Virus record (IMG/VR): IMGVR_UViG_3300042896_000648
Coordinates: 14,549 to 78,548 of that record
Strand: one strand, 5' to 3'
DNA: 64,000 bases
From: a virus
Translations under genes and position numbers: made by a program
The notes under the pieces: model-generated
Told to the model about the DNA's origin: nothing
Databases searched by the model: none
Seen by the model: only the letters and a program-made list of their open reading frames with translations
In this document: in pieces, positions 1 through 64,000 of the stretch
Layout of the letters: every line of letters begins with the position of its first letter
How positions within the stretch are numbered: position 1 is the first letter of the stretch

Positions 1-134
1 GAAATTGGGGTTGAATATAATATCCACTATGATGAATATGGCGTTATAGTATCAATAAAAAACAATTTTGAAAGTGAAATTGTATTTTCGAAAGGAAAGT
101 ATATTGAAAAGTATATTAATCAAGAATAATTAGC

Positions 135-142
135 TATATTTG
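135..142 (+). promoter_or_regulatory. Bacteroidota sigma70-type -7 promoter element (TATATTTG) for the replication operon
   Basis: Matches TAnnTTTG, intergenic, followed by a structured leader and ORF 274. Confidence 0.6.
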
Positions 143-152
143 TAATACGATT

Positions 153-260
153 TAGCGATCGAAGCATTAAAGAAAATATTTTGCCATTTTTTGGTCTGAT
201 TCTATGGGGTTTTTGATGCACCCTCGCTACATAGAAGACGACCGAAAAGTGGCTTTTTTT
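153..260 (+). promoter_or_regulatory. Structured 5' leader / attenuator-like terminator upstream of the replication operon
   Basis: Long hairpin GCCATTTTTTGGTC..TTCTATG / CATAGAA..GACCGAAAAGTGGC followed by T7. The 5' segments TAGCGA and GCATTAAAG are complementary to its loop. Confidence 0.6.
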
Positions 261-273
261 ATTTAAAAAAAAC

Positions 274-783
274 ATGATTATAATACCAGAAATTGGATTT
301 GACAAAGAAATAAACTTACTCTATGAAGATAGAGGTTTTATTCACCATTATTACACAAGAGAAAAAATAAATGCATTAGTTAATTCTGTTGTAGCACTTG
401 CTAATGAAGCATTGGAATTAATGGATAAAAATAATTTATCAGATGATTTTGTAATTAGTTATAATAAGTTAAAATCAGATAAAGAAAATTCTGGATTTTA
501 TTCTAATGGACAAAAATCAAATAAAAATACAGCTAGGATTGTAGATTTATATTTAATACAAAATACTAATAATAAAAATTTAAAAATAGGTATATCTAAA
601 AATGTTAACTTACGACTACTTTCTCTTCAGTCAAATAATTCAGATAAGTTAGAAATTATATCCGTTATTAAAAACAAATCTAATATTGAAAGACAATTAC
701 ACAAAAAATTTAGCAATTTAAGAATATATAAAGAATGGTTTAAATATGACGAATCTATTGTTAAACATTTTGAATCACTATGA
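274..783 (+). CDS. T5orf172/MUG113-like GIY-YIG domain protein
   Basis: C-terminal LYLI..KIGISKN..RL..LQ..E..LHKKF..R..EWF pattern. Confidence 0.75.
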   Translation: MIIIPEIGFDKEINLLYEDRGFIHHYYTREKINALVNSVVALANEALELMDKNNLSDDFVISYNKLKSDKENSGFYSNGQKSNKNTARIVDLYLIQNTNNKNLKIGISKNVNLRLLSLQSNNSDKLEIISVIKNKSNIERQLHKKFSNLRIYKEWFKYDESIVKHFESL

Positions 784-1733
784 ACAAAGAACAAATATAT
801 TTTCCGCATTATGTAAATACCAGAAATGATAGACGAGTTAAAAGACTTCGTAAAGATATGGGTCTTGAAGGTTATGGTGCTTTTATTTCTTTATTTGAAG
901 TTTTAAGAGAACAAATTGATTATCGTTTTCCGCTTTCAGATATTGATTTACTATCTGATGAATTTGGAATTTCAGAAGCAAAGCTTAAAACTATCGTAAT
1001 GAACTATGATTTATTTATAGTTGATATAGATTTGAAGTTTTTTTCAGTTGAATTAATAGAATCTATACAACCGTTTCTAAGGGCAAAAGAACAGCGAAAA
1101 AATGCCATAAAGGCACGTTGGGATAAAACTAAAGTACTTGAAATACAACAAGAAACTATACGACCGTATAACGACCATATTACGACCGAAATACAAAGTA
1201 AAGTAAATGAAAGTAAAGTAAATGAAATTAAAGAAATATTACTTGTCGATTTTCAAAAAAATGAAAATCTCGACTCTGACTTAAATTCTAAAATTCCGCA
1301 GAAAAAAGATAAAGAGAGTTTGACCGCAGAAAAAAAAGAAAGATTCGATTTGGCTTGGGCTTTATATGATAGGCACGGAAATAAAAAAACCTCATTGGCT
1401 CGCTTTTTAAAGTTGTCTGATTCAGAAATAGAAAACCTATTTGCGGATGTGCCGGTGTACAAAAAAATACCTACTGAAATTAAATATAGAAAACATTTCG
1501 AAGTTTACATTAATGGAAAGTGTTGGGAAGACAGAGAAATCGTTAAAGTTCAAGAAAAAATAGTAGAATTAATCCCACATCCTTTAGGCTTTCGATTCTT
1601 GGATTCAGAAGAAACAAATAAGTTGAGTAGTATTAGCGATAAAGCATACACCGATTATATCCTAGCCTCTAGGGAAGCACGAAATGAAGGTTATTACAAG
1701 AACGAAAACAATATAGCTGTAAAAAACAAATGA
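780..1733 (+). CDS. Replication initiator-like protein (DUF4373 / Lin1244-type N-terminal domain)
   Basis: N-terminal YFPH..RND..LR..GLEGYG..L.E.L motif, internal DNA repeats, located just before the primase-helicase. Confidence 0.7.
   Translation: MNKEQIYFPHYVNTRNDRRVKRLRKDMGLEGYGAFISLFEVLREQIDYRFPLSDIDLLSDEFGISEAKLKTIVMNYDLFIVDIDLKFFSVELIESIQPFLRAKEQRKNAIKARWDKTKVLEIQQETIRPYNDHITTEIQSKVNESKVNEIKEILLVDFQKNENLDSDLNSKIPQKKDKESLTAEKKERFDLAWALYDRHGNKKTSLARFLKLSDSEIENLFADVPVYKKIPTEIKYRKHFEVYINGKCWEDREIVKVQEKIVELIPHPLGFRFLDSEETNKLSSISDKAYTDYILASREARNEGYYKNENNIAVKNK
1158..1230 (+). repeat. Iteron-like repeats / putative replication origin inside the initiator gene
   Basis: ACGACC at 1160, 1171 and 1182 (11-bp period), followed by AAAGTAAAGTAAATG twice. 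Confidence 0.55.
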
Positions 1734-3442
1734 GAATAAAAAGCCTAGCTACCAAAATAGTATACGATTTAGAATTTTCTAAGTCAGGAGAAAACACAAG
1801 TACCTGTCCAGACTGTATTGATGATAGAAAAAATAAGAAGGCAAAGCCTTTCTCGTTTAATGTTTCCAAAGGTCGTGGCTACTGCAATCATTGTAACGCA
1901 GCTTTTGTGGAAGAAACCTACGGAAAGGAATTTACAAAACCCGTTTTTGACGAAACATTCAAGAGCCTAAAACCGGCTTGGGTTGATAATTTCCTAGCAA
2001 AGAGAAGTATTTCAGAATCTACCCTTACTAAAATGAAGGTAAGCGAAAAGAATGGAATGATAGCTTATCCATTTTTTAGAAAAGGAGAATTAATTAATGT
2101 CAAGTATCGTGGAGCAAATAAAGAGTTTCGTCTTGAATCAGGAGCAGAACTTTGTTGGTATAATTATGATGCAATTTTGAATTTTAAAGAAATTGTAATA
2201 GTTGAAGGAGAAACAGATTGTCTTTCATTTATCGAATCAGGAATAGAAAACTGTATTTCAGTTCCAAATGGTGCAAATGTAGGCAAGATGGAATATTTCG
2301 ACAATTCTATTTCAGACCTAGATAAAATTGAGCGATTTTATATCTGTACAGATGCCGATACTAAGGGTATGGAAATAAGAGACGAACTCATTAGAAGGCT
2401 TGGAGAAGATAAGTGTTTTACTTGCAATTTAAGGCAATATAAAGACGCAAATGAATATCTTATAGGACAAGGCAGAGAAAGTCTCTTAGAAGTAATTAAA
2501 ACAGCAAAAAACGTAAAGATAAATGGAGTAATTGAATTCAATGATTTTAAGAACGAATTTCGTGACTTACATAAGAATGGACTTCAACCAGGGAAAACAA
2601 TCGGTGCTTTTCTTGACAAGTTAATTACTTGGGAAACTGGAAGGCTTGCTATATTCAGCGGAGTTCCTTCGTGTGGAAAAAGTGAATTAGTTGATTTTAT
2701 TAATATTAAACTTTCAATGAGGCACGGTTGGAAAGTAGCTTATTACTCGCCTGAAAGTCACCCTTCTCATTGTCATTCTGCTCGATTATCTGAAAAAATG
2801 GCAGGCTGTAAGTTTGAGAAAATAACAGATGATTCACTTGATTTATGCGAAAGATTTATTCAGGATAACTTTTTTTGGATTGATACAGATGAAAATAGCG
2901 TACTTGATGATATACTTCTTAAATTCAAGCAACTAATTAAAACAAAGGGAGTCAAAATATTGGTTATTGATCCGTGGAATTGTATCGAGAATGACGGAGG
3001 GTATTTAGACCAAGGCCGTTTACTTCAAAAAATAGTTAAATTTGCCAGAAGAAACAATGTCTTGATTATATTAGTTGCACACCCAAGGAAATTAGCAACA
3101 AATAAAGATACAAGAAAATTTGAAATGCCTACTATGTATGATATTGCCGGCAGTTCTGATTTTTGGAATATGTGCGATTATGGCGTTTTAATTCAGCGAG
3201 AGCAGGAGGATAATACGTTGAAGTTTTTAAACAATGGTAAGATTCAAATAGCTAAAGTTAAAACTAAGAATCTAGGGGAGCAAGGTGTGGCTAATTTTAA
3301 GTACGGTTATTATAGTGGTAGGTATTTTGATGAAACAGAATCTTTTGACGATTCAAATTGGCTAAATCCCACAGAAATAATATTAACTATGCCAATACCT
3401 ATGAATAACAATATTTTTAATGATATTGAAGTCCCTTTTTAA
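1730..3442 (+). CDS. T7 gp4/Twinkle-like DNA primase-helicase
   Basis: Zn finger CPDC..CNHC, TOPRIM EGETD..DAD, Walker A GVPSCGKS, IDPW, AHPRK and IAGSS SF4 helicase motifs. Confidence 0.92.
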   Translation: MRIKSLATKIVYDLEFSKSGENTSTCPDCIDDRKNKKAKPFSFNVSKGRGYCNHCNAAFVEETYGKEFTKPVFDETFKSLKPAWVDNFLAKRSISESTLTKMKVSEKNGMIAYPFFRKGELINVKYRGANKEFRLESGAELCWYNYDAILNFKEIVIVEGETDCLSFIESGIENCISVPNGANVGKMEYFDNSISDLDKIERFYICTDADTKGMEIRDELIRRLGEDKCFTCNLRQYKDANEYLIGQGRESLLEVIKTAKNVKINGVIEFNDFKNEFRDLHKNGLQPGKTIGAFLDKLITWETGRLAIFSGVPSCGKSELVDFINIKLSMRHGWKVAYYSPESHPSHCHSARLSEKMAGCKFEKITDDSLDLCERFIQDNFFWIDTDENSVLDDILLKFKQLIKTKGVKILVIDPWNCIENDGGYLDQGRLLQKIVKFARRNNVLIILVAHPRKLATNKDTRKFEMPTMYDIAGSSDFWNMCDYGVLIQREQEDNTLKFLNNGKIQIAKVKTKNLGEQGVANFKYGYYSGRYFDETESFDDSNWLNPTEIILTMPIPMNNNIFNDIEVPF

Positions 3443-3463
3443 ATAATTATAAAATAAAATAAA

Positions 3464-4126
3464 ATGAACGTAAAATTAGTATCAATTACAAAGTCTTTAA
3501 TAAAAGAAGCAGATTTATCACCTGAAGAATTAATTGTTTATGTAGCAAGGGTTTCAAATCCTTCTAATCAATTAAATTTTGAAACATCAGATAGGCTTAT
3601 TTCTTATATGGTAAAAAATAAGCATTGGTCTCCTTTTGAAATGTGTGATATGACTATTGAAATTATAACAAGTAGAGGCATTTCAGCACAGATTTTAAGG
3701 CATAAATCATTTTTTTTCCAGGAATTTTCACAAAGGTATTCAGAAGTAACTGATTTAGAGCCTATTCAGTTAAGAAAGTCGGGAACGACAAATAGGCAAA
3801 GTAGTTCAGAAGAATTTGACCCAACCATTTGGGATGATTTAAAAGTTAAAGCTTCATTAGCAATTAAAGAACACTTAGAAGAAAGTCAGAGATTATATGA
3901 ATCTTTACTTGAAGCAGGAGTAGCAAAAGAATGCGCAAGATTTATCCTTCCTTTAACAACACAAACTAAAATATATATGAAAGGAAGTATTAGAAGTTGG
4001 ATACACTATTTACAGGTTAGGTCTGATAGCCACACACAATTAGAGCATCAACAAATCGCATTTGCTATTTTAGAGATATTTAAAATTAACTTTCCTAATA
4101 TTTCAAAAGCGTTAAGTTTAAACTAA
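3464..4126 (+). CDS. thyX: Flavin-dependent thymidylate synthase
   Basis: HWSPFE, RHKSFFFQEFSQRY (RHx7SxR signature) and AKECARFILP. Confidence 0.95.
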   Translation: MNVKLVSITKSLIKEADLSPEELIVYVARVSNPSNQLNFETSDRLISYMVKNKHWSPFEMCDMTIEIITSRGISAQILRHKSFFFQEFSQRYSEVTDLEPIQLRKSGTTNRQSSSEEFDPTIWDDLKVKASLAIKEHLEESQRLYESLLEAGVAKECARFILPLTTQTKIYMKGSIRSWIHYLQVRSDSHTQLEHQQIAFAILEIFKINFPNISKALSLN

Positions 4127-4130
4127 TAAT

Positions 4131-4161
4131 TTGTTTCTATAAAATATTTAAATTACATTTG
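4131..4161 (+). promoter_or_regulatory. Early-type promoter TTG..TACATTTG
   Basis: Bacteroidota -33/-7 consensus upstream of ORF 4175. Confidence 0.65.
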
Positions 4162-4174
4162 TTAAAAAAATAAC

Positions 4175-4378
4175 ATGAAAGACAAAAACATATTTGCAAC
4201 ATTACTAAATGTATTAGGATTAATTCAAATAATATTCTTTACCATCCTTCTAATCTTAATGGTTTGGACAGATAATCCTGGATTTATACAAAATTTACTT
4301 TTAAGTGATTTTATATCCTTTGTATCAGTAATGATAATTTATTATTTACTATATTATACACCCGAAAAAGATAGATAA
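4175..4378 (+). CDS. Small two-TM membrane protein
   Basis: Two hydrophobic stretches, first gene after a promoter. Confidence 0.55.
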   Translation: MKDKNIFATLLNVLGLIQIIFFTILLILMVWTDNPGFIQNLLLSDFISFVSVMIIYYLLYYTPEKDR

Positions 4379-4379
4379 A

Positions 4380-4607
4380 ATGGAAAATAAAAAGATTCTA
4401 AAATTAGCATTAGAAAAATATGGATATAAATTAGATGATTCAACAATTTTTACTAATAGTTTAATTATACCTGTTTTAGAAGCAATGGATAATGCAAGAT
4501 TAGACCAATGCAATAAAGTTGTAAAAAAAATAGAGCAAAGAACAAACAGAATAGGAATGTTTTATGCAAATGAAGAAAAAACATATAATTTAATTAAAAA
4601 ACTATGA
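4380..4607 (+). CDS. Hypothetical protein
   Basis: Translationally coupled ORF. Confidence 0.55.
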   Translation: MENKKILKLALEKYGYKLDDSTIFTNSLIIPVLEAMDNARLDQCNKVVKKIEQRTNRIGMFYANEEKTYNLIKKL

Positions 4608-5212
4608 GTTCTACAAATAGAAGTAATGCAAGAGATAGTCATATTTCAGATTATTATGTAACGCCAAGTAAGCCTATTTTAAATTTATTTCAGGCACTTA
4701 AAGAAAGTGAATGTTCTGAATTATTTACATTAGATGAAGGAAAATTATTTTGGTGGCATAAATACTTAGACCCATGTGCCGGTGGAGACGAGAAAAATGA
4801 AATGAGTTATCCAAGCGTAATTCAAGGCTTAGGAGTTCATAAAGAATATATTAAAACAATTGATTTTAGAGAAAATTCAAAAGCTGAAATTAAAGCTGAT
4901 TTCTTAAAATGTAATTGGAGTGAAAGATATAAAGTAGTAATTACTAATCCACCTTTTAATATTGCAGAGGAGATTATAAAAAAATCATTTGAATTTGCAG
5001 AAGAAGGTGGATATGTAATTATGCTTTTAAGATTAAACTTTTTTGGATCTAAAAAAAGAAAAGAATTTTGGCAAAACAATATGCCTATTTTAACTTTTGT
5101 CCATAGAGAACGAATTTCATTTACAAATGGACAAACAGATAGTATTGAATATATGCATTGTGTTTGGAAAAAAGGGGTACAACAAAATTTTACAAAACTT
5201 TCAATTATATAA
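4604..5212 (+). CDS. DNA amino-methyltransferase (m6A/m4C)
   Basis: SAM-binding LDPCAG and catalytic ITNPPF. Confidence 0.85.
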   Translation: MSSTNRSNARDSHISDYYVTPSKPILNLFQALKESECSELFTLDEGKLFWWHKYLDPCAGGDEKNEMSYPSVIQGLGVHKEYIKTIDFRENSKAEIKADFLKCNWSERYKVVITNPPFNIAEEIIKKSFEFAEEGGYVIMLLRLNFFGSKKRKEFWQNNMPILTFVHRERISFTNGQTDSIEYMHCVWKKGVQQNFTKLSII

Positions 5213-5219
5213 TTTATTC

Positions 5220-7019
5220 TTAAACTAATTCAATAGCTTCACATTCTATATCTCCACTACTATAAGTAACTTTAGTCATAAAGGCATAAACTAGGTTTCC
5301 GCAATAGTCAAATGATACACATTTTTTTAGCTTAGAGAGCTCAGCGTTTTCTAAGCTAAATTTATATTTAAACTTACCTATTACCGCTTCAGAGCTCAAC
5401 GCACCATTCTCGTCAATTACGCCTTCTATTTGGTCGTGGCTACCAAAGTTATAATTTCCGTCCCCAGAGGCGAACTCTAGGTCAGTTAAGATAAACTTTG
5501 CCATTCTCTTTAAGTTTCTTGTTGGTGTTATTCTCAGGTTCACTGCTCTGTCGGGTTGGTATACATCCGCTCCTATATATTCGTTAGTCTCAGCAGTCAT
5601 CGAGTTTTTAATCACCACTATACTAAAAGTTTGGTCTCTTGCTTGCAGTTTGTTAAGGCATTGATTTATCTCACTCGCACTAGCACTCCAATCATTAAGC
5701 ATCGAAAGTTCCGTACCATTCACCTCACTCTCGTAGTTTCTTGTACCGTTGTACTCGATAGAGCCAAAATTCGTGTTGTCAGCTTTCCAACTATTATACC
5801 CAACTTTCACGTCCGAGTATAGTAGGTCGCTGTTCACTTCTCTAGTTACGTCTATTACTTCTAGGTTATATGGGCGTTCTATCTTCACGAAGTTTTCTCT
5901 TCGGTATATATCCACCTTACTTCCAGATATGTCTATGCTAGTCGGGTATTTATTGTTTAGTTCATCAAACAGCTTAAACAGCGACACATTTATAGTTGAA
6001 ACCTTATTTTGCAATCCTTCATTACTCGTAAGGAAGATGTCGAATACCTCGCTGTCGAACAAGTATGTTCTTAAACTTATAGCTCCTTTACTTGCACGAT
6101 TAATAATTGAGTTGAAGGCGCTTCTTAGCGAAATAGCTTTAACATCTCGCCACTCAATCGCACTTAATTCGCACTTAATTATCGAAATACCGTCGCTAGC
6201 GTCATCATATACGTATTGAAAAGTCGAACTATTAGCACTCTCAATATAAAGGGTTATCTGTTCGCCAGGTTGCACCTGAAGTGTATGGTTCACCGTAATG
6301 GTGTGTTGAACCAAAACTGAGGTTAAGGGAAATGAATCTATTTCATAAATATCAGAATCAGATTTAAGATACACGGTAAAGTCTCCTAAATCAGCGGAGC
6401 TCGCATTTACTTTAATACTGCCGGTAAGTTCAATACATTGCTCTACGTCAGAAGTGAAGAACGGAGCGGAATCGTGTGCCATTACAGACCTAGATGTCGA
6501 GTCTACGAAGTTGTCGTCCGTCTTCACTAGGGGTATGTAGTGGTTAGGGCTTGCTGTTACTATACTCGCTACGTTTTCTCCAAGTACTTTGAAGTTTACT
6601 ATACTAGGTAGGTTTCTGATTGGTACTTTTATAGTCTCCGTTAACTCAACGGGGTATAGTACCTTATCCTTATTTCTTAATAGTTCTCCACCGCCACTAG
6701 GCTTAAACCCAATTTCTAAAGTACAGCAGGTAGGTTCGCCATACATCGAAAAATCTAGGAGTAGACTGATGGTCTGTTCGTTAATTATCGTTACTCTTAC
6801 TACTGCATCAAATCCATCTCTCTCAAACACCCTCTTAATGTATCCTACTATTTCCTCGTTTTCAATAGTTATCTTAGTTGAAGAAGACTCATTCGAAAAT
6901 CCGTATCCATCATTATTCCAATAGCCCCAATAGGTCTCAGAGATGAATCTTTCTATCTTAATAGCATCGAAACCAACTATATCACTTTCAGGAAGTTCGA
7001 AGTTATCTATTAGTATCAT
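5220..7019 (-). CDS. Putative minor tail/baseplate structural protein (true start probably ATG 7019, MILIDNF)
   Basis: Long beta-rich ORF with the late-type promoter motif at 7031-7055. The ORF-track extension to 7211 overlaps the promoters and the opposite gene. Confidence 0.55.
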   Translation of the reverse strand: MILIDNFELPESDIVGFDAIKIERFISETYWGYWNNDGYGFSNESSSTKITIENEEIVGYIKRVFERDGFDAVVRVTIINEQTISLLLDFSMYGEPTCCTLEIGFKPSGGGELLRNKDKVLYPVELTETIKVPIRNLPSIVNFKVLGENVASIVTASPNHYIPLVKTDDNFVDSTSRSVMAHDSAPFFTSDVEQCIELTGSIKVNASSADLGDFTVYLKSDSDIYEIDSFPLTSVLVQHTITVNHTLQVQPGEQITLYIESANSSTFQYVYDDASDGISIIKCELSAIEWRDVKAISLRSAFNSIINRASKGAISLRTYLFDSEVFDIFLTSNEGLQNKVSTINVSLFKLFDELNNKYPTSIDISGSKVDIYRRENFVKIERPYNLEVIDVTREVNSDLLYSDVKVGYNSWKADNTNFGSIEYNGTRNYESEVNGTELSMLNDWSASASEINQCLNKLQARDQTFSIVVIKNSMTAETNEYIGADVYQPDRAVNLRITPTRNLKRMAKFILTDLEFASGDGNYNFGSHDQIEGVIDENGALSSEAVIGKFKYKFSLENAELSKLKKCVSFDYCGNLVYAFMTKVTYSSGDIECEAIELV

Positions 7020-7030
7020 AATTTTTTTCA

Positions 7031-7089
7031 CAAAAATAAAAAATATTTTGCGGTTTACTTGTTTTCTATTTTTCGGTACATTACATTTG
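7031..7089. promoter_or_regulatory. Back-to-back promoter module: late-type (minus, AACC-N13-TATTTTTG) and early-type (plus, TTG..TACATTTG)
   Basis: A near-identical module occurs at 27639-27698. Confidence 0.6.
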
Positions 7090-7110
7090 TAACAACAAAA
7101 AACAAATGAT

Positions 7111-7752
7111 ATGAAAAAATACAAAGAGATATTAAAAATGTTCTGCTCTAACGATATGATTAGATATTGGATGAAAGACCCATTTATTATGGGAGATAAA
7201 GTTATTGCCACAGATGGAGTATTTTTAGTTGCAGTAGATAAAGATGGGTTAGACTATAACCAGCTTAGTTCTGATTATGTTTCAAAGGTAAGTAAATCTT
7301 ACCCAATGGATTATAATATGAATTTCCCTATTTCTGTTGAAGAATTAAAGTCTCTACTATCTGCCGTACCTTTAATAGAAGAAGAAGAAACTAAACCTTG
7401 TGACGAATGTAATGGTGTAGGAGAGGTTACTTGGGAGTATGATACTAGCGAAAGGACGTACGAAAAAGAATTAGATTGCCCTGTCTGTAATGGAGAAGGC
7501 GAGATTATTATAATCAAAAAAGGAGTAATGGTTAGAAGCCCTTTAGACCTTTGTAAGATAGGTAATTGCAGTTTTTTTATAGATAAAATAGACCAATTAA
7601 TCAAGGTAGCGGAAATCCTAGAAGTTAATGAGATTATTCAAGTAAATCAAACCTTAAATAATAAGGCCAATATGTTTAAAATTGGTGATATAGAAATCAT
7701 GTTAATGCCAACAATTATAAATAAAGACGACTTTTATCACTTTGTATTATGA
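7111..7752 (+). CDS. Protein with DnaJ-type Zn finger insertion
   Basis: CDECNGVG and CPVCNGEG (two CxxCxGxG). Confidence 0.6.
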   Translation: MKKYKEILKMFCSNDMIRYWMKDPFIMGDKVIATDGVFLVAVDKDGLDYNQLSSDYVSKVSKSYPMDYNMNFPISVEELKSLLSAVPLIEEEETKPCDECNGVGEVTWEYDTSERTYEKELDCPVCNGEGEIIIIKKGVMVRSPLDLCKIGNCSFFIDKIDQLIKVAEILEVNEIIQVNQTLNNKANMFKIGDIEIMLMPTIINKDDFYHFVL

Positions 7753-10146
7753 GAAACTTAAAAGAATTGTATGAGATAGTACTAGAGAATTTTGATTATT
7801 ATATTGGGAAGGGTGGAATTTGTAATATTAGCAACCAGTTATCTTTTTATGAAATAATCACAATCCAAGAATCAATTTTACTTGATGGCGACATCGAGGC
7901 GCAAACAGGAGCAGTATTCACATACGCTTGGCCTCGCACTCCCGCAGGAAATATAGAAAGAAAAGAATTTATTAAAAAACGAATAAACGAACTATGATAC
8001 TAAAAATCCTACTAGGCGAGGAAGAAACTTCGCCATCAAAACCAGAAGTTGTTATCATTAACAACGTCAAGTACAATAAGCAACTCTTTGAGCGGTTTAT
8101 GGAAATCTCGGAATGTACTGATTATAAGGATAAGGAATATCCCTCTCTTGATAATGTTAAGACTACCGTAGTAGACGATAGGCCAAACTTTTCAGATTGG
8201 TACACCGAGCTGAAGACAAAGGAACTCGATTATGATTGGGATACGATTCAAGAAGATTGGATGAAAACAAATATTGGATTAATTCAATTTCTTAAACTAA
8301 ACTATAACATACCTACAAAAAAATGAAAATCTTAATCAGTATCATCATTACAATCCTAGTCTTGTTTGGGCTTGCTGTCCGCCAAGCACAGAAAGATTTA
8401 AAAAACATCAAAGACATAGATAATCACGATTTATTCCAATGAAAGAAACAATAGAAGAGTTTGCAGATAAAACGTATCCTTATTATGGAGACACAGAATT
8501 AAGGGAGGCTGTTATAATTGGTGCAAATTGGCAATCTGAAAGAAGTTATAGTGAGGAAGATTTAAAACAAGCTTACTTAGATGGATGTGAAATACAATTA
8601 AATAATATCTATCATTTAGATAAATGGTTTAAAAAATTTAAAAAAAAATAATATGAAAGAAACAATAGAAGAAGCTACTGAAAAGTATTTAAAAACAGTT
8701 AAAGGATTAAATTATAGAAACTTATATGATTTAAGTAATCAGCAAGAATTAGCATTTAAAGATGGTGCTAATTGGCAATTAGAAAGAATGTATAGTGATA
8801 TGGAGGAATATGCAACATTCTGTATAGAATGCGATAGAAATGGACTATCTCCATTACAAGCAAAAGGATATTTCGAACAATTAAGACAATATAAATAAAA
8901 TATGAAAAACGGAGAAAGAAACCAAGAAAACCTTCCTATTGAGGCTAGCCCTTGTAAGTACATACGCAAGTTCGGCATTGCGTGGGATTATACCGAAAAG
9001 CCTAAAGACGTTTTTATTAACGCTCTTACATTTGACGATAATCGAATATACCCTTATTCTTGTCACGACATTATGTATCCCGAAAGGCATTACGCTAACT
9101 TTCGTAAGGTCAAGGAATATGCCGGTCAAATAGAGTTTACTGATGAAAAAATTCAAGAGATTATGGCACATGACGAATCAGGAAAATCATTAGATCGTAT
9201 TTACGCACTCATTAACAGAGTGAACTATAATCTAGTTTACTTTAATAAAGAGAAGGTCGACTTCATATTGAACGATAACCGCAAAAGACTGATTCACAAC
9301 CTAACAAATCTGAAATCAGAAGAGAATCGTGCAGAATTATATTTAACAAACATTTTAATGAGAATGATATGAGATACTTAATAATAACAAAGGATTACGA
9401 ACCTTACTATACTAATGATATGGAAGAGTTCGATTTTGACAGTGACCTATACGTCATTAACTTAATCACAGACGAATACTATAACGGTAAGGTTTGGAAG
9501 AAAATTCAAAAAATTATATGATAAAGATAATAACAAAAATTGAAGACGATGACTTGCTAGAATATCTATTTAAGAGAGTTATGGAATTTAATAGAAAGAA
9601 AGATAGCTATGGTATGGGTTTTATGGTAGGGCAAAGCACTATAATTACAAAGCAACATAATAGGGATTTTTATGAAAGATATTCGTGTAATATCTATAAA
9701 GTTAAGTCAGGAATAATAGCAAGATTAAGTAAAATAAAAGAATAATGGAATTAGAAATAAAACACTTAGCGCCATATTTGCCGTATGGATTAACATTTTT
9801 AATAGAAAGTAAACACGATAGTAAAGAGCCTAATATTAATGAATTAAAGTCAATAGACATTGGGTTGAAAATGGTAAATTTTGGATGGGGTAATGCAAAA
9901 TATTTTACTGAAATAAGACCAATATTGAAAAATAAGATACATTTATATAATCTTCAAATTGAAATACTAAATAAGTGGGGAGATGGATTATCTGATAAAG
10001 CTAAGGGGTATTGGCTAAAAGAAATGATAGAAAATATGATTAATTCAACATACGATTCATTAAGGTTTGATGAAGTAGAGTTTATGCTAGAAAACCATAT
10101 TGATGTATTTGGCCTAATAGATAAAGGACTTGCAATAAAAATATAA
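7749..10146 (+). other. Island of small early-type hypothetical ORFs (7749, 7994, 8439, 8653, 8902, 9518, 9745)
   Basis: Tightly packed co-oriented ORFs. 8439 and 8653 share the MKETIEE..GANWQ.ER motif. Confidence 0.6.
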
Positions 10147-10186
10147 AATAACTTGCAAATATAATTATTATTCATTACCTTTGTTT

Positions 10187-10525
10187 ATGGTTTTTACAGA
10201 AGAAATAGCTAAAGAGCTTCAAGGCTCTCTTAAATTACACAACATTACGGTTACCAGGTGGCGGGAGCGAGGTTTTATCCCTAAAAAGTATTTCTATACA
10301 TCAGAGATACAGATTAAGGGCATGAATTTACGGGAGGCTAGAAAGTATCTTAATCTTAGCCAAAACGTAGTTTGCTCGCTCCTAGCCAGAGAAGGTTGTA
10401 GTATAGCCCGCAACACCTTGTTAGTTTGGGAAAAAGGCACGCACCGGCCACAATTAAAGAATTTGAAGGCGTTGAAGAAAATCTACAACGAGTTAATAAA
10501 CAAGAAACAAGAATGGAAGAAATAA
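10187..10525 (+). CDS. XRE-type HTH transcriptional regulator, probably leaderless
   Basis: NLREARKYLNLSQ..ARNTLLVWEKG.HRP HTH. ATG lies 3 nt after the promoter element TACCTTTG (10176-10183). Confidence 0.75.
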   Translation: MVFTEEIAKELQGSLKLHNITVTRWRERGFIPKKYFYTSEIQIKGMNLREARKYLNLSQNVVCSLLAREGCSIARNTLLVWEKGTHRPQLKNLKALKKIYNELINKKQEWKK

Positions 10526-10983
10526 CACAAGTACCAATCACGGGCGATATGAGTATCCCTGTTACATTAATTAATGATTGTTCCGCTTATAATTTAAAGT
10601 CGGGCTTTATGTTTAATGCATACATATCCAAGTTTAAACTAGGTAGTGGCTATCAGATATACTCAGCACTAGGCAATAAGGTTTTCCATAAGTCTTTTAA
10701 TGATTTAGATGGTCTTTTAAAGATAGTTGAAATAAATCAAGTATAAAAATATGGAAGAAATAACAGACAAATACCCTGGTACAAGAGTTGGTTCACAGGT
10801 ATTTGGTGAAAATAAAATAAACAAAATAAGTATATTAGAGCAATACATCAAAGAGTATTATAAGCCCCGCTTAATTAGGGTTATGAAGCAAAACGGTACT
10901 TATGATTATTTTGAGAAAAGTGTTTCAAGGTCGCTTGATTTTCAGTTTTATCGGTTTTGGAAGTGGTTGTTTAAATAAAAAAT

Positions 10984-11088
10984 AGTAAGATGGCGGAATG
11001 GTAGACGCTACTACGTGATGTTCATGTATGCCTATATTATTTAGGTTTCGCTTACATGGCTTTACAGGTTCGATTCCTGTTCTTACTA
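10984..11088 (+). ncRNA. tRNA-like RNA with a non-canonical anticodon/variable region
   Basis: Perfect acceptor AGTAAGA/TCTTACT, Leu-type D-arm GGCGGAATGGTAGACGC and T-arm ACAGG-TTCGATT-CCTGT. The central 45 nt do not form a standard anticodon arm. Confidence 0.7.
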
Positions 11089-11106
11089 CTAAAATAAATA
11101 ATAAAA

Positions 11107-12126
11107 ATGAAAGAAATACAATTATTAAACGAGAAATCGCAAATATCATGGTGTGATTGGTCAAATGGTACTTACACTCCACGCATTCAGTGGAACAGGT
11201 ATTCTCATAAGTCTGATAGGTTTTACTTTGCCAAACCACAAGATACAGTAGTTACAGCAATTGGAATAACTTCGGTTATAGATAAGTCTTTTGGTGAATC
11301 AAAATTTCTTCGTGAATGGAAAGATGCCAGAATCTCATGGAAGGAGGACTTAAATAAAATGTCGCTTTATGGCACTATGCTTCATGCAGCGGTTGGCGAA
11401 ATGGCTAAAGGCCAAGAAATTTCAGATGTTTGGTTTCGCCTTGCAGATGAATATTTTGATAAGAAAATTCAGTTCAAAAAAGACATTCTTTCTATTAAGA
11501 AGTGGATTATTGATTATAATGTAGAGTTCATTTTTATTGAAGGGATACTTGCTAAACAATTTAAGCTACCAAATGGTTACTCTTATATTTGCTCAGCAAT
11601 AGACTTTTTCTGCGAAATAGACCTAGTTACTAAGGTGAAATCAGAAGAGCCTGATGGAGAATATGTAAGGGGTGATAAGAAAGGTCAAGTTAAAACTAAG
11701 ACTGTCACTACTGAAACAAAGTCAAGAGTTAAGGCAATTATTGACCTTAAAAGTAATTTTGACCAAAAGGAATCTAAATCATTCTTTGATTCACATAAAT
11801 ACCAATTAATCTTTGGTCGTGATTTAATAGCACATGAATTTAACTTACCTAAAGAGGATATTAGAATGTTTAATATTTCCCCTCTCGGTTGGAATAAAGA
11901 GCCAAAGTTTACGTTATTCGAGCACGTTATAGGCATTAATCGTCAAGGTTTTTCAGACGAATGGATACTTAACAACAGAATAAATACAGCAATAGCCGAA
12001 GGTCAGGTAACGCCAAATGGTCTTACATATACTATTAGCGATAAGCTAAGTTTAGGCAGTGTAGATGATATTATTATCCAAAGCTACGAAGAGAAAGCAG
12101 AAGAACTTTTAAGAAATAGGAATTAA
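11107..12126 (+). CDS. PD-(D/E)XK family exonuclease
   Basis: GTMLH, E..L, ID, IIDLKS and YQL motifs of lambda-exo/Cas4-like phage nucleases. Confidence 0.65.
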   Translation: MKEIQLLNEKSQISWCDWSNGTYTPRIQWNRYSHKSDRFYFAKPQDTVVTAIGITSVIDKSFGESKFLREWKDARISWKEDLNKMSLYGTMLHAAVGEMAKGQEISDVWFRLADEYFDKKIQFKKDILSIKKWIIDYNVEFIFIEGILAKQFKLPNGYSYICSAIDFFCEIDLVTKVKSEEPDGEYVRGDKKGQVKTKTVTTETKSRVKAIIDLKSNFDQKESKSFFDSHKYQLIFGRDLIAHEFNLPKEDIRMFNISPLGWNKEPKFTLFEHVIGINRQGFSDEWILNNRINTAIAEGQVTPNGLTYTISDKLSLGSVDDIIIQSYEEKAEELLRNRN

Positions 12127-12290
12127 TAACATACGCCCTTGTACCGTTGCCTATTTCGCATACGCTCAATTTTGCGGTTGGTTTAGACATAGTGTTTCTG
12201 TATTTGCTTTATTAATTCCGAGTTCATTAGCAAAAAGATTCACATGGGGGTTGGCTACTTACCAGAAAGTAGTTAAAACTTAAAAAAAAT

Positions 12291-14018
12291 ATGGAAGAAT
12301 TAAATGATTTAATCGGTAACTACAAATTAAAAATTGAATTACTAAAAGAGTTATCTAAAGCTATGAATATAAGTAATTCATACAGATTAGAAGTTAAACT
12401 TGGTTGCTATAGGAGTTTTTTACAAGATTTAGAATTATTGGCAAAAGATATTGAAGAAAATAAATTATGAATAATTTTTTAGAAGAACTTAAATGTTATT
12501 TTGCAACAACTCCAAAAGAAAAAATAATGGAGGATTGGAATAAAAGTGTAGAATTCAATAAGGTTGGAATTACTATTGACGAGTTTTTGAAAAATTCAAA
12601 CTTAAAACACAAAAAAATGGAACAAATAGAATACCTTATTGGGACATACGAGAATAGAGTTAAAGTACTAAAAGATTTAATTGAAAAAGACGATTCAGAA
12701 AGACTAAAAGTTAAGCTTGGTTGTTATCGTTCATTTTTAAATGATTTAAAAAACGCAAGAAAATCTGCATCAATGTTTTAATTATGAAAATAAGAGAATA
12801 TATAACAAATAAAAATACAACAACTGATAGCGATACATTGCTTGAATTATATGAGCAATTAAAAGAATATAAGTCTGTACCTGATTTAACTAATTTAAAT
12901 AGTATAGATAAAGACTTGGATGAATTATTCTTTAAAGTTAATGATAAAGCTAATATTTTAAATAGATTAATTAATCGTTCTATTAGTCTAGTATTAGAAG
13001 ATATTGACGAAATAGATTGCGGATTCTTAAATAGAAAAATACCACCTCATATTAAGAGTAAATTATGAAAACTAAAGAAAAGGCAAATGAGTTAGTATTA
13101 AAATATTTAAAACTTCAAGAAGAAGGTAGTTTAAATTGGTTTCATAAAATATTGGCTAAACAATGCGCAATTATTGCAGTTAATGAAATTGTTGAATTTA
13201 TGAGAATGGATGATGAATTTCACGATGATTGCCACATGGCTAATACGCATTGGGTTATGTATTGGGATGAAGTTAAAAAAGAAATAGAAAAATTATGACA
13301 GCAAAAGACAAATCACAAGAACTAGTTGGTAAAATGTTACTAAAACACGAAATACCTTATTATTTAGCTAAGGAATGTGCATTAATAGCGGTTGATGAAA
13401 TATTAAATTTAATGATAAAAACTTTTAAATGGGATGTTAAATATAATGGAAATGTCGAATATTGGCAAAAAGTTAAAGAAGAAATAAATAAATTATGAAA
13501 TACTTACTTATATTCCTTCTTGGCTGTTCTAATCCAGAGGTTATTTGTTATCAAAAATCAACTTTTTGGGGTTTAGATAAGTATTCAGGGCACGATGGTT
13601 TTCCGCAATACGACATTAAGGAAACAGTCTGTAACCCAAGCAACACTCTTGATACTATTTCATGGGAAGATTTCGTTATCTTTCAGTACGATACCGCTAC
13701 CAACCGGTTAAAACTTGGCAATACAGTTAAACGAAAATTAATTACTACTTATACAAGATTATGAAAGTTATAGAAGAGCAAATTATTATAGAGGAAAAAG
13801 AAATAAAATTCAATCAAAAATTTATTGATTTGCTTCAAGCTTACTTAAATGATGGATATAGCGAAATATCTTGTAGTGAAATATATCTTTATAAATATAG
13901 GTCAGAGACAGACAAAGAATGGCAAGATAGACTATTTAGAATTTCAGAGGCTAATAAGCTAGTAGGTAAGGTAGAATATCAACAATATCTTAAACTAAAA
14001 GAAAAATACGAAAAATAA
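12291..14018 (+). other. Island of small ORFs including paralog pairs (12291/12618, 13065/13295) and lipoprotein-like 13495
   Basis: Shared VKLGCYRSFL motif and AK.CA.IAV.EI..YW..VK.EI.KL motif. ORF 12291-12470 (59 aa) was read by hand. Confidence 0.6.
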
Positions 14019-14055
14019 TTTCAATAAATCAATTTCAAATAATCAATTTCAACAA

Positions 14056-14730
14056 ATGGCTGCACAGCAAAACAACACAACCAACGGTAGTACTAATTAC
14101 TACAACATTTCTTACGGTAAGTTAAATTCTAAGGTAAAGGAAATACCTAATAATACTACCGAAATCACAGAATCGGAGTTAAAGGAAAAAACTTTAGCTG
14201 TAGAAAATGTGGATTTACGCAACAAGTACTTAAATAAAGGGAAAGGTGAAAGACCTTATGTTCAATTTTTTGATTCTATTACAGGATCTATTCAGTCGGT
14301 TGAAAAACAAGAATCAGACAATGGCACTTCACTCGCCATTACATTAAGAGACACTGACTTAGATAGTTCTATTGTACAGGTAAAGTTTTACTCAAAGTAC
14401 TCAGAGAATCTGCTTAATAGGCTAATGAACTGTAAGCTTTCTGGCGATGTATATTTTCAGCCTTATGCTATTCCAAATGAATCTGTAATAGATGGTAGGA
14501 AAATTAAATTTTATACGCAAGGTGTTCTTGTTAAAGAAAACGGAATTAAGGTAGAGCCTTTCTATAAGGCAGATTCAACTGTAATGCCAGCCACACAACA
14601 AGTTAAAGTTGGAGGCAAGGCATCTACATCAAGGGATGCAAGATTAGACTTCCTATTCGATAAGTTCATGGAGAAGTTCGAAAGTACAGGTAAGTCTGAA
14701 GAAGACGATTCAAGTTCACTTCCTTTTTAA
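14056..14730 (+). CDS. Putative single-stranded DNA-binding protein
   Basis: Beta-rich body and acidic C-terminal tail EEDDSSSLPF typical of SSBs, followed by a terminator. Confidence 0.55.
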   Translation: MAAQQNNTTNGSTNYYNISYGKLNSKVKEIPNNTTEITESELKEKTLAVENVDLRNKYLNKGKGERPYVQFFDSITGSIQSVEKQESDNGTSLAITLRDTDLDSSIVQVKFYSKYSENLLNRLMNCKLSGDVYFQPYAIPNESVIDGRKIKFYTQGVLVKENGIKVEPFYKADSTVMPATQQVKVGGKASTSRDARLDFLFDKFMEKFESTGKSEEDDSSSLPF

Positions 14731-14755
14731 AAATACAACTAAACGGATATTGCTT

Positions 14756-14788
14756 AATCCTACTTATTTTATAGGTAGGATTTTTTTT
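14756..14788 (+). terminator. Intrinsic terminator
   Basis: AATCCTACTTAT/ATAGGTAGGATT hairpin plus T-run. Confidence 0.8.
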
Positions 14789-14830
14789 ATTCGCTCTAGT
14801 TTAGTATATTTGTAAAAAAAATATACACAA

Positions 14831-15025
14831 ATGGAAGAAGCAAAATTAGCAACACAAGAAGAAGTTCAAGAACAAGTAACAAAGGCACTAGACCTAGTTA
14901 AACAAGGGATAGATAACATTAATCAGGCATCGGCTGTGCTTTCTAGTAATTCTATCTTTATCAATTTTGATGTAAAAGAAGGTAAGTTAGAGGCATCAAT
15001 AAATCAAGTAATCGCAAAGCTATAA
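14831..15025 (+). CDS. Hypothetical protein
   Basis: Has its own promoter element TATATTTG at 14805-14812. Confidence 0.55.
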   Translation: MEEAKLATQEEVQEQVTKALDLVKQGIDNINQASAVLSSNSIFINFDVKEGKLEASINQVIAKL

Positions 15026-15155
15026 AAATTATAGATAATCTTATTATGATACTATTAAAAAATTGGTTTTTAGCTTTCTTAATCTTTGTGGCCGCTGTTA
15101 TCGTAGAATACTTTAATTAAATAATTTAATTAATATACTTTAATTAATATTAATT

Positions 15156-16205
15156 TTGAACCCAATCAAGTTTAAGCAAGTCGGGCTTAGCACCGATTAT
15201 AACGACCCTCTTACGCTCTCCACAATCGAATACAGGTTGGGAGAGCAATGGTATACTACAGTTCCGAAATCGGCAGTTCCAAACTGTAAGCTAAACTTAG
15301 GTCTTATTCGCAATTCAGATGATTGCGTTTGTGATGCCAACATTCTAGAGTCCACGTCTTGCCTCGTTTCCCTGCCGAATGATAATAAGTCTTATCTTTC
15401 GGTAATTATCCCTGATTTTGAGAATATAGAACCTTTCGTCATCTACAGGAATGTGCCTATTGATGGATATTATGAACCGGTTGAATTATTCTTGTTTGAT
15501 GGCGGAACGTTTGATGAACTCGTTATTTACGCACAGTCTTACAAGGTCGGGGTTGAGGTTCTTTCGTACGGTCTTAAATTATTCTTTAACATAGATTACG
15601 CTACCCAGGCTTGCTTTATCGAAACGTCAGGCGAGGCCTACTTGCTTACAGAAGCCCTCTTAATCAATAGGTCGAACTATTACGGAATTACGTTTAATAT
15701 CACTACGGTGGGGTGTTATAGACTAGCTTTAATTAATACGAGTGATGAAGTTCTAGCTATTTCTAATAAGATTAATGTAGTCGCACATAAGAATAAGTTT
15801 TCTAATATCATTGAATATAATGATAATGGATTTTATCATCGTTTCCGTACATATCTTTATTGCACTTACAACCTGGTTGTTGAAGAAGACGAAAAAAAGC
15901 TTTCTTCAGGCAACGTATCTATCTCAAACGTAATCACTCGCCAGCAAGCATCTGTTAACACGGGGTGGTACTCAATTAAGGAGCATCGTGATATTATACG
16001 TATCTTAAAATCAGGAGTTAAATTAGGTGGCGAAAAGTGTTTTCTTAGGGGTGAGTACTCTTTATCAGAAGAGAACCATCTCCGCCAATCTACAGGTTCA
16101 GGTACTCTTTATTTCCCAGAGGATTCTACTACTTGTTATTCAGGCCAGTCTTCAGAGTTTCAACTAGAGTTTATTGAGGAGGAGAAGATTCAGAATGTTA
16201 TTTAG
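15156..16205 (+). CDS. Putative virion (tail) protein in inverted orientation
   Basis: 349-aa beta- and Cys-containing ORF compositionally like the minus-strand structural genes. Start codon uncertain (TTG). Confidence 0.4.
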   Translation: MNPIKFKQVGLSTDYNDPLTLSTIEYRLGEQWYTTVPKSAVPNCKLNLGLIRNSDDCVCDANILESTSCLVSLPNDNKSYLSVIIPDFENIEPFVIYRNVPIDGYYEPVELFLFDGGTFDELVIYAQSYKVGVEVLSYGLKLFFNIDYATQACFIETSGEAYLLTEALLINRSNYYGITFNITTVGCYRLALINTSDEVLAISNKINVVAHKNKFSNIIEYNDNGFYHRFRTYLYCTYNLVVEEDEKKLSSGNVSISNVITRQQASVNTGWYSIKEHRDIIRILKSGVKLGGEKCFLRGEYSLSEENHLRQSTGSGTLYFPEDSTTCYSGQSSEFQLEFIEEEKIQNVI

Positions 16206-17037
16206 TCATATCTAAGTAATTCTTCTTTTATTTTATTTATTTTTCCATATATTTCAACTCTTGTTTTTTTGCTTCTTTCATAGTCTTTTTCTGTAGCCCA
16301 AACCATAGTTCTTTCATTTAGTACAGAAAAGTAATTGAGCAACGCCACCAGTTCACTTGGTGGTAATCCTTCTATTCTTCTTTTTGTTTCAAAGGCCTCC
16401 TTTATCTCTCCACCACACATAATTACTTCGTATGCTATTTGATTTTCCATTTATATATTCCCTTCAATTGATATAAGTCCTTTTCTATTCAATTCAGATG
16501 CTAATGACATAAATAATGCCATTGTAGCTTCAGTACTTAAATTTACAACAGTTGTTACACTTTTTCTTTCTACAATGTGACCTGCCCTTACACTATAATC
16601 TTCATCTGTAACTAATGATTTGAATTTAATACTATAATCGCCATTATCTTTACTTAATGTCATTATCCTTCTATTCTTGATTTTGCAAACTGTCGCATTT
16701 CCAAATACTGTTCTTTCTATTTCCATGTTATTTAATCATTATTTATGATTTCGATTATTTTTCTTAAACTTGTTAAACTTAAGCTCATATTACCATACTG
16801 CGTAATTTTACTTCTTATTTCACTCTGTAATTTATAAATTTCTTTTTCATCTAAAATACATTGCTTATTTACATAAAGTTGTGTTTTATTTGAATACTCA
16901 GTATCGTATTTTAATGTTTCTTTAGAAAATCTACCTCTGTGATTTTTACATTCAAAATATTTATTTCCAATTTTAATTACCTCGTATTCATTCAAGTCTT
17001 TGCTGTATAATACTTGTCCTATTTTCAATATTTCCAT
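16202..17037 (-). other. Three small hypothetical ORFs (16202-16450, 16451-16726, 16732-17037)
   Basis: Packed co-oriented ORFs. Confidence 0.6.
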
Positions 17038-17042
17038 TTTAT

Positions 17043-17636
17043 TTATTTATAAATTCCTATTTCTTTATTATATTGTTCACGCAATTCTTGTTGTTCACGT
17101 TTCGTATACACACTCCCTTGTCTTTGAAGTTCCTTTAGTATCTTATACGCTTTAGTGTGTGCTATTTTTAGCTCTTCTTTGTCATGTTTAAGGTCTTTAT
17201 ATACTTGTCTTAGGCTTTCTATATACTCGGTGTATTCAGCTCCGTATCTGGCAGTTAATCCTAATCTATACTCGATTAAGTTTGCGCTTAAATGCATATT
17301 ACAATGTACGCATTGGCCATGTATGTTATGTAGGTTAAAGGTTATGTTCTTATTGTTACCACTAGGGTAGTAATGCCCTCCTTGTTCTACTTTTCCTACA
17401 CAGCTTATGCAACTCTGCTCTCGGTCTATTAGTCTAGCTATGTGGTTTATAGTTTTCTGAAGTTTAATCATACAGTCTTTTACTGTTTCTGTTTTTTCTT
17501 CAAGTACCTTTTTCCTTTTTTTCCAACCATCGCTGTCTAGTTTTTCACGCCCTATTTTTATAGCACATTCTATACAGAATTTCTGCGTTGTTTTGTATTG
17601 AAAAAACTCCTCGCCACATTCTTTACATTTTTTCAT
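17043..17636 (-). CDS. ninG: NinG/Rap-like recombination endonuclease
   Basis: CKECG..C, RD..CISC, GHYY, FNLHNIHGQCVHCN..LSANL.EYR pattern. Confidence 0.8.
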   Translation of the reverse strand: MKKCKECGEEFFQYKTTQKFCIECAIKIGREKLDSDGWKKRKKVLEEKTETVKDCMIKLQKTINHIARLIDREQSCISCVGKVEQGGHYYPSGNNKNITFNLHNIHGQCVHCNMHLSANLIEYRLGLTARYGAEYTEYIESLRQVYKDLKHDKEELKIAHTKAYKILKELQRQGSVYTKREQQELREQYNKEIGIYK

Positions 17637-17978
17637 TTACTTCGAATGTTAATAGTTATATTTTCGACAACTTGTGATTTAAGATATTGAAAGTTAGTTT
17701 GTTATGATATATTAATACATATAGTAGTTCTAATCAAGCCTTTGCCTCGGCTCTTTCGGTGTTGGTTGGCACTCAATTTTTAATATTTTTTGCCAACGCT
17801 CTTTTAAAAGTATGTAACTAATATATAATCATCAGCAGGTACATAAACACCGTTGTTATATTTGACTTTTCCAAATGCTTTATTTCTAGCATCTAACTCA
17901 TTTTCTGCATGAACTAATATATATTCAGGTGATGCATATTGCCATGTTTTTACTTTAAATAAAAAAGCTTTCATATAA

Positions 17979-18290
17979 TTAGTTTTTTAATTTTTCAATT
18001 GCGTTAATAGCTGCTTCATTAGCCTCATTTTCTGTTTTAAAAGAGCCTATTCGAATATTAACAATGAACCTTTCTTTTGATTTATCATAAAAGCAGTATT
18101 TTTTATTTTTATTGGTAGATAATTCAGAAAGATTTTTTTCAACATCTAGTCCAGCTCTAATTACGGCTTTAGCCATCTTATAAGCACGAATTGCATCTAT
18201 TTCATTGTCAAATATTCCAAGCAAGTAACTTTCTTTTTTATATCTAATTTGCCCGTGATACTTATCTTTTCTTTTAAAATATCCATTCAT
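17979..18290 (-). CDS. AP2-like DNA-binding domain protein (cassette cargo)
   Basis: Y.GQIR..YLLGIFDNEIDAIRAY and a second IGSFKTENEA repeat. Confidence 0.65.
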   Translation of the reverse strand: MNGYFKRKDKYHGQIRYKKESYLLGIFDNEIDAIRAYKMAKAVIRAGLDVEKNLSELSTNKNKKYCFYDKSKERFIVNIRIGSFKTENEANEAAINAIEKLKN

Positions 18291-18476
18291 AATTCCTGCG
18301 AGCTATCGCCCGTTTGCTATTCTAAAAAATATTAAAAATTAAATATTGACTATTTACTGGTTAAAAGGCACTAAGCGGCCAGCTTAGAACATGGTATTGT
18401 GGCAATAAAAAGCCCACACACTAGCCATAAACGCACATTTTTTACTGACCACAACACCCCGCCGTTATAGGGCATT

Positions 18477-18617
18477 TCAATTACCTATATTAAACCTTGT
18501 CCAATTTCCAGAACCGTATTCTTTATTTATTTCAAACTCCCATTTATGTCTAGGTTCATTGGTGTAAAATGAACCAATAAAAATATTTCCATTATATACT
18601 TCTAATTTTGTCCACAT
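18477..18617 (-). CDS. 46-aa cassette ORF (MWTKLEVYNG...)
   Basis: Read by hand. It fills the space between two attC-like sites. Confidence 0.5.
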   Translation of the reverse strand: MWTKLEVYNGNIFIGSFYTNEPRHKWEFEINKEYGSGNWTRFNIGN

Positions 18618-18718
18618 AACTAAAAACGCCCTATAACATGGCATACACAAAAGCGGGGCGGAACGCTTATCATGTATGTTCGGGTTAAAGAAGCCCCGCC
18701 TTCGTGTATGCTTTGACG

Positions 18719-18868
18719 TTACCTTTTACAATACCACTCACAAATAGTTTCACCATCCTTCTTCTTGAAGTCAAACTCACAGTACGCTTGCCAATAGCTA
18801 GGCGTTGCCGTCTTTCTATAGCAGTCTTTAAGTTCACACTTTTTGTTGGTACACATTGTTATATCCAT
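18719..18868 (-). CDS. Small Cys-rich protein (MDITMCTNKKC...)
   Basis: Read by hand. The TAA stop overlaps the TAAC core of the attC-like site. Confidence 0.55.
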   Translation of the reverse strand: MDITMCTNKKCELKDCYRKTATPSYWQAYCEFDFKKKDGETICEWYCKR

Positions 18869-18889
18869 AATTAAAAATATTTTAATGTT

Positions 18890-19222
18890 TTAGTCTTCCA
18901 TTAAAAAATCGTAAAGGTCTCCGCTTGTAGCTAGGCATATACCCGTCCCATTGCTTCTGTTCGCTACATCTTTCTTCCACTTCATTCCGTACTCTAGTTC
19001 ATACATAAAATACATTATCCAATCGCCATCGTCTTGCATAGCATTAATCAGTAGTTCCATTAAGGCTTGGTAAGTCTTATTATTGTAGCACATTACTGTG
19101 GAATCAGGAAACATCTTTTCAAATGATTTTGCAAATTCTTTTTCCGCTCGTTCTTGTAGTCGTATCTGCTCTATTGTGTAGCAGAATAGGTCTTTTGTGA
19201 TTTTTAGTTTTCCTTTTTTCAT
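18890..19222 (-). CDS. Hypothetical protein
   Basis: ORF coupled to the upstream methyltransferase. Confidence 0.55.
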   Translation of the reverse strand: MKKGKLKITKDLFCYTIEQIRLQERAEKEFAKSFEKMFPDSTVMCYNNKTYQALMELLINAMQDDGDWIMYFMYELEYGMKWKKDVANRSNGTGICLATSGDLYDFLMED

Positions 19223-20010
19223 TTTATTTCAGGTATTTGTTCTTTTAAATATTTATAAATTTTCCATGTCTGAATTTTAGGTGAAGAAATAAATGGATAT
19301 AAGTTTTTCCAATCTGTATTTTTCATCACTTCTAAAATCTTTTCTCTATATATTTCATTTTTAATAATAATATAGTTTTCTTGGCAAAATGTTCCTATTT
19401 CTTTCACTTCCTTACCAATACTTGCACCATATGTATTCATTGCAAAATGAAATATTTCAGGTTTTTTATATGTACCACCTCTTCTATATTCACCGACAAA
19501 TACATCGTTTAGTTTGTAATCTACTGCTTTTGTATTTACGCCATTTTCAGGTCTTTTATATATATTAAAGCAACATAATAATTTAATGCCACTATATTCA
19601 ATCAATGGTAATACCTCTGAACAAATCAAATCAAACTCATACATTTGTTGGTTATTTTGGTATTGGCTTACAGGTAGAATAAAAGAAATATAATCTCCAA
19701 TTTTACAACATTTTTTATAAAAAGCAACACTTAAAGTATTTCGTGTTCCAAAAGGCGGATTACCAATGAATAACCTTCCTTTTTTGTAAGGCAATTCAAG
19801 TTTTAGAAAATCTTTCTTAATAATACTTTCATGTTCAGGTTCTAAGTCATAAGCAATACAATTTGGTATTTGTAAACTAAAGCTTCCATTACCTGCACTC
19901 GGCTCAATAGTTTCAGTTATTTCTAATCCTAATCCATTTACCAGCTCAATACAATATTTCGAAAGTTCTTTTGATGTATAATATTTATCTAAATTTATTT
20001 TTGCCATCAC
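19219..20010 (-). CDS. DNA amino-methyltransferase
   Basis: IEPSAGNGSF SAM-binding motif and GNPPFG catalytic motif. Confidence 0.85.
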   Translation of the reverse strand: MMAKINLDKYYTSKELSKYCIELVNGLGLEITETIEPSAGNGSFSLQIPNCIAYDLEPEHESIIKKDFLKLELPYKKGRLFIGNPPFGTRNTLSVAFYKKCCKIGDYISFILPVSQYQNNQQMYEFDLICSEVLPLIEYSGIKLLCCFNIYKRPENGVNTKAVDYKLNDVFVGEYRRGGTYKKPEIFHFAMNTYGASIGKEVKEIGTFCQENYIIIKNEIYREKILEVMKNTDWKNLYPFISSPKIQTWKIYKYLKEQIPEIK

Positions 20011-20100
20011 TTATTTTTCTTCATCTTTATTTTTAAATTTAGGGGCAAGGTCTTTAATCTCACCCCTATTAAACGGTCACACCAGTAGTCCGGGTGCTCA

Positions 20101-20108
20101 CAAATGTA
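20101..20108 (-). promoter_or_regulatory. Early-type promoter -7 element TACATTTG with a hairpin-containing leader
   Basis: Consensus match, followed by the TAGGGGTGAG/CTTGCCCCTA hairpin. Confidence 0.55.
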
Positions 20109-20145
20109 ATTATAAGATTTTACATTTCCAAATATTTTGTTAAAT

Positions 20146-21531
20146 TTATTCCAAATCTTCTCCCCTATCTCTATCTGCTTGTCGTAGTGCCATTCCTGAG
20201 TAGTATGGGTTCTTTTTAATAAACGTTTTCAATCCATGGTATATATCTAGGTATCTATTTGCATCACCGAAGTGACTTATATCGCTCGCCATTGCATCTA
20301 TCTTATCCATCTTACCAAATATATCTACTTTTACACTCCTTATGTCGTTTAGCAGTCCTGGGCAATTCGTTTCACACACTAGGTAGTTTGTTAGCGATGC
20401 TCTGAATAAGTAGTTACTCACTGCTCTGCTACTTTCTTGAAGTAACTTAATTCTTGGCGGGAATTTTACGTTATAGCATCCTTTATCTTCGAATAGTCTA
20501 GCTAGTTCTGCATATCTCTCTGCTGTGCTTCCACCGCCTCCTGCTATATCACCTACTATTTCGTATTGCGTATCTGTTCCGAATCTGTTCACTATGTTTT
20601 GTACTATTACTTCTAGGTTACTTTGTGCTCCACCTATTCGTTGTTCTCCTAGTCTCGTGTATGCGTGCTTATCTTCGTTAAAGTAGTCGCTTAAACTGAT
20701 GTCGCTCTGTATGTCATAGTCGTGGAATCTTTGCCCATACACACAAGTTTCTGATTGCCCAAAGTCAAAACTTATGGCGAGTGGATAATCACTGAAGAAC
20801 GGGATAGGTTCTTTCGCTAGGTTATAAAGGAATGAGAATCCGTCTAGGAAAGGTTTGGTTACTATCACATTGCCCCATTCTCCGTACCGGCATACTCGCC
20901 AAGTAGTCTCGTCTATGTCTTTTAGTGCGTCTAGGTTCATATAATCAAACTTAGTCGCAAATTTATTATCCTCGATAGTGTAGTGAAATCTTTTTGATAG
21001 TTCGTGGTATAAACTACCTTCTTCAAAAAACGTATTGTATAGCCAGTGTTTCTTACTTACAGGGTTAAACATAAACACAAATCGTATGCTGTCATCACCT
21101 CGGTATGAGGTTATAATCATCATAAAGTCTTCTAGGCTTAATTGATCTATCTCGTCAATGATTATGAGTTGGATATTCGCTACTCCTTTTGCTTTATCTT
21201 CACTACAAAAGTCAAACAGTAGTCGGTTTCCATTTGGGTAGGTTATGCATTTCGATAGGTGGTGAAACACACAGTTAATGTACTCGCCTAGTCCTAGCTT
21301 TTCTATCATTACCTTAAATGGGCTAAAGGCTTTTTCTTTTAAGTCGGCCTGGGTTTTTCTGTACCATATTGCATTCATACCGGGGTTATTCCATAGTAGG
21401 AAGTTTACAATTTGCATTACAGAATAACTTTTAGAGGAGTTTCTTCCTCCAAATCCTATAGTTATAAAGTTGTCTTTTATCGAGTCGCTTAGTTCGTAAT
21501 AGGCTCTGTTTAGTTGGTTTAATTGATACAT
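20146..21531 (-). CDS. terL: Terminase large subunit
   Basis: Walker A GGRNSSKS, Walker B IIIDE, motif III FNP and nuclease-domain DFG...H..DA.RY. Confidence 0.9.
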   Translation of the reverse strand: MYQLNQLNRAYYELSDSIKDNFITIGFGGRNSSKSYSVMQIVNFLLWNNPGMNAIWYRKTQADLKEKAFSPFKVMIEKLGLGEYINCVFHHLSKCITYPNGNRLLFDFCSEDKAKGVANIQLIIIDEIDQLSLEDFMMIITSYRGDDSIRFVFMFNPVSKKHWLYNTFFEEGSLYHELSKRFHYTIEDNKFATKFDYMNLDALKDIDETTWRVCRYGEWGNVIVTKPFLDGFSFLYNLAKEPIPFFSDYPLAISFDFGQSETCVYGQRFHDYDIQSDISLSDYFNEDKHAYTRLGEQRIGGAQSNLEVIVQNIVNRFGTDTQYEIVGDIAGGGGSTAERYAELARLFEDKGCYNVKFPPRIKLLQESSRAVSNYLFRASLTNYLVCETNCPGLLNDIRSVKVDIFGKMDKIDAMASDISHFGDANRYLDIYHGLKTFIKKNPYYSGMALRQADRDRGEDLE

Positions 21532-21533
21532 AT

Positions 21534-21597
21534 TTTTATACCCATTAGGGTATCAGTTTGTTAGTTTTAATATATTTTATACCCGTTAAGGTATCAG
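21534..21597. repeat. Tandem palindromic operator-like sites upstream of terL
   Basis: TTTTATACCCnTTAnGGTATCAG occurs twice, 41 bp apart. Confidence 0.6.
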
Positions 21598-21639
21598 GTT
21601 GGTTTATTATAATTATAGTTATAACTTTACTATTAAATT

Positions 21640-24600
21640 CTACAAGGTTTGTTTATACTTATTTTGCAATACGTTTATCTTTTTACTCCTAGTCTGTAGG
21701 TAGGTATTAAATCCGCTCTTGTCTACTTGGTTTACTATTTTAGCTTGCCCTTGTAGTGCTAGTAGGTCTTTTCTTAGTCCTTTTATCTCTTTCTCTAGTT
21801 TTGAGTTATCGTTCTGTATTCTATTCACTATATTTGGTGTAATGCCCTTCAAGTTCACGGTGTCGTAGTTCATAATCTTATTCATTACGTCATTACGGGT
21901 CATTCTTACGCCTCCATTACTTCTTGTCATAGTATCCACTTGTTCCTTGCTGAATATCTGTTCATCAGGGTGCAATATTGCTTGAAATCCTCCCTTGTTG
22001 TCTACTCGTCTTCTTGGTGCATTCTCGCTAGTATTGTCAGTTCCTTTATAGAATGGTTTTATAGGTTCGGCAGGAAGTTCTTGTTTTGGAGGGTCAGGAA
22101 TAGCTCTTAATAAAGCATATATAGTTACAGCAGAAGCGGCAGCTATAACCAATCCAACTACAAGTGATGTAGCAGCTAGTTTAGCTGTCATTATCGCCAC
22201 TTGAATACCTATCTCTACTGCCGCTAGTGCTTGCGATACCTTAAGTTCCTGTACCTTTAGTTTATATTCAGCATCTATTCTCGATACCTCTAGTTGCCAC
22301 AGCTTATAATTCTTTTCGTATTCCAATTCTGCATTAGCTTTATCTGTAGCTTCTTTTTGCGCTAATAAAGCGGCATCTTTAGCTATTTTTGCATCTATTT
22401 CTACTTGGTCAAAAGTTGTACGAGAGTTAAATAGGTCTGCTTTTTCTTTTTGGTCTATCTTTACTATTGCATCAGACGCTTCTTTTACTATTGAATTTAC
22501 AGTATCCGTTCTTGCAATTACAATTTCTTTTGTTTCGTCTTTTTCAACAAGAAGTGTATCTACTTTTTGCTTAGTAGTAGCTTTAAGGTCTGCTAAATCA
22601 GATGCTTGGCTTGCTTTTGCTTTGTCGCTAATAGCTTTATCTGTCGATGCTATGTCATTTGCATAAAGTTTTCTTATTCTAATATCTTCTGCTAATGCAT
22701 CTATTTTTATTCTATTTATTTCATTTTGTATATCTTGTGTAGCCGCTTGGTTTATTACAAGGTCTTTAAGTTCTTCTACTTGTGCTTCACGTATTTTTTG
22801 TACACCTTCATTTACTATTTTCTCAGCTTCATCACGCCTCCTTACATCTTTTGCATTTAAGCTTTCATTATACAGTTCTCTAAGTGCAAGTTCTTCATCC
22901 CCAGCTTTTTTATTTATCCTCTGTGCCTCTTCATTATTTACGGCGAGTGTTGTTAATGCTTGCGATGCTCTTGCTAATACCTTATTCCTTTCTGCTGCCG
23001 CAGCGGCTTCTATACTAGCATCCTTTTTAAACTGTGCATCTGCTCTTATCTTTTCTTCCTTGTCAAATCCATCTTGAAGTAGTGCTAGTGCATCATCTTG
23101 TGCTTTTTTCTGTACTGCTATTTTTTGGTCATACCCAGTCTTTGTATTCTCAATCTGCCTGTTTATTCCATCTAGTTCTAATGCGGTTTGCCTTATAATA
23201 GCACTACCTATAACATTAATGGCAAGTTTAGCGTACTCTCCGTATTTTTGTGCAGATATTGCTATGTGCTCCTCTTTTAGTTTTTTACTAGCTTTATTAT
23301 ACTCCTTTTCAATTTCTTCCAATTCCTTTGAGCCTTTTTTTGCATTCTTTCTCGCCTCGGCATAAGTTTCCTCTAGCTTTTTTACTGCATCCCTATTTAG
23401 CTTTAGATTTTCCCTAGCAGCTTTAACGCTATTTATTACACTTCCAACAGAATCTATTAAATTATTAACAAATGCTGCATTTACCTTAGCTGATGCCGTT
23501 CCAAAGTTCCCGTAAGCAGTTGCTACACTTTTTAATGCTGTTTGCGTTCCTTTTAGGAAGTTTTCAATAGTTTTTAATCTAGCTATCTTATTATTTACTT
23601 CTATTCTTTCTACCGCATCAAGAAACGCCTTAGTATCTTTCTTTATCCTATCATTATTCTTAGTCGTGTTTTCTAGTTTCTTTACTTGGTATTTACCATC
23701 TAATTCTACGAGTTTTCCGTAGTGCTTTTGTGTATCTAGTTCTATCTTTAATATCGCACTTTCATTCTCTTTATCTATCGCTTCATTGCTTATTTTTATC
23801 GCATCTTCCCTGTCTTTACCTTCTTTTAGTATTAGCTTTATGTTGTCGGCGGCCTTTTGTTTTTTAAACTCAACAGAGTATTGTAGTGATGTTATTTCAT
23901 CGCTATTGTTTTGTATTTCAGCAAGAAGTCGTTTTCTTTTTAGGTCATATTCTAGTTTGTCGTATTTTACGCTTATCTGATACTTTTCTTCTTCGCTTTC
24001 AGCTTTAGCTAGTTCACTAGCTTTCATTAGGTCTAGGTTAGCTTCTTCTGCATCTTCTACAATGGCTTTCTTAGCTACCTCTAGTTCTTTAAGCAGTTTT
24101 ATGCGCTCCTTATCAGCTTGCTCAATTGTTTTTAGGTTTTCTTTACTTGCTTCTTCTACAAGCTTATTTTCCTTTATGGCATATTTTTCTAAAAGCTTAG
24201 TTGTTTTTAAAAATACCTCTGCTTTCTTGCCGTATCTTTCATTGGCCTCTAGTATTTCAGCCTCTCGCTCTTTTTCTAATAGGTCTAGCTTATCTCTTAA
24301 TCCTTCTTGTCCAAGCTCTTTTAGCAGTTCTATTTCTTTCCTTCTGTTCTCTAGTTCTTTACTTGGCTTAAATTCCTTCGCACCTTTTCCTGCTCCACCT
24401 CCTGCACCAGCCTTTATGTTATCACCCGCAGTACCTTGTATTCCTTTTATATATTCAGTATATTCTTTTTCTATTCTCATTTTGTCTTTTAACCCTTTTG
24501 CATTTTCCAGGTTTATATTCTTCTGTATTAATGCATTATCTAGCAAAGACTTTGTTTGCTTGTCATTTGTTTCCTGCGTCATTTGAGCATATCTTTGCAA

Positions 24601-26772
24601 GTTTATTGCACTTATACTTAGGTTTTTTTGGCTTGCTAGTAAGTCTGCTTCAGCACTTGTTATTTTTTCACCGGTTGTACTTGCTACTTTCCTTCTAGCT
24701 TCAAGTACTCTTTGCTGTAGTGAAAGATTCTTGCCGTTCTCTTCATTTACTCTTTTTAATGCTTCGGCTTCATCATCTAAATATCCACCTCTTCTTTTTA
24801 ATTGCAAATCCGACTTATAGGCAATATCGCTTAATTCTATTCTTAAATCAAATGCTTTGTTTACACTTTTTAATATCCTTTCTAATTGCTCATTCTTGGT
24901 GTTTTCAATATCTATTAACCCAAAGTATTCAGGGTACTTGTTCTTTAGTATCTCCAATTGCACATTCCTAGCTTTCGTGTTATAGGCGAGGTCTTTAATC
25001 AATCCTACTTGTGCTGTTATTTGAGCTCTCGATTCCTCTAGTTGTCTACCTTCTTCACTATGTAGTTTTATAGCTTCTTTTTGCTCTGCATTAAAGTATT
25101 GGTATGCTACAAAAGCGGCTGTGATAGCTATTCCTATTACACCCATCGCCAGGTTTAAGGTTCTGAATGATGTTGCGGCTGCTTGGTTAGCTACTGTTAA
25201 TGCTACTGTATCTGCCGTTAATCCTACTTTTGTTTTTGCATCTGCCGCAGTTATTATAGCTGCATCTATTTCTATTGCATTGCCTTTTAGCATAGCTACA
25301 CCAAGTGCATTTTGTGCTAGTATTAATTCAGCTTCAGCTGCTACAAGTGCTTCTTTCGCTGCTACATTAGCTAACATAACTGCACCCATCTGTGCCATTC
25401 CTGTAGTTTCTTTAGTATCTAATAATACCTTTCTGCCTTGTATCAGCATGCCTACAGTGTACGTTCCGTTATATAGGTTTCTTATTATAGTTCCTGTGGC
25501 TACTACACTGTTCACTATCGCTTGTTTTGCCGCTATTATTCCTTGTATTATAGCCGCTGCATTCATAATAGTTTTCCACGCTAACAGTCCTTGTACAAGG
25601 CCTGAAAATACTGCTACTGTTCTATTTACTGCATTCTCTGTTCCAAATAGTGCTGTTACTATATTATTAGTGGCATCAACTATGCTTTTAGCCATGGCAC
25701 TAAAATTGTCTCCAATGGCCGCTTTAGCAAAGAATATATTATCCTTCAATATATCCATCTTACCTTTTACGGTAGTGGCTAGTATTGTCATTGAGTCCGC
25801 AAATACTCCTCCTGCATTTCCTGCATCTAGTATTGCTTTTTTAAACTCCGAAAATCCTACTTGTCCATTGTGTATTCTTTCTTGTAGTTCCGATACCTTT
25901 ATTCCTAGGTTGTCGGCAAGTATCGCCATTAAAGGAAATCCCGTTTCAGCTATTTGCCTTACCTCTGTACCCATTAGCCTTCCTGCGGCTTGTACTTGGG
26001 TAAAAGCGTACGTAAGTCGCTCTAGCTTATCACCGCCTCCCAATGCACTAGCCGAGTTTCCAAGGCTTCTTAGTGTTGGTATTACGTCTCTTGATATTAC
26101 TTGTGACGAAAGCCCCACTGCTTTCATTGAGCCTACAAGTTGGTTTACACCTTTTATAGTTTCTTCAAACGTAAATGGGGTTTCTGTAGTAAATTGTTGG
26201 AATTGTGCAAAAAGTGATTTTCCACTTACATTTCCTAGTAAGTTTCCTAGTGTAAGTTTTAGTGCCTCTACTTTACTTTGCGCATCAAATATTGACCTTG
26301 CAAAATCTGTAACACCAGTAACTCCAAGTGCCACTCCAAATGTTGTTAGAATACCACTAACTTTATTTAGCGATATTCCAAAATCTTGTGTACTTTTAGT
26401 CTTCGCTACATTGTCTTTTATTACTTGGTCTTTAGCGAGCTTACTAGCCGTTATTTGTGCTAGTGAGGCTTGTTTAGCGGCAGACTCTTCAGCTATTGCG
26501 GTTGCTCTAGCGGTGGCTATTTCCGCTTTTGAATTGGCTTCTTTATTTCTCCTTCTATTGTCAGACCGAATTATTGACCTATTTAAAGCAGTGTCTTCCA
26601 AGTTAGCTAGGTTAGCTATCGAGGTTTTCTGTTGCTCATACAAGTCTTTATATGACTTAGCTACAACCTTTAGGTCGGCAGTCATAGCCTTTAAAGTACC
26701 TGTTACTTTTAATAAATCATCTAGGTTCTTTACTTGTATTTCAAAGTAAACGGTTTCATTAGCCATATTCAA
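21640..26772 (-). CDS. Tape measure protein
   Basis: 1710 aa, Ala/Lys-rich and helical, with the tape-measure motif TPF..E..QV...G.L.G.E.RQ..E.G.P. Follows the tail chaperone. Confidence 0.9.
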   Translation of the reverse strand: MNMANETVYFEIQVKNLDDLLKVTGTLKAMTADLKVVAKSYKDLYEQQKTSIANLANLEDTALNRSIIRSDNRRRNKEANSKAEIATARATAIAEESAAKQASLAQITASKLAKDQVIKDNVAKTKSTQDFGISLNKVSGILTTFGVALGVTGVTDFARSIFDAQSKVEALKLTLGNLLGNVSGKSLFAQFQQFTTETPFTFEETIKGVNQLVGSMKAVGLSSQVISRDVIPTLRSLGNSASALGGGDKLERLTYAFTQVQAAGRLMGTEVRQIAETGFPLMAILADNLGIKVSELQERIHNGQVGFSEFKKAILDAGNAGGVFADSMTILATTVKGKMDILKDNIFFAKAAIGDNFSAMAKSIVDATNNIVTALFGTENAVNRTVAVFSGLVQGLLAWKTIMNAAAIIQGIIAAKQAIVNSVVATGTIIRNLYNGTYTVGMLIQGRKVLLDTKETTGMAQMGAVMLANVAAKEALVAAEAELILAQNALGVAMLKGNAIEIDAAIITAADAKTKVGLTADTVALTVANQAAATSFRTLNLAMGVIGIAITAAFVAYQYFNAEQKEAIKLHSEEGRQLEESRAQITAQVGLIKDLAYNTKARNVQLEILKNKYPEYFGLIDIENTKNEQLERILKSVNKAFDLRIELSDIAYKSDLQLKRRGGYLDDEAEALKRVNEENGKNLSLQQRVLEARRKVASTTGEKITSAEADLLASQKNLSISAINLQRYAQMTQETNDKQTKSLLDNALIQKNINLENAKGLKDKMRIEKEYTEYIKGIQGTAGDNIKAGAGGGAGKGAKEFKPSKELENRRKEIELLKELGQEGLRDKLDLLEKEREAEILEANERYGKKAEVFLKTTKLLEKYAIKENKLVEEASKENLKTIEQADKERIKLLKELEVAKKAIVEDAEEANLDLMKASELAKAESEEEKYQISVKYDKLEYDLKRKRLLAEIQNNSDEITSLQYSVEFKKQKAADNIKLILKEGKDREDAIKISNEAIDKENESAILKIELDTQKHYGKLVELDGKYQVKKLENTTKNNDRIKKDTKAFLDAVERIEVNNKIARLKTIENFLKGTQTALKSVATAYGNFGTASAKVNAAFVNNLIDSVGSVINSVKAARENLKLNRDAVKKLEETYAEARKNAKKGSKELEEIEKEYNKASKKLKEEHIAISAQKYGEYAKLAINVIGSAIIRQTALELDGINRQIENTKTGYDQKIAVQKKAQDDALALLQDGFDKEEKIRADAQFKKDASIEAAAAAERNKVLARASQALTTLAVNNEEAQRINKKAGDEELALRELYNESLNAKDVRRRDEAEKIVNEGVQKIREAQVEELKDLVINQAATQDIQNEINRIKIDALAEDIRIRKLYANDIASTDKAISDKAKASQASDLADLKATTKQKVDTLLVEKDETKEIVIARTDTVNSIVKEASDAIVKIDQKEKADLFNSRTTFDQVEIDAKIAKDAALLAQKEATDKANAELEYEKNYKLWQLEVSRIDAEYKLKVQELKVSQALAAVEIGIQVAIMTAKLAATSLVVGLVIAAASAVTIYALLRAIPDPPKQELPAEPIKPFYKGTDNTSENAPRRRVDNKGGFQAILHPDEQIFSKEQVDTMTRSNGGVRMTRNDVMNKIMNYDTVNLKGITPNIVNRIQNDNSKLEKEIKGLRKDLLALQGQAKIVNQVDKSGFNTYLQTRSKKINVLQNKYKQTL

Positions 26773-26786
26773 TAGACCTATTGGCC

Positions 26787-27625
26787 TTATTTATTTTTGC
26801 GGTTCTGTTTTTCAATCTCCTCGTTCTCTTTCTCTATACTCTTATTCAGTTGGCTATTATAGCCTATATAGTCTAGTATTCCTAGCTTTTCAGCATCAAA
26901 TTGGCTACACCTAAGGTAGCCCGATAGCCTCGTACAGCTTTCCTTAAAGGCGACAATTGTGTTGAACCTTGCAAGCCCTCTTGTAATCTCGCTATATCTA
27001 ATATTAGTGAATTTCTCATTAGGTTCGCTTCCGCTATCTGTGATTCGCTTTTCACTTGGGTTGAAAGCATATTGAATTGACTGAATAGTTTCGTTAAGCC
27101 TGCTGATTGCAAGTTCAGACTTTTTGAGAAAAAAGGGAGTAGTCTGCCTTGCTCCCCCTCAGCAGCGATAGCATTTGCCCATAGTGTTATCTTTTCAGCG
27201 TTGGTGTTAAAGTCTACCTTATAGGGGTCTTCTTTCTTCATTATATACACTAGGCTTGCTAGTTCTAATAACAGTCCAGTTTGATCCAATTCTTTTTGGT
27301 GGCTCTTAAACACCTTCAGCGTGATTAAAAGTGAGTTTAATTTATCCTTAATATCGTGGTCATCTACATTCACGTTTAGTAGTTGTTCTATAGCGTCTTC
27401 TACATAATCCTTAGCTACTTCGTATGTCATTCCAAACTTTTCAAATGAGTTTACCGAACTTTGTATCTGTAGATACCGGAGGGTTGGCATTGTATCGTAG
27501 TCGCCTGTAAATGAATAGAACTCAATTCCATTTAAATCGAAATCGGGTTCTAAGTTTACTATTCCTAATTTTTGGCATTCTTCAAATTGCCCACAAGCTG
27601 TATTTTCTTTCAAATCTTTTATCAT
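26787..27625 (-). CDS. Tail assembly chaperone G (27625-26882) and G-T via -1 frameshift (to 26787)
   Basis: Directly upstream of the tape measure. Slippery C CCT TTT at 27137-27131, and the -1 frame stays open for about 114 codons to TAA at 26787. Confidence 0.75.
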
Positions 27626-27638
27626 ATAATTTTTTAAA

Positions 27639-27698
27639 CAAAAATAATTAATATTTTGCGGTTTTCCTTGTTTTCTATTTTTTAGTCTATTATATTTG
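27639..27698. promoter_or_regulatory. Back-to-back late-type (minus) and early-type (plus) promoter module
   Basis: AACC-N13-TATTTTTG on minus and TTG..TATATTTG on plus. Homologous to 7031-7089. Confidence 0.6.
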
Positions 27699-28614
27699 TC
27701 CATAATTTAAATGAAAAGGAAAAATGGAAATTACAATTAAAAAAACAATCGAAGAAAAAGTTCAAATTAGCCTACCAGCCTACTATAAAACTTCGGCACA
27801 TCAATTCAAGATTTATAGTGATACGCATTGTATATCTGTAACTGAAGCAGGAATCCATCAACTACACGCTGATTTACCATTTGCAATAGATGCGAAAGAA
27901 AGTACTGAATTAGAGTTTATGGAATTCTACAAAAAAGTAAATAACCAATTGCATGAAATAGTAAATTTATAAAATAAAAAAATGAAAATAGAAACTTATT
28001 TATCAGAAAAAGGATTTGATGTATACGGGTATCACGAAAAGTATACACAAGATTGGTCGAAGCTATCCACAGAAGAATGTCTTTGGGCATTAGAGCAGGA
28101 AGAGAATGTAAATACATTTTTTATTCACGATGGTAAAACGCTTGTTTTTAGTAGGTTCGATATAATCTTGTCTATACAATTAGATGCTGTCGATAAAGCC
28201 ATTCTCATTCAAGTACGCAACGTTTATAGAGCTAGTGCCAACAAAAAACAAGAACAGTTTCAAGCTAAATTAAGAGAGATTAATGGATAAGAAAAGAGAA
28301 ACAGTACTACTACTTATTGGTACACTTCAGGCATCACTTGGCTATATCGACTACTCGCTTGATACTAAGATATTCTCAAACGACCTTAAATTCACCGCTA
28401 AGAACTTCTTAGTTAGGTTAGAAAGGTGGTTTAGTGCTTATTATAAGTTGAATAAAGATGAAACAGAGGAGGTTGCCAGTCAAATAGAACTCCTAATCAC
28501 CTTATACGAAAACTCTGCTAAAATAGCTTTTCAATTAAACGAAAAAGGCGAGGTAGTGCAGGATAATTTTATGAATGAATTTAATGAGTTAGTTAAACGT
28601 TATAAGATAGAGAT

Positions 28615-28890
28615 ATGAAAATACTAATAATATGTACATTTTATGCCATGTCGTTTCAGGGCAAGCTTACGTCTTCAGGCACTAGGTTTAGTCAGTCCGA
28701 GTATACTTGTGCTACACGCCTTTATCCTCTTGGTTCGGTGCTTCGTGTATCAAGCAAGGGTCGTAGTGTAGTAGTTAAAGTATCCGATAGGTGTCGTAGT
28801 TATAAAACTATTGATTTAAGCAGGATAGCTTTTTCAAAAATAGGTGATTTAAAACAAGGTAAATTAAACGTTAAAATAGAAAGAATATGA
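28615..28890 (+). CDS. RlpA-like double-psi beta-barrel protein
   Basis: FY...G..T.SG.RF....YT.A...P.GS.LRV...V.V.V.DR...IDLS..AF motif. Confidence 0.8.
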   Translation: MKILIICTFYAMSFQGKLTSSGTRFSQSEYTCATRLYPLGSVLRVSSKGRSVVVKVSDRCRSYKTIDLSRIAFSKIGDLKQGKLNVKIERI

Positions 28891-29979
28891 ATAAATTAGG
28901 TATTAAAGTCGGGGATGTGGTTGCATGGGGTTCTAAAAGAAATGCTTGCGAAGTTAAGGAAGTTTATAGTACTTTTTTTTATGTAAATAGTTCAAGCTCC
29001 ACTATTTCATTTACTGAGCCAAATCTTGAAATAGTCAAAAAAGGAACTAAATCACTCGAAGCCAAATACGGAATCATTTTGATAAATAAGGAAATGTGGT
29101 GTTGGGATGACAATATAGAAAACGCATCACTACTTTTTGTTATTACAAAAAATTCAAATGGTTTTTTTGTTTCATGCGATGGGAATATATGGAGAAATGC
29201 ATCACTAGAAAAGCCGAACAAGACATACAAGCCAAACTTGGTGTTTTTGGATGACGATTACACGAAGGAGGAAATGATAAACATTATAAATGACCTTAAA
29301 TAAATAATATGTCAGCACGAGAAGATTTTGGTTACAATGATAACCCATCAATTAAAAAAACAGAAGTATTTATAAATAAAATTTTAAATAAACCTGAAAA
29401 TGAAAATACAGAAAAAGAAAAATTTGCAATTGATTTTGCTAATTGGGTTGATGAATTATCATATACTTCCAAATGTTCTGTTTGGTCAAAAGATGGACAG
29501 CATAGCGGTCTTTTTAAAATGGATAATGAGCAATTGATGGATAAATATAAAAATTTATTAAAAAAAAGATAATGTTTAATTGGAAATTTTTAAATGTTTG
29601 GATGTCAAATGATGTTGTAGAAAGACACTATAAATGTCAAAATACAGGTGCTTATAGATGTAAGGAATATAAGTTGGGTAAAAGTTACAAAACAGTTACT
29701 TATTGCTTGCCTGATTCAGAAAATTATAATATTAAAACAGAACAAGAATTATTGGACATTATAAACGAATTAAAATGAAAAACGAAACGATTGAAGAAGC
29801 TGCTAATAGAGAATGGGGCAATATTCATAAAACAGGCGTATTGGGTTTTATAGAAGGTGCAAATTGGCAAGCTGAAAGAACTATTGACTTTTTGAATGTA
29901 TTATTACAAAAAGACGTGTGTTCGGTTTATGGAATTGAAATTATTGAAAAATACATATCAGAACTAAAACAAAAATAAA

Positions 29980-30276
29980 ATGAAAAACGTAATCAATAAT
30001 GTAATTGAGTGGGCAGAAAATAAAGACCTACTTAAAAAAGAAAATTCATATCCGCAATTCGCAAAGGTAGTGGAGGAGGTTGCCGAAATTGGAACGGCAT
30101 TAGGGAGTGGAAATGAAGCTGAATTGATTGATGCTATTGGGGATACGATGGTAACTTTGATTATATTAGCAAAGCAAAACGGATTAGACATTGAAGTGTG
30201 TCTTGAAACAGCTTACAATGTGATTAAGAACAGGACAGGAAAGACTATAAATGGAACATTTAAAAAAGATAAATAA
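29980..30276 (+). CDS. MazG-like nucleotide pyrophosphohydrolase
   Basis: WA..K.L, KVVEEVAE, DAIGD..VTLII and AYN.IKNR.GK..NGTF.K. Confidence 0.85.
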   Translation: MKNVINNVIEWAENKDLLKKENSYPQFAKVVEEVAEIGTALGSGNEAELIDAIGDTMVTLIILAKQNGLDIEVCLETAYNVIKNRTGKTINGTFKKDK

Positions 30277-30514
30277 TGGCAACACAAATAAACATTAATC
30301 CAAAAACAGACTTCAATCCGTATGTTTCGCAAAGTCATAATTATAAACCATTATCAGATGAATCCGAAATACGAAAGTTGATTTATATTGATAATATGAA
30401 AAAGATGCGACTTTCACAGCTAGATGCTGAAATAGAGAGAATTTACGACAATAATTTAAAGCTTGAAAAAATAAGAACACAATTAAAAAAATGGTATAAA
30501 GAAATAAAAAACTA

Positions 30515-30802
30515 ATGAAAAAAATACTCTTATTACTCTTAATGTCTTGCAAGCAAGAATCCATTGAGCCTTCTCGTCTTTTCTATGTTCGAAAAGATTG
30601 GGATTTAGACCGATATTCTAACGTTACAGGCTATCCTGAATATCCGCAAGTACAAGAGCTTTCTGTGCCACTTTCTAAGGCTGTAAATGACACTTCTATA
30701 GTGTGGTTTACAGCCACTAAACTAGATTATACAGGCAAAGCATCTTATGACGATTACAAGGTTAAGAGGAAGTTAATTACTACTTATCGCAGGCTACAAT
30801 GA
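30515..30802 (+). CDS. Putative lipoprotein (paralog of 13495-13764)
   Basis: MKKILLLLLMSC lipobox-like N-terminus and shared W.LD.YS...G.P.Y and VKRKLITTY motifs. Confidence 0.6.
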   Translation: MKKILLLLLMSCKQESIEPSRLFYVRKDWDLDRYSNVTGYPEYPQVQELSVPLSKAVNDTSIVWFTATKLDYTGKASYDDYKVKRKLITTYRRLQ

Positions 30803-30955
30803 TGTATATTAATATTCATACAGGCCAGATATATGACGTGTACAAAAAAGACGTAGTTACAGTTAAGGAAAAAAAACGCACTACCGAAAAGAACGTTCTG
30901 TTTATGAAGGGTTCTTCAGATGAATTTCGTGCTGTAGATGATTGGAATAAATTTG

Positions 30956-30994
30956 ATACCTTTATAGAATATAAATAATATTCTATAAAGGTAT
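30956..30994. terminator. Bidirectional terminator between convergent units
   Basis: Perfect 17-bp inverted repeat ATACCTTTATAGAATAT/ATATTCTATAAAGGTAT. Confidence 0.75.
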
Positions 30995-30999
30995 TTTTA

Positions 31000-32934
31000 T
31001 TATAAGTCTAATGTATAAGGAACTAAAATACTTGCTAATTGTAGACCTTCATTCATTTGTATTAAATCAGCTTCTATACCAGTAATATCAGTATTTTCAA
31101 GAGCATCTACTTTAGTCTTAATTTCTTGCGAAGTTGATTCAAGAGCTATTCCAGTAAGGTCAGTATTTACTAAAGTGTCAGTTTTATCCTTTATACTCTG
31201 CGAAGTGCTTTCTAAAGCTACTAAGCTCAAATCAGTATTTTCTAAAGCATCTACTTTAGTTTTAATTTCTTGCGAAGTTGATTCTAGGGCTACTAGACTA
31301 AGGTCAGTATTTACTAGCATATCAGTTTTTGTTTTAATACTCTGTGATGTAGATTCTAAGGACACCAGACTAAGGTCAGTATTTACTAAAGAATCAGTTT
31401 TTGTTTTAATACTCTGTGATGTAGACTCTAGTGCAACTAGACTTAAATCTGTATTCACCAAAATATCCGTTTTGGCTTTTATTGCTGTTATATCGCTGTT
31501 ATTTGGTGCTGTATAGCCTGAAGTTGCTAATCTTGAACTTACCGTTACATCCAACTTTGTTGAATTACTATCTATCTCTGCTCTAATTGACGAAGCTGTT
31601 GGCGGTGCTGTATAACTTGAACTTGCCAACCTTGAACCTACTGTTGCATCCAATTTTGTAGAATTGGTGTCAATTTCGCTCCTTATCGCAATTGCTGTAG
31701 GTGGTGTTGTATATCCACTTGTTGCAAGTCTGCTTGAAACCGTTGCATCAACATTATCTTTCAATAATTTTCCAAAACTTCCAACCGTATTAAAATCAGT
31801 TCCTGAAAGTAATTTTGTTAATATTTCAGTTGCAATTAATGCCGGTGTAGTTGAATATGTACCTACTGTATTATCGGTCGCCACGTCCTTAACTACGTTA
31901 CTTGGTGAAGGCACTATCAAAGTTCCTGTTTGTGTTCCGTTATTGTAAGTTATTCCGCTTCTTACATTGGCAATTGCCGGAACTAAGTTTGATACGTTCA
32001 ATGGGTCCGATAATGCAACTGTTGTTCCGTTCTGTTTTAAAACATTGGCTGTATTATCAGTTCCATTTTCAAATCTAATATAGCCTGAAATTGGTGTTTG
32101 CCCTGCCGAACCGAAAATAATATTTTTTACTCGTGTAATGCCGCCCAATACTGCACCATTTACCCCAGCTGCTAGTATATTGGTTGATGAACTTGCGGTT
32201 GCTGTAGTTACTGTCAAAGTTCCTGTACTTGCATTATTTGCCCCTGACGCTCCGGACACTATTCCTCCCGTGGAGTTTCCTATTATGGTAATTATGCCTA
32301 TGCTCGTGTTCTGTGTGCCAAAATTACTTGTTGCACTACCACCATTGCAATTACCTGTTATATTTACTGTTCCTGAACTATTATTTCTAGCACCATGAGC
32401 ATCTACCCCACTACCACCATTGCAATTACCTGTTATATTTACTGTTCCTGAACTATTATTTCTAGCACCATCACTTCTACCGGTTCCACTACCGCCATTG
32501 CAATTACCTGTTATGTTTACTGTTCCTGAACTATTATTATTGACGCCATAAGTATCTAACGAACTACCGCCATTGCAATTACCTGTTATAGTAAATGTTC
32601 CTGAACTATTATTATTAATGCCATACGATGCAGATGCACTACCACCATTGCAATTACCTATCCAATTGCAACCATTAGCTGTATAAGTTAAGCAAGCTGT
32701 TGTTCCTGCATAAATATCAGCTGTGCCATTATAGGCGGTTGATAACGTAAAACCACCTCCGGCATTAATACCCGTATTGGATTGGGTACGAATACTTAAT
32801 ACATTTATTACCTGATTGACGGTAACAGTGAAGCCATTGGCATAAACATCATCTGAACTTGTTGGTAACGCTCCCGTATTCCAAACGGTAATATCACTCC
32901 AATTGCCTGTTTTGGTCGCATATACATTAGCCAT
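31000..32934 (-). CDS. Tail fibre-like repeat protein
   Basis: About 24-aa NNSSGTVNITGNCNGGS repeats, then LDATV.SRLA repeats, then 22-aa TDLSLVALESTSQ repeats. Confidence 0.7.
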   Translation of the reverse strand: MANVYATKTGNWSDITVWNTGALPTSSDDVYANGFTVTVNQVINVLSIRTQSNTGINAGGGFTLSTAYNGTADIYAGTTACLTYTANGCNWIGNCNGGSASASYGINNNSSGTFTITGNCNGGSSLDTYGVNNNSSGTVNITGNCNGGSGTGRSDGARNNSSGTVNITGNCNGGSGVDAHGARNNSSGTVNITGNCNGGSATSNFGTQNTSIGIITIIGNSTGGIVSGASGANNASTGTLTVTTATASSSTNILAAGVNGAVLGGITRVKNIIFGSAGQTPISGYIRFENGTDNTANVLKQNGTTVALSDPLNVSNLVPAIANVRSGITYNNGTQTGTLIVPSPSNVVKDVATDNTVGTYSTTPALIATEILTKLLSGTDFNTVGSFGKLLKDNVDATVSSRLATSGYTTPPTAIAIRSEIDTNSTKLDATVGSRLASSSYTAPPTASSIRAEIDSNSTKLDVTVSSRLATSGYTAPNNSDITAIKAKTDILVNTDLSLVALESTSQSIKTKTDSLVNTDLSLVSLESTSQSIKTKTDMLVNTDLSLVALESTSQEIKTKVDALENTDLSLVALESTSQSIKDKTDTLVNTDLTGIALESTSQEIKTKVDALENTDITGIEADLIQMNEGLQLASILVPYTLDL

Positions 32935-32937
32935 GTC

Positions 32938-33216
32938 TTATATTGCTTTACTTGTTAAATATTCCTGAATAGCTGATTTAACCTTACCAACCGCCAACAA
33001 AATATGACTATCTGAACTTGCCATAATATTAGGAAAGATAATCGGTTTTGGCATAAATTCAGGGTCTGTTAAAAATTCATTTATCCCGTTTTCGGTTCTC
33101 ATTGGTGTTAAAGTCAACACCGTTGCAACTCCGTTTTCATTTTCGTTAATGACCAAACTAATTCCGTATTGATCCCAAATCTTACCGCCTGCTTCAAATG
33201 GTTGTGTAATTATCAT
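32938..33216 (-). CDS. Small fibre-associated protein
   Basis: Position next to the fibre gene. Confidence 0.4.
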   Translation of the reverse strand: MIITQPFEAGGKIWDQYGISLVINENENGVATVLTLTPMRTENGINEFLTDPEFMPKPIIFPNIMASSDSHILLAVGKVKSAIQEYLTSKAI

Positions 33217-33227
33217 ATTATTGTTTA

Positions 33228-34106
33228 TTAAAAATATCGTTCTATAATTAAGTTACTCAAAACACCACCGCTAAAAGTTGAATAAAAACTGTCAATCCCT
33301 GTGGCAACGTATCTGTAACGGTTAATTGAACCTGAATATAGATAAGTGTAAACCGTTCCCCCCGTTATTAGTGTGGTTGTAGTCATTGTTCCTGCTGTTA
33401 CCAAATCAATCCAACTAAACTTGTTCTTCCAAAGTCCCGAGCTTGAATCATAAAATAATCCCTGCCTATTAAGTTGTGATGCAATAGTTACATCTTGTAT
33501 ATCATCTAAACTTATTGCAGAACTAGAACTTGCAATCCACTCTACATTATAATCAGTTCCATCAATCTTAGCTAATACATCTCCTTCTTCTCCGCCTGGC
33601 GGTATTCCTATTACACTTGTAGTACAGTCTTCACTTTTTCTTTCTCTACAGCTATAGTTGTATTCAGTAGTACAAGATAGTGAAAAGTCATCTCCTATTA
33701 TTACTTTATACTCTCCTGCATAGTTTTGGAATGGCCTATTTTCATCTTCTACAAAGTATTTATCATATATTCCTTGCGAATCTAGGGTTACGTCTACGCT
33801 ATTAAACTCACTCGATAGTAACCCTAATACTTCTTTATAGTCATCATAATCATCTGAAAGTATAGTTATAGTAAGTGGTACTTTTGAATAGCCTGATTGG
33901 TCTACTGTAAATGGGTCTACTGTATAAAACACGAGCACTCCTCTATCATACGTCACGGGTGTAAAGTTACTTGTTTGCCCTACTTTTCTTAATACGTCTA
34001 CCATTTCGGTATCTATCCTAGATTTCGTCATTTCTACTAACCCTGCGTATTTTGCACGGTCATCGAATACGCTTTCTAAAATATCTTGTACGTCTTGTAG
34101 TGTCAT
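33228..34106 (-). CDS. Putative tail completion protein with a fibre-like C-terminal module
   Basis: Follows the neck gene. C-terminal GG..GDVLAK.DGTDYN.EW and LDDIQDVTI...YDSSSGLWKN motifs. Confidence 0.4.
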   Translation of the reverse strand: MTLQDVQDILESVFDDRAKYAGLVEMTKSRIDTEMVDVLRKVGQTSNFTPVTYDRGVLVFYTVDPFTVDQSGYSKVPLTITILSDDYDDYKEVLGLLSSEFNSVDVTLDSQGIYDKYFVEDENRPFQNYAGEYKVIIGDDFSLSCTTEYNYSCRERKSEDCTTSVIGIPPGGEEGDVLAKIDGTDYNVEWIASSSSAISLDDIQDVTIASQLNRQGLFYDSSSGLWKNKFSWIDLVTAGTMTTTTLITGGTVYTYLYSGSINRYRYVATGIDSFYSTFSGGVLSNLIIERYF

Positions 34107-34121
34107 AACTTCGTTATATAT

Positions 34122-34607
34122 CTATAATTGTTTTTTCCAGAGTTTACCTATTTTATTTAGTTCTCCTTTTGTTGGTTTAAATATATCTCCCTGTATTTCT
34201 TCGTGGTAGGCTGCTAATACTCCGTAACTTATGTTCCTGCCTGGTACTCTTCCGTTCTTTACATAAAACTGAAGTATAAACTTAAAGTTCTGTGCCTTCT
34301 TATAGTTCTTTCTGTAGGTGAAGTTATTGTAAAGCCCACCAGAGTACTTTAATGTCATTCTACTAGTAGTTAGTCCTGCATCTGCCCTGTCTTCGCCTTG
34401 CCACCTAGAGTATATGTCTCCCTCATATTTGTCGGTTGATTTTGTTCTCATTTGTTTTCCGCTAGAGTTCTTACCTTCTTCTATTCGCTTTAGTATAAGC
34501 TTTCTAGCTTCTATCGCTACATCATTGGTTACTTCAATAACCTTTCCATAGTATAGCTCTACTTTCTTAATCACATCGTCAAAGCCACGGGTGTTCATTA
34601 ATATCAT
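34122..34607 (-). CDS. Putative neck / tail-completion protein
   Basis: Basic 161-aa protein with R...G..T....L..SG.L pattern, in the head-tail region. Confidence 0.45.
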   Translation of the reverse strand: MILMNTRGFDDVIKKVELYYGKVIEVTNDVAIEARKLILKRIEEGKNSSGKQMRTKSTDKYEGDIYSRWQGEDRADAGLTTSRMTLKYSGGLYNNFTYRKNYKKAQNFKFILQFYVKNGRVPGRNISYGVLAAYHEEIQGDIFKPTKGELNKIGKLWKKQL

Positions 34608-36103
34608 TGCTCACAATTATAACGCCACTGCTGAGTGCTTTGATACTTTCCATTTATAAAAGGAATCACTATATTTTCGTCTCCGTTTTCCACTAATTCA
34701 CCGTTCTTCTTTTGCATGATAGATCCAAAGTCTTCTTTCATTTCATATCCTGCATTGTTTGTCATTTTAAAATTAGAGAATTTAACTCCATTCGTTCCGT
34801 AGTTTACAAGTTGAAATACAGATTGAGTTAAGTCCACGTGTTCTTCGGCTACATCAATCCCGTTCTTAGATATTACTTCAAACTCGTCAGAGTTAGGATA
34901 GAATGCAATCTCAATGAATTTAGAGTGGTCTTTTTCCATCACGTATCTAAGTTTACTAATTTCAGTGGCTGAAACAGCTCTAAAGTAATCAAATGTCTGA
35001 TACTGATTATTTCCAAAGTCAACTTGAAATCTTTCTAAGCTAATTTTTCCATCTACTATAAAATTAATAAATACTCCACGATGTAGGTTCTCACCTTGTT
35101 GTTTTACTACTCCTACAGTATCGTGTAGTGTAAGGTTGGCAGTAATGCTTTCTCCTTTGTTTAATTGCTTGTAGAATAATGTTTCAGGCTTTTTTAGGCC
35201 ACACGGATAGTACACGAAGTAAGCAGCGTCTTTAGCGTCTATCAAGGTTAGTACAATTGGGTAATCTATATTACTGTTGTTTTGATACTCTACTTTATAA
35301 GTTCCTTCAGGTAGGATTAATCTAGTGCTTGTTGGGTGGTTGTTCTTTAAGTCGTCAGGGTGCGAGCCTAGATTAAATGCATTATTCATTTCTTTAGGAA
35401 ATTCATTATCACTTGCTTCTAAGTTATAAATAACTCGCCCATCTCTGCTTAATTGAAACTTCATTCCAGAGTTACCATATTCACTTCTACCGGCACTCCA
35501 AGCACTTGTTTGAAACTGAATCTTTTTAGATAACTTAATTCTTTGGTTTAAAGGTGCAATGTTTAATTGCGGTATTTTAAGTGCGAATGAATTAGTGGTC
35601 TGTATTTCTATAGGTTTAGATGTGACTACTGTTGATGTATTTGTTACAGTAGTTACTTCACTTACTACTGTAGTTCCACCTATCTTATAGCTACCTGGTG
35701 CTCCGCAAGCTCCCGAGTTTACTTCTACATCTACATAGTTTCCTGTTCCTATTTCTCTTATCTTTAGCTTCCAAGTAGTGCTTGATGGCATCCAAAGTGA
35801 GTTACCTCCTACGTAAGTTCCCAACAGCACCTCTGAAGGTACATTGGTAGTCCAGCTTATATTCTTTTGCTTACCTCCATCTACATCACAAGCTACTGAA
35901 ATCTTAAAGTTCGATACTTGAAGTGATGAAATTGATGGTATAACTGATGGAGTAACTAATGGCGTTTCTGATGGATTTGGTGTTTGAATTACCTCTACCT
36001 TACTAGCTATCTTAGCATCAAATATTGCTCTTACAGCTCTTATTTGTTCGCCTGTAAGGTTGTTTAAAAGCACGAAAGGCTCGTTTGTTTCTATGATTTT
36101 CAT
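34604..36103 (-). CDS. Hypothetical beta-rich protein, possibly virion-associated
   Basis: 499-aa ORF in the late region. Confidence 0.45.
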   Translation of the reverse strand: MKIIETNEPFVLLNNLTGEQIRAVRAIFDAKIASKVEVIQTPNPSETPLVTPSVIPSISSLQVSNFKISVACDVDGGKQKNISWTTNVPSEVLLGTYVGGNSLWMPSSTTWKLKIREIGTGNYVDVEVNSGACGAPGSYKIGGTTVVSEVTTVTNTSTVVTSKPIEIQTTNSFALKIPQLNIAPLNQRIKLSKKIQFQTSAWSAGRSEYGNSGMKFQLSRDGRVIYNLEASDNEFPKEMNNAFNLGSHPDDLKNNHPTSTRLILPEGTYKVEYQNNSNIDYPIVLTLIDAKDAAYFVYYPCGLKKPETLFYKQLNKGESITANLTLHDTVGVVKQQGENLHRGVFINFIVDGKISLERFQVDFGNNQYQTFDYFRAVSATEISKLRYVMEKDHSKFIEIAFYPNSDEFEVISKNGIDVAEEHVDLTQSVFQLVNYGTNGVKFSNFKMTNNAGYEMKEDFGSIMQKKNGELVENGDENIVIPFINGKYQSTQQWRYNCEQ

Positions 36104-36360
36104 AATATTGGGTATCTCCTTATTTTTATTTTGTCTGCTACTCCTGTTTTAAATGTTATGCAACCTGTCTTACCACTGTCTACGAATACTGTTCTGCATA
36201 GTACGTCGTTAATAAATAGTTCGCATGATATATCTGTTAATCCTGCATTAATATAAAGGCTGTATCTTGATTTATCACTTAGTTTCCATATCTCTCCTAC
36301 TACCTCGTAATGTGAGTCAAATATTATATCTCCGTTGCTTTTTACTAATTTAAACATATT

Positions 36361-36774
36361 CTAAAGTTCTAGTCCGGTATTTCCTTGGTATATGTTTTGT
36401 AGGTCATGCATATACCTCAATGTTCTAATACCCATTATTGATATGTCTTCTTTATCTAGGCTAGGTATACTGTATTCAATAATCCATGAATTATCAATAT
36501 TTGAGCTAATGTGTATTTTATACCAATATGTTTTCTTATACTTTTCGTCAAATATACTTACATTTTTTTCTCCTCCTAAATTAAAGTCGCCTGTTCCTAT
36601 ATATCTATAAGTTTTATATCCAAACCTTTCAAGTTCTTCTATACTTATAGGCATTCCATCAATGTGATTATATTCGTATTTATAATTAAGTAATTCACTT
36701 ATTGATTCAACTATAACCCTTTCGCCATTTAATGAAACTATATTACCTATTCTTAACTCTTCTTTTTTTATCAT
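36361..36774 (-). CDS. Hypothetical protein (paralog of 60155-60559)
   Basis: Shared KEE.RIGN.V ... H.LQN motifs. Confidence 0.55.
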   Translation of the reverse strand: MIKKEELRIGNIVSLNGERVIVESISELLNYKYEYNHIDGMPISIEELERFGYKTYRYIGTGDFNLGGEKNVSIFDEKYKKTYWYKIHISSNIDNSWIIEYSIPSLDKEDISIMGIRTLRYMHDLQNIYQGNTGLEL

Positions 36775-36776
36775 TT

Positions 36777-37721
36777 TTATACGTAGCTTGTTAGCATTGG
36801 TTTATTTGCCAGTCTTGAATTGCACGACCAACATATCGAATCATCCGTTATCTTATACAGGTTGGTTAAAGCCAAATCCATTAAGGTATTGAATTTCTTC
36901 TTTAATATCGGTATGGTGAACTCTAGTACAGTCTTATTATTAGCATCTGAATACCAACCTCTTTCGTACGAGTTCACTTTGTGGTCTAGTATACTTAAAG
37001 CGAGGAAGTAATTCATTGCATTAATAAAAAACTCAGGGTAGTTACATATCATAGTTTCAAAGTTGCACCTTATTTGGGCATCCACGCAAAAGTACTTAAT
37101 ATCGGTCTGCGTGAATACGTTTCCTTCTAGTGTTCCATAGTCGGTTTCTTCTCCACAGCCACACTTAGGTTCACCGCATAACACAGAGGTTAAGGTAGTG
37201 GAGTTTTTTATTCCTACAAAAAGATTCTTTTCGGGGTCTGTTACTGTGTAGTCAACCTTAATCTTGTTTCGGCCTTTTACTAGAGTCTCAGTATTGTTGT
37301 AAAGCAAGTTTCCGTCCACTAGGTTAATGATTACTACGTCTACCGTTCCTGCTGTATGTACATTAAAGTTTAGGTGGTTCAATCTATACTCTACAAATTC
37401 ATGGGTTGGTATCTCTACTTTATATCCTACTAAATCACTAGGGTTAATAGATATGTAATGTGCTGGGTCACTTGTGAATGTGTTAGTTTCGCTAATAATA
37501 TGGTTAAATGATTTTTCACCGCTAAATTTAAGTTCTGCTTCTATTAAAAATTGTTTATACGCACTAGCCTTTAGGTTATTAAACCATTCTGTTAGTGTTC
37601 TCTTTTGTTCGTCTTTTATGCTCGATACTAAGTTTACGGGTATCCCAGGTATGTCATCTACATAATACTCACTTGTGTTTCCACATAGTCGTAGTCCAAT
37701 TTTATCGGTTAGGCAATTCAT
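36777..37721 (-). CDS. Putative head-tail adaptor
   Basis: Position and MNCLTD.IGL N-terminus, Cys-rich like the other virion proteins. Confidence 0.45.
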   Translation of the reverse strand: MNCLTDKIGLRLCGNTSEYYVDDIPGIPVNLVSSIKDEQKRTLTEWFNNLKASAYKQFLIEAELKFSGEKSFNHIISETNTFTSDPAHYISINPSDLVGYKVEIPTHEFVEYRLNHLNFNVHTAGTVDVVIINLVDGNLLYNNTETLVKGRNKIKVDYTVTDPEKNLFVGIKNSTTLTSVLCGEPKCGCGEETDYGTLEGNVFTQTDIKYFCVDAQIRCNFETMICNYPEFFINAMNYFLALSILDHKVNSYERGWYSDANNKTVLEFTIPILKKKFNTLMDLALTNLYKITDDSICWSCNSRLANKPMLTSYV

Positions 37722-37730
37722 TGTATATTT

Positions 37731-39095
37731 TTAAAATTTATCTAATGGGCAAGGTGAGTCAGAAAATAATTTGGCTTCTTCTATGCATCCACATCCCGTT
37801 ACTCCGTTTACTTCTTTCTTAGTTGAGCATACAGGTATTCCTAGCATCCTTCCTCGTAGTGGGCATTCTTTACAAATGGCTTTCTTCCTCTTGTATTCGT
37901 CTACGTATTCATCACTTATATTATTAAGCACTCTGTATCTGAACAGGTTGGAGTAGCCTACTATTATAGCTTCTGCTGTACCTCTTACTCTGTACCACCA
38001 CTGCTTCAAGTCAGCTATTATGTATTTACTTTTTACCACAGATACTACAAGGTTTTGGTTTTGATTTATAAGGCGTGCTTTTACTCGCACTCTTTATGCT
38101 ATTGGTTGTTTTTCCTAGTATTTTCATAACTTATCGTTCAAAAAGTTGTAATGTTATTGTATTTCCTAATTGATTTTTTAGTACTGTTATTCCTCGCTTC
38201 TTTAGGTAGCTTTTTAGGCTTTCGGATCCGTAGGCGTATTCAAAGAATAACTTTAGTTCTTCTACTTTTTCGTTTATCGCTAAGTATCCGCTACCTGGTT
38301 TATACTCTACTCTTATTGCATTCAATCCGTTTAGCTTTAGGTTTGTTCCGCAACAAATATCTTGTATGCTACCTACCTTTACGGTGTCGTAAACGTCTAG
38401 TTGGTATTTCCCATTTGGTAATTCTACTCTTCTGTATTCCATTTTACACGCAACTCTTAGCTACTTCGTCTCCATTTTCGTCAATAAATTCTACATCCTG
38501 CATACCTATATAGGTTACTACTACATTCGTGCCTACTATTGAGGCTACAAATGCTCCAGCTTCAATTGCGTCTAATTCGTCTTCAAATAATGGATTCACA
38601 GCTAGTATGCTGTTTACCATTGGTGGGTTCTGAATAGTTGTTGTGGCTGTGCCGTATCTTATTTGTGTTATCATGTTTAATGTCCAAGTACAGTTATATG
38701 TTATGTTAGTCCAAGTACAATCGTAGTATGGAAAATCCCATGTGCAAGTGGTTTCTATCCCTCCGTTTAGTCTGAGGTAGCCAGTTTCACAATTGTCTGA
38801 TATGTTTAGTTCAAGCCCACAAACAGTACTTGCATTATAAGGTATTGCAATATCTATTCCTTGTAGGTCTTTAATATTTATTTGAATCTTATTAAAGTGG
38901 AAGTAATCGCTAGGCTTAAAATCTACCTTAACTATCTGTCCTACTCCTATTTGTAGTGTTTTACAAAGTGTACCACCGCCATAAAGCTTGATATAAACCT
39001 GTACAAATGAACCTACAGGCTTATCCAAGTATAGGATAAAGCCATCGTTGCACTTATTCAAATAAGGTGTTTCACTGCAAAAGTCTGTACACATA
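37731..39095 (-). other. Late-region ORFs (37731-38090 Cys-rich Zn-binding-like, 38131-38442, 38444-39095)
   Basis: CKECP..CS..GCGC..CP motif. Late-type promoter variant at 39107-39130. Confidence 0.5.
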
Positions 39096-39130
39096 TTTTT
39101 TTTTATCAAATATACAAAATAATTTCGGTT

Positions 39131-39979
39131 TTAAATTAATTCAAATTGATTTCTTTTTAAATGACAAACCCCTCCATCTACATCTACAATATAATCATCT
39201 TCATAAGTCCCAATTATATTACCTTCATCTCCTATCATAAAACCTATACCATCGTTGTTGGTTACTCTTACCTTATCGCCTACTTTTGGTTCTCGTTCTA
39301 TTAATTCAAATTGATCTCTTGTTAAATTATAGTTATCATTATCGCTAAAACAAAGGAATATATGATTGTATATACCTTTAATCTCAACTTTATCTCCAAT
39401 CATAAATCTATTATCAAGTTCACTATTAATTATTATTGCCTTATCACCTACTTTTGGTTCTCTTTTTGGTAGTGGTGTATTAATTACTTTTTCAATATTA
39501 TTCTTCAGAGCCTTTGCGGAATCAAAATATGTTTCAGTGCCATCTTTTGTTTTACAACTTTCTTTTATAGCGTCAAAAAATTCCTTATTTGCATTATAGC
39601 CATCTTCGATATTTAATTCAGATGTTGGCTCATATTTCCTTTGCTTTACTTTTTGTCCAGAATTCTCTAAATCACTTCCATCCTTCTCATTCCTTATCAT
39701 ATCTAGTAATATATTGTAGTTACAAAGGTCTTTTAAGTTATCCTGTACGCTTTCGTTATTAGGTTTTTTTTCTTGTTTAAGTAGATTACCTAGCCTCACT
39801 GTTTTAGTGGCTATAAACACCATTAAAACCTGCTCTACAGGTACGCTAGTTATTTCTGATACAAGCTTGAAGAGGGATAGTACGTCTTCGCCTGTATAGT
39901 CTTGCCCTTTCGATAGCATAGTGTCGCCCATTTCTTTTACAAATGAGTTAAATAGTTTTTCTTGTGTTTCTCTTTTCAT
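39131..39979 (-). CDS. DUF1599-like nucleotide-modification-associated domain fused to two SH3/KOW-like repeats
   Basis: K..DY..D....F..K..RL.NL..NES..D...DL.NY pattern and duplicated REPKVGDK..FMIGD..QFELI. Confidence 0.55.
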   Translation of the reverse strand: MKRETQEKLFNSFVKEMGDTMLSKGQDYTGEDVLSLFKLVSEITSVPVEQVLMVFIATKTVRLGNLLKQEKKPNNESVQDNLKDLCNYNILLDMIRNEKDGSDLENSGQKVKQRKYEPTSELNIEDGYNANKEFFDAIKESCKTKDGTETYFDSAKALKNNIEKVINTPLPKREPKVGDKAIIINSELDNRFMIGDKVEIKGIYNHIFLCFSDNDNYNLTRDQFELIEREPKVGDKVRVTNNDGIGFMIGDEGNIIGTYEDDYIVDVDGGVCHLKRNQFELI

Positions 39980-40023
39980 TTTGTTTTTTTTAACAAATAT
40001 AACACTTTAATTTTTATAAACAA

Positions 40024-40052
40024 AAAATCCTAAATAAATATATCTAGGATTT
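40024..40052 (-). terminator. Intrinsic terminator
   Basis: AAATCCTA..TAGGATTT hairpin with a minus-strand T-run. Confidence 0.55.
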
Positions 40053-40890
40053 CTGAATCGGGTTAAAAATGAAAAAAAATGTTTCTTAAAATGCTATTTG
40101 AACACGTTCCTTGCAGTCACTTACTTAAAAGACTTTATGATACTCTTTATAGTTATCTTTCCGTCTTGTCTCATGTGGTTCAAAAAGTTCTCTGCCTGTA
40201 TTTTGTCAAAGCCATGCCCTATTATCATTTCAATAAGGAAGTTTATTTCTTCTTCGTCTAGGTCTTTTATCTCAGCACCTACTTGCTTAAACTTTACTTT
40301 AAGTAGTGGTACTAGCTTTATCAAGATTAGGAGAAATCTCTCTCTGCCTACAATACTCTTTACTAATACTAGTATTGTTTCTACTATTTTTTGTATGTTT
40401 TCTATGTTCATATTCGCTTTAAAATTGGTTCTTATTTAAAATTGGTTCTATATGTTTCTTTTTGGTTTTTTTGGAATTATTACTTTGTCTACTGCACTGT
40501 CAGAATCCTTTAATTCATCCTTTAATCTCGCTATCTTTATTTTTAAATTATTTTTAAAAAAAGAATATATCTGTTTGTCTGTTTTTATTTTACTTATATA
40601 TATCTTATAATAAGGCTTATAAGCAGTATAGTCTGGCTTATAAGCACTATTTGGATTATCTATATGATAATGGTCACAGTTTAAGTATCTTGCTACTTTT
40701 TGTATCTCTAGTATATTTGGCTCTTTTTCTGTTTCTATTGTCGCTATGGTAGTTGTGTATGGGTCTGATAAGCAACCGTATTCGGTTTTATCCAAAACTA
40801 CTTTTCCATCTACCACATTTACTATATCAATATTAGGAAATATTTCCTTTGCTTTATCTATATTCATTTTTTATTTATTTTACTTAGCTA

Positions 40891-40966
40891 CGTTATTCGT
40901 TTCACTCACGCCTCGTTATTCGCTTTACTCATATTCAACTACGCCTCGTTATTCGCTTTGTTCATG
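40891..40966 (-). repeat. Tandem 33-bp-period repeat encoding mini-ORFs
   Basis: ACGCCTCGTTATTCGCTTT at 40908 and 40941, partial copy at 40891. Confidence 0.7.
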
Positions 40967-40970
40967 TTCT

Positions 40971-41504
40971 TTAAGCTTCGTTAGTTGATATTTTTCCTGT
41001 TGTTGTTACAAATCTTTTTACTGCACTAGCGGGTCGCACCTTATATTCGTTTCGTGCTCCTAGTAGCCTGCTTTTGCTTATTGGCATTATATTCACCATG
41101 TCATTCTGATTACCGCCTATTACATGAAAGTTCTTACTGTCTTCCCCTACATACATTGCTACGTGTCCGCCACCTCCTACTCTACTAAATACTAATATGT
41201 CGCCTACTGCTTCTTCGCCTTTCTTTACTTCATTGCCAAACTTTAGCCAATTTCTTGCCCACAGATAATTATCAGGTACTACTTTCCCTGCTCTATGAGC
41301 GCATATTGCCATTGCTAATCCACACCAAGCTATTTCATCTTTTGTGTACATTAGGCTTTCTTGCCCTCCTATTTCTTTTGCCCATCCTATTATTTCTTTG
41401 TTGTTCTCAAAGCCTGCTCTCTCTTCTGTTCCATAAAGTTTTAGTGCTTCGGCCACCATTTTAGGCGGGTTTTCTAATAAATAATTATATTGTTTTGGTA
41501 TCAT
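40971..41504 (-). CDS. Endolysin, TIGR02594 / NlpC-P60-CHAP-like peptidase
   Basis: DEIAWCG, AR.WL.FG, GDILVF.R.GGGHV..Y, GGNQ.D.V motifs. Confidence 0.85.
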   Translation of the reverse strand: MIPKQYNYLLENPPKMVAEALKLYGTEERAGFENNKEIIGWAKEIGGQESLMYTKDEIAWCGLAMAICAHRAGKVVPDNYLWARNWLKFGNEVKKGEEAVGDILVFSRVGGGGHVAMYVGEDSKNFHVIGGNQNDMVNIMPISKSRLLGARNEYKVRPASAVKRFVTTTGKISTNEA

Positions 41505-42316
41505 ATTTTAAAGTTCTACCATTTTCACGGCAAGTTTAATCACTAATTCTTCTAATTTTTTTCTATTCTCTTTGCTTAATGCGTATTCGTATTCTAGTGA
41601 GCCATTTTTTTCAAATGCTACGCCCCAAGTTATTGCGGTACTTATACTCGCTATTCTGTCTTGATAGCCCTTTATGTTAGTTTCTTTTATTACAGACTTT
41701 ACTTCAGCGGCACTAGGTATGTAGGTCTCTTCTATCATGTCAGTTCGTCTATGTTTATATTGTGAGTATCAAGTATTTCATAAATTCTTTTATAAACGAG
41801 TTCAAGTGCTTCGTATTTATCCAGTTCATTTGCATCTAATTGCCACTCTATCTGTTTTCTTGTGTTGTGGGTTATATCCCACAAAGCTAAGTACAGGTCA
41901 GATGATTTTACTGCTCTTAAATGTCCTATTCTGTCTTCGGGTTCATCAAGATTAAATTTTAGTATTGCTTTCATAAATCTTAATAGACCTCCTCCAATTT
42001 CTGATTAACATTTCGTCGATTATCGTTTTGCTATTCAGCCTGTCAATCTGCAACTGAAGGAGGTTTACTTTCTCAAATATAATATCTTTTTCTTTATTTT
42101 GCAAGTTTTAGAATAATTAATCTTTTGCGTAGTCTTTCCAATCACTAAAAAATCCATTAGGAAATAACCTTAAATCAAATTTTGTTTTAATTGAATCTAA
42201 ATGTTCTTTCGATTTAAATTCCTCTAGCATTTTTTTCATTTCTTTTCTTAAAGATTCTTCTTTATTTGCTTCCATACATCTTAAAATATGTGTGTGATTA
42301 AGTTTTTGCTTTGTGA

Positions 42317-42886
42317 TTATAGGTAAGTTTCCTCTAAGTATCTTCTATAATAAATAGCTTCCAATTCTGTTTCAAATGATTTTTCATATATAATCTTATT
42401 CACAGAAAGATATGCGTGCCAATTATTCCATATCTTATTATAAGAAACTCCTATATTTTTATTATTACATCTTCTGTTCCAACACTGTTCGTGAGGAGTA
42501 GCCCATCTGCAATTTTCTTTACAATAGTTACCATTTACATCTATTCTATCTATAGAATGTATTTTGGATGGTTTATCTCCCATGTCTCTAAGAAATATAT
42601 TAAAATCATTAAGCCATTCATCACTCATCTTTATACCCCTTCCTCCATAATACTTATATGAATGATTGCTTTTATTATAACATCTTGCTTTTATTCTACT
42701 CCATGTATTGTATAATGGGTTATTGTGCCTATCCTCTCCACACACCTTACTTACATAATCTATATCACCATATCTAATATATCTAGTATAGTGCTTACTG
42801 CAATAACCTCTCATTAAATATTCTTTACCATTCACGATTCTTAGCTTTGATGTACATCCATCAACTTTACATTTTTTATCTGTCAT
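42317..42886 (-). CDS. HNH homing-type endonuclease with AP2-like C-terminus
   Basis: YGGRGI, SIDRIDVNGNY..ENCRWAT..EQ..N. Confidence 0.85.
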   Translation of the reverse strand: MTDKKCKVDGCTSKLRIVNGKEYLMRGYCSKHYTRYIRYGDIDYVSKVCGEDRHNNPLYNTWSRIKARCYNKSNHSYKYYGGRGIKMSDEWLNDFNIFLRDMGDKPSKIHSIDRIDVNGNYCKENCRWATPHEQCWNRRCNNKNIGVSYNKIWNNWHAYLSVNKIIYEKSFETELEAIYYRRYLEETYL

Positions 42887-42893
42887 TTTTTTA

Positions 42894-44093
42894 TTATTTA
42901 AACCAATAAGGATAATGATTTTTGATATTCTCTTTCTTATTTATATTAAAGAATCTAAATCCGGACTTAGTATTAGAAAAATTACTTTTTACCCAATTGC
43001 TAGGTGGCGAGAATGAAGGGTAGTTATAATATTGGAAATCTGTACTTGTACTATCATCAAATAATGAAAGGTGTGAATCTCCTTTAGAAAACTCTATGAA
43101 ATTTCCATCATATAATCTATTCTCCTTGCAGAAGTGATCTATTTTCTTAGCTTGCTTATCATCTAAATGTGGTTTAAAACCAAATTTTAATGCTTCTGAA
43201 TCTTTACCATGAGATGTTATAAATGTATGATTTCCTACCTTATAAAAGTCTATAAATTTCTTTTGGCTATTTACCTGTACGTTGGTGTATTTTTGTTCTA
43301 ATATTCCTTTTATTGCTTGGCTCACAAAGTACCCAAATACTCCACTATGATTATCCTCTACAATATTGTTGCATATTATCTTATCGTACCTAGTTATTAA
43401 TGAATCTACCAACTTTACTCCAAACCAAACGCCTAAATCAAATGATTCTTTGTCATTCATATTTTGCGGTAATTCATGCCCTCTCCTAGTAGTTTCTCCA
43501 CCTAGTCCATCCATATAATCACCTAAGTTATCTATAATCAATAAGTCTGATTTCTTATTAGTTATAGTATGATTTATCATTATACTTAATCTACTAAGAA
43601 CTTCTTCTTTATCCCATTTTCCGTCATATAAAGGGTCTCCATTACCTCTTACATCCATTCCTATATGAGTGTCTGTATAAACAAGCCTATCAAACCATTC
43701 ATTGTCTTTTTCCTCTTTATTTATATAAAAAACAGGCTTAATATGCTTGCTGATTACTTCCTCGAAATAGTTTGGTATGTTTAATAGTTTATCGTCCTCT
43801 GTGGTGTAAAAAACTATATTATAGAATGGTATTGCGGTGTGGCTTATAAGTTTGTAGCTTCTTATTTTACTGTGGTCTAACTTATAATAATCACAGTACT
43901 CTTGAATGTTCATTAATAGTCCATCTAGTCCTATTGCTGTAAATCCTTTTATTTTGTAGTCGTTACTCTTTGTTGTGCTTTCTTGTGGTTCTGTCTCTAC
44001 TCTTTTTCCATTCTTTGCTACTTCTACTCCTTCATTTTTACGAAAAGCTTCTATTAAGTTGGCTTCCTCGTCACTGAGTCTTAGTCTTGGCAT
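42894..44093 (-). CDS. Calcineurin-like metallophosphoesterase
   Basis: DTHIG, LGD..DG, DNH, SHG and GDSH motifs. Confidence 0.75.
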   Translation of the reverse strand: MPRLRLSDEEANLIEAFRKNEGVEVAKNGKRVETEPQESTTKSNDYKIKGFTAIGLDGLLMNIQEYCDYYKLDHSKIRSYKLISHTAIPFYNIVFYTTEDDKLLNIPNYFEEVISKHIKPVFYINKEEKDNEWFDRLVYTDTHIGMDVRGNGDPLYDGKWDKEEVLSRLSIMINHTITNKKSDLLIIDNLGDYMDGLGGETTRRGHELPQNMNDKESFDLGVWFGVKLVDSLITRYDKIICNNIVEDNHSGVFGYFVSQAIKGILEQKYTNVQVNSQKKFIDFYKVGNHTFITSHGKDSEALKFGFKPHLDDKQAKKIDHFCKENRLYDGNFIEFSKGDSHLSLFDDSTSTDFQYYNYPSFSPPSNWVKSNFSNTKSGFRFFNINKKENIKNHYPYWFK

Positions 44094-44097
44094 TTTT

Positions 44098-44618
44098 TCA
44101 TTTTTTTAGTTGTATACTATCTTCTTTTATTTTTCTCTTCAATAAATTAAATTTACGTTCTAAATTCCTATGATGCTTCAATAGCTGTTGCTCTCTTAAT
44201 TTTTCTTTAAATATTGTACTCTCTAGTCTTTCTTGGCTCAATTCTGCTTGGCGATATAGTTTTTTAATCGAATCGTCCGTTACCGTAATATTTATCTTTG
44301 AATGTCCTTCTTTTTTTGGCCATACAATCAATGTAGCCATTGTTAATATAAGTGCAACGTCTATGTATTTCATCTCTTAATTAGGCTATCCAACTTATTG
44401 TTGGCATCAATTCTAGTCTTTAATATCAGATAGGTATTCTCCTTCTCTTCTAGTTTTTCAATGAATAAGTCCTTCTTATCCATTTCAAGCTTTAGGTATT
44501 CTTGGCTTTTATAAATAAACCCCATTAATGAGGTAAATAATATTGAAATAGCCAATACTAATTGCCAGTTCCATTGGCCTACATTAATTATACCTTTGTT
44601 GGTATTTGTATCGTTCAT
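44098..44618 (-). other. Two small TM plus coiled-coil ORFs (44098-44373, 44370-44618), holin/spanin candidates
   Basis: Single N-terminal TM segments, near the endolysin, promoter element at 44641-44648. Confidence 0.35.
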
Positions 44619-44744
44619 TATTATTCGTGGTTCAGTTATGCAAATATACTTACTAATAATAACAAATCTTACTCAAATATAAGAAATTTTCCGTATATTA
44701 TACTAATTTAATTTTTATTTATATTAACTAGGTTATTCGGTATA

Positions 44745-46604
44745 TTAAGTCAGCCATGAACTGCCGTTAAAAAAAACTTGACAAGTTACTGCCCCTCCTC
44801 CTACTGCTATTCCTAAATATGTTGGTGTTAAGGCATCGGTTACGTAGGCTATCGAGCCGGTTATTCCTACAGGAAGTGTTGCTACGGTATATCCCCTTAG
44901 CGTTACTTGGCCTCTTAATATTGTTTGAGTTACATTCGCATCGCCTATTACTACTTGGTTACTTGCGGTAGTATAAGTATTTGCTCCTATTGCTATAGAG
45001 TTACTTACCCCTGTTGATTGAGATACATGATACCCTGCATATTTTCCTACAAATACATTGTCCGCTCCTGCTAATATATTATATCCCGAAAAACTACCAA
45101 TAGCAGTATTATTAGACGCTGTGGTTAACCCCAATGAATTAAAACCTACAGAAGTACTATTATTTCCTGAAACAGCAGTTTGATAAGCTAATGAGCCTAT
45201 TGCTGTGTTTTGAAATCCTGTACTTAAAGTTCCTGCTCTATCCCCTAATCCTGTATTATTTGATTGTGTAGTTACACTTGTAAATGATTTATACCCAATT
45301 GTTGTAGTAGATGCAGCTGTAGTTATATTTTTAGCTGCCTCTAATCCAATTGCTATATTTTGTAAACCTGTAGTATTTAAACTTAATGCACTATTACCTA
45401 TTGCTATATTACTTGCTCCAGTAACCATAGCAAGTGCTGTGCCTGTTCCGCTTCCTGCACCTGATGCAACGAAGTATGTTCCTATAGTATTATTGGCTGA
45501 ACCGATTAGAGTAAAGTTAGTAGTTCCTGCACTTATTATCCGATAGGTTGTTCCTACTACGAAACTTCCTGCGTTAGTGTTAGTTATGTTACCTAGTGCT
45601 AAATATCCAACTCCTAAGTTATTTGAAGCTAAATTATTATATAGCGAGTAGTTTCCTGTCGATGTATTATAATTACCTGATATATTTAAGAGAAAAGAGT
45701 TTGCTCCATTGGCAGTATTATTAGTTCCTGTCATTGAAGTATTTCCTGAATTTATACCAGCAAAAAAGTTATTAGTACCATAGTTATGAAGGAATAAAAC
45801 CCCACCCTTAGTAATATTACCACTTGTACTTGTACTTGCATCTAACTCTATATTTCCTACTACCTTTAGCTTTGCGTTAGCGTCACTCCAAGTTCCACTT
45901 AAACTACCTAGTAAGGTTTGTCCGCTCCGTCTTATGGCATCACTTTCTAATGATACTGTGGCGTTAGTTATTTGCGTTCCACCACTTGTTGCAAACATTT
46001 GTGCGTTATTCGCTGTCGCTGCTTGCGTTACAAGTCCGCCACCTGAATCAAATCCTAAAGTATTAGCTATTGTTCCACTAGAAGGCGTTATGGTACTTGA
46101 TACTCCGTTAATACTAGAGGTTAAAGCACTTGAACTAGCCGTTAAGCTATTCGAGTTTACTATAGGTGCGGTATCGCTTACTCCGTTCACCACACTTGTC
46201 ATAGTATTTACACTACTCGATATGTCATTAGTTGTTCCACTACCACCTGATTCTTTTACTAAACTTCCGCCCGCATCAAAACCTAATGAGTAGGCTATTG
46301 TTCCCGAACTTGGTGTTAAAGTACTAGACACTCCGTTTACGCTTGATACAAGAGCGCTAGAACTAGCCGTAAGTGAGTTTGAGTTAATAATAGTCGCTGT
46401 ATCACTCAAAGCATCTACTGTGCTAGTCATAGTGTTTCCACTGCTATCTAGTACGTTTGATTCTACATTACCTCCAGGGAAGTTTACACTAAAATCAGGT
46501 CTATGACCCTTTGAGCCACCTGGTGTAATAGTTATACTTCCATCTTCTGATGTAGCTGAAAATATTTCAGGGTTATTTAGGGTTGAGTAGTCTTCGCAGA
46601 TCAT
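44745..46604 (-). CDS. Tail fibre / adhesin with trimeric beta-roll (YadA-like N.A.G..A) repeats
   Basis: Many NxAIGxxAL repeats, an internal duplication of about 62 aa, and a C-terminal YTVATLP..G..AYVTDA..F.NGS.W motif. Confidence 0.75.
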   Translation of the reverse strand: MICEDYSTLNNPEIFSATSEDGSITITPGGSKGHRPDFSVNFPGGNVESNVLDSSGNTMTSTVDALSDTATIINSNSLTASSSALVSSVNGVSSTLTPSSGTIAYSLGFDAGGSLVKESGGSGTTNDISSSVNTMTSVVNGVSDTAPIVNSNSLTASSSALTSSINGVSSTITPSSGTIANTLGFDSGGGLVTQAATANNAQMFATSGGTQITNATVSLESDAIRRSGQTLLGSLSGTWSDANAKLKVVGNIELDASTSTSGNITKGGVLFLHNYGTNNFFAGINSGNTSMTGTNNTANGANSFLLNISGNYNTSTGNYSLYNNLASNNLGVGYLALGNITNTNAGSFVVGTTYRIISAGTTNFTLIGSANNTIGTYFVASGAGSGTGTALAMVTGASNIAIGNSALSLNTTGLQNIAIGLEAAKNITTAASTTTIGYKSFTSVTTQSNNTGLGDRAGTLSTGFQNTAIGSLAYQTAVSGNNSTSVGFNSLGLTTASNNTAIGSFSGYNILAGADNVFVGKYAGYHVSQSTGVSNSIAIGANTYTTASNQVVIGDANVTQTILRGQVTLRGYTVATLPVGITGSIAYVTDALTPTYLGIAVGGGAVTCQVFFNGSSWLT

Positions 46605-46668
46605 AATATCTTAAACAAGCAATAAATTATAATTTAATTTAGGTGTGTAAATCTCTATTCCTACCATG

Positions 46669-47712
46669 TTAAAACTGTAAATTCAAGCTATCCAAATAAG
46701 ATGTAATTGTATTGGCAATACCTGTATGGCTTATCAATGTGCCGGGGTGTAAACAATCTGTATTCGTTGCAGGAACGTCTGAAGTAGCCCAAATTGTAGA
46801 AGGTGTCGCTGTTCTATCAAAAGAAGTTGCCAAATTTAAAAACTTAACATTTGGGTCTGCTGCTGCTGTTACACTCGCAGCCATTGCCGTACGGTAGGCA
46901 TCTAAATTTGTATTTCTTAACGTCTGCTGTGTTGGTGTTGAACCTAAAAATACCATTATAGCATTTGGCCAAAAAGCTTTTTTGTAAGCTATCATATTAT
47001 CAATATTTGACCGATATAAAGTAGTTCCAATAGATTGACTGCTATCATTTACCCCTAATTGATAAAATATTAATGTCGGTTCATCTACATACAATGAGCC
47101 GTAAGTCAATAAATTATTGAAACTTGTTGAAGTTTTACCGCCCCATGCTTTTTGAGTTAATCTGAATCCTTGAGCATATTTTTTTGCACACCAATCACGA
47201 ACTTGAAATTGATAATAATTCCTATTTCCAATTGCATTAGCTGTAAATGCTGTGATAGAATCGCCCATCCAGTATATTTTACGAGGTGCATTAAAATTGA
47301 AGTCATTTAACATTCGAATTGCACTGAATGTGCTTCCAATTTTAACCGCAGTTCCTGCTTGGGTACTATCGGCATACAAACTCCAATTTGAGCCTAAAGG
47401 ATGTATATAATTGTCGAATGAAAAACTTACTTGACAATTTTTGGGAACAAACGCACCACTAAGAACACTTGCAACTTCACCTGTTGCATCTCCATTCATT
47501 GAGCTATATAAGGAAACTGATTCGGTAGCTGAAAGTGTTATTTTTGGATTAATAAATAAATATGGTCCTGAATCATTTGGTGCTAATGAAAATATATTTG
47601 CTTGATTCGATGATGTAATAGTACCCGACCACGCTCCGCCTGCATTAATATTATATCCTTCCTGCAATAATATTGTTTCTAATTTCGATTTATCGTTTAC
47701 TGGAAATGCCAT
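46669..47712 (-). CDS. SGNH/GDSL hydrolase domain virion protein (putative de-O-acylase)
   Basis: Blocks GDSIT, GG.TS, LGVND and DCLHP. Confidence 0.8.
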   Translation of the reverse strand: MAFPVNDKSKLETILLQEGYNINAGGAWSGTITSSNQANIFSLAPNDSGPYLFINPKITLSATESVSLYSSMNGDATGEVASVLSGAFVPKNCQVSFSFDNYIHPLGSNWSLYADSTQAGTAVKIGSTFSAIRMLNDFNFNAPRKIYWMGDSITAFTANAIGNRNYYQFQVRDWCAKKYAQGFRLTQKAWGGKTSTSFNNLLTYGSLYVDEPTLIFYQLGVNDSSQSIGTTLYRSNIDNMIAYKKAFWPNAIMVFLGSTPTQQTLRNTNLDAYRTAMAASVTAAADPNVKFLNLATSFDRTATPSTIWATSDVPATNTDCLHPGTLISHTGIANTITSYLDSLNLQF

Positions 47713-47733
47713 ATTTTATTTTAAATTTTAAAT

Positions 47734-48903
47734 TTATATTTTTACTGAAGCTTGCCACATGAGGTAGCCGTTTGGATAAAGTTTATATTCACTTGGTTGC
47801 CCTCCGTTGTTTACCGTGTCGGTCAAAACTAGAATGTTTTTAGGTATTTCTCCAACAAGTATTGAAGCTATATCACTGTAATTACTTACAGTAAGATAAT
47901 AGTCTAATAGGTTATTTAATCCACCACCTGCACTTGGTAGTTCTAGTCTTGATTCGGTAGTGTCATCAAACAACAAGTCTATAGTAGCCGTACCCGTAGT
48001 CATTACACCGTATATTACTATTACTATCTTATCTGTAACAAGGACAGGTATAGTATCAGGGTTTAATGCTACTGTATTATTTTGTACTATTGCATTTGAT
48101 GATACTATAGTAGTGTCGTCAAATGTTAGTAATAGTGTTTCTGTTCCACCGCCATTTCTCTTATATAGTTCTGCATAAGAATAATAGTGGTTACTTCCTA
48201 CTGCTTTCTCTGTTTCGTAGTGTAGGTGTAGTGTACCTATTGGGATATTTAATGACCCTAATTCGCCTGCTTCAATTAGGAATTTCCCTAGTATTGTAGG
48301 TGTGGTACTTACTCCTACTGTTGTAGTTACTGTAGGTAAGGCAGATTGTACGTAGTCTTGAATGTTTACAGCCTTATAATATGGTGCGCCTACTGTCGAA
48401 AGCGTTTCAGTAAACATATAGATACTAGCATTACCCGTTTCAGGATATTTCCATGCTACTCCTAAGTCTGCTGTCGAATCTGCGGTAAGTACTTGTCCAT
48501 CAAGTCCTACTGCTAGTCTATTGGCCGCACCCGTTTCGTCACCTACTATCAAATCCCCTAGTTCTTCTAGCGGATTCGTTAGTGGCGTAGTACAGCAATC
48601 GTCTATTATTACCGGTTGGTTATTGTTTGGTCTGTATCCCATTATCTTTTATTATACTACTACTGTTGAGTTTTGTAAGAATAGTGTGCCGTCAGGCCAC
48701 AATCTGTATTCTGTCATAGCATCAGCTTCTTCCTCGTCTTCTTCTACTAATATAGTTAAAGGATAAGCCTTTGGCTCTACTAATAATAAGGCCACGTGTG
48801 TTGGTACTATTTCAAAAAAAAGGTCAAATACTACTTCTTCTGTAGCTGGGTCTGAATTTTTCAGTCCTAATAAGGTTACGTCTTTATCTCCTGGGGTTTG
48901 CAT
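47734..48903 (-). other. Fibre/collar-associated structural ORFs (47734-48642, 48652-48903)
   Basis: GDLIVG...RL.VG.DGQVLTADS....G.AW fibre motif. Both ORFs end in EY.L.P.G.L..Q. Confidence 0.5.
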
Positions 48904-49020
48904 AATTATAGATTATTAGATTTGCGTAGTAAATTAGATTGTGTGGTTCTTTAAGGTTATGTAAAAATACTAAATATTTCTTGGTTATTTTTCAATTTTT
49001 AACTCGAATGTATTTTTAAA

Positions 49021-49058
49021 ATAAATTAAGCCAAGAAATTAATCTTGGCTTAATTTAT
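49021..49058 (-). terminator. Hairpin/terminator after the capsid gene
   Basis: Perfect 16-bp inverted repeat ATAAATTAAGCCAAGA/TCTTGGCTTAATTTAT. Confidence 0.75.
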
Positions 49059-49064
49059 CAGCTA

Positions 49065-50381
49065 TTAAGCACAAACATCAGTCAAAAGTCCTGCATAGAT
49101 CCCCGTCTGAGGATTATCACAGCCAACAGCAGGTCTTGTAAACAAATCCCAACGAGCTCTGTATTGGAAGTCATAAACAGTTTCAGACAAACAAGATGCT
49201 GTACGAGCTGAAATAAATGTGTCAAACAAGAAGTTTGCAGCATCACCTCTACAGTTACGGAAAGTCTGTGTCATTAATCCCATTGAGCGGTGGTATCCGT
49301 TTTGTCCATTAAGTGTAGACAAACGTCTGTTCCTATCCTCGTGTAAAGCAAGCCAGAACAAGGCTAGAGAGTTATCTTCTACGATAAAGAATGTACCAGG
49401 GGCAAAAACGTCATCAATAGTAGTATCTAGGTAGAAATTACCTCTTAAACCAAGTGCTTTCTGTAGGTTATAAGCCTTATCTACACCGTATTGGTCAATT
49501 CCTGCTTGTGAGCCTCTTTCGTCTTCTAATTCTAGGAATTTGTATCCACCGATTATTGAGAAGCCTGTTGCACAACGTGGGTTAGTGCGGATAAATCGTG
49601 TCATCTCTCTGCGATATGCTTCAGTGTCAATTCTCTTCAATAAGTCAGGGCATCCTGGGCTTGTTGAATAAAGGACAGGTACTTCCCAAACGGCATTTCC
49701 TACAGGTACGCCTGTTGTTGCGTCTTTTACATGGTTATAACCTGCGGCGTCATTAATCTTATTCAAGATAGCCTCATTCATAATTGCAAACTGTCCTGTG
49801 ATAGGAGCGTCCATTGTGCGCTTAATCTTTTCTGCGATTAAACCAATCTCATAAGAGCGTTCTTTGATAGGTTGTGTCGAAACGCCATTAATCATTGAGG
49901 CGATTTGACCACCCGTGTTACCTTTATCACGCATTTCTACTACTTTTCTGTAGTACTCTTCTACACCACAACATGAGTCTAACCAGTCTTTATAACCAAT
50001 TGTCATGTTAGCACCTAAGTGTTCTTTAATGGCGAATACTGTTGCTGATTCTGTCGGGGTTGATGTTTCACCGGCTGCGCAAGTAAAAGCGGCTGTATTG
50101 TTAGTAAATACATCGCAGTCAGGCGTATGCCATTGAATGTTTACACCATAATAGTCGTCACCTTCTACTGTTACTGTGTGAATTTTATTTGAGCAGTCTC
50201 TTGGGTCTACACCGTTTACTGTCTTGTCTTGGGTGATAGCTACAGCCGCTCTGAAAGCTCCATAGTTCTCTGCTGCGCCTGAAAGGCCGTTCATTATACC
50301 ATCTATCTGTAAGTTTACCTTTAGGGCATCACAGTCTAGGGTTGGTACAAAGTTACTAGCAGCTACATTGAAATTTGCCAT
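49065..50381 (-). CDS. Major capsid protein
   Basis: Synteny (portal, small acidic, scaffold, this gene), 438 aa, followed by a strong hairpin. Confidence 0.65.
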   Translation of the reverse strand: MANFNVAASNFVPTLDCDALKVNLQIDGIMNGLSGAAENYGAFRAAVAITQDKTVNGVDPRDCSNKIHTVTVEGDDYYGVNIQWHTPDCDVFTNNTAAFTCAAGETSTPTESATVFAIKEHLGANMTIGYKDWLDSCCGVEEYYRKVVEMRDKGNTGGQIASMINGVSTQPIKERSYEIGLIAEKIKRTMDAPITGQFAIMNEAILNKINDAAGYNHVKDATTGVPVGNAVWEVPVLYSTSPGCPDLLKRIDTEAYRREMTRFIRTNPRCATGFSIIGGYKFLELEDERGSQAGIDQYGVDKAYNLQKALGLRGNFYLDTTIDDVFAPGTFFIVEDNSLALFWLALHEDRNRRLSTLNGQNGYHRSMGLMTQTFRNCRGDAANFLFDTFISARTASCLSETVYDFQYRARWDLFTRPAVGCDNPQTGIYAGLLTDVCA

Positions 50382-50404
50382 GTTGTTGTTTATTTAAAAT
50401 GTTA

Positions 50405-51334
50405 TTAATCCCATAGTTTACTTGCCGCTTGCATAAATACGCCTTTGTCAGGCTTACCTACACCTCCGAAACTTACTATGTTTTCGTCTTTTTCTTCTGT
50501 TTTCTTATGTAGGTTATACTCCTTAATAGAAGCTTTTACTACATCGTCTACAGTCAATATCTTACCGTCCACTGCCACTCCAATATCTTCGGTGCTATCT
50601 TGCCTTAATACCACTCTGCCAGAAGCTTCATCAAGTACAATCTTTGCTTTTACCTTATCAATACCGAATGTTTGTGTATTCAGATACTTACTTACTGCCC
50701 CTTGTATCATCCCGTCTGATATTTCTTTATCATATTGAAGTACTTGGTCATTTAAAATTCCACTTCTACTTGCTAGGCTTAAAATGTGGTCGCTTACGGT
50801 TGTTTTTTCAAGTTTTTTAAGCTTGTTTTTTATTTCCGAAATTTCCTTATCTTTTCCTTCTACATCTGTTTTAGGTATGTAGTCTTTACTCACAAGTGCT
50901 TTGTAGTCTTCTAAATTCTTTTCAAGGGCTTTTTTATCTGCGTCAGTATCAAGGGATTTTGCAAGTGCTATTTTCTCTTTGTATTTACCTAGCAAATATT
51001 TGTTCTTTTTTACAGACCCATCCTGTTCGCTATACTCTTTCAACTCATCGTTGTCTAGTATATTTATGTGCTCACCGATACTGCTGTCAAGGCTGTCTAA
51101 TGTGGCTTTGCGGGCTTTCTTATGTTCGGCATCCTTGACCTTGTCAATTATACTTGAACTGTTCTCCGCTTCTAGCTGTGTTAGAAAGCTAGTTTTTAAT
51201 TTTGTCTGAAACTCCGAACCTACGGTATCGTCTATTTCAATTTCATTTAGTTTTGAGATTACTTCTTCTCCAAAGCTTTTGAAGTCAAGTCCTGCTGTTG
51301 CAAACTTTTCTTCCAGTACTGATAATATTTTCAT
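50405..51334 (-). CDS. Capsid scaffolding protein
   Basis: Charged coiled-coil protein directly upstream of the putative capsid gene. Confidence 0.6.
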   Translation of the reverse strand: MKILSVLEEKFATAGLDFKSFGEEVISKLNEIEIDDTVGSEFQTKLKTSFLTQLEAENSSSIIDKVKDAEHKKARKATLDSLDSSIGEHINILDNDELKEYSEQDGSVKKNKYLLGKYKEKIALAKSLDTDADKKALEKNLEDYKALVSKDYIPKTDVEGKDKEISEIKNKLKKLEKTTVSDHILSLASRSGILNDQVLQYDKEISDGMIQGAVSKYLNTQTFGIDKVKAKIVLDEASGRVVLRQDSTEDIGVAVDGKILTVDDVVKASIKEYNLHKKTEEKDENIVSFGGVGKPDKGVFMQAASKLWD

Positions 51335-51338
51335 GTTT

Positions 51339-51689
51339 TTATCTTTTGTATTTTTCTATTGGTACGTATCCTAGTTTAATTATTCCTTTTTTAATTCCGT
51401 GTGCTAGTTTACCACTGTTTTGGCGGTAGGTTACTACATCGTCATCTGCCATTCCGTCATCCTCACCTTTAGGTGCGATTAATTTTTCTATCACTGCTAT
51501 TACGTCTGCGATTGGCGATATTTCTTCTACTGAAGATATTTCTTCAATTACTGTTTCTTCAATCGGTGAAACTTCGTCTACTTGAGAAATCTCTTCAATG
51601 GTAGGGACATCAATGTCCTTATCATCTACCACTACTTCTTGTTCTACTTCGGTAGCTTCTACCTCTGTATTGTTCTTTTTTTTGCTCAT
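51339..51689 (-). CDS. Small acidic protein
   Basis: Glu/Val-rich with IEEIS.V.E.SPI repeats. Confidence 0.5.
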   Translation of the reverse strand: MSKKKNNTEVEATEVEQEVVVDDKDIDVPTIEEISQVDEVSPIEETVIEEISSVEEISPIADVIAVIEKLIAPKGEDDGMADDDVVTYRQNSGKLAHGIKKGIIKLGYVPIEKYKR

Positions 51690-53536
51690 GTTGTTGGTGC
51701 TTGTGTGCTCGATTTCGAGCTCGGCACATCTGTTGTTAAATTAATATTTGTTGCTTCTGCTAGGTACTTTTCAGCTATACTATAAGCTATTTCTTTTTGT
51801 TTTGCTCGCTCTAGATACAGAAATCCATCGTTCATTTCCATGGCTTCTATCATTATAGCGTCTATATTAGTTGCTAGTATGTATTTTAAGTCGCTTAGTA
51901 TTGGTCGTGATGCCATCTTTGTATCTAGGTTACTTGCGGGCATTGGATCTATTCTCTTCCTTGCTTCAAAGTAGGCTAGTTCATCACTATTTGTTCCACT
52001 CTCCTTATCTATTAAGTCTTTCGAGTAGCTTAGTTTAAGGTAATCGGGTAGTCCGTAAGTTTCTGCGTTCTGTAGTTTGGCGGTTGAGCTTTCTGCTGTA
52101 CTTAAATTAAGACTCTTCGGCATTAATACTACGGGCATTTCATGCTCTAGGTCTTCCCTACTTAACTTTACGAATCTCATATTTGTCATCGAGATTACGG
52201 TTAAGTCTAATAGTTCTCCTATGTGGTCACTCATGCTTTGCACAAAACTCTTTCCTTCTTCTTTATCTTGGCTCTTAGCTTCTCCACTTTGATTAAGTGG
52301 CACTTCCATTAAGTGTTCTAGGCCGAATGGTTTTAATGCCCACCTTATATTGTCTTCAAATGCTTCTTTAAATAACCTAGCTCCTGTTTCGGGTCTTTCT
52401 ATAAAGCCTCCTATCGAACTTGGCGTTTTACTTGTATTTCCCATAGCATCTGTATTCACAGGTATGGTTATAGTTTCAAGTCCACTTCCACTCAATCCTT
52501 GTACTTTTCCTGTCGAGTTACAGCTAGGGCACTCTAATGCTTTACCTCCCTTATTTGGGTCGGGTATTCTTCCTGTTCCGTTACACTTATTACAGTCTAC
52601 TATTCCTAGTAGCCATGCTATTGAGCTTCCATGAAAGTTGTGTTCTACTATCTTATCCATGTAGTTCATCATTGCATTTCTTAAAAATACAAGTGAATCA
52701 TACAGGTCGCTAGTTCTTAATTCATGTCCATCTTCTGTGTATTCATACAGCTTTCTACCTACTTTCATTGCAGGCATACTTGTATGTCCGTGTTTCCTAA
52801 ACTCTCCTTTTACGGTGTTTAAGTTCCACATTTTTTTATTTGTTCCTTCTTCGTAGCCTACGTGTTTGGCTACTAGGTAGTTTTTTCTGTCAAAGAAATA
52901 ATAAATGTCTCCTGAGCCGTAATCAATCTGTCCACCTGGCCACGCTACATCACACTTCAATTCACTCTTTACTATACATATTTCATTCGCTTTATAAAAA
53001 AGGGTGTTCTCTGGTTTTATATACGTATAGTATGGTCTTGCATAGTCTCCTTCTTGTTCGTTTGGTATTATTACAAGTATCGAGTTTGGTGCGGTCAAAA
53101 TCTTACTTACTATCGTGTTGGCGATTGTGTTAAAGAAGTTTTGCCCGTTATAATAGTCTTTGGTTAGGTAGTGTTGTATTGTATCCTTCTTGGGGAGTCG
53201 AGAATTTTCTTGGAATACTATTCTGCAATCGTAACTCTTCAATACTTTATCTCCTTGCTTTTCAATGTGCCCAAGAAATCCCATTACAGGGTTTCCTGTG
53301 GCCTCAAAATAGTCTTTTCTATATTTTTTTTGTGTTTCACTTTCATTTGGTCGCTGTATTAGCATAAAATTTGGATAAGTATTGCCGAACGTCTCGGCAA
53401 TACTCTTATCCATTGCTACAGCTTCATCTGCATAAAAATCTTCAAGATGCACTTCTTCTTCCAGTACAATTTGTACAAGTTGCTTTGTAAGTTCTGTCTG
53501 GGTTTCAACGAATCTTGTAAAATCTATATTCAGCAT
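51686..53536 (-). CDS. Portal protein with inserted DnaJ-type Zn finger
   Basis: 616 aa, portal-type QSGEAK..D motif, synteny, CNKCNGTG..CPSCNSTG. Confidence 0.7.
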   Translation of the reverse strand: MLNIDFTRFVETQTELTKQLVQIVLEEEVHLEDFYADEAVAMDKSIAETFGNTYPNFMLIQRPNESETQKKYRKDYFEATGNPVMGFLGHIEKQGDKVLKSYDCRIVFQENSRLPKKDTIQHYLTKDYYNGQNFFNTIANTIVSKILTAPNSILVIIPNEQEGDYARPYYTYIKPENTLFYKANEICIVKSELKCDVAWPGGQIDYGSGDIYYFFDRKNYLVAKHVGYEEGTNKKMWNLNTVKGEFRKHGHTSMPAMKVGRKLYEYTEDGHELRTSDLYDSLVFLRNAMMNYMDKIVEHNFHGSSIAWLLGIVDCNKCNGTGRIPDPNKGGKALECPSCNSTGKVQGLSGSGLETITIPVNTDAMGNTSKTPSSIGGFIERPETGARLFKEAFEDNIRWALKPFGLEHLMEVPLNQSGEAKSQDKEEGKSFVQSMSDHIGELLDLTVISMTNMRFVKLSREDLEHEMPVVLMPKSLNLSTAESSTAKLQNAETYGLPDYLKLSYSKDLIDKESGTNSDELAYFEARKRIDPMPASNLDTKMASRPILSDLKYILATNIDAIMIEAMEMNDGFLYLERAKQKEIAYSIAEKYLAEATNINLTTDVPSSKSSTQAPTT

Positions 53537-53537
53537 A

Positions 53538-54545
53538 TTAGTCGGCTACTACGATTATTTTATAACAAATAGAGCCTGCTACGTTACAAGCATTTAACAC
53601 TTCTTTGGTAAACTTGTACTCGCCTACAGGTAGTCCTGTTGCTGCGGTAATTACACCTGTTACTGGGTCTACTTCAATCAAGGCTGCTAGTTCTACACTT
53701 AGTGCATCAAAGCAGTTTTCATAAAGCGCATAAGTACCACATGATACAAGCTCGTTCACCGGTGAATCAATCGTGAATAATGTGTTCTCTACTACTGTAA
53801 AGGCTTCACAACCACCAATTGAACCACAAGCCGCTGCACTAGCACCTGTTACTACTGTTTCGTCAAAAGTAAATTTAACTTCTTTCTTCAACTCACGTAA
53901 GAAAGTAGTTGCATTTGATGCTACACTCATTCCTGCTTGCTTAGTGCCTTTCTCTTTGAATTGGATAGAACCTGCAATGTACTCATTCTTATCACCTACA
54001 ATCTCAAAGCCTGCATCTGTCATAGTAATGGTATAACCATCTCCTGCTCTTAATACAAAGCCTCCTCTGTTGGTGAATTGAATCAATGAGAAACTAGATT
54101 CACGTCTTAACATTAAGTCAAAAAACTCGATGTTAGGTACAAGTAATTGACCTAAATCATAGTCTGATACTGCTTCGTAAAACTTACGTGTGTCAGAGAA
54201 ATAGTTGCCTGGCTGTTCATTAAAGGTCATTGTAGGCTTGGCCTTAGTTCCTTTTTTAATAGTCTTGTGACTAAGTAAGGTATAGTAGCTTCCACCACCT
54301 TCACAGGCGAATAAGCGGTCTTTTACCCATTGTAACAAAGTTTCGATTTCGTTACATGCGGTAATCACTACTGGTGTTTCGGAGGTTGTTATTGTAACAG
54401 TATCTCCGATTGCTGGGATGTCATCATTCTCAATGATGGCCAGCGCTGGTATTGTCGAATCTATTCGTGCAGAATCTTCACACAGTGTTTTGAAAAACTG
54501 TGCGTCCTCTTCACAACAGAATCTTGGAACGCAATTAAATGACAT
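53538..54545 (-). CDS. Putative major tail (tube) protein with C-terminal Ig-like domain
   Basis: 335 aa, acidic and beta-rich, C-terminal VDPVTGVIT..GL..G.Y.F Ig-like motif. Confidence 0.45.
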   Translation of the reverse strand: MSFNCVPRFCCEEDAQFFKTLCEDSARIDSTIPALAIIENDDIPAIGDTVTITTSETPVVITACNEIETLLQWVKDRLFACEGGGSYYTLLSHKTIKKGTKAKPTMTFNEQPGNYFSDTRKFYEAVSDYDLGQLLVPNIEFFDLMLRRESSFSLIQFTNRGGFVLRAGDGYTITMTDAGFEIVGDKNEYIAGSIQFKEKGTKQAGMSVASNATTFLRELKKEVKFTFDETVVTGASAAACGSIGGCEAFTVVENTLFTIDSPVNELVSCGTYALYENCFDALSVELAALIEVDPVTGVITAATGLPVGEYKFTKEVLNACNVAGSICYKIIVVAD

Positions 54546-54598
54546 AGTCGTTTTATTTAAAAGTTTAACTTAATTTAAGGGTTAGTCGCTGGCACAAC

Positions 54599-55198
54599 TC
54601 AAATTGGTACTGTAATTATCTTATGAAGCACTAGCATTGGGTGTTCCATTCTACAAATAGGATTGTTCTTATCTTTAAGTCCTATTGTGTGTCCTACACC
54701 TACTGTTAGTGTTCCTAATTCTTCTATTGTATCTACCCACTCTCCACTATCTAGTCGGTAGGCTATTACTCCGCTACTTTCTGTATTTAATAGTGTTATA
54801 GTGGCTAGGCTTCCTGTTACAGAAGTTTTAATATCTGTTATTCTTATATAGCATGGTACGTCATCGCCACAGTCGACACATCCTACATCCTTACTCTTTA
54901 CGATTACGTGGCTACTTATGGCTTTACATATTGGGTCTGAAACTTGAAGCTTTACTACATTACCCGCTTTTAACTTCTTGTTCAACTCGATCACTCCCAT
55001 ACCATCATATATTACTCCTACACCTCCTGTTATTAACTCGGCCACTCTTGTACCGTCTGGCATATCACAAGTAAATGCAATAAACAGTTGGTCTTCGTAA
55101 AGGTCGCCTATAATACTTGGGGTTTTACAATCAATACAGCACGCTGGGAAAGTAATGAAATTACTCTCGTCTGCAATAATTGTAGTTATTTCGTACAT
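54599..55198 (-). CDS. Virion protein paralogous to an internal module of 55209-58412
   Basis: CCIDCKTPSI..MPDGT.V..G.GVIE..Y.LDSG.W..H....K...NP.C aligns by eye with CCIACETPLI.. in the large ORF. Confidence 0.6.
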   Translation of the reverse strand: MYEITTIIADESNFITFPACCIDCKTPSIIGDLYEDQLFIAFTCDMPDGTRVAELITGGVGVIYDGMGVIELNKKLKAGNVVKLQVSDPICKAISSHVIVKSKDVGCVDCGDDVPCYIRITDIKTSVTGSLATITLLNTESSGVIAYRLDSGEWVDTIEELGTLTVGVGHTIGLKDKNNPICRMEHPMLVLHKIITVPI

Positions 55199-55208
55199 AA
55201 TATTCTAT

Positions 55209-58200
55209 TTAACACGCTCCATTTGAGGTGCATGATGTTCCAAGATTTGATGTTAATACTCCGTATGTGCTAGGTACAGTACTGTAATCGGCACATTTTA
55301 CGCTTATTCCTGCATATATTGTGTGAGGGATTGCATACGCATCTCCAATTTCCTTATAGGTAATACTTGTAGGGTAGCCTGTGTTATTCACAAACCTTAC
55401 ACAAGTGAAGTTTCCTGTTGGTGCTACTACTGCTGTTTCTTGAAGCGTGTATGTCTCTGATTTAGAAACTTTATTCGTTCCACTACATCCTATATCTACA
55501 CTCAAACTACAAGCAAATGCTGTCATATTATTTCCCCAAAGCACTGAAATTGTTGCAGTACCTTGTCCGCTTACTATCGTACCGCCCGTACATATCCAAA
55601 ATATATATGCTTGGCTTCCACCACCCGTTGTTACTGTATAGCTTACTGTTGTTTCTTTTACAGGGTAGCTAATTGGGCTTATACTTGCGGTTGTTGGCGC
55701 TACACAATTTATTGGCACTCTTACTCCCTGTAAGGTTAATAAAAGTGATCCTACTGTATAGTCAGAGCTACTACATCCTACTGCTAGTGAAAGTCCAGAC
55801 CTTAATAGTCCTGTATTTGTTCCCCATGTAATTGTTACACTCATTGTGCCTTGTCCACTTACTATCGTGCCTCCTGTGCATAGCCAATTCTTGTAGTTTT
55901 GTCCACCACCACTTGTAGTTGCTGTATAAGTTACTGTGCTTCCTACTGTTGGGTTGCTTGTTGGCGTTACCGTTACTGTGGTTGGCGATGTACAGCCTGG
56001 TTGTGGGTTATTTCCATTTGGTGGTACTACTATTGGGTCTGGTATCGGGTTTGGTGTTGGTGTTGTATTAGGGTCTGGTATTGCAAGCCCTGTACATGAT
56101 GCACAACTCGTAAACCCTACGTTGGCTACACTGTGTGTTGCTGTGCCTAGTACAAGTCCGTTTATTACTCCACATATTCCGTAGTTGGTTTGGATTATTG
56201 CTCCTGTACCTACTGATAGGTTTGTGTTTACAAATGTTATCCCTCCCGTACAGTTAGTCATGGAGTATACGTAGTTTTGTACAGGTGTGCTTGCTCCTGT
56301 GCAATCGCCACAACTCGTAAACCCTACATTAGCTATTGACTCTGTCGCTGTTCCTGTTGTAGTTCCTTCTATTGTTCCGCAAGTGCCTAAGTTAGTTTGT
56401 ACTACTTGTCCTAGCATACCTGTGAAGTTTTGATTCACTAAAATAGTAGAACCACTTAAACAACCTCTCATTTGATATACAGTAGCTCCTCCTACTCCGC
56501 CTGTTCCACCACCACCTGTTACGGGTGGTACTACTGTGCTTGTTACATAAGTAGTATATACTTCTATTGGGTAGGTTACATTACAGCTTGGGTTAGCTAC
56601 ATTCTTTATCGTCAGTGTGTGTTTGCTTCCTATTTCAAAACTTCCTATTTCAGACCAACTTGATTTCCAAGCGCCTGAATCTAACTTGTAATTAAGTTTA
56701 CTGTCGGTTTTTACATCTAGCTTTGTTATGTTTCCAAAAACTCCGTTTACTGTTTCTACCTCTATGTTTCTTATGCTTATGCTACAGTTGTCGTTTTCGC
56801 AAGTTTCGCATACTTCAGGTACTTCTACCACTACTACTGTTTCGCTACTTGCTGTGCAGTTAGTTCCTATTGCTTGTATTTGTACTACTTGTCCTAGTGT
56901 TAATGCGGGCACTTCAATTATGCCTACACCGTTAAACGTCAACCCAGTTAAGATTCCTCCTACTAGCTCTACAGGCGTGCTGTCGGGCATATTTAGTAGG
57001 TAAGGTATGATCGTGTCGCCTACGTGTAGTTCGCTTGTTATAAGAGGTGTTTCACAAGCAATACAACATTCGGGTATATTAAATATCTCCGAGCTTGTGC
57101 TTGTTGTTGCTTCTACAAGTTCTCCTATACTGTCTAGTACTAGAGTTGTGGCGTAAACTACATAGTCTGTATCTTCTAGTATGTCGGGGCTTTTAACGCT
57201 CCAAATACCGTCTTTAATTATTCCGTTAGCTATAGGTGCGCTCGCTCCTGTTACGGGGTAGGTATATACTGTTATTATTCCATCAGTTACAAAGTCTGCC
57301 GTTCCACTTAGCGTTCCACACATTACACAAGTTTTTGTGCAACTCTGCTCTTCGTCTATCGTTACAGTTCCACCGGCTACTCCATCTATTCTTAATCCTG
57401 CTGCGTGATATGCGTGGCCTGATTCTATCGCACTTGAACTAGCTACCCAATTTGCTCCATCTGCTATACCACCCGCTACTAATTCATCGCCTATATAAAT
57501 AGCTACTTGGCCTACGAAATCCGCAGTACCCGTTAGTGTCATTTGGTAGTCACACTTCTTATTACATAGGTTGTACTCGGTAATTTCGGGGATTGAAAAA
57601 CACCCTTCATTGGCTACTGTTACAAATACAGAGTCGCCTCCATCTTCTAATGTTATCTCTAATGTTTGTCCGCCTAATTCTGTTAATGAAATAGGGTTGA
57701 ACTCAAATTCCTTGTAAAAGTCTCCACTAATAATAGCGGTAGCTATAAGTATTCCACCACCATAAAGATACGCTTCACTTCCTTCTGTTGCATATACAGC
57801 TACTCCATTAATAACAGTAGTTGTACAATCTATCGTTTCTGTTGTTATTGATGCTACAGGCTCGTATACAGGGCAAGTAGCTGTGGCTGTAGCTGATGTA
57901 TAACCACCTGAATAGGAGTATATTCCACTCGTGTATATTCTTAACTCTACCGAAGTTGTTGCACCACTAAGGAAAGATACGTCTGATATAAATGCGGCTT
58001 GCCTTTCCTTTGTGCCTGTTCCATCTAGGTAGGCAAATGCTTCAATCTCTGTTCCTCCATCAAACTTTATCTTGGCTGTATCTACACCCCAAGTTGCTCC
58101 TAATCCGCTAGTTCCTGCAATGTGTGTGATGTAGCCTGTTCCGCATTCGTGTAGCCAAGCACCATAATAGTTGCTTAAATAGCCGTAATGGATAGTTAAT

Positions 58201-58412
58201 CCATTAATAATGATGTCGAAATATCCGAGATTTGATGTGGTGGCGGTGAATACGTAACGGGTAAGTCCTACATCCCAAGTTGGTGAAGTTCCTATGCCTC
58301 CATTCCAACTCATTGTGATTACATCGGCTTCTAGTACGTCATATACGTATAGCCCGTCTACCTGATTCGGATTGGCACTTGATTGGTTCTGATAATTAAG
58401 GAATAACTTCAT
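55209..58412 (-). CDS. Large Cys-rich Ig/PKD-like multidomain virion surface protein
   Basis: Repeated W.CTGGTIVSGQGT..I.V.W PKD-like units, duplicated ANVGFTSC..CTG units and Pro/Thr linkers. Confidence 0.65.
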   Translation of the reverse strand: MKLFLNYQNQSSANPNQVDGLYVYDVLEADVITMSWNGGIGTSPTWDVGLTRYVFTATTSNLGYFDIIINGLTIHYGYLSNYYGAWLHECGTGYITHIAGTSGLGATWGVDTAKIKFDGGTEIEAFAYLDGTGTKERQAAFISDVSFLSGATTSVELRIYTSGIYSYSGGYTSATATATCPVYEPVASITTETIDCTTTVINGVAVYATEGSEAYLYGGGILIATAIISGDFYKEFEFNPISLTELGGQTLEITLEDGGDSVFVTVANEGCFSIPEITEYNLCNKKCDYQMTLTGTADFVGQVAIYIGDELVAGGIADGANWVASSSAIESGHAYHAAGLRIDGVAGGTVTIDEEQSCTKTCVMCGTLSGTADFVTDGIITVYTYPVTGASAPIANGIIKDGIWSVKSPDILEDTDYVVYATTLVLDSIGELVEATTSTSSEIFNIPECCIACETPLITSELHVGDTIIPYLLNMPDSTPVELVGGILTGLTFNGVGIIEVPALTLGQVVQIQAIGTNCTASSETVVVVEVPEVCETCENDNCSISIRNIEVETVNGVFGNITKLDVKTDSKLNYKLDSGAWKSSWSEIGSFEIGSKHTLTIKNVANPSCNVTYPIEVYTTYVTSTVVPPVTGGGGTGGVGGATVYQMRGCLSGSTILVNQNFTGMLGQVVQTNLGTCGTIEGTTTGTATESIANVGFTSCGDCTGASTPVQNYVYSMTNCTGGITFVNTNLSVGTGAIIQTNYGICGVINGLVLGTATHSVANVGFTSCASCTGLAIPDPNTTPTPNPIPDPIVVPPNGNNPQPGCTSPTTVTVTPTSNPTVGSTVTYTATTSGGGQNYKNWLCTGGTIVSGQGTMSVTITWGTNTGLLRSGLSLAVGCSSSDYTVGSLLLTLQGVRVPINCVAPTTASISPISYPVKETTVSYTVTTGGGSQAYIFWICTGGTIVSGQGTATISVLWGNNMTAFACSLSVDIGCSGTNKVSKSETYTLQETAVVAPTGNFTCVRFVNNTGYPTSITYKEIGDAYAIPHTIYAGISVKCADYSTVPSTYGVLTSNLGTSCTSNGAC

Positions 58413-58441
58413 TTAAATTCTGAGTGGGTCAGATTGTGCTA

Positions 58442-58531
58442 CAAAAATATACACTATTATGGGGTTATTTTTATATTTTAATATTAAATTCTTGCAATCT
58501 TTTGTAAAATGGATTAATTTTATTATATTTG
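58442..58531. promoter_or_regulatory. Divergent promoters: late-type (minus, 58442-58466) and early-type (plus, 58501-58531)
   Basis: AACC-N13-TATTTTTG and TTTG..TATATTTG. Confidence 0.6.
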
Positions 58532-59287
58532 TAATGAATTTAAATAAAAAAGAATGAAAATAGAAGTAAATAATATAACTGTAGAAGCTTGCTTAGAGTG
58601 GCTTTCCAAAAGTCCAGCTAATGTATTAATTGATATTAATATTAGCGAAATTATTAGATACTTGTTAAAGGAGGTCAGCGATTTAAAAGAAATAGTAAAT
58701 AAAATTGAATATGAAAGAGAGCAACAAGAATATTTAGAAATGGGGGATGATCTATGAAAAATATAAAAAAGAAGTTAAAATATGAATTTAAATAAAAACG
58801 AATGAAAATAAAAGTAACAGAGGATTTGGGTATCCAATTAGAAGAAGTTTTTAGTGGATTAACTCTAAAAACAGAGAGTGGCGAAACAATGTCAATTTGT
58901 ATGCGAGATAGTGGATTTGAGTTCAATTATGAAGGTAATTGGTATTTTGCAAAAGAAGGTTATGTTGAACCATTCCTCAAATCAGTTAGAGATAATTATT
59001 TAGTTTCTGAACTACAAAGGCACGAACATAATTCAGATATAAATGCAATGCCTATTAATAATGGTTTTTATATGGATGGTTTGATTTAAAAAATAATGAA
59101 AGTAAAAATAAACCTGCGTGATTATGTGTATACATGTGGCGATGGCTGTTGTACTGATTACGGAACTGTAACTACGGTTAATGGAGTTGAACTAGACTGT
59201 CATAACGAAGATAGAGTAACAATACTTACAAAAGTACTCGAACACTTGGGATATGAGGTGGAGATAGAGGAAAGTTATGATGGTGAA

Positions 59288-59895
59288 TAACGGAACGCAA
59301 CTAAACGCAGTTTAAATTTAATAATATGGATGAACAAATAAATGGTGTAGTTGAAACTATCCAACAACTTGAAAAGGAAAACGCAGAGCTTAAATTGCGT
59401 TTAGTTGCTGTTATGCAACGAAGTGAACAGTTAGAAGCCTTTATTGATGAATATATAGAAGCTTGGGAAGATGGTATGGCTGGTGATAGTGGATTAGTAT
59501 ATGATGCAAGGAAGTTAAAGGCTTCTAATTGCACATAACTTTAAAAATAACCGCAGTTTGCCTATACGGTTAGTTGATTCGGCAAATTGAGGTTATTGAT
59601 TGTTATATTCTCGGCTTTTTTTCACTAACAAATTAAATAAAAAATCATGAAAATAGTAAAGTACAAATGCAATCTTTGTCAAGAAGAAAAAGAAAGAGCA
59701 GAATTGACTGCTTTTTACTTTAAATGCGATATTATTCCTCAAAGATACGTTTTGGATAAAAGCAAAATAGATGAATGTGATAAGCATATTTGCGAAAAAT
59801 GTATAGAAACAATAATTGCAAATATTATTTAGCAAAATTATAGCTTGAGTAGCTTTCGCTAGAAAGTTGCTCAAGCTGGAATATAACAACTATAT
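59288..59895 (-). mobile_element. Integron-like cassette array 2 (two attC-like sites plus terminal half-site)
   Basis: Inverted repeats 59297-59315/59390-59408 and 59546-59562/59581-59597 framed by TAAC..GTTA. Cassette ends GTTATG/CATAAC and GTTATATTC/GAATATAAC. Confidence 0.65.
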
Positions 59896-60860
59896 ATACT
59901 ACTACTAACTTAACTAATTGATTTTTAATTAATTGAAATATAGAAAACTCAAAGCAAACAAAAAAGATTGAGAACATGATAGAAAAAGAAATAGAAATAC
60001 TAAAGAAACTCGCTCACATCATTAATATTAATGAAATTGAAGCGGTACTTGTACTTTCGCCATTTGCCCTGCGTAATTGTATTCGTTATGGCTGTTGTAA
60101 AGAAGTGAAATCCAGGCAAAATGAGTTTAAACAATTTGTAAATGATCGGTTTATATGAAAAAAGAGGAATTTAGAATTGGAAATTTCGTTGAGTATAAAG
60201 GTATAATCGCTACAGTACTAGAGGTATTTAATAGTGGTGGCAGTTATCTTACAACTATTGAATACGAAGTTCCATTAGGCCAGAAAATGATTAAAAGTGT
60301 TGAAATATTATCAGATTCATTAAAGAAAATTCCACTAACTAAAGATTCGCTGGTTAAATTCAATTTCATACATAGTGAAGCTACGCCTAATATGTGGTTC
60401 TTGCCTGAAGTTAATTTTGAGATTTACTACTTCGAGTTTCCTTCGGGTTCACTAGAGAATGGATTTTACTTTAATATTCGACATCCCTATGATGTTCACG
60501 TTAAGTGGGTGCATCAGTTACAAAATTTAGTTTACAGTTTAAAAGATATTGAATTATGAAACTATTCAAAACAATCTTAAAATGTGCCTTTGAAGCCCTT
60601 ATTATGATAGTCTTCAGCATTATTATTGTAATTTCTGTTCTTTTATCCATGTACTTAATTAGTTTTCTATGAAAAATTCATATATCGAAGTAAAACTGTT
60701 CACAGAAGAACAAGCCATAACAATTATGCCTAATCTGAATAGAGATGGAGTAAAAATTTCTATTTCAGAGGAGGGAAGGGAAACTGTTGGGATATATTTA
60801 ACAAGCCAAGAAGCAGAGGATTTTGCTGATGAAATAAAAAAGTACATTAAATAAAAAAAA

Positions 60861-61352
60861 ATGGAAAAAAATTTAAAATTAAGTAACAACCTTAATAGTA
60901 TTGAAGAAATATGCACTATTTCACACTTGCAAGATGTAAATACAGACTTAATACTTATGATGCTTGGACAAAAGATTGGGAGCGGTTCGTACAGGAGTGT
61001 TTATAATTACAATATGAACGATAAGCTAGTTGTTAAAATAGAACCAAATTCAACTGAACAGAACATTTCAGAATTTATTATGTGGGATGAAATAAGAGGC
61101 TTAAAGGAAGATAAGGCTTGGGTTAAAGATTGGTTTGCACCTATTCATTGGTGTAGCCCAAATGGAAAGATTTTAATTATGGAGAAGACATTTCAAAAAA
61201 ATAAGCCAAAGCCAAAAGAAATTCCGAAGTTTCTTTCAGATGTAAAGTCGGCTAATTTTGGATGGATAGGTAATAAATATGTTTGCCATGATTATGGGTT
61301 TATATATCCATTCATAGAATATAAAAAATCATTTAAAAAAGTAATTTGGTAA
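60861..61352 (+). CDS. Minimal protein-kinase-like protein
   Basis: Gly loop IGSGSYRSVY, VVKIE, helix-C E, catalytic DVKSAN, DYG in place of DFG. Confidence 0.65.
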   Translation: MEKNLKLSNNLNSIEEICTISHLQDVNTDLILMMLGQKIGSGSYRSVYNYNMNDKLVVKIEPNSTEQNISEFIMWDEIRGLKEDKAWVKDWFAPIHWCSPNGKILIMEKTFQKNKPKPKEIPKFLSDVKSANFGWIGNKYVCHDYGFIYPFIEYKKSFKKVIW

Positions 61353-61560
61353 TGACCTACACTATCATTTATCGCAAAGATAACCAGCTGTTTCGGGTAA
61401 AACTTAACGGCTATACCGTAGAAGGTGTTATTGAGAAGTTCCGTGAGAAGGAAACCTTTAAAAACGTGCGAATTACGTCCGTATCTGAATATATTGAGCC
61501 GGTAAAGCCTAAATATTCAGATTTTGGTAGTATATTTGGAGATATATTTAAATAAATAAG

Positions 61561-61908
61561 ATGCCAATAAATTATAAATTATATCCTCCTGATTGGAGTG
61601 AAATAAGAAAAAGAATTTTAGAGCGAGCCAATGATTCTTGTGAAATGTGTGGATTAAATAATAAGTCTAAAATCCACTCATTTAAAGAAAATAAAGTTAC
61701 TATTTGGCGTGATTTAAGCTATGCCGAATGGTTAGATAGAGGTTCGCCAAAGCATATTACGGTTGTTTTAACTATCGCACATTTAGATCACGATGAAACT
61801 AACCACGAAGTTAAAGACGATAGATTAATGGCTTTATGTCAGCTTTGTCATTTAAGATACGATATAGAAGAAAAAAATAAAAGAAGGATTTCAAAATGGA
61901 AGAAGTAG
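61561..61908 (+). CDS. HNH endonuclease
   Basis: YP.DW..IR..IL.RA...CE.CG..VLTIAHLDHD..N..L.ALCQ.CHL.YD. Confidence 0.85.
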   Translation: MPINYKLYPPDWSEIRKRILERANDSCEMCGLNNKSKIHSFKENKVTIWRDLSYAEWLDRGSPKHITVVLTIAHLDHDETNHEVKDDRLMALCQLCHLRYDIEEKNKRRISKWKK

Positions 61909-62093
61909 AAATGTTATTGATTTCAAAGGGTTTTAATAAAACGGTAAAGCCATCGAACTTATTTATTAATAATAAGTGTTCTATATATATTAACGGATAC
62001 TATAGAGTAGACTTTAATGGGAGTTCTTGGTTTTCGAATAGCTTATCTGTTTATGAATTACTAGGATTTTTAACTTATTACGATTTAATATAA

Positions 62094-62167
62094 GCATTTG
62101 TGGTGAAGTGGTTTAACATCTCGGCTTGCAACACCGATATTCGGGGGTTCGAATCCCTCCAAATGCT
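62094..62167 (+). tRNA. trnC: tRNA-Cys(GCA)
   Basis: GCATTTG/CAAATGC acceptor, loop TTGCAAC, GGTTCGAATCC T-arm, U73 discriminator. No encoded CCA. Confidence 0.85.
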
Positions 62168-62186
62168 CTAACTAAACAACAAGATT

Positions 62187-62339
62187 ATGCCACTAAAGAA
62201 AGGAAAAAAGAATGTTGGTAAAAACATTCGAGAAGAAAAAAGAAAGCACCCTGAAATGAGTGATAAACAAGTACTTGCTATAGCTTTGTCGGCCGCAGGA
62301 GTAAAGAAAAAGAAAAAGAAGAAAAAGAAGAAAGAATGA
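62187..62339 (+). CDS. Small basic protein (MPLKKGKK..QVLAIALS..poly-K)
   Basis: 50-aa ORF read by hand, coupled to ORF 62336. Confidence 0.6.
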   Translation: MPLKKGKKNVGKNIREEKRKHPEMSDKQVLAIALSAAGVKKKKKKKKKKE

Positions 62340-62946
62340 GAAAAGCACACGGTTACATAATCGAAAGAGTTATTTATTATGATAAAGAACTTGGTATTAC
62401 TGATTCATATTCGCAAAATAATAAATATTACGCAACTTTAAAGCACGCAGAAGAAGCAATAAGTAAAATAAGAGAAAATTATCCTACTTGCGAGTTTCGA
62501 TTAGTTGAAATGTTTGAAACCTATACAGGAAAGTGTAGCGAAGGAATACATTGGTATGTTTGGTTTTACGAAAATAATAGGCCGGTAAAAAGAAAGTGTA
62601 GATTTTGTGAAAAAGAAGAAATAATTTTATAAAAATGAATATACCAGAAAATTTACTCGATGATGAAGGTTATCCAACAGAAGAAATACTTGAATTCATT
62701 ACCAAATACGAACCTAATGAGGATATTGAAGACTTCGTGGAACTAATTAGATCTATTTGGTGGCGTAAAGGTTGGGGCTTTAAAAAATATCGGTATAAAG
62801 GCCGAACTAAATTAGAACTACATACAGGCGGTTGGAGCGGTAATGAAGAGATAATGTCAGCCATAGAATCCAATCGCATACTAGGTATTTTCCTTAGGAA
62901 GACTATGTGGAAAAGAGGCGGACATTATTATTATGAATATTTTTAA
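62336..62946 (+). other. Two hypothetical ORFs (62336-62632, 62635-62946)
   Basis: Coupled ORFs. The second has an LHTGGWSGNE..W.RGGHY motif. Confidence 0.6.
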
Positions 62947-62976
62947 AAAATAATTTTTATTTATGATAAATTATAT

Positions 62977-62984
62977 TATATTTG
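62977..62984 (+). promoter_or_regulatory. Promoter -7 element of the tRNA operon (TATATTTG)
   Basis: Consensus match 4 nt before the leader ATG. Confidence 0.7.
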
Positions 62985-62988
62985 CATT

Positions 62989-63039
62989 ATGAAAAGAATT
63001 TTAACATATTGCTATTCTAGTTGGTCGACCAAAAGTTGA
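62989..63039 (+). CDS. Putative attenuator leader peptide MKRILTYCYSSWSTKS
   Basis: 16-codon, probably leaderless ORF with the run TAT TGC TAT TCT AGT TGG TCG. Confidence 0.7.
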   Translation: MKRILTYCYSSWSTKS

Positions 63040-63069
63040 ATCAAGTAGAATATCTGTGTAAAAGCTTAT

Positions 63070-63101
63070 ACCTCCTTGATTCACTTCTTGGAGGTTTTTT
63101 T
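63070..63101 (+). terminator. Conditional (attenuator) terminator before the tRNA operon
   Basis: ACCTCC..GGAGGT plus T-run, overlapped by the alternative helix TGAATCAAG/CTTGATTCA. Confidence 0.75.
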
Positions 63102-63108
63102 ATTATAC

Positions 63109-63181
63109 GCATCTCAATGCTAAGGCAAAGCGAGTTGGTCTCCAAAACCGACTGAATTAGGTTCGATACCTAAGAGGTGTG
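63109..63181 (+). tRNA. trnW: tRNA-Trp(CCA)
   Basis: Cloverleaf with anticodon loop CTCCAAA. Confidence 0.85.
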
Positions 63182-63190
63182 CAGTTATAT

Positions 63191-63272
63191 TGTAAAGTTG
63201 AGCAGGTGGTGAGCAACATAGGTCTGTAAAACCTATCCTTCGGGTGTGCTGGTTCGATTCCAGTCTTTACAA
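63191..63272 (+). tRNA. trnY: tRNA-Tyr(GTA)
   Basis: TGTAAAG/CTTTACA acceptor, loop CTGTAAA, variable arm CCTTCGGG. Confidence 0.88.
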
Positions 63273-63298
63273 CAAGTATCGGTAGGGTACTTAATTAT

Positions 63299-63381
63299 GG
63301 AGGTGGTCTGAATGGACGAAGACACGGTCTTGAAAACCGCTGGCCGTAAAAGGCTTACAGGTTCGATTCCTGTTGCCTCCG
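63299..63381 (+). tRNA. trnS: tRNA-Ser(TGA)
   Basis: GGAGGTG/TGCCTCC acceptor, loop CTTGAAA, long variable arm, G73. Confidence 0.88.
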
Positions 63382-63386
63382 CATAT

Positions 63387-63471
63387 AGAAGGTATTGTAA
63401 GTGGCTATACTAACTCGTTTGCTAAACGAACAGCGGTAAAACGCTTTAGGGTTCGACTCCCTAATCTTCTG
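63387..63471 (+). tRNA. trnS: tRNA-Ser(GCT)
   Basis: AGAAGGT/ATCTTCT acceptor, loop TTGCTAA, long variable arm, G73. Confidence 0.85.
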
Positions 63472-63516
63472 CAAAAATATTTTTAAAAAATAATTTTTAT
63501 TTTGAACTTTATATTA

Positions 63517-63626
63517 TATCTTTGTGTTATAATATTAATCGACAGGGGAGAGTCGGTTGTCCGGCTTTCTTACTGCAAATATTTAAAAAAGCCGAACTGC
63601 ATCCCCTGTCAGTTTTGGCTTTTTTT
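63517..63626 (+). promoter_or_regulatory. Promoter (TATCTTTG) plus switchable leader/terminator
   Basis: Terminator AAGCCGAACTG/CAGTTTTGGCTT-T. The 5' GACAGGGGA is complementary to the loop TCCCCTGTC. Confidence 0.65.
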
Positions 63627-64000
63627 ATGTATAGAATTTATACTTCCATTTCAGGTGATGCCATTAAGTCGGACAAAAGGTCTTATCAATTCCTTTTGCT
63701 TCTAAAATTGCGTGTGCTTGCATCAAAATGCGGTGGTAGATTCTATTTAAAGGATGCCATGAAGGCACTTGACCTAAATGAAAGAACCACAAAAAAACAC
63801 CTAAAAGAAATCACAGAGATTACAAAATACTCTGATGGATACCATTTCACTTCATTACTTCACTCACTAAACAAAAAAAATGCTTTCGTGCTTATCTCGC
63901 CAGAGGTGTTGAACTCTTTCTCATGGCTTAATATAGCCTCATTTAGAGCTTACCTTACCGAGATTAGTCTTACACGTTATAAAAGATACCAACATGCAAA
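63627..64000 (+). CDS. Partial ORF, possibly winged-helix DNA-binding (MYRIYTSISG...)
   Basis: Open frame from ATG 63627 to the window end, with a KDAMKALDLNERTTKKHLKEI HTH-like segment. Confidence 0.55.
   Translation, partial: MYRIYTSISGDAIKSDKRSYQFLLLLKLRVLASKCGGRFYLKDAMKALDLNERTTKKHLKEITEITKYSDGYHFTSLLHSLNKKNAFVLISPEVLNSFSWLNIASFRAYLTEISLTRYKRYQHA

Follow-up and report, generated by a model that had tools for sequence, protein, structure and literature searches.

A recombinase-less array of putative integron-like gene cassettes in a lake-water phage

We consider it probable that positions 17705-18721 of the window (the whole 64,000-nucleotide stretch of phage DNA analysed here) form an orphan array of two integron-like gene cassettes; recombination is inferred, and neither a circle nor an empty site has been observed. 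What the data do establish is how the units are built, their covariation and strand asymmetry, and the fact that in unrelated phages whole units are present, absent or re-associated as blocks with AAC|G as their limits. The lake-water phage has a complete genome of 78.5 kb with two short rows of such putative cassettes, each unit with its own folded site, and both rows are located in the early/recombination gene region. The features, in window coordinates, are as follows.

17705-18721, minus (coding) strand: array 1, two units, orphan and hairpin-bounded
18718..18720, minus strand: core at the upstream edge of unit 1, reading AAC on the coding and GTT on the plus strand
18624..18721, minus strand: folded site of unit 1, comprising TAAC-G, a TCAAA spacer, hairpin 2, CAT and GTTATAGGGCGTTT
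18477..18617, minus strand: cargo of unit 1, a 46-aa ORF (MWTKLEV...)
18464..18477, minus strand: distal box of unit 1, AAATGCCCTATAAC, marking the end of the unit
18377..18463, minus strand: folded site of unit 2, comprising G-GCGG spacer, hairpin 1, AT and GTTCTAAGCTGGCC
17804..18290, minus strand: cargo of unit 2, a 103-aa ORF (17979-18290) and a 56-aa ORF (17804-17974)
17727..17740, minus strand: distal box of unit 2, GGCTTGATTAGAAC, pairing with 18377-18390 by the family rule; end of the array
17705..17726, minus strand: closing flank beyond the final AAC, TACTATATGTATTAAT..., a candidate attI-like (primary) site
59288..59887, plus (coding) strand: array 2, of the same kind, with sites A and B

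On the coding strand, each unit of array 1 runs from AAC|G through a spacer, an imperfect long-loop hairpin, a GTT box and the cargo ORF or ORFs to a distal box, which is the complement of the unit's own GTT box and has AAC at its end. The earlier note had described two imperfect hairpins framed by AAC and GTT cores, with core complementarity offset by one unit, and all the sequences it quoted are where it placed them. The quoted pairs, GTTATAGGGC at 18464-18473 with GCCCTATAAC at 18628-18637 (10/10) and GTTCTAA at 17727-17733 with TTAGAAC at 18384-18390 (7/7), both extend over 14 positions. In unit 1 the boxes at 18464-18477 and 18624-18637 have 13 complementary positions out of 14, the pair at position 11 being a G.T. 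In unit 2 the series is seven Watson-Crick pairs, G.A, C-G, T.T, G.T and three more Watson-Crick pairs, a pattern that agrees with the rule found in 65 units elsewhere. The note's further remark that a neighbouring stop codon overlaps a core also stands, as the TAA (18719-18721) of the 49-aa ORF at 18719-18868 overlaps the GTT at 18718-20. We infer that crossover at this upstream core would fall at AA|C-G. One correction to the first reading is required: the folding strand is the coding strand.

Hairpin 2 (18641-18711) has 19-nt arms at 18693-18711 and 18641-18659, a 33-nt loop and the CGAAGG/CTTTTG box, and the folded site to which it belongs is an exact match to the family pattern given below and can be aligned with 34 other sites. 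Hairpin 1 (18393-18458) has a 26-nt loop and one extra base, a bulged T, in one arm; it is followed by a small terminator-like hairpin (18371-18387) that overlaps the unit 2 box. Family searches (PHROG, Pfam) returned no match for the 46-aa ORF of unit 1. Residues 5-43 of the 103-aa ORF match only PHROG families annotated as HNH endonuclease, its N-terminus resembling the DNA-binding part of phage HNH endonucleases, and Pfam gave no meaningful match, which leaves the ‘AP2 protein’ previously proposed for this array unconfirmed. In array 2, site A consists of TAACGGAAC, a hairpin at 59297-59408 and then T-GTTATG; site B has a hairpin at 59546-59597 followed by GTTATATTC, which pairs 9/9 with GAATATAAC at 59879-59887, and the end flank is AACTATATATAC. 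The plus strand is the better folder at both sites.

The family pattern TAACG-N12/13-CGAAGG...CTTTTG-N10-GTTA matches 117 IMG/VR stretches, and a complementary box lies downstream in 55 of the 58 family sites with enough downstream sequence. The pairing between boxes covaries over its 14 positions, and in 60 of 65 units position 11 is a G.T, the wobble being kept on the coding strand. Among 35 aligned sites, 11 of 24 stem pairs have compensatory changes, and AAC and GTT are invariant there as well as in both window sites, while the RYYYAAC/GTTRRRY consensus is only loosely met, the boxes amounting to GTTA plus variable bases. The common stem anatomy is a foot stem, four to five unpaired bases on the 5' side only and a 19-bp stem in which the CGAAGG/CTTTTG box and two G.T pairs are fixed. 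Units have a median length of 662 nt, most (57/63) contain a single ORF, and the cargo is mostly unique, consisting across the family chiefly of orphan DNA methyltransferases and ORFans. One locus (L013) holds 11 sites, with 0.25 expected by shuffling. The coding strand is the better folder in 68 of 71 sites, and in phage arrays the ORFs lie on this better-folding, G.T-bearing strand by 75:1. Such placement of the gene is compatible with an RNA-level role too, and to that extent counts against the cassette reading.

Fifty-two array ends have in common the half-site AAC|T-nnTn[GT][AC]T[AT]nnCG[CA]AA, which is non-palindromic. The terminal flank at 17705..17726 fits it at positions 1, 4, 6, 7, 8 and 15, the CG at 12-13 being absent, and both ends of the window arrays fit its first half only. 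Both window array ends also contain AAC-(T/A)ACTATAT, which is weak evidence alone because a third occurrence lies inside a gene. No recurrent family was found among the genes that follow the 52 ends.

Copies of the units in other genomes give the boundaries. Hairpin 2 with its box pair recurs in about 20 other viral, metagenomic and Flavobacteriaceae contexts at roughly 90-100% identity; cargo and flanks differ among these contexts, the ORFs attached to the copies of the site are unrelated and about 60-220 aa long, and the AAC|G cores are where similarity ends. Two loci (L017 and L062) are 100% identical between the AAC|G that precedes the hairpin and the one that follows the cargo, and unrelated on both sides, and a second pair (L008 and L046) likewise has a common block between unrelated neighbours, the two locus pairs together spanning 95-100% identity. 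The GTT-to-GTT unit proposed from the window alone (cargo plus the hairpin to its right on the plus strand) is thus inherited as a block. We also considered whether the hairpin might be part of the upstream gene's unit; this assignment was rejected, given that inheritance couples the hairpin to the GTT box and gene downstream of it, while the upstream AAC box varies. The window phage has no BLASTP-detectable proteins in common with P12002L or with two other array-bearing phages (G001 and G002), and its site is nevertheless about 90% identical in the latter two.

Further comparisons with sequencing runs were based on Logan contigs only, without read-level junctions. A marine relative of about 92% identity (run X4) retains the flank on the NinG side as far as 17729 and the one with the 49-aa ORF from 18724 onward, and does not keep the array between them, so that similarity is lost at the two outer cores. 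Indels with ends away from the GTT cores would have refuted the cassette proposal, and the ends of this match give no such result. Contigs from run X2 cover 17936-18236 at 99-100% identity, and a 255-nt contig from run X3 covers 18195-18453 at about 97%. Beyond these runs, the DNA of the phage has no detectable similarity, near or distant, to a GenBank-derived phage collection that includes P12002L, a terminase search of IMG/VR returned no related locus, and the best NinG homologue among 5.8 billion proteins is 58% identical and lies on a 1.3-kb contig. An identical NinG is also present on a second contig. An exact 20-base pattern from hairpin 1 found no other copy in IMG/VR. This absence of a relative there, together with the chance-level stability of hairpin 1 taken alone, is an observation that counts against the cassette reading.

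We regard the comparative data as the decisive support for the observation. The possibility that an AT-rich phage merely has chance inverted repeats or ordinary hairpins between its genes, without any cassette logic, is contradicted by these data, and we give it almost no credence. It can appeal to hairpin 1, which alone is no more stable than its shuffles (z -0.3 to -1.0), to the fact that a 7-mer complement within 700 nt is not rare, and to the genome's site at about 42.7 kb (genome coordinates), one of four scored, which is probably a chance occurrence. Against it, hairpin 2 beats its shuffles on the minus strand (z -2.9 as DNA and -4.1 as RNA), its unit is conserved in the other contexts already described, and both window units obey the family rule, including the G.T at position 11. 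Over the whole genome, four AACG-hairpin-GTT sites were observed versus 1.2 expected, and three of them have a downstream complement of at least 7 nt versus 0.3 in shuffles. Very unlikely, too, is an origin of the units as non-autonomous IS200/IS605-type elements mobilized by an HUH (Y1) transposase, with subterminal hairpins and insertion 3' of TAAC. This proposal would accommodate strand-specific imperfect hairpins near one end, the position of every unit 3' of a TAAC with TAAC as its own end, and the fact that target duplication was not seen; a circular single-stranded intermediate would moreover unite the ends. But each unit has one hairpin rather than a left and right pair, and its end boxes, which vary and covary, are not the fixed sites of a transposase. 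A search of five array-bearing phage genomes detected no Y1 transposase, and the enzyme that adjoins arrays belongs with the tyrosine recombinases of Xer/IntI type.

The most serious competitor, which we nonetheless judge unlikely, holds that the hairpins and paired boxes act in the mRNA, where they would serve termination, processing or stability, and that the units are reshuffled by homologous or microhomology recombination between conserved motifs. The same has been proposed for PeSLs, mobile regulatory cassettes of T4-type phages in which composite motifs joining a conserved early promoter to a terminator stem-loop flank each module, that are thought to move via homologous recombination and that demonstrate how regulatory motifs can mediate phage gene shuffling (PMC2839356, PMC4122927). 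The phage units resemble PeSLs in carrying small, mostly unknown genes between stem-loops in variable regions of virulent phages and in being swapped as modules. Moreover, all wobbles are G.U-compatible on the sense strand, hairpin 2 gets its best score when folded as RNA, and genes always have the orientation of their sites (75:1). The two boxes of each unit are on a single transcript and could pair without a circle, and a terminator-like hairpin follows hairpin 1. Several observations nevertheless argue against an explanation at the RNA level. Different site families have only five bases in common (TAACG and TGTTA), too few for homologous recombination to have produced breakpoints at the same base in about 20 contexts, and the units, unlike PeSLs, combine this five-base core with their own covarying end boxes and, at some arrays, with a dedicated tyrosine recombinase and a non-palindromic half-site at the array end. 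The loops (26-87 nt) are unlike those of intrinsic terminators, and there is no T-run after the full stem. The interval between hairpin and ORF contains no promoter motif of Bacteroidota type, and no promoter-like motif was read ahead of the start codon; in Rfam, three tRNAs were the only matches in the window, none of them inside 17600-18900, where no match appeared at E up to 1. Furthermore, in two chromosomal arrays of the same grammar the genes lie opposite to the G.T strand (19:1 and 17:1), so the folding strand is not tied to the mRNA.

The cassette reading that we prefer must itself be measured against known integrons. In a classical cassette, the gene is on the top strand with attC at its 3' end, and the folding bottom strand is antisense to the gene. 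Canonical attC sites have an R box, a 5-6-nt central spacer unpaired on both sides and an L box with extrahelical G and T. Classical and sedentary chromosomal integrons, such as those with the Vibrio cholerae repeats, resemble the phage arrays in having cassettes of 0.3-1.5 kb with mostly one ORF, imperfect hairpins with AAC/GTT cores, and a distal box complementary to the box at the cassette's other end. They are also alike in that one strand folds better, one site family serves many unrelated ORFs, a simple non-hairpin site, in the phage arrays only a candidate primary site, lies at one array end and a tyrosine recombinase stands beside some arrays. The phage arrays differ in that the site precedes the gene and the genes are on the folding strand (75:1), whereas the two chromosomal arrays meet the classical orientation. 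Their foot stem has 14 positions rather than 7, with a one-sided 4-5-nt bulge and fixed G.T pairs in place of extrahelical G and T, and the array-linked enzyme scores below the integron-integrase cut-off, its match being in two stretches. The earlier claim that the offset complementarity is a footprint of circular integron cassettes is supported by offset pairing and circle-form folding, with the correction that the genes are inverted relative to classical cassettes. When the unit 1 site is joined to its distal box, as in a circle, the predicted fold reaches -28.2 kcal/mol (z -6.3), compared with -19.0 for the integrated form. Xer-type host recombinases are established to act on a hairpin folded from one strand of phage DNA in elements of the CTX-phi type, where the whole phage genome is integrated at a chromosomal dif site. 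The candidate array enzyme is likewise Xer-like, but here it is single genes that are inferred to be exchanged within phage genomes.

The closest published precedent is Polaribacter phage P12002L, a virulent phage in which an attC cluster lacking an integrase (CALIN) has been reported (Qi et al. 2023, PMC9892861). Like the window phage, it has a Flavobacteriaceae host and no integrase. HattCI called a site of this grammar in P12002L, and two predicted sites per phage were assayed with IntI1; that site, P12002L_attC1, was the one of six not recombined (PMC9892861). It has the TAAC-G...hairpin...T-GTTA arrangement on the coding strand that is seen in the window. We found two further sites in this phage, flanking the methyltransferase gp54 and the Mom-like gp53, with 8/8 offset complementarity, and methyltransferases are a common cargo of the family at large. 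That report contains nothing on unit exchange between phages, on an extended covarying box and its fixed G.T, on a terminal half-site, on a consistent inversion of the genes or on an Xer-like partner (PMC9892861).

The earlier note saw no integrase in view, and this absence extends to the whole complete genome, in which no PF00589 tyrosine recombinase was found. Neither Y1 transposase (PF01797) nor serine recombinase was detected in five array-bearing phage genomes, and no gene is common to all array-bearing phages. NinG was entertained as a common enzyme because it adjoins the array both here and in P12002L, but was rejected, being absent from three other phages (G001, G002 and G408). Directly after the array end in two loci (L142, gene at 4522-5436, and L063) lies an Xer-like tyrosine recombinase, and on two Flavobacteriaceae chromosomes homologues accompany arrays that have at least 15-17 units. 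Salinimicrobium flavum KCTC 42585 encodes one such Xer-like enzyme, at G006:C6:881176-882366. These array-linked enzymes best fit the Xer model, scoring 149-221 bits against the 265-bit integron-integrase cut-off. A search of 401 Flavobacteriaceae genomes with TIGR02249 gave only matches below the cut-off, hence no IntI-grade integrase. The CGAAGG-type pattern occurred in only one of these 401 genomes, which is no proof that the chromosomes are free of arrays, since arrays on chromosomes are built on other hairpin families. It is plausible that a tyrosine recombinase acts in trans on the window arrays. The suggestion in the earlier note of an enzyme from the host or from outside the window is made plausible by Xer-like enzymes beside arrays elsewhere, and must be qualified in that none is encoded in the genome and those known are not IntI-grade.

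Taken as a mechanism, each unit would be a mobile block that has a folded recombination site at its 5' end, continues with one or more cargo genes and closes with a distal box. Once a unit is excised as a circle, this last box would pair with its counterpart next to the hairpin. A two-part stem would then be complete, consisting of a foot stem of 14 positions, a bulge of 4-5 nt on one side, a stem of 19 bp and a variable loop; for unit 1, the predicted junction joins 18464 to 18717 (...GCCCTATAAC|GTCAAAGCATAC...). By analogy with attC, a tyrosine recombinase is inferred to cut and join units at AA|C-G on the folded coding strand. As the phage lacks a recombinase, this enzyme would presumably be supplied in trans by the host or a co-infecting phage and may be of the Xer-like kind that adjoins such arrays elsewhere. 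The half-site closing the array is the inferred entry point of units, although its function is untested. Given the early/recombination location, and family cargo of methyltransferases and ORFans, the arrays probably shuffle accessory and anti-defence genes among Flavobacteriaceae phages.

A broader proposal, on which we are evenly divided, is that Flavobacteriaceae phages, many of them virulent and unrelated, have in common a phage-adapted integron. The site would lie ahead of the gene on the coding strand, an arrangement in which the folding strand is exposed as the phage is transcribed and replicated, and exchange would be carried out by a small Xer-like recombinase encoded by only a minority of phages and host chromosomes. 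The exchanged pool of methyltransferases and small anti-defence genes would be distinct from a chromosomal pool of opposite gene orientation. The window, with its two short recombinase-less arrays, adds one more member to a class only briefly mentioned in print. If the mechanism is true, single genes move between unrelated virulent phages by site-specific recombination and not by rare illegitimate events, which would account for some of the mosaicism and ORFan-rich ‘early’ regions seen in these phages, and also for the spread of orphan methyltransferases. These sites would also represent a natural variant of the attC rules, with the gene on the folding strand, a long covarying foot stem, a fixed G.T and an Xer-like enzyme, and such a variant may offer an approach to the origin of integron cassettes and their sites.

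The window contains two short, recombinase-less arrays of one family of cassette units, at 17705-18721 and 59288-59887. The virus record is complete (78.5 kb, with direct terminal repeats), and the genes between 16.2 and 26.8 kb are carried on the minus strand. The sequences quoted in the earlier note were all found in place. Its observation of integron-like hairpins with offset box complementarity is confirmed, and its cassette reading is supported; the anatomy and the comparative pattern are both demonstrated here.

Elements of array 1 in their order on the coding (minus) strand, and the second array
18718-20 (-): core of GGTAAC, within which a 49-aa ORF stops
between this core and hairpin 2 (-): G-TCAAA
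18641-18711 (-): hairpin 2, arms 19 nt, loop 33 nt
between hairpin 2 and GTTATAGGGCGTTT (-): CAT
18624-18637 (-): GTT box of unit 1, GTTATAGGGCGTTT
18477-18617 (-): cargo of unit 1, a 46-aa ORF
18464-18477 (-): distal box of unit 1, AAATGCCCTATAAC
between AAATGCCCTATAAC and hairpin 1 (-): G-GCGG
18393-18458 (-): hairpin 1
between hairpin 1 and GTTCTAAGCTGGCC (-): AT
18377-18390 (-): GTT box of unit 2, GTTCTAAGCTGGCC
between GTTCTAAGCTGGCC and GGCTTGATTAGAAC (-): cargo of unit 2, a 103-aa ORF and a 56-aa ORF
17727-17740 (-): distal box of unit 2, GGCTTGATTAGAAC
end flank (-): TACTATATGTAT..., then the NinG/Rap gene
59288-59887 (+): second array, two units of the same kind as array 1

In the second array, the first hairpin has a 74-nt loop in which a 70-aa ORF (59326-59538) begins; this ORF then runs across the hairpin's 3' arm and GTT box. 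The boxes of the second unit (GTTATATTC and GAATATAAC) pair at 9/9 positions. Short terminator-like hairpins are also present inside units: one (18371-18387, -) immediately follows the unit 2 GTT box, and one (59837-59882, +) shortly precedes the distal box of the final unit in array 2. Two genes upstream of array 1, outside any recognisable unit, is a 263-aa protein (19219-20010, -) whose PHROG matches are methyltransferase-like but weak and which matches nothing in Pfam. Three tRNA genes (Rfam) are present at 62094-63381 (+).

The hairpin signal by itself is modest. Hairpin 1 alone folds no better than shuffled sequences, and hairpin 2 exceeds them with z-scores of -2.9 as DNA and -4.1 as RNA. 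For both, the minus strand folds better because its mismatches are G.T, which become A.C on the opposite strand. In the integrated state, the distal box of a unit adjoins the hairpin of the next unit, and the two share only a 5-base core. If a unit were closed on itself, its distal box would meet its own hairpin and partner box, the same principle that underlies integron attC sites. The joined form of unit 1 reaches -28.2 kcal/mol (z -6.3), against -19.0 when integrated, and that of unit 2 reaches -18.0 against -16.2. The offset boxes are most naturally explained by a circular intermediate. In integrons, attC crossover takes place on the folded bottom strand, in its 5'-side AAC, and the equivalent AAC of the folded strand is where crossover would fall in these units.

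One arm of hairpin 2, scanned as an exact sequence against IMG/VR, occurs in other contigs, and later scans added more viral contigs, two real Flavobacteriaceae matches and 21 metagenome contigs; a third genome match was judged to be chance. All full copies share one layout: xxxxAAC/G, spacer, hairpin 2, AAT, GTTATAGGGCG, ORF, (T)AAATGCCCTATAAC/N. The ORFs (about 46 to 220 aa) are mutually unrelated, the box upstream of the hairpin differs in each context, and the final AAC is followed either by another, different hairpin site or by plain sequence. Between the AAC/G before the hairpin and the AAC/G after the ORF, two loci (L017 and L062) show 100% identity, and outside these limits they are unrelated; another pair (L008 and L046) shares a block with the same limits at ~95% identity, again with unrelated flanks. 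The hairpin therefore travels with its downstream gene and distal box, and the plus-strand GTT-to-GTT unit proposed in the earlier note is indeed the block inherited together. Moreover, the phage of the window has no protein in common by BLASTP with P12002L or with two other array-bearing phages (G001 and G002), yet its ~100-nt hairpin 2 site is ~90% identical in the latter two, and thus the element has moved between unrelated phages. Four loci (L005, L006, L012 and L014) hold half copies of the hairpin 2 site, just the 3' arm and GTTATAGGGCG preceding a gene, that look like fossil units; the candidate distal box in L006 is decayed (GGCTATAAC).

Contigs of four public sequencing runs were placed on window 16500-19500; one run, X1, probably represents the source sample. 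Run X4, a marine metagenome, contains a relative of the phage at ~92% identity. One contig of 1615 nt matches 17039-17729 and continues with 626 nt unlike the window, and a second matches from 19142 down to 18724 before diverging. The backbone is kept on both sides, and similarity breaks off at most a few bases from the outer cores (17727-29 and 18718-20). In a further X4 contig, unit 2 has both of its untranslated ends, but the 495 letters that hold the ORFs are replaced by 409 others. Parts of unit 2 are present in runs X2 and X3 at 97-100% identity, with almost no other phage sequence at that identity. Indels ending away from the cores, which the earlier note named as refuting its reading, were not seen for the array; the contigs are of low depth, and the boundaries are therefore approximate. 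Beside the array, an X4 contig skips 308 nt in 16730-17039, almost exactly a 101-aa gene (16732-17037). No AAC/GTT hairpin site is present there, so gene-sized indels of other origin also occur.

Across different hairpin families, the fixed pattern is TAACG, 12-13 nt, CGAAGG, ..., CTTTTG, 10 nt, GTTA, which is found in 117 IMG/VR stretches; the T preceding GTTA is invariant without being imposed by the search. Among sites with more than 1.5 kb of downstream sequence, 55 of 58 have, further downstream, a complement to the GTTA box of at least 8 nt ending in AAC. In 65 units the pairing spans 14 positions: 1-9 are Watson-Crick (several pair types at 5, 6, 7 and 9), 10 is A-T or T.T, 11 is G.T (60/65), and 12-14 are Watson-Crick and covarying. 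Both window units obey this rule: unit 1 pairs at 13/14 positions plus the G.T, and unit 2 has the G.T, the usual T.T and a single mismatched position (G.A), so that support for the offset complementarity of unit 2 is far better than its 7/7 match suggests. Compensatory changes occur in 11 of 24 pairs of the family hairpin stem, and the coding strand folds better at 68 of 71 sites.

Units measure 312-2919 nt (median 662), mostly with a single ORF (57/63); ORFs lie on the same strand as the site in 75 cases and opposite in one. The cargo is mostly unique; DNA methyltransferases are the commonest gene families in array loci (N6_N4 in 32 loci, MT-A70, C5), and neighbours include NinG, ERF and replication genes. 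The array of L013 has at least 12 units (11 sites by the detector versus 0.25 in shuffles). On this 13.6-kb IMG/VR contig, at least 12 consecutive small genes (6400-13640, +) are each bounded by sites, some of them minimal, with stems of 11 bp and loops of 11 nt. The array is closely followed downstream by a gene for a NinG/Rap junction endonuclease both in the window (17043-17636, -) and in Polaribacter phage P12002L (36311-36973); NinG is present in nine array loci and absent from other array-bearing phages (G001, G002 and G408).

The closest published case is that of integrase-less attC clusters in 17 phages, including P12002L (Qi et al. 2023, PMC9892861), which also gives attC bottom-strand primers. 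IntI1 recombined five of the six phage attC sites tested, and P12002L_attC1 was the sole failure. This site has the same grammar as the window family, and P12002L has two more such sites around the methyltransferase gp54 and the Mom-like gp53, with 8/8 offset complementarity. A review lists integrons as present in Bacteroidota, and the PeSL cassettes of T4-type phages are analogous in function but have a different basis. In the literature searched, we found no description of unit exchange between phages, the extended covarying box, a terminal half-site, gene inversion in arrays or an Xer-like partner enzyme.

The main rival explanation is that the sites act at the RNA level while ordinary recombination does the shuffling. 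This proposal is weakened by what adjoins the arrays. At 52 array ends, no G and hairpin come after the last AAC; in their place stand T (81%) and a half-site, nnTn[GT][AC]T[AT]nnCG[CA]AA, similar to the spacer joined to one hairpin arm. The window ends (TACTATATGTAT and AACTATATATAC) fit only its first half. No recurrent gene family follows these 52 ends. Searching array loci with Xer-like queries revealed a tyrosine recombinase (about 270-300 aa) that begins 54 nt past the end of the L142 array. In L063 another comes immediately after the array, and others are located close to arrays in L131 and L113. Their best model is Xer (NF040815, 212 and 177 bits), and the integron-integrase model matches only in two stretches, below cut-off. 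Homologues occur in two Flavobacteriaceae chromosomes, Salinimicrobium flavum KCTC 42585 (G006) and G361, adjoining arrays of at least 15 and 17 units (G006:C6:865107-882366 and G361:C10:456709-472601) that follow the same box rule, G.T included. There the ORFs lie opposite the G.T strand (19:1 and 17:1), as ORFs lie opposite the folding strand in classical integrons, and the phage arrays are therefore the inverted form. The folding strand of the chromosomal arrays is thus not the mRNA strand, which also speaks against an RNA-level role. The adjoining Xer-like gene (396 or 375 aa) is transcribed toward the array, in the same direction as the cassette genes, whereas intI is divergent in classical integrons.

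No integron integrase scored above cut-off in 401 Flavobacteriaceae genomes. The earlier note had described a phage without an integrase in view, and this holds for its whole genome, which has no tyrosine, serine or Y1 recombinase. We infer that its units recombine on the folded coding strand through an Xer-like enzyme supplied in trans.

Follow-up and report, generated by a model that had tools for sequence, protein, structure and literature searches.

The interval 59288-59887 of the window, by which we mean the whole stretch of 64,000 nucleotides analyzed here (positions 14549-78548 of a virus record that is complete at 78,548 bp and has direct terminal repeats), is reasonably likely to be a two-cassette array of the recombinase-less CALIN type, belonging to an integron-like system typical of Bacteroidota phages. 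Read in this way, the array is an orphan of a widespread and little-described phage variant of the integron, the textbook system of plug-in genes in bacteria. What is new here is a start codon and an N-terminal module, which reads as a leucine zipper, embedded in an attC site, together with the joining of that module to 17 bodies. Integron-like phage arrays bear on how cassettes are made and on how they are expressed far from a promoter. The phage originates from lake water, its record is AT-rich, and the only DNA matches of the record among GenBank phages are Flavobacterium phages.

The first site of the array, element A (59288-59413, plus strand, 126 nt), belongs to a long class of attC-like sites of about 125 nt. 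It opens with TAAC (59288-59291), continues with a 5-nt spacer, the stem, a 68-nt A/T-rich loop and a 1-nt spacer, and closes with GTTA (59410-59413). Its repeat arms (59297-59315 and 59390-59408) measure 19 nt, are 95% complementary and stand 74 nt apart; in our structural scan the stem extends to 22 bp (59297-59318 / 59387-59408), with 19 Watson-Crick, two G.T and one A.C pairs. On its left side the element overlaps the 3' box of the upstream cassette (59277-59291, plus strand, of the form ..A-T-N6-TAAC). Element C (59536-59605, plus strand, 70 nt) is a short site composed of TAAC (59536-59539), two arms (59546-59562 / 59581-59597) forming 15 Watson-Crick pairs, one G.T and one mismatch, and GTTA (59602-59605), with spacers between; the arm motif CGCAGTTT is common to both elements. 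The body of cassette b (59410-59539, plus strand) carries its own box pair GTTATG/CATAAC (59410-59415 / 59534-59539), which comprises 6 bp and three further pairs with a 2-nt bulge. Cassette c (59602-59887, plus strand) consists of the box GTTATATTC, ORF 59647-59832 encoding a Cys-rich protein of 61 aa, a hairpin (59837-59857 / 59862-59882) and the box GAATATAAC, and its two boxes (59602-59610 / 59879-59887) pair over 9 bp. Since no further hairpin follows cassette c, we place the end of the array at 59887. ORF 59096-59290 and ORF 59326-59538 each terminate at the TAA of a TAAC core, the former at 59288-59290. A second long-range inverted repeat (59428-59443 / 59516-59531, plus strand, 16 nt, 94%) lies wholly within ORF 59326, its spacing of 72 nt being nearly that of element A.

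A related array 1 is found on the minus strand. Its element 1 (18634-18721, minus strand) is of an 88-nt class and of the same family as elements A and C, with TAAC, a 6-nt spacer, a 19-bp stem containing two G.T pairs, a 3-nt spacer and GTTATAGGGCG. The adjoining cassette (18464-18637, minus strand) holds a 46-aa ORF and the box pair GTTATAGGGCgTTT / AAAtGCCCTATAAC, a widespread pair with 13 Watson-Crick pairs and a G.T at position 11. Element 2 (18384-18467, minus strand) is a weaker member with the right core GTTCTAAG. An ORF at 17043-17636, NinG/Rap-like by eye, lies about 1 kb from array 1, and Polaribacter phage P12002L likewise has NinG/Rap near its array. Elsewhere in the window an HNH endonuclease gene (PHROG match, 61561-61908) is located 1.7 kb downstream of array 2, the array at 59288-59887; four to five phage tRNA genes (Cys, Trp, Tyr, Ser) cluster at 62094-63472, and a unit of about 20 nt (AAAGCGAATAACGAGGCGT..) occurs in two to three direct copies on the minus strand at about 40870-40985, just 5' of a gene start.

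The preliminary description of this DNA had drawn attention to both TAAC..GTTA hairpins of array 2 (with 18 of 19 arm positions matching in element A), to the pairing of cassette ends with each other (GTTATG/CATAAC and GTTATATTC/GAATATAAC), to the overlap of the two stop codons with TAAC, to a start of ORF 59326 inside the loop with GTT read in frame as Val, and to a loop-initiated mini-ORF in array 1, and had likened the sites to integron attC. These observations hold: the GTTA of element A lies one base to the right of its literal reading, and the mini-ORF, MISVPPRFCVCHVIGRF followed by a stop, is confirmed on the minus strand. On their own both tetramers are frequent, with about one per 75 nt, and the TAAC..GTTA frame surrounds three of the 156 hairpins of the window against about 0.26 expected, an estimate from tetramer frequency. 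Only four convincing sites of the family are present in the 64 kb, namely elements A and C and the two of array 1, all of them AAC/GTT-core hairpins with unpaired spacers. As called by our own structural scan, elements A and C are 123 nt apart in a genome without recombinase, which is the CALIN configuration. Rfam searches returned no family apart from tRNAs, and GenBank phages contain nothing that matches element A or a conserved left end at the DNA level.

The gene that starts in element A, ORF 59326-59538 (plus strand, 70 aa), has its codons 1-29 in the loop and right arm, Val29 being the GTT at 59410-59412, and the predicted fold leaves its AUG unpaired, within an A/U-rich stretch. In homologues of the 70-residue protein the N-terminal 28-29 residues are nearly invariant, and what follows cannot be aligned: the module shows 72-97% identity across 31 proteins, whose C-terminal parts form 17 clusters unrelated to one another. 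Val is followed by S, M, R or I, in every case with a codon that begins with A, so that GTTA itself is kept. At the DNA level, in the five contexts for which DNA is available, homology begins exactly at (Y)AACG and stops at TGTTA(G/T), with unrelated flanks on both sides; the homology to element A in L002, L010, L017 and L028 has these same borders. Such sharp borders in five unrelated contexts provide what we regard, judging from the sequences of the relatives, as the decisive support against chance. Most variation among the 21 loop codons affects the third position (11 : 6 : 1 by visual count), and invariant hydrophobic residues and Asn19 recur at a spacing of about seven residues (I5, I12, N19; L15, L22), a pattern that reads as leucine-zipper heptads with a buried Asn. 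Taken together, third-position variation and the heptad-like pattern make the module look like a real, selected peptide. An in-frame ATG in the GTTATG box (59413-59415, plus strand) offers a possible alternative start; it could be the true one and would give a 41-aa product devoid of the module. Met directly follows Val in 8 of the 31 module homologues. A leader peptide of a modified-peptide precursor was considered and dropped, as the bodies include ordinary domains such as DUF551. Back-translated searches of viral contigs for the N-terminal module gave no confirmed match, and when the C-terminal half alone was used as query, the window's own protein was the sole match.

Two further observations concern such modules. 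The 10.3-kb contig L017, which carries the same N-terminal module, contains a 307-aa ORF (2611-3534) with an HxHxH-type motif (HPHFHF); its resemblance to a rolling-circle Rep suggests that a small and perhaps single-stranded replicon also bears the module. A further protein family (..DLADYQFNYPTIKELEKENAELK..), encoded by the gut or rumen contigs L006, L011, L014, L018 and L027, similarly combines a shared zipper-like N-terminal part with unrelated C-terminal parts.

The four sites of the window belong to a large family. The structural scan recovered 178 distinct elements in phage contigs of Bacteroidota type, falling into length classes of about 48, 88 and 125 nt, with 94 elements of 120-129 nt. 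These relatives share the architecture and differ in sequence, and they include other loop-initiated ORFs. When 61 long elements of at most 75% mutual identity were aligned, compensatory double changes were observed at all 16 of the 16 predicted stem pairs. The box 16-mer AAATGCCCTATAACGG of array 1 was found in 56 viral contigs, where cassettes bounded by it as an inverted repeat carry 34 unrelated ORFs; the cargo of the family includes several DNA methyltransferases. Pairing of boxes was evaluated on 111 cassettes lying between consecutive elements. Per position (5-9 and 12-14), pairing between the two boxes of one cassette reaches 68-78%; it is 27-53% when partners are shuffled and 20-48% for boxes across the hairpin. 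Position 11 forms a G.T in 75 of the 111 cassettes; its T is present in the 3' box of 108/111, though a synonymous AAC codon would pair perfectly, and the adjacent A12 in 88/111. Features of this kind are hallmarks of integron cassettes. The window's own box pairs in array 2 are short (6 and 9 bp).

Starts inside the loop are common in the family. Among 110 long sites, 66 possess an ATG in the loop that opens an ORF of 35 aa or more reading through GTTA. The reading frame at GTT is not random, as the preliminary description had anticipated: 42 of these 66 ORFs are in frame 0 (GTT = Val), 15 in frame 2 (G-TTA) and nine in frame 1, and the frame tracks the type of box, GTTAGC giving Val-Ser, GTTATG Val-Met and GTTACC Leu-Pro. 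The loop peptides form several families ranging from short polar leaders to modules of 30 residues. In L047 (1451-1593), L058, L061, L064 and further long elements, loops without an ORF start frequently contain a 12-14-nt motif (..ACAAATGTTCAA..) repeated directly two or three times; these repeats may be protein-binding sites or promoter elements. The hairpin cores have unrelated DNA on both flanks. We searched for identical cassette bodies in different arrays and found none, leaving no junction to map directly. Two contigs otherwise 99% identical, L030 (681-929) and L033 (1169-1474), differ by the replacement of one small gene, whose left border is at the start codon and whose right border is near a TAAC.

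The enzymatic partner of these sites was sought in the window phage and in its relatives. The complete 78,548-bp genome encodes no tyrosine recombinase detectable with PF00589 (positive controls were recovered in 14/14 genomes), and no serine recombinase or Y1 transposase was found in it. Array 2 is thus an orphan of CALIN type rather than a complete integron, which would have an integron-type tyrosine recombinase beside it, and for the same reason it may be inert today. An IS200/IS605-type single-strand transposon and a serine invertase were discarded, their respective enzymes being missing from the genome, as was DNA inversion of the box-flanked segment, since the inverted reading meets a stop after four codons. 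Relatives are better equipped. The 16-mer AAATGCCCTATAACGG occurs in at least 120 reference-genome contigs, mostly of Bacteroidota, arranged in arrays, and in four of the five genomes examined a co-oriented tyrosine recombinase lies 2-23 kb upstream of the array. These bacterial array-linked recombinases are IntI/Xer-like and 371-409 aa long. Three of them best match NF040815, 'tyrosine recombinase/integron integrase', with 206-221 bits against a cut-off of 220, and also match the integron-integrase model below its cut-off; NF040815 is the best NCBIfam match across the recombinases associated with the family (170-221 bits for the same cut-off). On the viral side, 3 of 10 large carrier phage contigs encode a homologue of 270-276 aa; in one of them (L219) a 17-element array adjoins a 270-aa recombinase (9257-10069, minus strand) that is 37% identical to the Lutibacter enzyme (E 3e-50). 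One Bacteroidota chromosome (G013, CP058707) exhibits six copies of the 14-mer box and further elements on one strand over about 430 kb (3.49-3.96 Mb), with an IntI/Xer-like recombinase at 3.986 Mb, and this spread may represent a very large or fragmented chromosomal array.

The polarity of the sites is central to their interpretation. On the strand reading TAACG..TGTTA, non-canonical stem pairs are G.T in 270 cases and A.C in 41, a strand asymmetry of the kind that characterizes attC. Genes are found on this G.T-rich strand in 54 viral cases versus one on the opposite strand; in bacterial arrays the figures are 2 versus 20. The bacterial arrays therefore display the classical layout of integron cassettes, a top-strand gene followed by its attC, which is not that of the viral loci. 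G:T mispairs are enriched on the bottom strand of attC, the one that is recombined; cleavage takes place between A and C of AAC on that strand, and recombination of the top strand occurs at low frequency (Nivina 2016, PMC5027507).

This strand bias also bears on an explanation that dispenses with site-specific recombination today. The hairpins would act mainly in RNA, in transcript stability, processing or insulated translation starts, and mosaicism would arise by homologous recombination between co-infecting phages at conserved linkers, a mechanism put forward for the promoter-stem-loop cassettes of T4-type phages. The complete genome without recombinase suits this explanation, as do the ability of G.U pairs to stabilize the sense transcript, the predicted RNA fold of the region, far better than that of shuffled sequence (z = -4.15), and the unrelated DNA on both sides of hairpin cores. 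Assembly data point the same way: contigs of the source run break at element C (window 59547-59643), where the assembly graph branches, and 59582-59643 recurs between different flanks in low-depth contigs from two lake samples, which suggests a conserved linker in the local phage population. Contigs of the source run and of one small-share lake run, compared with the window, showed no joints, a result with no bearing on excision. However, the G.T-rich strand is antisense to the genes in bacterial arrays, so that the bias belongs to the DNA site and not to the mRNA. Moreover, cassette-specific box pairing with a fixed G.T is hard to explain by linker homology alone, and homologous recombinases head the arrays of relatives. 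We consider this explanation unlikely.

Under the integron-like reading that we prefer, the position of the cut follows from polarity. The G.T bias, the reversed orientation of genes in bacterial arrays headed by a recombinase, and the AA|C rule for the bottom strand jointly indicate that the phage sense strand would correspond to the attC bottom strand. By analogy with classical integrons, the canonical cut would then fall at TAA|C, on the left edge of the hairpin and immediately after the previous stop, leaving the Val GTT in the uncleaved box. For element A this predicts a cut between 59290 and 59291. Cleavage thus probably takes place at TAA|C and not at the Val codon, where the preliminary description had located the crossover (G/TT).

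According to that earlier proposal, the sense strand would be the attC top strand, cassettes would be of the type 'gene then attC', and each integration would fuse the resident loop-encoded N-terminus to the arriving cassette. Several facts fit it: homology breaks right after GTTA in 31 proteins and five DNA contexts, frame 0 dominates, the longer unpaired spacer is on the 5' arm of the sense strand, and top-strand recombination is known at low frequency (Nivina 2016, PMC5027507). It is nevertheless at odds with the G.T mispairs, which mark the sense strand as bottom strand, and with the genes of same-family recombinase-headed bacterial arrays, which are on the other strand. A unit made of a gene plus its attC does not predict that the upstream flanks of element A be unrelated in all five contexts. 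The type of hairpin, in addition, tracks the downstream box and not the upstream one: hairpin cores at least 80% alike account for 23 of 350 pairs with a common downstream box and for 1 of 324 with a common upstream box, in sets ascertained via a single box type; other elements show the same tendency only weakly (4 against 2 of 53 pairs). N-terminus and body would accordingly travel as one cassette instead of being joined anew at each integration, and crossover at G|TT appears quite improbable to us. From the earlier proposal we retain the start supplied by the loop and the swappable N-terminus, one module being combined with 17 bodies, and we abandon their fusion by crossover at Val. The breakpoint that it predicted is encountered in mirror image, one N-terminus being joined at GTTA to 17 C-termini; the same C-terminal half behind other N-termini was not found.

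A third explanation, by chance inverted repeats or ordinary intrinsic terminators between small genes, can draw on the commonness of TAAC and GTTA in an AT-rich genome and on the hairpin 59837-59882 after ORF 59647, which looks like a plain terminator stem, but it is barely credible given that element A has no T-run and a coding right arm and that an 18/19 repeat within 100 nt is unexpected by chance, and it appears already contradicted by the sharp homology borders in unrelated contigs, the box pairing and the massive covariation.

The favored mechanism may then be outlined as follows. Each hairpin would be an attC-like site built of AAC/GTT cores, unpaired spacers and a stem that keeps its structure and not its sequence. 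With phage genes on the best-folding strand, the attC bottom strand, a hairpin and the gene body behind it probably constitute one 'attC-first' cassette, made of C, hairpin, GTTA box, gene and TAA, whose boundary would lie right after the stop codon of the previous gene (TAA|C). The A/T-rich unpaired loop of long sites (about 125 nt) would often hold the start codon; translation would begin there, melt the right arm and read the GTTA box as Val-Ser or Val-Met. Element A would in this manner endow ORF 59326 with a 29-residue leucine-zipper N-terminus. The occurrence of one module before 17 bodies would reflect different cassettes with one attC subfamily, as in Vibrio cholerae repeats. Several points count against this scheme: the missing recombinase, the short box pairs and few sites of the window, and the failure of the family member P12002L_attC1 to recombine with IntI1 (Qi et al. 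2023, PMC9892861). Nor does it account for the in-frame joining of different bodies to one attC.

More tentatively, and with chances that we put somewhat below even, Bacteroidota phages could run a mirror-image integron. They would use a site family of their hosts' chromosomes, where it has the classical orientation, with the phage genes on the bottom strand, and a single sequence would serve as folded recombination site in DNA and as insulated translation-start module in mRNA, adding a functional N-terminal domain, here a dimerizing zipper, to any body behind it. If so, hosts and phages would trade defense and counter-defense genes in one cassette currency. A recombination site carrying a start codon and a conserved N-terminal domain, in a reversed orientation specific to phages, would offer a novel means of ensuring that swapped genes are expressed, and would also explain the shuffling of small early, often anti-restriction, genes among Bacteroidota phages. 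These ideas can be tested directly, as sites of the same family are present in a cultured relative, Polaribacter phage P12002L.

Comparison with known systems places the family close to integrons. The T4-type internal-protein locus and promoter-stem-loop cassettes are hyperplastic sets of small early genes in which a conserved short N-terminal leader or a regulatory hairpin is joined to unrelated bodies, and shuffling at the conserved sequence has been proposed. Unlike the present family, they are not known to have AAC/GTT cores, cassette-specific box pairing or an associated tyrosine recombinase. The Vibrio cholerae repeats (VCR) of the superintegron are homogeneous sites of about 120-130 nt found on many unrelated cassettes. 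They resemble the present case in that near-uniform sites accompany many bodies, as does one module before 17 bodies here. VCRs lie behind their genes, and none is known to encode the N-terminus of the next protein. A VCR size of 133 bp has been given (Nivina 2016, PMC5027507).

The closest described case is that of phage P12002L. The sections of Qi et al. (2023, PMC9892861) drawn on here report 17 CALINs in 10,705 phage genomes, one of which belongs to this virulent phage; its site P12002L_attC1, called by HattCI, was the one of six sites that IntI1 did not recombine, and PH101_attC2, which is similar to it, did recombine. The primer sequence given there for P12002L_attC1 corresponds to a family element located between two methyltransferase genes of P12002L, with the same arm motif GCTAAACG and right flank as L010. 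Both systems thus associate an attC cluster without integrase in a phage of a Bacteroidota host with DNA methyltransferases as frequent cargo. Reversed gene polarity, extended paired boxes and loop-encoded starts are not described in those sections of Qi et al. (2023, PMC9892861).

With the attC sites and cassettes of integrons (IntI, attI, Pc) the family has in common imperfect hairpins, AAC/GTT cores, unpaired spacers, a variable loop and a structure kept while sequence varies. A cassette likewise begins with bases that can pair with the inverse core of its own site, G:T mispairs concentrate on one strand, and a tyrosine recombinase accompanies arrays in bacterial and some phage relatives; as expected of an integron-like system of Bacteroidota and their phages, same-family arrays abut a small Xer-like tyrosine recombinase in these relatives. 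The differences are that the window genome is devoid of integrase, that the recombinases of relatives are Xer-like, of 270-409 aa and below the NCBIfam integron-integrase cut-off, that box pairing reaches about 14 bp and includes a fixed G.T at position 11, and that phage genes on the bottom strand are preceded by their site, with start codons inside the loop. Starts outside the cassette are encountered in class 1 integrons, as with ORF-11 in attI1 and with aacA4 variants whose N-termini depend on context. There, as here, the start lies outside the cassette body and the N-terminus depends on the neighboring site; those cases are sporadic and occur at attI, whereas the sites of Bacteroidota phages would harbor a conserved and selected peptide module inside attC, recurring in many cassettes.

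What the first reader, a model, noticed from the sequence alone, without database searches (positions are those of the whole stretch)
62977..63471. Leader-peptide attenuator that may switch on phage tRNAs when those same tRNAs are depleted
Seen: the promoter element TATATTTG (62977) is followed 4 nt later by a 16-codon ORF, MKRILTYCYSSWSTKS. Seven consecutive codons (TAT TGC TAT TCT AGT TGG TCG) are Tyr/Cys/Ser/Trp and include both Ser codon boxes. These correspond to the five tRNAs in the window: Trp-CCA, Tyr-GTA, Ser-TGA and Ser-GCT directly downstream, and Cys-GCA at 62094. The RNA has the mutually exclusive helices of a trp-type attenuator. Helix 1:2 is TATTCTA.TTGGT (63013-25) with ATCAA.TAGAATA (63040-52). 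The 2:3 antiterminator is TGAATCAAG (63037-45, covering the stop codon) with CTTGATTCA (63075-83). The 3:4 terminator is ACCTCC/GGAGGT plus a U-run (63070-101). Established: in such attenuators, ribosome stalling on control codons frees segment 2 and prevents termination, and host anti-phage anticodon nucleases deplete specific tRNAs. Inference: the phage senses loss of charged or intact Tyr/Cys/Ser/Trp tRNAs and expresses replacements on demand, acting as a counter-defence sensor. I am not aware of a description of this, but cannot check the literature.
Basis: partly seen in the sequence, partly recalled or inferred. Interest (0 to 1): 0.95.

Follow-up and report, generated by a model that had tools for sequence, protein, structure and literature searches.

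The report
Leader-peptide attenuator gating phage tRNA genes
An uncultured lake phage of Bacteroidota puts a 16-codon "test" gene, written in the codons its own tRNAs read, and a switchable transcription stop in front of four tRNA genes, so it probably makes these tRNAs mainly when ribosomes read those codons slowly; I found no paper describing such control of tRNA genes.

Summary
The -7 box TATATTTG lies at 62977-84, and the ORF MKRILTYCYSSWSTKS at 62989-63039. Helices 1:2, 2:3 and 3:4 are present, and four tRNA genes (Trp, Tyr, Ser-UGA, Ser-GCU) start 7 nt after the U-run.

Three tests go beyond chance:
- A run of 7 Tyr/Cys/Ser/Trp codons has P about 8e-5 in random 15-codon ORFs. It occurs in none of 22,753 windows of the phage's proteins.
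- Folding with a ribosome parked at codons 6-9 gives a 16-bp antiterminator. Free RNA, or a ribosome at the stop codon, gives the terminator. Only 6 of 600 shuffles behave this way.
- The predicted transcription start is the A of the ATG. Two of 11 Bacteroid-trp attenuators sampled from Bacteroidota genomes have the same 4-nt box-to-ATG spacing, ORF size and geometry.

Weaknesses:
- No relative carrying the leader or the tRNA cluster could be found, so there is no covariation test.
- There are no RNA data.
- The same phage has two further promoter-then-terminator leaders without a matching ORF.
- tRNA-Cys lies outside the gated block.

The attenuator reading is likely (about 0.6). The counter-defence sensor idea is untested. 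This scan has noted similar leaders in other phages; those notes are unchecked.

The parts
62936..62962 (+). 27-nt AT-rich element upstream of the promoter. An identical copy lies at 63476-63502, upstream of the next promoter.
   Evidence: two exact copies of the 23-nt core; 0.05 expected by chance. The extension to 27 nt was read directly.
62977..62984 (+). Bacteroidota sigma-A -7 box, TATATTTG. The extended form TTTGCA is shared with other early promoters of this phage.
   Evidence: The box position of -12 to -5 comes from PMC9723704.
62989..63039 (+). Leader ORF of 16 codons plus TGA: MKRILTYCYSSWSTKS. The predicted transcription start is its first base, so the mRNA would be leaderless.
63007..63027 (+). 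Control codons 7-13: TAT TGC TAT TCT AGT TGG TCG (Tyr Cys Tyr Ser Ser Trp Ser). Each of the phage's five tRNAs has at least one codon here that it could read.
62999..63063 (+). Hairpin 1:2 (anti-antiterminator, likely pause hairpin). The 5' arm carries the control codons and the stop codon lies in the 3' arm.
63029..63045 (+). Segment 2, the upstream strand of the antiterminator.
63075..63092 (+). Segment 3, the downstream strand of the antiterminator. It covers the terminator loop and the inner ends of both terminator arms.
63070..63101 (+). Intrinsic terminator 3:4: ACCTCC / GGAGGT with a 14-nt loop, followed by a U-run.
   Evidence: -9.7 kcal/mol, T-run of 7.
63109..63182 (+). tRNA-Trp (CCA). 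It starts 7 nt after the U-run, which leaves no room for a promoter of its own.
63191..63273 (+). tRNA-Tyr (GTA)
63299..63382 (+). tRNA-Ser (TGA)
63387..63472 (+). tRNA-Ser (GCT)
62094..62168 (+). tRNA-Cys (GCA). Its codon is present in the leader, but the gene lies in the upstream operon and is not gated by the terminator.

Best explanation
This is a ribosome-mediated (leader-peptide) transcription attenuator that gates the tRNA-Trp/Tyr/Ser/Ser operon of a 78-kb Bacteroidota phage.

**How it would work.**
1. Host sigma-A RNA polymerase starts at the A of the ATG (62989).
2. A ribosome loads on this leaderless RNA and reads 16 codons.
3. If Tyr, Cys, Ser and Trp codons are read quickly, the ribosome reaches the TGA and covers segment 2. 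The hairpin 63070-95 plus the U-run then forms, and transcription stops 7 nt before tRNA-Trp.
4. If no ribosome loads, hairpin 1:2 forms and the result is the same.
5. If the ribosome lingers on codons 6-10, the 5' arm of hairpin 1:2 is held. Segment 2 (63029-45) then pairs with 63075-92, the terminator cannot form, and the four tRNA genes are transcribed.

The output, phage tRNAs for these same codons, would relieve the stall. The circuit is therefore a negative-feedback supply sensor.

**Shown in the sequence or by computation:** the parts, their geometry, the three exclusive folds, and the non-random codon run.

**Inferred:** the transcription start, translation of the ORF, termination efficiency, and the response to tRNA shortage.
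For: 1. **Transcription must pass the terminator.** The four tRNA genes have no room for a promoter of their own, since there are only 7 nt between the U-run and tRNA-Trp. Every transcript that reaches them has to read through the terminator.
2. **The default state is off.** The terminated fold is -30.4 kcal/mol and the antiterminated fold is -20.9. An active disruptor of the 5' arm of hairpin 1:2 is therefore needed, and the ORF lies exactly on that arm.
3. **Masked folding gives the expected switch.** With the A-site at codons 6-9 the fold is a 16-bp antiterminator (-17.9 kcal/mol). With the A-site at codons 13-17, including the stop codon, the terminator returns. Only 6 of 600 dinucleotide shuffles of the upstream part reproduce this behaviour. 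The 2:3 duplex energy is reached by 28 of 2000 shuffles.
4. **The codon run is not chance.** P is 7.9e-5, or 7.7e-6 if all five tRNA classes must be represented. There are 0 such 7-residue windows among 22,753 in the phage's proteins. It is the only one of 560 short ORFs in the genome with a run above 5.
5. **The promoter fits.** The box lies at -12 to -5 in flavobacteria (PMC9723704), which puts +1 on the A of the ATG. The TAnnTTTGCA form recurs at other early intergenic regions of this phage.
6. **There is a precedent for the layout.** I looked at 11 Rfam Bacteroid-trp leaders from 141 Bacteroidota genomes.
   - Two have the box-4 nt-ATG spacing.
   - Their ORFs are 15-21 codons long, with the control codons on the 5' arm of hairpin 1 and the stop inside the hairpin.
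   - Their antiterminator strand pairs with the terminator loop plus 3' arm.
   - ATG to the end of the U-run is about 118 nt there, against 113 here.
Against: - No relative with this leader or tRNA cluster was found, so neither the ORF nor the helices could be tested for conservation or covariation.
- The same phage has two other promoter-then-terminator leaders with alternative pairings but no codon-matched ORF. They are at 63517-63625 (upstream:terminator duplex -32.3 kcal/mol, reached by 0 of 2000 shuffles) and at 135-262. This phage therefore also uses some ORF-independent way of passing promoter-proximal terminators.
- tRNA-Cys is not in the gated block.
- The terminator looks weak: a 6-bp stem and a 14-nt loop.
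- Leaderless mRNAs are a minority, 5.5% in F. psychrophilum.
- In the masked folds, stalls at codons 10-11 gave the terminator and codon 12 gave only the short 9-bp helix.
- Whether tRNA-Ser(UGA) reads TCT depends on a U34 modification that is unknown here.
- A quick look at 13 unrelated phage tRNA loci and at Bacteroides phage crAss001 showed no convincing equivalent.
Confidence: 0.62

Rival explanations
1. The RNA is a real terminator/antiterminator switch, but something other than the ribosome operates it. Candidates are a phage or host antitermination protein, an RNA-binding factor, a small RNA, or folding kinetics, serving for example to time early and middle genes. On this reading the short ORF and its codons are incidental.
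For: Two more promoter-proximal terminator leaders in the same genome have strong alternative pairings and no matching leader ORF. These are unit 63517-63625 and unit 135-262. Units 1 and 2 share an identical 27-nt upstream element, which could be a common regulator site.
Against: An incidental ORF would need three coincidences. It would have to start at the predicted +1, cover exactly the 5' arm and stop at segment 2. It would also have to carry a 7-codon run matching the phage's tRNA set, with P about 1e-4 to 1e-5. No antiterminator family was hit among the 40 phage proteins scanned against PHROGs or the 10 locus neighbours scanned against Pfam, though that is weak evidence. The 9.5 kcal/mol gap in unit 1 needs an active disruptor of the 5' arm.
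Confidence: 0.17
2. There is no regulation. The hairpin plus U-run would be a leaky terminator for the upstream early operon, or a stabilising or processing structure ahead of the RNase P site of tRNA-Trp. The tRNAs would then be made constitutively by partial read-through, and the ORF would not be translated.
For: The terminator is modest (6-bp stem, 14-nt loop, -9.7 kcal/mol). The upstream + strand operon (58554-62946) has no other terminator before this point. TAnnTTTG matches are not enriched in the window overall (104 found, 95 expected).
Against: This reading does not explain the 16-bp alternative helix, the switch behaviour (6 of 600 shuffles), or the codon run. The unusually large terminator loop is explained if it has to carry segment 3.
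Confidence: 0.13
3. The roughly 113-nt terminated transcript is itself the product: a phage small RNA, or an mRNA for a functional 16-residue peptide rich in Tyr, Cys, Ser and Trp.
For: A strong-looking promoter followed by a terminator would give an abundant short, well-folded RNA (z = -3.8). Attenuator-derived small RNAs with functions of their own are known (rnTrpL, PMC6614838, listed).
Against: There is no Rfam match. The reading does not explain the match to the tRNA set or the antiterminator. It is also compatible with the attenuator reading rather than exclusive of it.
Confidence: 0.05

Closest known systems
Multivalent leader-peptide attenuators of enterobacterial amino-acid operons (thrL, ilvL; prototype trpL). 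From my own knowledge of the Yanofsky model.
   Same: A short promoter-proximal ORF with clustered control codons for several amino acids. Three mutually exclusive helices 1:2, 2:3 and 3:4. The stop codon lies at the start of segment 2. A U-run terminator lies about 70-90 nt after the control codons. The default state is termination.
   Different: The gated genes are tRNA genes of a phage, not biosynthetic enzymes. The signal would be the supply of tRNA rather than of amino acid. The mRNA is predicted to be leaderless. Segment 3 is largely the terminator loop.
Bacteroid-trp leader (Rfam RF01692)
   Same: The same phylum-specific layout, tested here. It has a TAnnTTTG box, and the box-to-ATG spacing is 4 nt in 2 of 11 sampled members. 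The ORF is 15-21 codons, with control codons on the 5' arm of hairpin 1. The antiterminator pairs with the terminator loop and 3' arm. Total length is similar.
   Different: There is no sequence or model similarity: the family is not among the matches at E up to 5. Its control codons are WWW only, and it precedes trp genes of bacteria.
pheM leader attenuator of the pheST (Phe-tRNA synthetase) operon of E. coli. From my own knowledge.
   Same: A leader peptide rich in one amino acid's codons controls a component of the decoding machinery for those same codons.
   Different: It gates a synthetase rather than tRNA genes, it is cellular rather than viral, and it has a single amino acid's codons.
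T-box riboswitches
   Same: Transcription attenuation that reports on the state of a specific tRNA.
   Different: A T-box binds uncharged tRNA directly and has no ORF. There is no T-box match here.
Phage tRNAs as counter-defence (T5-like tRNA-Tyr against retron-Eco7, PMC11555353; anticodon-loop variants, PMC10264068)
   Same: Phage-borne tRNAs, including Tyr, replace host tRNAs that are depleted.
   Different: Those tRNAs are reported to be driven by a strong constitutive promoter. Neither paper mentions an attenuator or a leader.

Membership tests
Leader-peptide transcription attenuator (trpL type) | Short ORF between the promoter and the regulated genes, with clustered codons cognate to the regulated product | tested here: met
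   16-codon ORF at 62989-63039. Codons 7-13 are all Tyr/Cys/Ser/Trp. P is 7.9e-5. It is the only such ORF among 560 short ORFs.
Leader-peptide transcription attenuator (trpL type) | Mutually exclusive helices 1:2, 2:3 and 3:4, with an intrinsic terminator directly before the regulated genes | tested here: met
   The U-run ends 7 nt before tRNA-Trp.
Leader-peptide transcription attenuator (trpL type) | The ribosome's position decides the fold: a stall at the control codons gives the antiterminator, and the stop codon or no ribosome gives the terminator | tested here: met
   Tested in silico only. 6 of 600 shuffles behave the same way. Stalls at codons 10-12 gave mixed results.
Leader-peptide transcription attenuator (trpL type) | The leader ORF is translated and read-through responds to the supply of cognate charged tRNA | not testable with these tools
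   No RNA run holds the locus. The read-laying run was lost to a filter.
Leader-peptide transcription attenuator (trpL type) | The ORF and helices are conserved, with covariation, in relatives | tested here: inconclusive
Leader-peptide transcription attenuator (trpL type) | The regulated genes are amino-acid biosynthesis or synthetase genes | tested here: not met
   The downstream genes are four tRNA genes. I therefore file this as a variant of the kind, not a classical member.
Rfam Bacteroid-trp (RF01692) | Match to the family covariance model | tested here: not met
   The family is not among the matches at E up to 5 on 61900-64000. The layout is shared, but this is not homology.
T-box riboswitch | Match to the T-box model (specifier loop, T-box bulge) | tested here: not met
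   No T-box match.
Protein-dependent antitermination (lambda Q/N type) or put-type RNA | A phage-encoded antiterminator, or a conserved polymerase-modifying RNA shared by the gated units | tested here: inconclusive
   No antiterminator family was hit among the 40 proteins scanned against PHROGs or the 10 scanned against Pfam. Most small early proteins have no known family. By eye, the three units share no RNA motif.

The most novel reading that the evidence does not exclude
The attenuator is an on-demand counter-defence sensor. When a host tRNA-cleaving defence (anticodon nuclease, PIN or Toprim tRNase) depletes tRNA-Tyr, -Ser, -Trp or -Cys, ribosomes stall on the leader. The phage then switches on replacement tRNAs, so defence activity is converted directly into expression of the antidote.
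Probability: 0.2. Interest if true: 0.9.

Novelty: new variant of a known kind. Interest (0 to 1): 0.72.

Why it matters
Phage tRNA genes have been explained by codon compensation and, more recently, by escape from tRNA-cleaving defences. How their expression is controlled is essentially undescribed. The one case I read reports a strong constitutive promoter (PMC11555353).

A leader peptide that measures how fast the phage's own tRNA codons are decoded would be a direct tRNA-supply sensor acting on tRNA genes. That extends the classical attenuation logic from amino-acid supply to tRNA supply.

This locus is a compact test case. It has five tRNAs for four amino acids and a 113-nt leader, and all parts fit in a 500-bp reporter construct for a Flavobacterium or Bacteroides host. 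Unchecked notes from this scan report similar leaders in several other uncultured phages, so the device may be widespread.

Tried and rejected
**Relatives**
- The neighbouring 103-aa protein found only homologues of 55% identity or less in viral, metagenome and genome contigs, none with tRNAs nearby.
- Whole related records were searched for tRNA genes. The only hit was one unrelated tRNA-Met.
- The primase/helicase found two relatives, both without tRNAs.
- The downstream 235-aa protein found no relative.
- DNA patterns from the AT-rich element, tRNA-Trp, the back-translated control region and the 2:3 helix gave only unrelated hits or none.
- The best lead is P0002, 70% identical, on a 29.6-kb JGI contig.

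**Expression**
- No RNA holder was listed. Only the probable source sample holds the stretch.

**Other checks that led nowhere**
- Rfam has no family for the leader. The weak Phe_leader and snoR20 matches (E above 1) are noise.
- The sigma-70 promoter and simple terminator scan does not apply to Bacteroidota promoters. It also missed the terminator because of its 14-nt loop.
- For generality I checked 13 unrelated phage tRNA loci and crAss001. They gave only weak, unconvincing short ORFs and no attenuator structure.
- Counting cognate codons against the downstream set only (Ser/Trp/Tyr) gives 7 of 15, P = 0.005. That is not exceptional among about 35 tRNA blocks scored the same way. The strength lies in the uninterrupted run that includes Cys.

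**Readings rejected**
- T-box or another known riboswitch: no Rfam match.
- Read-through of the upstream gene's TAA into the leader. The leader is in frame with it, but homologues of the upstream protein end at the same place.

Full report
**Context.** The window is the last 64 kb of a 78,548-bp IMG/VR virus record. Its ends repeat 127 nt, so the assembly is circular. The only run that holds the stretch in full is a lake-water metagenome, which is probably the source sample. Three things point to a Bacteroidota host:
- weak nucleotide hits to Flavobacterium columnare phages;
- homologues of a neighbouring protein in Bacteroidales, Bacteroidetes and Thermaurantimonas genomes;
- TAnnTTTG-type promoters in the early intergenic regions, often extended to TTTGCA.

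The locus lies inside a long + strand block of small early genes that begins at the divergent region 58413-58553. HNH endonuclease genes flank the tRNA region.

One search shows TATATTTG at 62977-84, then 4 nt, then ATG 62989. The ORF reads M K R I L T Y C Y S S W S T K S and ends at TGA 63037-39.
- The four downstream tRNA genes are Trp-CCA, Tyr-GTA, Ser-TGA and Ser-GCT. tRNA-Cys is at 62094. All are real by ARAGORN and/or Rfam.
- The free RNA folds into a long hairpin (62999-63063), then the terminator ACCUCC/GGAGGU and a U-run (-30.4 kcal/mol, z = -3.8).
It extends to about 16 bp, 63029-45 with 63075-92.
- tRNA-Trp begins 7 nt after the U-run. Every transcript that reaches the tRNAs must therefore pass this terminator.

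**Is it more than chance?**
- *Codons.* In random 15-codon ORFs of this base composition, a run of at least 7 codons from the Tyr/Cys/Ser/Trp set has P = 7.9e-5. Requiring all five tRNA classes to be represented gives 7.7e-6. None of the 22,753 seven-residue windows in the phage's proteins is all Y/C/S/W. Among 560 ATG-started short ORFs in the genome, this is the only one with a run above 5.
- *Structure.* The 2:3 duplex energy (-18.2 kcal/mol) is reached by 28 of 2000 dinucleotide shuffles.
- *Behaviour.* I folded the leader with the nucleotides under a ribosome made unavailable.
  - With the A-site at codons 6-9, the best fold is the extended antiterminator and the terminator is gone.
  - With the A-site at codons 13-17, which includes the stop codon, or with no ribosome, the terminator forms.
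  - Only 6 of 600 shuffles of the upstream 81 nt show this full pattern.
- *Energy gap.* The terminated state is 9.5 kcal/mol more stable than the antiterminated one. The default is therefore off, and something has to hold the 5' arm of hairpin 1:2. That arm is exactly where the ORF's control codons lie.

**Can the ORF be translated when it starts 4 nt after the promoter box?** In Flavobacterium psychrophilum the TAnnTTTG box occupies -12 to -5, and 5.5% of mRNAs are leaderless (PMC9723704). That puts +1 on the A of the ATG. To see whether attenuators in this phylum use this layout, I took the curated Bacteroid-trp family (RF01692) from 141 Bacteroidota genomes and examined the 11 hits.
- All have a Trp-Trp-Trp leader ORF of 15-21 codons behind a TAnnTTTG box.
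- The box-to-ATG spacer is 15-21 nt in eight, 7 nt in one, and exactly 4 nt in two (L063, L064).
- Folding shows the same architecture as here. The control codons lie on the 5' arm of the first hairpin and the stop codon lies inside that hairpin.
- The antiterminator strand pairs with the terminator's loop and 3' arm. ATG to the end of the U-run is about 118 nt, against 113 here.

The phage leader is not a homologue of that family, since there is no model match. It is built the same way.

**What argues for caution.**
- *No comparative evidence.* The flanking 103-aa protein has homologues of 55% identity or less in the collections I could scan, none with tRNAs nearby. The two primase/helicase relatives carry no tRNAs. 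Pattern searches for the leader found nothing related. The calls are listed under Tried and rejected.
- *ORF-less units in the same phage.* Two more units show the order promoter, hairpin, terminator, gene, with no codon-matched ORF.
  - The first is 63517-63625, just downstream of the tRNAs and ahead of a 235-aa gene. It shares an identical 27-nt AT-rich upstream element with the tRNA leader. Its upstream region pairs with its terminator at -32.3 kcal/mol, reached by 0 of 2000 shuffles, and its two states differ by only 3.4 kcal/mol.
  - The second is 135-262, ahead of the replication genes.
  - The phage therefore also passes promoter-proximal terminators in some ORF-independent way, and a common factor could act on all three.
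- *Other weak points.* tRNA-Cys is not behind the terminator. The terminator stem is short. Stalls at codons 10-12 gave mixed folds.
- *Not universal.* A quick look at 13 unrelated phage tRNA loci and at Bacteroides phage crAss001 found nothing convincing.

**Weighing.** The structural tests show a genuine three-state switch that gates the tRNA genes. An ORF on that switch by accident is improbable, even allowing for the size of the scan. It would have to start at the predicted +1, cover exactly the arm that must be held, and stop at segment 2. It would also have to be written for seven consecutive codons in the four amino acids of the phage's five tRNAs. My probabilities are:

| Reading | Probability |
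|---|---|
| Ribosome-mediated attenuator | about 0.62 |
| Real switch run by another factor | 0.17 |
| Unregulated leaky terminator or processing structure | 0.13 |
| Product in its own right | 0.05 |

**Function.** The circuit reports slow decoding of Tyr, Cys, Ser and Trp codons and answers by making tRNAs for them. The simplest reading is negative feedback on tRNA supply during infection. tRNA-Tyr is a documented defence target, and phage tRNAs are documented antidotes (PMC11555353, PMC10264068). Nothing here tests that reading, and I give it about 0.2.

**Novelty.** Searches of the paper library for leader-peptide or attenuation control of tRNA genes, in phages or in cells, found nothing. 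The nearest idea is that tRNA cleavage by a toxin activates ordinary attenuator-controlled genes (PMC10287673, seen; I read only the listed abstract). Earlier unchecked notes of this scan describe codon-matched leaders before tRNA blocks in several other uncultured phages. I treated them as leads only. One of them, about leader ORFs at the very start of Bacteroidota transcripts, prompted the Bacteroid-trp test above. I class this as a new variant of a known kind.

Noticed in passing
window 63476-63626: A second promoter-proximal switch lies just after the tRNAs. It has the same 27-nt AT-rich element, a TATCTTTG box (63517-24) and a hairpin at 63543-75. A terminator-like hairpin at 63585-63625 ends directly at the ATG of a 235-aa gene. 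The upstream part pairs with the terminator in two blocks, GACAGGGGA with UCCCCUGUC and CCGGCUUU with AAAGCCG. The duplex energy is -32.3 kcal/mol, reached by 0 of 2000 shuffles, and the two states are only 3.4 kcal/mol apart. There is no leader ORF and no Rfam family. This could be an unknown riboswitch-like or factor-dependent attenuator.
   Followed up: partly
window 135-275: A third unit lies ahead of the replication genes. It has a TATATTTG box (135-142), then a 71-nt terminator-like hairpin (183-253, -30.4 kcal/mol) with a T7 run, then ATG 275. Another reader also noted it (e1-6075379). Its alternative pairing with the 5' end is only marginal, reached by 89 of 2000 shuffles.
   Followed up: partly
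window 10984-11088: A tRNA-like gene that default ARAGORN and the whole-window Rfam scan both missed. In a local scan it scores 36.8 bits to RF00005. It has a normal acceptor, D arm and T arm, but a 38-nt insert where the anticodon arm should be. By eye the insert folds into a hairpin with the 7-nt loop UAUUAUU. Its central triplet would be UUA, but U33 and a purine at 37 are absent.
   Followed up: partly
window 62936-62962 and 63476-63502: Two identical 27-nt AT-rich near-palindromic elements (AATATTTTTAAAAAATAATTTTTATTT) bracket the leader-plus-tRNA block. The first overlaps the stop codon of the upstream gene. They may be a shared UP element or regulator site, or a trace of the tRNA cassette being inserted behind a duplicated promoter.
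   Followed up: partly
L044 (genome 3200-6700 and 9830-9870) and window 58524: The phage's early intergenic regions share an extended promoter form, TAnnTTTGCA(C/T)AG-TAAATTA. Several have a repeated AAACAATTTAAACAA motif just before the start codon, which may be a translation-initiation signal that does not use a Shine-Dalgarno sequence.
   Followed up: no
window 61561-61908; L044 503-1072 and 2494-2940: Three HNH endonuclease genes lie around the tRNA region, as is common for mobile tRNA regions of large phages. An anti-restriction (ArdA-like) protein is encoded at L044 6686-7234.
   Followed up: partly
window 10176-10190 (genome 24724-24738): TACCTTTG, then 3 nt, then the ATG of a 112-codon gene. 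This is a candidate leaderless protein-coding mRNA in the same phage.
   Followed up: no
L068 (Bacteroides phage crAss001) 1649-1675, 2180-2270 and 4140-4235: TATCTTTG, then CATC, then ATG ATT AGA AGA TAA. This is a 4-codon mini-ORF at the leaderless position, 8 nt before the tRNA-Gln/Arg/Glu/Asp block. It is too short and too close to the tRNAs to be an attenuator. Two stretches between annotated tRNAs look like unannotated long-arm tRNAs (Ser-UGA-like and Tyr-GUA-like).
   Followed up: no
L018, L019 and L021 (for example L021 10117-10188): In an unrelated phage group, a short ORF MKRLIVRIMKVINEGGIFFPPHK ends 6 nt before a tRNA-Pro/tRNA-Gly pair. The match is weak (P about 0.04) and there is no terminator structure.
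   Followed up: partly
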